Positions 1-11,579 of a stretch of 11,579 bases of DNA are shown one piece after another. Location of the stretch: assembly GCA_963827755.1 (NCBI GenBank), contig CAWHCQ010000015.1, positions 1 to 11,579 on the forward strand, given 5' to 3'. Position 1 is the first letter of the stretch; each line of letters starts with the position of its first letter. Source of the DNA: an uncultured Gammaproteobacteria bacterium (GTDB taxonomy: Bacteria > Pseudomonadota > Gammaproteobacteria > UBA9214). The notes beneath the pieces are model-generated. The model made no database searches. It saw only the letters and a program-made list of their open reading frames with translations, and was not told the origin of the DNA. A program made the translations under genes and the position numbers.

Positions 1-24
1 AAATAACGCATATAGGACTATATC

Positions 25-840
25 ATGCAGGCAGTATCGGGTCTTGGAAAAGTTGATAGAAAACAGTTGTCTGCGATAATTCGCGGCACGAAAGGTGCTG
101 TCTCCGTCGGTGAGGCAGCCACGATTCTCGATGTGTCGCGGGTCGCTGCAGCGAAGAAGCTGGCACGTTGGGCGAGCAAGGGCTGGCTGTCACGTGTGCA
201 GCGCGGGCTTTATGTCTCTGTTCCACTGGAATCCCGAACTTCCGACATCGCGCTGGAAGATCCATGGCTGATTGCAGACCGGTTGTATGCCCCCTGTTAC
301 ATCGGCGGTTGGAGCGCAGCCGAGTACTGGGAACTGACGGAGCAAATATTCCGCACCATCGTGGTAATGACTACCCAGAAACCGCGGGACCGCTCACCGG
401 TTATCAAGGGCACAAGCTTCCTGCTGCGTACTGTGCGGCAAGAAACATTGTTTGGCCTGAAGTCGGTATGGCGTGGTCAAGTAAAGGTGTCGGTATCTGA
501 TCCGAGTCGCACCATCCTGGATGTGTTGAATGATCCACTGCTCGGTGGAGGACTGCGGTCGACCACGGACTTTCTTACCAATTATCTGAAATCGGATAAC
601 CGCGATCTTGATTTGCTGATCGACTATGCCGACCGGCTGGGTAATGGTGCCGTGTTCAAGCGGATGGGTTTCCTGCTGGAACGCCTGGTTCCGGAGGAGC
701 AGAAAGCGATTGATGCGTGCCGGGTGAGAATGACAAAAGGAAATGCAAAACTGGATCCGGCGCTTGCCTCTGACAAGTTGGTAACACGTTGGCGACTGTG
801 GGTGCCGGAAGGTTGGGCAAAGGAGAAGCCTGTTGATTGA
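25..840 (+). CDS. abiEi: Type IV toxin-antitoxin antitoxin, AbiEi family (N-terminal winged-HTH transcriptional regulator)
   Basis: 271 aa ORF with AGGA RBS at 14-17. N-terminal wHTH-like segment (VSVGEAATILDVSRVAAAKKLARWASKGWLSRVQRGLY), followed by YIGGWSAAEYWELTEQ and VSDPSRTILD motifs typical of AbiEi-type antitoxins. Overlaps the downstream AbiEii-type gene by 8 bp. Confidence 0.88.
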   Translation: MQAVSGLGKVDRKQLSAIIRGTKGAVSVGEAATILDVSRVAAAKKLARWASKGWLSRVQRGLYVSVPLESRTSDIALEDPWLIADRLYAPCYIGGWSAAEYWELTEQIFRTIVVMTTQKPRDRSPVIKGTSFLLRTVRQETLFGLKSVWRGQVKVSVSDPSRTILDVLNDPLLGGGLRSTTDFLTNYLKSDNRDLDLLIDYADRLGNGAVFKRMGFLLERLVPEEQKAIDACRVRMTKGNAKLDPALASDKLVTRWRLWVPEGWAKEKPVD

Positions 841-1759
841 TCGGCCGGAAATCATGGAATTCGCCCGAGAATTCGGGCTCGCACCGAATGTCGTCGAGAA
901 GGATTACGTGCTGGGTTGGCTGTTGGCAGGCATTTCCAATCACTCTGAGTTGGGTAATGCCTGGGTGTTCAAGGGCGGTACCTGCCTGAAGAAATGTTAC
1001 TTCGAGACTTATCGCTTTTCCGAGGACCTGGACTTCACGCTTCCCGATGCCGAAATGCTTGACGAGGCCCGGCTTGGTCAGATGTTCAATGATGTTGCTG
1101 ACTGGGTCTATGATCAGGCTGGTATTGAATGTCCACGTGACACCTTTCGATTTGAGGTCTACGAAAACAACCGAGGTGGCATGTCTGCGGAAGGACGGAT
1201 AGGTTATCGCGGACCTATGCAACGCCGCGGGGATTCACCACGTATCAAATTAGATCTGACCAGCGATGAGATACTTGTTCTGGAGCCGGCTAGCCGGGAA
1301 GTTCACCATCCTTACTCCGACAGGCCGGATGGCGGTATCCAGGTTCAGTGTTACAGCTATGAGGAGGTCTTCGCGGAGAAGGTGAGGGCGCTGGCAGAGC
1401 GGGAACGCCCGCGGGATCTTTACGATGTTGTGCATTTATACCGGCACGAGAGTGAACGGCCGGACCGTGCCAGCGTGCTACGTACCCTTGAGGAGAAGTG
1501 TGCTTTTAAAGGTATAGACGTACCTACCATGGCAGCTCTCGAAAATCGTCCAGAGCGTGCGGAACTTGAGACCGAGTGGGCTAACATGCTGGCCCATCAG
1601 TTGCCGGCGTTACCTCCATTTGAGCAGTTCTGGAGTGAGTTGCCAGCAGTCTTCGACTGGTTACATGGTGCCATGGAGAAGGCTGCACCCCAGTCATTTC
1701 CAGCAATGGGTGGCGCAGTGGACGAAACCTGGCGCCCACCTGCGATGGTTCGGGCCTGA
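833..1759 (+). CDS. abiEii: AbiEii/AbiGii-family nucleotidyltransferase toxin (N-terminal part of a probable longer AbiEii-WYL-zinc finger fusion)
   Basis: TTG start with AGGAG at 821-825. Family motifs VEKDY, VFKGGTCLKK, YRFSEDLDF, EEVFAEKVRAL and RPRDLYD. Ends at TGA 1757-1759, but the same frame stays open and protein-like afterwards. Confidence 0.9.
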   Translation: MIDRPEIMEFAREFGLAPNVVEKDYVLGWLLAGISNHSELGNAWVFKGGTCLKKCYFETYRFSEDLDFTLPDAEMLDEARLGQMFNDVADWVYDQAGIECPRDTFRFEVYENNRGGMSAEGRIGYRGPMQRRGDSPRIKLDLTSDEILVLEPASREVHHPYSDRPDGGIQVQCYSYEEVFAEKVRALAERERPRDLYDVVHLYRHESERPDRASVLRTLEEKCAFKGIDVPTMAALENRPERAELETEWANMLAHQLPALPPFEQFWSELPAVFDWLHGAMEKAAPQSFPAMGGAVDETWRPPAMVRA

Positions 1760-2268
1760 CATGCCAATGTACCACTGGAGATTATTCGATTTGCAGCCGC
1801 GAACCATTTGTGTGTGAATCTGACCTATCAAGGCAGTCAGCGCTTGATTGAGCCATATTCCTTGCGTCGCACGCAGGAAGGGAATCTATTGCTTCACGCA
1901 GTCAGACACGAAACAGGAGAGCCCAGGTCATACCGTGTGGATCGCATCCAGGGTGCAGAAGCGACGCGAGAGCCATTCGTGCCGCGTTACGCTATTGAAT
2001 TCAGTGTGTCGGGACCACTCTCGGCACAGGGATACAGTGCGACGATCGATCGGGGCCAAATCCCTTTCGTACGTCAACTTTAACGTCACGTCGTACGCCG
2101 AGGAGAAGCAAGGCCACAAGTTCTGGTCCGAAATATGTTCATCAGTGCACTTTATGCGGGAAGAAGTTCACCAGGAAATCAAATAATTCAAGACTGAATC
2201 CGCATAAAGATAAGCAGGGCTACCCGTGTCCTGGTCGTATCGGTATGTATGTGACCACGAAGTACTAA
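1760..2268 (+). pseudogene. Disrupted C-terminal extension of the AbiEii gene: WYL domain, linker and CxxC..H..C zinc-finger-like domain
   Basis: In frame after the TGA: HANVPLEIIRFAAANHLCVNLTYQGSQRLIEPYSL...LLHAVRHETGEPRSYRVDRIQGA (WYL-like R-x-I-E-P-Y and R-S-Y-R-V-D-R-I). After a -1 shift near 2025-2045 it reads RRSKATSSGPKYVHQCTLCGKKFTRKSNNSRLNPHKDKQGYPCPGRIGMYVTTKY* (TAA 2266-2268). Could be true decay or sequence error. Confidence 0.75.
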
Positions 2269-2318
2269 GTGATACCGGTCATGATGGCAATCATTCTGAC
2301 GTTGTCTAATTTAACAGT

Positions 2319-3303
2319 TCACCCCAGCTTCTTCGCCAAGTCCTCCGCCTTCAGATGCGTATATCGGCGCAGCATGCGCAGATCCTTGTGCCCGGTGATG
2401 CTGGCGACTTCCATGATATTGAGCCCTTTCTCGAACAGCCGGGTGGTGGCCTCGTGGCGCAGGTCATGGAAGCGGAGGTCCTCGATGCCGGCTCGGCGTA
2501 CTGCGCGGATGTAGGCGCGCTTGATCGCTTCGGTGGTGACGCCAGGGAAGACTTGCCCGTGCAGGCTGCGGGGCAGGGCGCGCAGCACCCGGACGGCAGT
2601 CGTGGACAGCGGCACGGTGCGTGACTCGCCGTTCTTGGTGTCCGGCAAATGGGCAGTACGGCGGTTCAGGTCGATGTGTTCCCAGCGCAGGCGGATCAGT
2701 TCCCCCTGGCGCATGGCGGTCTCCAGCGCCAGTTGCACGATGGGCAGCAGCCAGGGATTGCGTGCCTCGCGGCAGGCCTCAAGCAGGCGGGCTTCTTCGC
2801 CGGCCTGCAGGCGCCGGTCCCGTGGCCGGTTGTCGGCCGGCAGCTTGATATCGCGTACCGGGTTGTGGACGTAGATGCCCCATTCCTTGCGGGCGACCTC
2901 GAACACATGGCCCAGCAGCACCAGATCCCGCTTGACGGTGGACGGAGTGACCTTCCGCAGTCGCTCGTCCCGGAAGCGGGCGATGTCCATCCCGCGAATG
3001 CCGGCGACGTAATCGCCGGGCGAGCGGCAGGCGCATCAGGGCGCGCAGACGGTTGGTCTCGGATGCCGCGCCTTTCTTCAGGGGCGTGATCTCGGCCAGG
3101 TAGCGTTCCAGCAGTTCCTTGAGCGTGGTGGACTCGGCCTCGGCGCGGGAGACGAACACGCCCTTGTCCATTTCGACTTCGATGGCGCGCGCCCACTGCT
3201 CGGCCAGGGCACGGGTTTCAAAGGTTTTGGTTTGCAGGGGCTGGCCCTTTTTCCGGACCTGTGCCTGCCACTGGTAAGCGCCGCGTTTTCGGAAGGTTGC
3301 CAC
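2319..3303 (-). CDS. int: Tyrosine recombinase / phage-type site-specific integrase, split by an apparent 1-bp insertion near 3011-3012
   Basis: GTG start at 3303 (MATFRKRG...WQAQVRKKG...TKTF, arm-binding-like N-terminus) with GGAG 7 nt upstream. Removing one base near 3011 joins LPLARR to YVAGIRGMDIARFRDERL, giving about 327 aa. Complete catalytic set: ETAMRQGEL (R), TKNG (K), HDLRH (HxxR), TGH (H), RRYTH (Y). Confidence 0.93.
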
Positions 3304-3350
3304 TGTCACACTCCGTTCATTCGCGAACGAGTGTGACAACAGTGTGACAA
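3304..3350. repeat. Three copies of AGTGTGACA(A): direct pair plus one inverted copy; putative integrase arm-type sites / hairpin
   Basis: AGTGTGACAA at 3330-3339 and 3341-3350; inverted TGTCACACT at 3304-3312. 3304-3318 (TGTCACACTCCGTTC) pairs with 3325-3338 (GAACGAGTGTGACA) with one bulged base and a 6-nt loop. Confidence 0.75.
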
Positions 3351-3390
3351 ATAATCAGTTGGTAACCCATACAGGGGGTGTCGTGGTTTC

Positions 3391-3403
3391 TAACTGATTG
3401 ATT
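3391..3403 (-). promoter_or_regulatory. Putative IHF-binding site in the att region
   Basis: Minus strand reads AATCAATCAGTTA, an exact match to the IHF consensus WATCAANNNNTTR, 4 bp from the tRNA CCA end. Confidence 0.6.
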
Positions 3404-3407
3404 TGAT

Positions 3408-3482
3408 TGGTGGGCGATACTGGGATTGAACCAGTGACCCCTGCCGTGTGAAGGCAGTGCTCTCCCGCTGAGCTAATCGCCC
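3408..3482 (-). tRNA. tRNA-Val (anticodon CAC)
   Basis: Reverse complement is GGGCGATTAGCTCAGCGGGAGAGCACTGCCTTCACACGGCAGGGGTCACTGGTTCAATCCCAGTATCGCCCACCA. Acceptor stem GGGCGAT/ATCGCCC, anticodon stem CTGCC/GGCAG around TT-CAC-AC, T-loop GGTTCAATCC, encoded CCA, 75 nt. Confidence 0.97.
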
Positions 3483-3500
3483 TTGATTAACCAGACGGGA

Positions 3501-3529
3501 AGGGTATGGCTTTGCGGCAGGCCCGTCAA
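3501..3529 (-). promoter_or_regulatory. Putative sigma70 promoter of the tRNA gene
   Basis: Minus strand TTGACG (3529-3524), 17-nt spacer, TACCCT (3506-3501), 18 bp upstream of the mature tRNA 5' end. Confidence 0.6.
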
Positions 3530-3681
3530 ACACGGGACTGAATATCGGATCGCGCGCAGGCATCACATCCCTCGTGGCCGCCATGCGTGCAGCGCCATTG
3601 TCTGCGGAAAGCATCCAGCCCCCGGGCCCTGACATTGCCTGCGATGTTGCAGCCGCCATTCGGAAAGACCCGCCCGGATTC

Positions 3682-3708
3682 TAATGCTTCCCTGATTTCT
3701 GTCGATAA
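3682..3708 (+). promoter_or_regulatory. Putative sigma28 (FliA)-type promoter for the secretion operon
   Basis: TAAT-N15-GTCGATAA versus consensus TAAA-N15-GCCGATAA (two mismatches, exact spacing), about 100 bp upstream of the probable start at 3812. Confidence 0.35.
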
Positions 3709-3811
3709 TCAATGGACTAGCCGAAATAACATGTCTGGATACCGGGCGTGGCCGGGGCTGGTGCAGCTAAGCAGATGTTTTTGTTCTGTATTTTGTCAAT
3801 CACAGAGGGTG

Positions 3812-5572
3812 ATGGTCTTGGAAAAACTGGCGCAGTCATGGCTCGAGCAGCAATGCAATCTGATTCACGGCGCCTGCCGCGGACTGGTAATGCTGAGTGT
3901 GCAGGACAAGGGCCACATGAGCAATGTGGCGCACTGGCCGGCAGACGCTACCGGTTCAACCCTGCTGCTTGCGGCCGCAAGGAAGGCGGTGATGCTATGT
4001 CGACCGGTGATTGAACAGGGCGATGCAGCACAATCACCCGGCGGGCAAAATTTCCATGTCATCGCTTACCCCCTGGTCAGCGAGGAAAAGGCGCTGGGTG
4101 TGATTGCCGTCGAGGTCGAGGCGCAGTCCGATGTACAGCATAAAGAGGTAATGAGCCTGTTGCGGGCCGGAAGCGTGTTTTTCGAAATGCTGCTGGAGCA
4201 GCAGCATGACAAGAGCCGGGAGCGATTGACGCGCATCCTGGAGCTGGTCTCGCTGACGCTTGATCAGCCGCATTTCCAGAGTGCGGCAACATCACTGGCC
4301 ACCCGGCTGGCGAATGAACTGTCCTGCAGCCGTGTCAGCATCGGATTCATGCGCGGACGTTTTGTTACCGTGCGCGCGCTGTCGCACAGCGCCAAACAGG
4401 CTGTAAAAACCAGCCTGTTACGCAGCATCTCCGCTGCCATGGAGGAGGCGATCGACCAGGATACGACGCTGGTCTATCCCGGCAAGGACCATATCAATAT
4501 TGCTCATCGCAAGCTCACAGAGCAAAACCAGGTGACCTCGGCTTGCACCATCCCGCTGGTGAATGACAGGAAGATAACCGGCGCCATTACCTTTGAACGC
4601 AACAACCGGATCCCGTTCGATGCGGATACCGTGGAGTTGTATACGCATGTGGCCAACCTGATCGGGCCGATCCTGGAGCTGAAACGCAGCAACGACACCT
4701 GGCCGATCGTACGAATGCTGGTGTCTGCCGGCGATCTCATGAAAAAGCTGTTTGGACCACGCCATACGACGTTGAAGGCAGGTGCGCTGTCGTTGCTGCT
4801 GTTAACCATCTATATGACCCTGGCGATCGTACCCTACCGGGTTACCGCACAGGCATCACTGGAAGGCAGTGTACAGCGTGCCGTGGTTGCGCCGATCGAC
4901 GGATTTATCCTGGATTCGGATGTCCGTGCCGGTGATATCGTCAAGGCCGGGCAGCTGATGGGTACCCTTGATGACCATGAACTGAAGCTGGAGCAGCAGA
5001 AACTGAGCAGTGAAAAGGCGCGCCATGTACGCGAATACCGCAGCGCCATGGCAGGGCATGAACGTGCGCAGAGTACAATCCTGGACGCACGTATCAGCCA
5101 GGCCGATGCCCGTCTGCAGCTGGTCAACAAGCAGCTCGAACGCATGCAAATCGAGTCGCCGCTCAGCGGCGTGGTGGTGACCGGTGACCTGTCCCAGTCA
5201 CTCGGATCTCCGGTCAGCCGCGGGGATGTGCTGTTCGAGGTCGCGCCGCTGGAAGACTATCGCCTGGTGTTAAGTGTTGACGAACGCGATATGCCCGATA
5301 TTGCCCTTGCCCAGCAAGGCCAGCTGAAACTCTCGGGGCTGCCCGGCGATGCGCTTGCCTTCTCGGTCAGCCGCATCACGCCGGTGTCCGAGTCGGGCGA
5401 TTCTGCCAATTACTACCGGGTTGAAGCACAGCTGGATAATCCGCCGGCGCTGTTGCGTCCCGGCATGCAGGGTGTCGGCAAGGTCGAGATCGGCGAGCGC
5501 AGGCTGCTGTGGATCTGGACGCACAGGATGACCGACTGGCTGAAGCTGAAAGTATGGGCCTGGTGGCCGTGA
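3812..5572 (+). CDS. GAF-domain-containing HlyD-family membrane fusion (periplasmic adaptor) protein
   Basis: Start probably ATG 3812 or TTG 3818 (GAGGG at 3805-3809), not the ORF-track start at 3587. Two GAF-like segments (VIAYPLVSEEKALGVIAVE; ACTIPLVNDRKITGAITFER), one TM helix (AGALSLLLLTIYMTLAIV), lipoyl half-motifs (VVAPIDGFI...VRAGDIVKAGQLM; IESPLSGVVV...VSRGDVLFEV), a coiled-coil hairpin and LRPGM in the beta-barrel. Confidence 0.88.
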   Translation: MVLEKLAQSWLEQQCNLIHGACRGLVMLSVQDKGHMSNVAHWPADATGSTLLLAAARKAVMLCRPVIEQGDAAQSPGGQNFHVIAYPLVSEEKALGVIAVEVEAQSDVQHKEVMSLLRAGSVFFEMLLEQQHDKSRERLTRILELVSLTLDQPHFQSAATSLATRLANELSCSRVSIGFMRGRFVTVRALSHSAKQAVKTSLLRSISAAMEEAIDQDTTLVYPGKDHINIAHRKLTEQNQVTSACTIPLVNDRKITGAITFERNNRIPFDADTVELYTHVANLIGPILELKRSNDTWPIVRMLVSAGDLMKKLFGPRHTTLKAGALSLLLLTIYMTLAIVPYRVTAQASLEGSVQRAVVAPIDGFILDSDVRAGDIVKAGQLMGTLDDHELKLEQQKLSSEKARHVREYRSAMAGHERAQSTILDARISQADARLQLVNKQLERMQIESPLSGVVVTGDLSQSLGSPVSRGDVLFEVAPLEDYRLVLSVDERDMPDIALAQQGQLKLSGLPGDALAFSVSRITPVSESGDSANYYRVEAQLDNPPALLRPGMQGVGKVEIGERRLLWIWTHRMTDWLKLKVWAWWP

Positions 5573-5573
5573 C

Positions 5574-7721
5574 ATGACGCAGTCGATGTACAGCCAGTAC
5601 TGGTACCGTGTTGCGCACGTCCGGCCGCGGATTCGTGATCATATCCAGTTGCACCGCCACTATTACCGCGGTCGTCGCAGCTACATGCTGCAGGATGAAT
5701 CCAGCGGCGCGTTTCACAGTTTCAGTCCGGAGGTCTACGTGCTCATCGGCCAGATGGACGGCAAGCGCACGATTGACGAAATCTGGGAGACCACGCTGGA
5801 AAAACTCGGCGAGGATGCGCCCGGCCAGGAAGAGACACTGCACCTGCTGGGGCAGTTGCATGCCGCGGATATCCTGCAGTGCAACATCACGCCTGACATT
5901 CTCGAGGTGTTCCAGCGCTACCGCAACAAGCGGCGCCAGGACTGGAAGCAGCGCCTGACCAACCCGATGTTCCTGCGCCTGCCGCTGTGGGACCCGCACA
6001 AGTTCCTGACCCGCTGGATGCCGCTGGTACGGCCGCTATTCAGCTGGGGCGGCTTTGCGCTCTGGGCCCTTGTCGTGTTGCTGGGCACTGTATATGCAGG
6101 CATTTACTGGGAGCCGATTACCGCGGACATCGTCGACCGGATGCTGAATCCCTGGAACCTGGTCATCATGGCGATCACCTATCCGGTGGTGAAACTGTTG
6201 CATGAATTCGGCCACGCGTTTGCCACCCGCCTGTGGGGTGGTGAAGTCCACGAGATGGGGATCATGTTCCTGGTGCTGATGCCCATTCCCTATGTCGATG
6301 CCACGGCCTCGGCCGGTTTTCCGCAGAAGCATCGGCGTTTCCTGGTGAGTGCGGCCGGCATGATGGTGGAACTGTTCCTCGCGTCGCTCGCGCTGTTTGT
6401 GTGGATCAATGTCGACACCGGCATCGTCAGTGCCGTTGCCTATAACATCATGCTCATCGGCAGTATTTCCACGCTGTTCTTCAATGGCAACCCGCTGTTG
6501 CGCTTCGACGGTTACTACATGCTGGCGGATGCCGTCGAGATCCCCAACCTCAGCGTGCGTGCAAAGCGTTACCTGAACTACCTGGCGATGCGCTATTTGT
6601 ATGGCATGGACGAGGTGTCCTCACCGGTGTCGGCACATGGCGAGGCGGCCTGGTTTGCGCTCTACGGCGTTGCCTCGTTCGTCTATCGCATGGCGATCAT
6701 CGCCGTGATCATTCTCTACATAGCCGGAAAGTTCTTTTTCGTCGGAGTGATGCTGGCAATCTGGGCGGTCATCCTGCAGATCGTCCTGCCACTGGTACGG
6801 CATATCAAATTTCTACTCAACGATGGCCGCCTGCAGCAGCAGCGCACGCGTGCCCTCGGCGTGACAGCTGCCGGCCTGGTGCTGGTGGGCGTGATCCTGT
6901 TTGCAATACCGGCGCCGCTCTGGACCATGACCGAGGGTGTGGTCTGGCTGCCGGAAAAGTCGCGCATTCGGGCCGGTACTGACTGCTTTGTCACGGCCGT
7001 GCTGGCGCAAACTGACAGCGCCGTAAAAAGCGGCGATCCTGTCGTGACCTGTGAAGACCCGTTGCTGTCGGCAGAGGTCATGGTGCTGGACGCGCGCCTG
7101 CAGGAACTGCGTGCACAACACACGCAGGCGATGACAGATGCGCCCGTCGAGGCACTGAGCATCATGCAGGATATACAGGCCCTGAACGAACAACTCAATG
7201 AAGCACGCCGGCGAATGGGTGAACTGGTATTGCGCAGCACAGCTGACGGTCAGCTGGTGATCCCGATGTCGTCTGATCTCGAAGGCCGCTATGTGCACCG
7301 TGGCGCAACACTGGCCTATGTCATTAACGATGCTGCAAGCCGTGCGCGGGTGGTTGTGACGCAGGCCGATATCGGGCTGGTCAGGCAGCGCACCAGCGGT
7401 GTCGAGCTGCGTATGGCCGGAAAGCCGGGACAAGCGATTGCCGCCAGCGTGCACAGCGAGGTGCCGGCGGCCTCGGATGAATTACCGAGCAAGGCGCTGG
7501 GGACCAGTGGTGGCGGCATGATACCGGTCGACCCGGCCGATGAGTCGGGCACCCGGGCTTTGGCAACCCTGTTCCAGTTCGAGCTGGAGCTGGAGGAGAA
7601 CCTGCCTGCACAACTCTACGGTCAGCGCGTCTATGTCCGTTTTGACCATGGTGCGGAACCGCTCGGCATCCAGTGGCAGCGCTCGTTGCGGCAGCTTTTC
7701 ATGCGCGAGTTCGGGGTCTGA
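5574..7721 (+). CDS. M50 (site-2 protease family) membrane metallopeptidase with N-terminal PqqD/RRE-like domain and C-terminal HlyD-like module
   Basis: HEFGH zinc motif (6201-6215) and NPLLRFDG (6489-6512) within several TM helices. N-terminal MDGKRTIDEI...LLGQLHAADIL resembles PqqD-type wHTH. C-terminal lipoyl/coiled-coil segment (VKSGDPVV...LRSTADGQLV...YVHRGATLAYV). Starts 1 bp after the upstream stop. Confidence 0.87.
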   Translation: MTQSMYSQYWYRVAHVRPRIRDHIQLHRHYYRGRRSYMLQDESSGAFHSFSPEVYVLIGQMDGKRTIDEIWETTLEKLGEDAPGQEETLHLLGQLHAADILQCNITPDILEVFQRYRNKRRQDWKQRLTNPMFLRLPLWDPHKFLTRWMPLVRPLFSWGGFALWALVVLLGTVYAGIYWEPITADIVDRMLNPWNLVIMAITYPVVKLLHEFGHAFATRLWGGEVHEMGIMFLVLMPIPYVDATASAGFPQKHRRFLVSAAGMMVELFLASLALFVWINVDTGIVSAVAYNIMLIGSISTLFFNGNPLLRFDGYYMLADAVEIPNLSVRAKRYLNYLAMRYLYGMDEVSSPVSAHGEAAWFALYGVASFVYRMAIIAVIILYIAGKFFFVGVMLAIWAVILQIVLPLVRHIKFLLNDGRLQQQRTRALGVTAAGLVLVGVILFAIPAPLWTMTEGVVWLPEKSRIRAGTDCFVTAVLAQTDSAVKSGDPVVTCEDPLLSAEVMVLDARLQELRAQHTQAMTDAPVEALSIMQDIQALNEQLNEARRRMGELVLRSTADGQLVIPMSSDLEGRYVHRGATLAYVINDAASRARVVVTQADIGLVRQRTSGVELRMAGKPGQAIAASVHSEVPAASDELPSKALGTSGGGMIPVDPADESGTRALATLFQFELELEENLPAQLYGQRVYVRFDHGAEPLGIQWQRSLRQLFMREFGV

Positions 7722-7724
7722 TTC

Positions 7725-9728
7725 ATGCTTTCCGCCAGTAAAGCGGTATATCGACCAGGGCTGCAGCTTGGTGCCTACCCTGAACACCACGCTGCAGATA
7801 GCGGCTGGCTGGATGTCCTGTTTGCGCAGATCAGCGGATACGCGGGAGCGCGCCTGAAGTGGCAGGACCGGCGCCTGCTGGCCTTCGCACGTAATGTCGA
7901 GTCTGCCGGTGTGTCATTGTCCGGCCTGGACGAGACGGATTTCAGGCGCCGCATCGACGCCATCAGAAAAGTGTTGCGCCGTGATGGCTTGTCCAAAAAA
8001 CACCTGGCGATGGCCTTTGCCATTGTGCGTGAGGCTGCCACGCGCACGCTGGGTATTCGTCATTATGACGTGCAGCTGATGGCCGGCCGCGTGCTGCTCG
8101 ATGGCATGCTGGCGGAAATGGAAACCGGTGAAGGCAAGACGCTGATGGCGACTCTGCCGGCCTCTGTGGCGGCGCTCGCCGGTATCCCGGTGCATGTGAT
8201 CACCGTCAACGATTACCTCGTCCAGCGCGATACCGAAGATATGTCGCCGCTGTATCACTACCTCGGCCTGAGCGTCGGCATGATTACCGAGCAGATGGAG
8301 GAGGATGAACGGCGTGCAGCCTATGCTGCCGACATCACCTACTGTACCAACAAGACACTGGTATTCGATTACCTGCGCGATCGTGTAAAGCTCAGGGATG
8401 TGCAGGGTGGCATATCATTGCATGCCGAAAAAGTTTATACAGAAAAGGCCCGCCTTGATTCGGTGCTGATGCGCGGCCTGTGTTTTTGCATTGTCGACGA
8501 GGCCGACAGCGTATTGATCGACGAGGCCGGCACGCCATTGATCCTGTCGCAGGGCGGCCAGGTCCAGGAAAAGGATGAAGTGTTGTTCCGCCAGGCCGTG
8601 CAGCTTGCCCGGTCACTCAAGCCGGGTAAGGACTTCAGCATCGACGAGAAACTGCGCCAGGTGCGACTGACAGCAGCCGGCAGAGGGCGTGCCACGGATG
8701 CCGGCGACAAGCTCGGCGGTCAGTGGCAGATGCGCACACGTTGCGAGGAGCTGGTCAGCCAGGCCCTGAGTGCCTGTCACCTGTTCAAGCGCGATCGTGA
8801 GTACCTGGTGAAGGACGGCAAGGTCATGATCATCGATGATTTTACCGGACGCGTCATGGCGGACCGCAAGTGGGAGCGTGGCCTGCACCAGATGATCGAG
8901 GTCAAGGAAGGCTGCGAGGTCACTCCGCCGAACGAGGTACAGGCGCGTATCAGTTACCAGAAGTTTTTCCGCCGTTACCTGCACCTGTCCGGCATGACCG
9001 GTACGGCGCGTGAGACGGCGGCTGAACTGAATGCCATATATGCACTCAAGGTCGTAAAGATCCCCACGCATCGCCAATCGCAACTGCAGCGACTGCCTGA
9101 CCAGTTGTACTCCGGGCAGGATGCCAAGTGGCGCCGCATTGTTACGCGCGTCATCGAACTGCACAAACAGCAGCGCCCTGTACTGGTCGGGACGCGCTCG
9201 GTGGCCGACAGCGAAACCCTGAGCCGAATGCTCGTGCGTGTCGGCCTGCCACACCAGGTGCTGAATGCCCGCCAGGACAGGGATGAGGCCGAGCTGATCG
9301 CGCAGGCAGGTCAGCCAGGTGCCATCACCATCGCCACCAACATGGCCGGACGCGGTACCGATATCATGCTGGCAGCCGGGGTGCGTAAGCGCGGCGGACT
9401 GCATGTGATTGCGGCAGAGCGCAACAGTGCCAGGCGTATTGACCGCCAGCTGTTCGGCCGGGCGGGCCGCCAGGGTGATCCGGGCAGCTGCGAGGCGATC
9501 CTGGCGCTGGATGACCGCATTATCAGTGAATTTATCCCTAAATATCTCAGCCGACTGGCCGACTTATCTGACAGGAACAGGGATTCACTCCCTGAATGGC
9601 TGAGGACAATGATTGTCACGTATTGCCAACGCAGGTCGGAATCACAGCAGCGCCAGGCACGCAAGGCGCTGACGCGAATGGATGAATACCTGGGCAGGGC
9701 GCTGGCATTCTCGGGCAAGGAAGAATAG
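7725..9728 (+). CDS. secA: Short accessory SecA paralogue (SecA DEAD ATPase + preprotein cross-linking domain, lacking most of the C-terminal wing/scaffold)
   Basis: SecA motifs HYDVQL, EMETGEGKT, VHVITVNDYL, FDYLRD, IVDEADSVLIDEA, GLHQMIEVKE, LSGMTGTA, VLNARQ, IATNMAGRGTDI and RRIDRQLFGRAGRQGDPG. Only 667 aa, ending about 80 aa after the last helicase motif. Confidence 0.92.
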   Translation: MLSASKAVYRPGLQLGAYPEHHAADSGWLDVLFAQISGYAGARLKWQDRRLLAFARNVESAGVSLSGLDETDFRRRIDAIRKVLRRDGLSKKHLAMAFAIVREAATRTLGIRHYDVQLMAGRVLLDGMLAEMETGEGKTLMATLPASVAALAGIPVHVITVNDYLVQRDTEDMSPLYHYLGLSVGMITEQMEEDERRAAYAADITYCTNKTLVFDYLRDRVKLRDVQGGISLHAEKVYTEKARLDSVLMRGLCFCIVDEADSVLIDEAGTPLILSQGGQVQEKDEVLFRQAVQLARSLKPGKDFSIDEKLRQVRLTAAGRGRATDAGDKLGGQWQMRTRCEELVSQALSACHLFKRDREYLVKDGKVMIIDDFTGRVMADRKWERGLHQMIEVKEGCEVTPPNEVQARISYQKFFRRYLHLSGMTGTARETAAELNAIYALKVVKIPTHRQSQLQRLPDQLYSGQDAKWRRIVTRVIELHKQQRPVLVGTRSVADSETLSRMLVRVGLPHQVLNARQDRDEAELIAQAGQPGAITIATNMAGRGTDIMLAAGVRKRGGLHVIAAERNSARRIDRQLFGRAGRQGDPGSCEAILALDDRIISEFIPKYLSRLADLSDRNRDSLPEWLRTMIVTYCQRRSESQQRQARKALTRMDEYLGRALAFSGKEE

Positions 9729-9759
9729 GGCCTAACGTTAACTTGAAAGAGCTGAAATC

Positions 9760-10635
9760 ATGAGATTACTCACTTTTATAAAACTGTTTGTCTTGCTTCC
9801 CGGTCTACTGCTGCCGGCTGTTGTCAATGCAATGGAATATTACTGCATGATGGAGCCGCATCGTACGGTCGAGGTGAAGAGCTCGGTTAACGGCAGGATC
9901 GAGGCAATCAATGTCGAACGCAGTGATTTTATAACTGCCGGTCAGCCACTGGTGGTATTCGAATCGAGGGTTGAAAAGGCCACGGTGGAGCTGGCACGCG
10001 CCAAGGTAGAAATGCGGGCCGAATATGACAGCAGCCGGGTCAGTCACCGTTTTGCAGTTCGCAAGCTGGGGCGTTTTGACGGTCTCGCGGAAGAGGGCGT
10101 GGTAGCGATTCAGATCAAGGATGAAGTGGAGACCGAGGCATCACTCGCCAGGTTGCAAATGCTCCAGGCGAAGGAGAACAGGCGTCTTGCCGAGCTGGAA
10201 CTCGATCGAGCCCTTGCTGTACTCAGCCAGCACACGGTCGTCAGTCCGCTGACAGGCGTTGTTGTCGATCGCCTCAAATCACCGGGTGATTACGCCGAAG
10301 ATGGTGCAATCGTCAAGGTCGCCCAGCTGGATCCGCTCAATATCGAAGTGCTGCTGCCAGCCTCGAAGTTTGGCACGATCAAACCGGGTATGAAGGCACG
10401 CGTTACCCCTGAATTCGGACTCGAGGGCAGTTATGCGGCCGAAGTGAAGATTGTCGATCGCGTGGTGGATGCCTCGAGCGGCATGTTCGGTGTGCGCCTT
10501 GAACTGCCCAATCCCGACAACAAGTTACCGGGTGGCCTGAAGTGCACGCTCAATTTTGAGGGCGACACCTCGCCGCGGGTATCCGGCAATTTCCCGGTGG
10601 TTGGCAAGGCCGACTTTGATCTCGCCAGAAAGTAA
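9760..10635 (+). CDS. RND/HlyD-family periplasmic adaptor (membrane fusion protein) with probable signal peptide
   Basis: N-terminal MRLLTFIKLFVLLPGLLLPAVVNA; lipoyl motifs VKSSVNGRIEAINVERSDFITAGQPLV and VVSPLTGVVV; alpha-hairpin; IVDRVVDASSGMFGVRLELPNPDNKLPGG. Confidence 0.9.
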   Translation: MRLLTFIKLFVLLPGLLLPAVVNAMEYYCMMEPHRTVEVKSSVNGRIEAINVERSDFITAGQPLVVFESRVEKATVELARAKVEMRAEYDSSRVSHRFAVRKLGRFDGLAEEGVVAIQIKDEVETEASLARLQMLQAKENRRLAELELDRALAVLSQHTVVSPLTGVVVDRLKSPGDYAEDGAIVKVAQLDPLNIEVLLPASKFGTIKPGMKARVTPEFGLEGSYAAEVKIVDRVVDASSGMFGVRLELPNPDNKLPGGLKCTLNFEGDTSPRVSGNFPVVGKADFDLARK

Positions 10636-10758
10636 ACAAGCTTTTTAGTTATATAAAATAATAAGATAGCAAGTACCCCGTCCTTCCGGGCATGCCCGGC
10701 ACTCCCAGGCCCCGCGCCGAATTCATCAATTTATTAGTTATTTTTCAGGACGATTGCC

Positions 10759-10785
10759 TCAAGTTAGGCCGTAAAGAGCCGATTT
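10759..10785 (+). promoter_or_regulatory. Putative sigma28 (FliA)-type promoter for the exoprotein gene
   Basis: TCAAGTTA-N11-GCCGATTT versus extended consensus TAAAGTTT-N11-GCCGATAA (equivalently TCAAG-N14-GCCGAT), 86 bp upstream of ATG 10872, in an AT-rich intergenic region. Confidence 0.5.
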
Positions 10786-10871
10786 CCATTGTGTGAGTAT
10801 GCGCACGGTTTTCGTGTGTCTCGCATGTTTTCGGCGATTAGTGCCGGGAACACATGGAAGCGGACGCTAAA

Positions 10872-11579
10872 ATGGCAAAGAAAGACAAATACAAGAAAAG
10901 ATACAAAAACAAAGCCGAGCTGGAAGCGGTCGAACCGCGCCTGCTGTTTTCCGCCGGGCTGGAAGGCGTGCTTGCGGCCGAGCACGTGCAGGCGCCGGCG
11001 GACGATTACAGCCAGGCGGTGGTGGAGCAGGGCAACGCCGGCAGCACTGCCGATACCCGCGAGGCCGCCGCCAGCGATGTGCGTGTCGAGCTGATCTTTG
11101 TCGACACCGACACACCGGAATACCAGACCCTGTTGTCCGACCTGTTGACCTACCCGGATGACGCCACCCGTTACCAGGTCTTCGAACTCGATAACAGCCA
11201 GGACGGTATCGCACAGATTACTGCCATTCTCAGCGGCTATGAGAATGTCAGTGCCATCCATCATCCTCTCGCACGGGTCGGAGGGTTCCATCGATCTCGG
11301 TGGCGGTACGCTGGACAGTGACACGCTGGCGGCCAATGCGGACCTGGTACGTTCCTGGGGCAGTGCCTTCAGCGAAAACGGCGACATCCTTATCTATGGT
11401 TGCAATCTCGCGGCAGACGATGCCGGCCAGCTGCTGGTGAACAACCTGGCTGCATTGACCGGCACCGATGTTGCGGCCTCCGATGACCTGACCGGCAGTG
11501 CCGGACTGGGCGGTGACTGGGATCTGGAATACCAGGTCGGGCAGGTAAGCGCAGTCCTCTCCATCGATCACAGCCAGCA
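10872..11579 (+). CDS. N-terminus of a LEPRxLL-motif, DUF4347-domain probable large exoprotein/adhesin (partial; apparent +1 frameshift near 11262)
   Basis: MAKKDKYKKRYKNKAELEAVEPRLLFSA leader, then ELIFVD...QDGIAQITAILSGYENVSAIH. After removing one base at about 11262 it continues ILSHGSEGSIDLG...WGSAFSENGDILIYGCNLAA...LTGTDVAASDDLTGSAGLGGDWDLEYQVG, the typical DUF4347 pattern. Open to the window end. Confidence 0.85.

Follow-up and report, generated by a model that had tools for sequence, protein, structure and literature searches.

Does the locus examined here encode a new defence system, in which a nucleic-acid sensor is wired directly to a toxic enzyme? The window (the whole stretch of DNA analysed, 11,579 nucleotides) carries at positions 833-2268, + strand, the remains of an ancestral three-domain toxin gene, which the original prediction presented as a cryptic fusion. 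We consider it very probable that 833-2268 belongs to a widespread, catalogued AbiE toxin subfamily and was broken only recently. Because it is a broken copy of such a gene in a decaying island, the locus is an ordinary one and no new defence system. The ancestral toxin would have been a single polypeptide of ~470-480 aa, consisting of an AbiEii/DUF1814 nucleotidyltransferase (NTase), a WYL domain with a Sm-like fold, a disordered basic linker rich in Ser, Arg, Pro and Thr, and a small C2HC finger with the pattern C-x2-C-x15-H-x7-C.

The toxin gene lies in an AbiE operon. Directly upstream is an intact, COG5340-type abiEi antitoxin/regulator gene (25-840, + strand, 271 aa), which is recognized by Pfam AbiEi_4 (E 4.7e-8) and by the PADLOC AbiEi model PDLC02271 (E 6.9e-116). 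Its TGA stop and the TTG start of the toxin ORF (833-1759) overlap; this ORF has 308 aa and is closed by a TGA at 1757-1759. In 80 of 80 related loci, an AbiEi homologue directly precedes the toxin gene in the same orientation. In one of these, L001, the orthologue is equal in length and 93% identical in amino acids, with a dN/dS of 0.144. AbiE of Lactococcus lactis and Streptococcus agalactiae has the same two-gene operon, in which the genes overlap, the first encoding a COG5340-type wHTH antitoxin and the second a DUF1814 NTase, and shares the catalytic core and the S/T phospho-acceptor position with this family. By contrast, toxins of this subfamily have ~170 extra C-terminal residues, AbiEi here has 271 aa and the window copy is broken.

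The 308 codons before the TGA (833-1756, + strand) encode the NTase domain. Pfam PF08843 matches residues 30-267 (E 3.3e-42) and, at 145.5 bits against a cut-off of 22.5, assigns the protein to the DUF1814/AbiEii toxins. The motif list for these NTases, which reportedly goes back in part to Dy et al. 2014, comprises G-G/S, S/T-x-D-x-D with the phospho-acceptor, and a K...R-x-R-D-x-x-D helix. The window's frame contains all the corresponding motifs (FKGGTCL, RFSEDLDF and AEKVRALAERERPRDLYD); 89 of 89 homologues have S63, D65 and D67, and K183, R190, R192, R194 and D195 are likewise invariant among homologues. The intact homologue P0015 is matched by 32 PADLOC AbiEii models (best E 6e-191), and its AF2 model (pLDDT 82, pTM 0.75) allowed a comparison of folds. 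The best Foldseek matches of its NTase part are MenT3/TglT and MenT4 of Mycobacterium tuberculosis (6y5u, 6j7p, 6y56; E 7.2e-8 to 1e-5, TM on target 0.56-0.62), with MenT4 6y56 at E 7.2e-8, and JHP933 is also matched. The family profile additionally matches MenT4 6y56 at the FKGGT...RFSxDLDF core (E 1.9e-4).

Beyond the TGA, the NTase frame continues through a WYL domain and the start of the linker (1760-2029, + strand). Pfam PF13280 matches here with E 3.4e-8 and 33.8 bits (cut-off 21.8), covering profile positions 3-69 of 70. A phmmer search of the WYL part against the PDB gave no match. In the model of P0015, rather than in the window's broken protein, this part is beta-rich (pLDDT ~90) and has the Sm-like beta-barrel fold. 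Its Foldseek matches are DriD (9cu3, E 1.4e-4; 7tzv, 3.9e-4), PafBC (9fnd, 2.6e-4), CapW (7tb5, 6.7e-4) and BrxR (7qfz, 6.3e-3). The Pfam match above the cut-off and these fold matches bear out the WYL assignment that had been made from the window alone. DriD, CapW, BrxR and PafBC share the WYL fold and the Pfam WYL family with these toxins, and their WYL domain binds ssDNA, but they are dimeric wHTH-WYL-WCX transcription factors, while this family is an enzyme without HTH or WCX. In intact homologues, Pfam detects no family other than AbiEii and WYL, and the N-terminus is the NTase; we rejected membership of the wHTH-WYL-WCX regulator family because wHTH and WCX are missing.

Three lesions interrupt the gene. 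The first is the in-frame TGA at 1757-1759 (+ strand), which replaces a Trp codon (TGG to TGA). The Trp that was expected at this position is present in 119 of 120 homologues, the remaining one having Leu, and the codon is TGG in L001 and L002. The second is one extra base within 2028-2033 (+ strand), where the exact base is ambiguous among the six positions; it shifts the frame from 1 to 2, the L001 DNA has a one-base gap and the protein alignment breaks. Nine linker codons (DTVRRSIGA; 2031-2057, + strand) follow in the middle frame only, and align with TVRRSTGA or TARRSIGA of homologues. The third lesion is one extra A in an A run (2058-2060, + strand), which shifts the frame from 2 to 3. 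It appears as a one-base gap in L001 opposite GCCAAATCC, and as a gap in 120 of 120 homologues at an X placed there. The original prediction thus recognized the TGA, but where it restored a single base near 2030 there are really two one-base insertions ~26 nt apart. The net frame is nevertheless the one that it described.

The third frame encodes the rest of the basic Ser/Arg/Pro/Thr-rich linker (2059-2118, + strand) and a finger-like mini-domain with the stop (2119-2268, + strand), which ends in ...GPKYVHQCTLCGKKFTRKSNNSRLNPHKDKQGYPCPGRIGMYVTTKY. In 89 homologues, the linker has 29-47 residues and consists of 19% S, 16% R, 12% P and 10% T; the AF2 model shows it as disordered (pLDDT <50 at residues 394-430). 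A family HMM matches the finger at all 49 positions (E 1.2e-26), a value that is partly circular since the building set includes the window's segment. The ligand columns are strongly conserved (C439 in 88 of 89, C442 in 89, H458 in 88 and C466 in 88), and a 40-row alignment of the tail shows no variation at the C, C, H and C positions. This conserved pattern of four ligands suggests a putative zinc finger of the C2HC rather than the C2H2 type. The C-x2-C-G-K-x-F...L-x2-H stretch and the G-Y-P-C end resemble one classical C2H2 or BED finger, a linker and the first Cys of the next finger. However, a classical C2H2 finger has a second His, whereas here the fourth ligand is a Cys seven residues on. 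The C-to-H spacing is 15 here; in C2H2 fingers, it is usually 12.

Pfam finger models do not score above their cut-offs: zf-C2H2 reaches 14-18 bits (cut-off 25.2) and zf-BED 12-20.6 bits (cut-off 20.6, reached only in P0103). An AF2 model of the segment built with 40 sequences (pLDDT 86) has three beta strands and no helix, rather than a beta-beta-alpha fold. Foldseek with this model found no significant fold (best E 0.31), and a profile search of the PDB gave Gfi-1 at a non-significant E of 0.063. The finger profile is essentially specific to the family: among its top 150 representatives, 146 match the family profile. Six of the 150 are eukaryote-type C2H2 arrays, namely the four non-matches plus P0145 and P0225, which match via repeated finger-like stretches only.

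The segments on the two sides of the lesions belong to one broken gene, as had been predicted. Read through with an X at each of the three breaks, the frame is 479 positions long and has the order NTase, WYL, finger, whereas 120 homologues and the L001 DNA lack the one nonsense mutation and the two +1 frameshifts. Homologues do not end near residue 308 with WYL as a separate gene; they continue as single ORFs with the same tail, including the terminal finger. The same domain order occurs in P0002-P0015 and others. The nearest homologue of the toxin is intact and 97% identical. Relative to L001, and with each part in its own frame, dN/dS is 0.123 for the NTase, 0.086 for WYL and 0.077 for linker plus finger, so the 2101-2268 frame is conserved. 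Chance frames are excluded by the 97% identical homologue together with the low values for WYL and for linker plus finger, and the dN/dS of ~0.08 past the stop indicates that the breakage is recent. No ORF in the program-made list spans the finger tail, and it is true that the list misses the last domain.

The surroundings of the toxin gene are also decaying. Immediately after its stop is a deletion scar (2269-2314, + strand), which contains ~29 nt from the beginning of a downstream gene and then 17 nt that replace 1,434 bp of L001. In blastn alignments, window positions 1-2297 correspond to L001 3170-5466, and 2315-3482 to L001 6901-8066. The gene cut by the scar is whole in L001 (ORF 5438-6871, 477 aa); its product matches no Pfam family and has no homologue in the other 79 loci. 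Next comes a tyrosine integrase pseudogene (2319-3339, - strand), which is split by a frameshift at ~2990-3040. Its 223-aa C piece matches Pfam Phage_integrase (E 1.2e-34); compared with a 357-aa integrase, this piece covers residues 106-357, while the N piece corresponds to residues 1-88. A tRNA-Val(CAC) gene (3408-3482, - strand; found by ARAGORN, Rfam tRNA 66.1 bits) is likely the integration site and the border of the island. L001 has the same tRNA arrangement; its toxin is intact, it carries the extra 1.43 kb, and its integrase orthologue is a single ORF of 339 aa. The abiEi-toxin pair is very probably cargo of a decaying tRNA-Val integrative island. Given that the toxin gene is broken three times and lies in an island whose integrase is broken too, the sensor-wired toxin proposed for this locus could not be made from it.

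Sequencing or assembly errors could give the same appearance, in which case the organism would have an intact three-domain toxin gene. Both indels in the toxin gene are single-base and lie in or beside short homopolymer runs (lesion 3 within an aaa run, lesion 2 beside a ggg run), dN/dS is as low past the stop as before it, and the closeness of the intact homologue fits as well. Isolated AbiEi frameshifts also occur in L059 and L070, related loci from long-read-style assemblies. However, the change of TGG to TGA is a substitution and no homopolymer error. Moreover, all three gene indels in the window sit in two island genes, which account for 2,457 of ~10,287 coding nt, and an even spread of indels would produce this with a chance of ~0.014 (hand arithmetic). 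Five other ORFs, of 271-715 aa, are uninterrupted, and the 1.43-kb deletion adjoining the toxin gene shows that decay of the island is real. We therefore regard errors as an improbable explanation.

Programmed recoding, with the TGA read as Trp or Sec and with programmed frameshifts so that the full protein is made, is scarcely credible. A C follows the TGA; TGA-C is a leaky stop context in E. coli, and a near-cognate tRNA-Trp would restore the ancestral residue. Yet homologues need no recoding to encode the Trp, the codon is TGG in L001 and L002, which also lack the frameshifts, and two separate +1 shifts 26 nt apart are unprecedented in relatives. In the window, TGA is the genuine stop of abiEi and two other genes, six ORFs that were checked use TGG for Trp at 49 positions, and an in-frame TGA occurs in no other ORF.

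If the gene is really broken, its 308-aa product might still function. The locus may have been remodelled into a domain-loss allele whose product is a working AbiEii of canonical length under AbiEi control, although we think this rather unlikely. The truncation falls at a domain border, since residue 267 is the last one in the Pfam NTase match and residues 270-277 form the model's last helix, and the product has lost no part of the Pfam NTase domain and none of the catalytic motifs. PADLOC PDLC02304, a 260-position AbiEii model without WYL, matches residues 1-273 (E 5.9e-73). In addition, abiEi is intact with a dN/dS of 0.144, and loss of the tail is tolerated in relatives. By contrast, every natural short form in the related loci retains WYL (394-411 aa), the sole exception being the decayed L080 with an end near residue 282. 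Two more frameshifts have also accumulated downstream of the TGA, and the island is decaying.

This architecture is not new, nor is it cryptic. Relatives are numerous: of the 8,000 candidates that were scored, 7,964 reach E<=1e-3. Species-representative genomes from many phyla contain at least 594 relatives, and the finger is present in 1,321 representative clusters. Among the best 120 homologues, 113 have both PF08843 and PF13280; 104 are 448-487 aa long and the other 16 are 389-428 aa. PADLOC PDLC02317 spans NTase and WYL end to end, as in this subfamily; with E 6e-191, positions 1-395 of this 396-position model match residues 1-399 of P0015. Makarova et al. 2014 (PMC4012209) named WYL fused to an 'AbiGII-like nucleotidyltransferase (DUF1814)' and suggested a ligand-sensing role that regulates AbiG-type abortive infection. 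Their Supplementary File 6 lists a class 'AbiGII-like-nucleotidyltransferase+WYL+C2H2', with five members according to its header, among them entries of 486, 476 and 407 aa, in which the finger is labelled zf-C2H2. The 486-aa entry (DUF1814+WYL+zf-C2H2) has the same domain order as the toxin described here; order and lengths agree, and we see no architectural difference. Of the original prediction, then, the three-domain ORF and its WYL domain stand, while the cryptic nature of the fusion and a sensor-wired toxin at this locus do not. Our literature search found no experimental study of the AbiEii-WYL-finger subfamily.

How intact relatives might work can be outlined by homology. Judging from MenT toxins and S. 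agalactiae AbiEii, the NTase domain would block translation by adding nucleotides to tRNA 3' ends. AbiEi would bind the NTase and induce inhibitory auto-phosphorylation of the Ser in S-x-D-x-D, as work on S. agalactiae and MenT suggests, and the WYL, linker and finger tail may bind single-stranded nucleic acid. MenT3/TglT and MenT4 are modifiers of tRNA 3' ends that become silenced when auto-phosphorylation is induced; they differ from this family in being single-domain proteins of ~290 aa without WYL or finger. The tRNA target assigned to this family rests on such distant homologues, at 13-22% identity. The preprint of Arrowsmith et al. 2026 reports that the 3'-CCA end of tRNA is where MenT toxins add nucleotides, that AbiEii has pyrimidine-specific NTase activity, and that AbiEi binding induces phosphorylation of T65, the equivalent of MenT3 S78. 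Defence is not a general role of AbiE: in E. coli, S. agalactiae AbiE gave protection from 0 of 32 phages.

The role of the tail is less clear. Mean net charges over 89 sequences are -16 for the NTase, +2.8 for WYL, +6.7 for the linker and +7.0 for the finger. A strongly basic tail beside an acidic catalytic domain would fit binding of a substrate RNA at least as well as sensing. The reading to which we give most weight, with a chance a little short of even, is that the tail acts as a substrate-RNA clamp that gives affinity or specificity to the acidic catalytic domain. Speaking against a clamp, every characterised WYL domain that we found, in the portions of the literature covered, is an allosteric ssDNA sensor; Makarova et al. 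also proposed sensing for the fusion. That the tail is an allosteric trigger sensor is a tentative alternative, and that it does something else altogether is a fairly doubtful one.

Sensing would mean that, in intact relatives, WYL with the finger senses phage ssDNA or RNA and either activates the NTase or frees it from AbiEi control, which we find possible but unlikely. In DriD, CapW and PafBC, ssDNA bound by the WYL domain serves as an allosteric signal. The WYL part of P0015 matches their structures, the fusion itself has been proposed to sense a ligand, and the literature, as far as it was covered, still seeks the trigger of AbiE. Five arginines (R346, R347, R366, R369 and R372) are conserved in at least 83 of 89 homologues. 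On the other hand, the homodimer architecture of the wHTH-WYL-WCX regulators is absent. In CapW, two arginines flanking the WYL-equivalent motif (RWHVR) contact ssDNA. These are not kept in this family, where the W-Y-L triad is L-L-L and the columns read N (79 of 89)-L-L-L-(Y 37/H 23). Further, the finger tail has been lost about ten times independently in relatives while the gene remained open, and it is therefore accessory.

It is also conceivable, though we rate it as unlikely, that in intact members the tail is a built-in trigger for single-stranded nucleic acid arising in phage replication or DNA damage, and that the finger losses and the stepwise disarming of the gene record selection against firing too easily. 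If this were true, this AbiE subfamily would be a sensor and effector in one polypeptide, which switches a tRNA-modifying NTase on or frees it from AbiEi-induced phosphorylation. On this view, leaky reading of TGA-C by tRNA-Trp could yield a little NTase-WYL protein from the locus in the window.

The window itself is one more, broken example of the subfamily. It matters for annotation, given that a gene caller reports a normal-looking 308-aa AbiEii and misses both the decay of the island and the fact that this ORF is the stump of a 478-aa three-domain toxin. That relatives have lost the finger tail repeatedly and recently is a minor new finding, which suggests that the conflict centres on the tail. 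With the WYL-finger subfamily, which is large and spread over many phyla, one can test directly whether an appendage that binds nucleic acid gates a tRNA-modifying toxin or aims it.

The toxin gene (window 833-2268) carries three lesions and lies downstream of abiEi. The abiEi ORF (25-840, 271 aa) matches the Pfam family AbiEi_4 (E 4.7e-8), and its TGA stop overlaps the TTG start of an AbiEii/DUF1814 ORF (833-1759, 308 aa; Pfam E 3.3e-42, residues 30-267). A WYL domain (PF13280, E 3.4e-8; 33.8 bits, cut-off 21.8) is encoded in the same frame directly 3′ of TGA 1757-1759, and this frame terminates at 2081-2083. Another frame, which ends at 2268, contributes a stretch rich in Ser, Thr and Arg, followed by GPKYVHQCTLCGKKFTRKSNNSRLNPHKDKQGYPCPGRIGMYVTTKY. 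This C-terminal C2HC mini-domain, the finger tail, is covered by no ORF in the ORF listing of the window. The original prediction had described a nucleotidyltransferase (NTase), the TGA, WYL, the Ser/Thr/Arg stretch and a tail outside the ORF track, and the ORFs, Pfam matches and translations agree with that description.

We searched for homologues with the read-through protein, using X at the stop, and 7,964 of 8,000 scored candidates matched at E≤1e-3. Both PF08843 and PF13280 are present in 113 of the 120 best homologues, whose lengths are 448-487 aa (104 proteins) or 389-428 aa (16 proteins). The top homologue is 97% identical. The original prediction had looked to homologues for a Trp at the TGA position and for the terminal finger. 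When the best 120 were aligned with the window pieces, that position proved to be Trp in 119 and Leu in one, and the full-length forms have the finger tail. At the DNA level, the codon is TGG both in L001, the closest genomic relative (a contig of an Acidiferrobacteraceae MAG), and in L002, another related abiE locus. Recoding of TGA as Trp or Sec can be rejected, because TGA ends abiEi and two other window genes and Trp is encoded by TGG 49 times in the six ORFs examined.

It had also been proposed that a single base be restored near 2030. The frame change is real, but alignments indicate two events rather than one, since 2031-2057 encodes DTVRRSIGA in a middle frame and this peptide matches homologues (TVRRSTGA or TARRSIGA). 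In the L001 DNA alignment there are two one-base gaps, opposite window 2028-2033 and the A run at 2058-2060.

The surroundings of the gene are those of an integrative island. The minus strand carries a tRNA-Val(CAC) gene at 3408-3482, and tRNA is all that an Rfam scan detected. The adjoining tyrosine integrase is split by a frameshift into an N piece (3339 to about 3040) and a C piece (2990-2322), which match residues 1-88 and 106-357, respectively, of a 357-aa integrase. Window 1-2297 corresponds to L001 3170-5466 (87.7% identity) and window 2315-3482 to L001 6901-8066 (85.6% identity). L001 has the same tRNA-Val, and both its integrase (339 aa) and its toxin gene (479 aa) are unbroken. Between these two genes, abutting the toxin gene, it has a 477-aa ORF, of which only ~29 nt are left in the window. 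The tRNA, the split integrase and the synteny with L001 therefore establish the order of the window's island as tRNA-Val, integrase (broken), deletion, abiEii (broken) and abiEi (intact). Window 2269-3482 is the right end of this island, with the tRNA-Val(CAC), the frameshifted integrase and a 1.43-kb deletion scar; the left end is beyond the window. A scan of 1-3700 for direct repeats that could mark the island ends gave only short, imperfect families. The GC content is 67% over the integrase, compared to about 54% in the abiE genes. In a promoter/terminator scan, the number of promoter-like sites (3, with 1.6 expected) did not stand out from chance.

The 477-aa ORF of L001 (5438-6871, between abiEii and the integrase) belongs to no known family. 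We rejected it as a conserved third gene of the system because Pfam assigns it no family and the other 79 of the 80 best related abiE loci contain no homologue. Linkage to an integrase was likewise discarded as a family trait, since a tyrosine-recombinase-like ORF was present in the retrieved flanking sequence of only 4/80 loci. Upstream of abiE, the L001 island (1-3170) encodes a DUF4238 protein and a reverse transcriptase (RVT_1, E 1.2e-13), and it resembles a small defence island.

The dN/dS ratios relative to L001, each calculated in the segment's own frame, are 0.144 for AbiEi, 0.123 for the NTase, 0.086 for WYL, 0.077 for the linker plus finger and 0.057 for the integrase C piece. Given the low values in WYL and in the linker plus finger, the segments 3′ of the stop codon were still evolving as coding sequence during almost the whole of the divergence from L001. 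The breakage of the toxin gene is thus probably recent. The lesions could also be sequencing or assembly errors in a gene that is intact in the organism, but we regard this explanation as quite unlikely, and three observations favour real decay. The three indels of window genes all fall within two island genes, which account for 2,457 of ~10,287 coding nt (chance ~0.014 if evenly spread). Moreover, one of the toxin-gene lesions is a substitution, and the 1.43-kb deletion adjoins the toxin gene.

Outside the island, window 3587-10635 contains four co-directional, tightly packed genes. Their products are a 661-aa HlyD protein that also has a GAF domain, a 715-aa fusion of a peptidase-M50-like part with HlyD, a SecA-like ATPase with only 667 residues, and a small, 291-aa HlyD protein. 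PADLOC contains none of the four, and we predict that they form an unusual export cluster of SecA-like type. A DUF4347 protein (E 3.8e-37) begins within the window (11158-11577) and runs past its end; it is overlapped by a 207-aa minus-strand ORF (10764-11387) that has no Pfam family.

A scan of genome contigs found at least 594 relatives of the toxin. The 80 best occur in Pseudomonadota, Nitrospirota, Thermodesulfobacteriota, Acidobacteriota, Myxococcota, Gemmatimonadota, Elusimicrobiota, Actinomycetes and others, and all 80 have an AbiEi homologue immediately upstream in the same orientation. Members carry the database names “WYL domain-containing protein” or “AbiEii/AbiGII toxin family protein”. 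In the L077 contig, a second, divergent abiEi-abiEii pair (1-1100) is found some 3 kb away from the first and in the opposite orientation.

According to the tail profile, 63 of the 80 loci have the finger; the gene is a single open frame in 61 of them and frameshifted in two (L018, L033). Eleven loci stop soon after WYL and have no finger in any frame (L010, L011, L012, L014, L022, L025, L031, L035, L050, L055 and L067), although this call is less certain for L022, whose contig runs only 55 nt beyond the stop, and for L055, which has a masked stretch downstream. The 17 finger-negative loci also include four decayed toxin genes (L028, L054, L074, L080) and two that are cut by contig ends (L002, L040). 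Decayed toxin genes are found in 6/80 loci overall (L018, L028, L033, L054, L074, L080), and a split abiEi stands beside an open toxin gene in L059 and L070. Some of this decay may be error, as some of these loci are in long-read-style assemblies.

We used FastTree to build a tree of the NTase-WYL part from 75 loci and the window, leaving out L002, L040, L018, L028 and L080, in which no single ORF covers the region. The 11 finger-less forms require 10 changes on this tree, at least nine of them forced by well-supported branches, and cluster no more strongly than shuffled labels do (mean 10.4). Most have a finger-bearing close relative as their tree neighbour. Because the changes are so scattered and mostly lie beside such relatives, the finger tail has been lost often and recently, in about ten independent events.

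Structure predictions used P0015, an intact homologue. Its AF2 model (89 sequences; pLDDT 82, pTM 0.75) has a disordered linker (394-430) and a confident, beta-rich finger (431-478). Foldseek searches of the PDB matched the N-terminal domain to MenT4 (6y56, E 7.2e-8), MenT3/TglT entries and H. pylori JHP933, and the WYL part to DriD, PafBC, CapW and BrxR. Among PDB sequences, the family profile matched MenT4 at FKGGT...RFSxDLDF (E 1.9e-4), and its likeness to C2H2 fingers was non-significant (Gfi-1, E 0.063).

The putative zinc ligands of the finger are spaced C-x2-C-x15-H-x7-C and are conserved in 88, 89, 88 and 88 of 89 sequences, respectively. Modelled alone (AF2, 40 sequences, pLDDT 86), the finger has three strands and no helix. 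It could not be named by its fold: Foldseek found no significant match in the PDB (best E 0.31), and the top rows were zinc-ribbon-bearing proteins. Pfam finger models scored at or below cut-off, and no NCBIfam model covers P0015 or the tail. A finger profile run against 1.84 billion representatives yielded 1,321 protein matches with E≤1e-3, of which 276 reach E≤1e-10. Of the top 150 matches, 146 fit the family profile and 144 belong to the family, for the most part as C-terminal pieces of the fusion. The other six are eukaryote-type C2H2 arrays, namely the four that do not fit and P0145 and P0225, two proteins that match the family only via repeated finger-like stretches. The finger was therefore rejected as a module of other proteins and, judging by the 144 members, is apparently private to the AbiEii-WYL-finger family. 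The cross-match of the bacterial finger profile (window 2119-2265 and its homologues) to eukaryote-type C2H2/KRAB arrays covers profile positions 8-38, which amount to one finger, a linker and the next Cys.

For the toxin core, a precedent comes from MenT toxins, which add nucleotides to the tRNA 3′-CCA end, and from S. agalactiae AbiEii, a pyrimidine-specific NTase in which AbiEi binding leads to inhibitory auto-phosphorylation of T65, equivalent to MenT3 S78 (Arrowsmith et al. 2026 preprint). Further sources on MenT/AbiEii mechanism are a 2024 Nature Communications paper, Cai 2020 and Xu 2023. In our family, S63-x-D65-x-D67 is invariant (89/89 sequences) and is probably the same phospho-acceptor and catalytic motif. 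With this motif, intact members should be tRNA-directed toxins kept off by AbiEi.

Mean net charges over the 89 sequences are -16 for the NTase, +2.8 for WYL, +6.7 for the linker and +7.0 for the finger. A strongly basic, partly disordered tail on an acidic catalytic domain fits a nucleic-acid-binding appendage. Basic tails or zinc knuckles are frequent on RNA 3′-end NTases, and RNA 3′ ends are held by Sm-like folds. Given these precedents, and since the tail is dispensable enough to be lost repeatedly, we tentatively prefer to see it as a clamp for the substrate RNA. Prediction of a complex of residues 1-393 (the NTase-WYL body) with the finger tail and Zn, performed without controls, gave a score of 0.00 in both runs, which counts neither for nor against docking.

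A sensor role for the tail, by analogy to WYL regulators, is in our estimation rather unlikely. For WYL itself a sensor has the better precedent, in DriD, CapW and PafBC. However, the wHTH and WCX parts of these regulators are absent from the toxin family. Because a phmmer search of the PDB with the window's WYL part matched nothing (E≤10), ligand contacts were compared only by motif with the CapW paper; the toxin family lacks the arginines found on either side of CapW's WYL-equivalent motif and reads N-LLL-x there.

The original interpretation is partly supported: its three-domain architecture is right, but it is not novel, and the window copy is broken. Makarova et al. (2014) described WYL domains in combination with the “AbiGII-like nucleotidyltransferase (DUF1814)” and proposed a ligand-sensing domain that regulates AbiG and other defence systems. 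Supplementary File 6 of that paper lists a class “AbiGII-like-nucleotidyltransferase+WYL+C2H2” with five members per its header, and its entries include proteins of 486, 476 and 407 aa. The 396-position AbiEii model of PADLOC-DB v2 also spans the NTase plus WYL. In openly searchable full-text literature we found no experimental or dedicated study of the fusion, and “WYL” does not occur in the 2026 AbiEii preprint. The window gene is a defective addition to an already known architecture. Its value is mainly in pointing to an uncharacterised subfamily and to the recurrent loss of its tail, rather than in the window locus.
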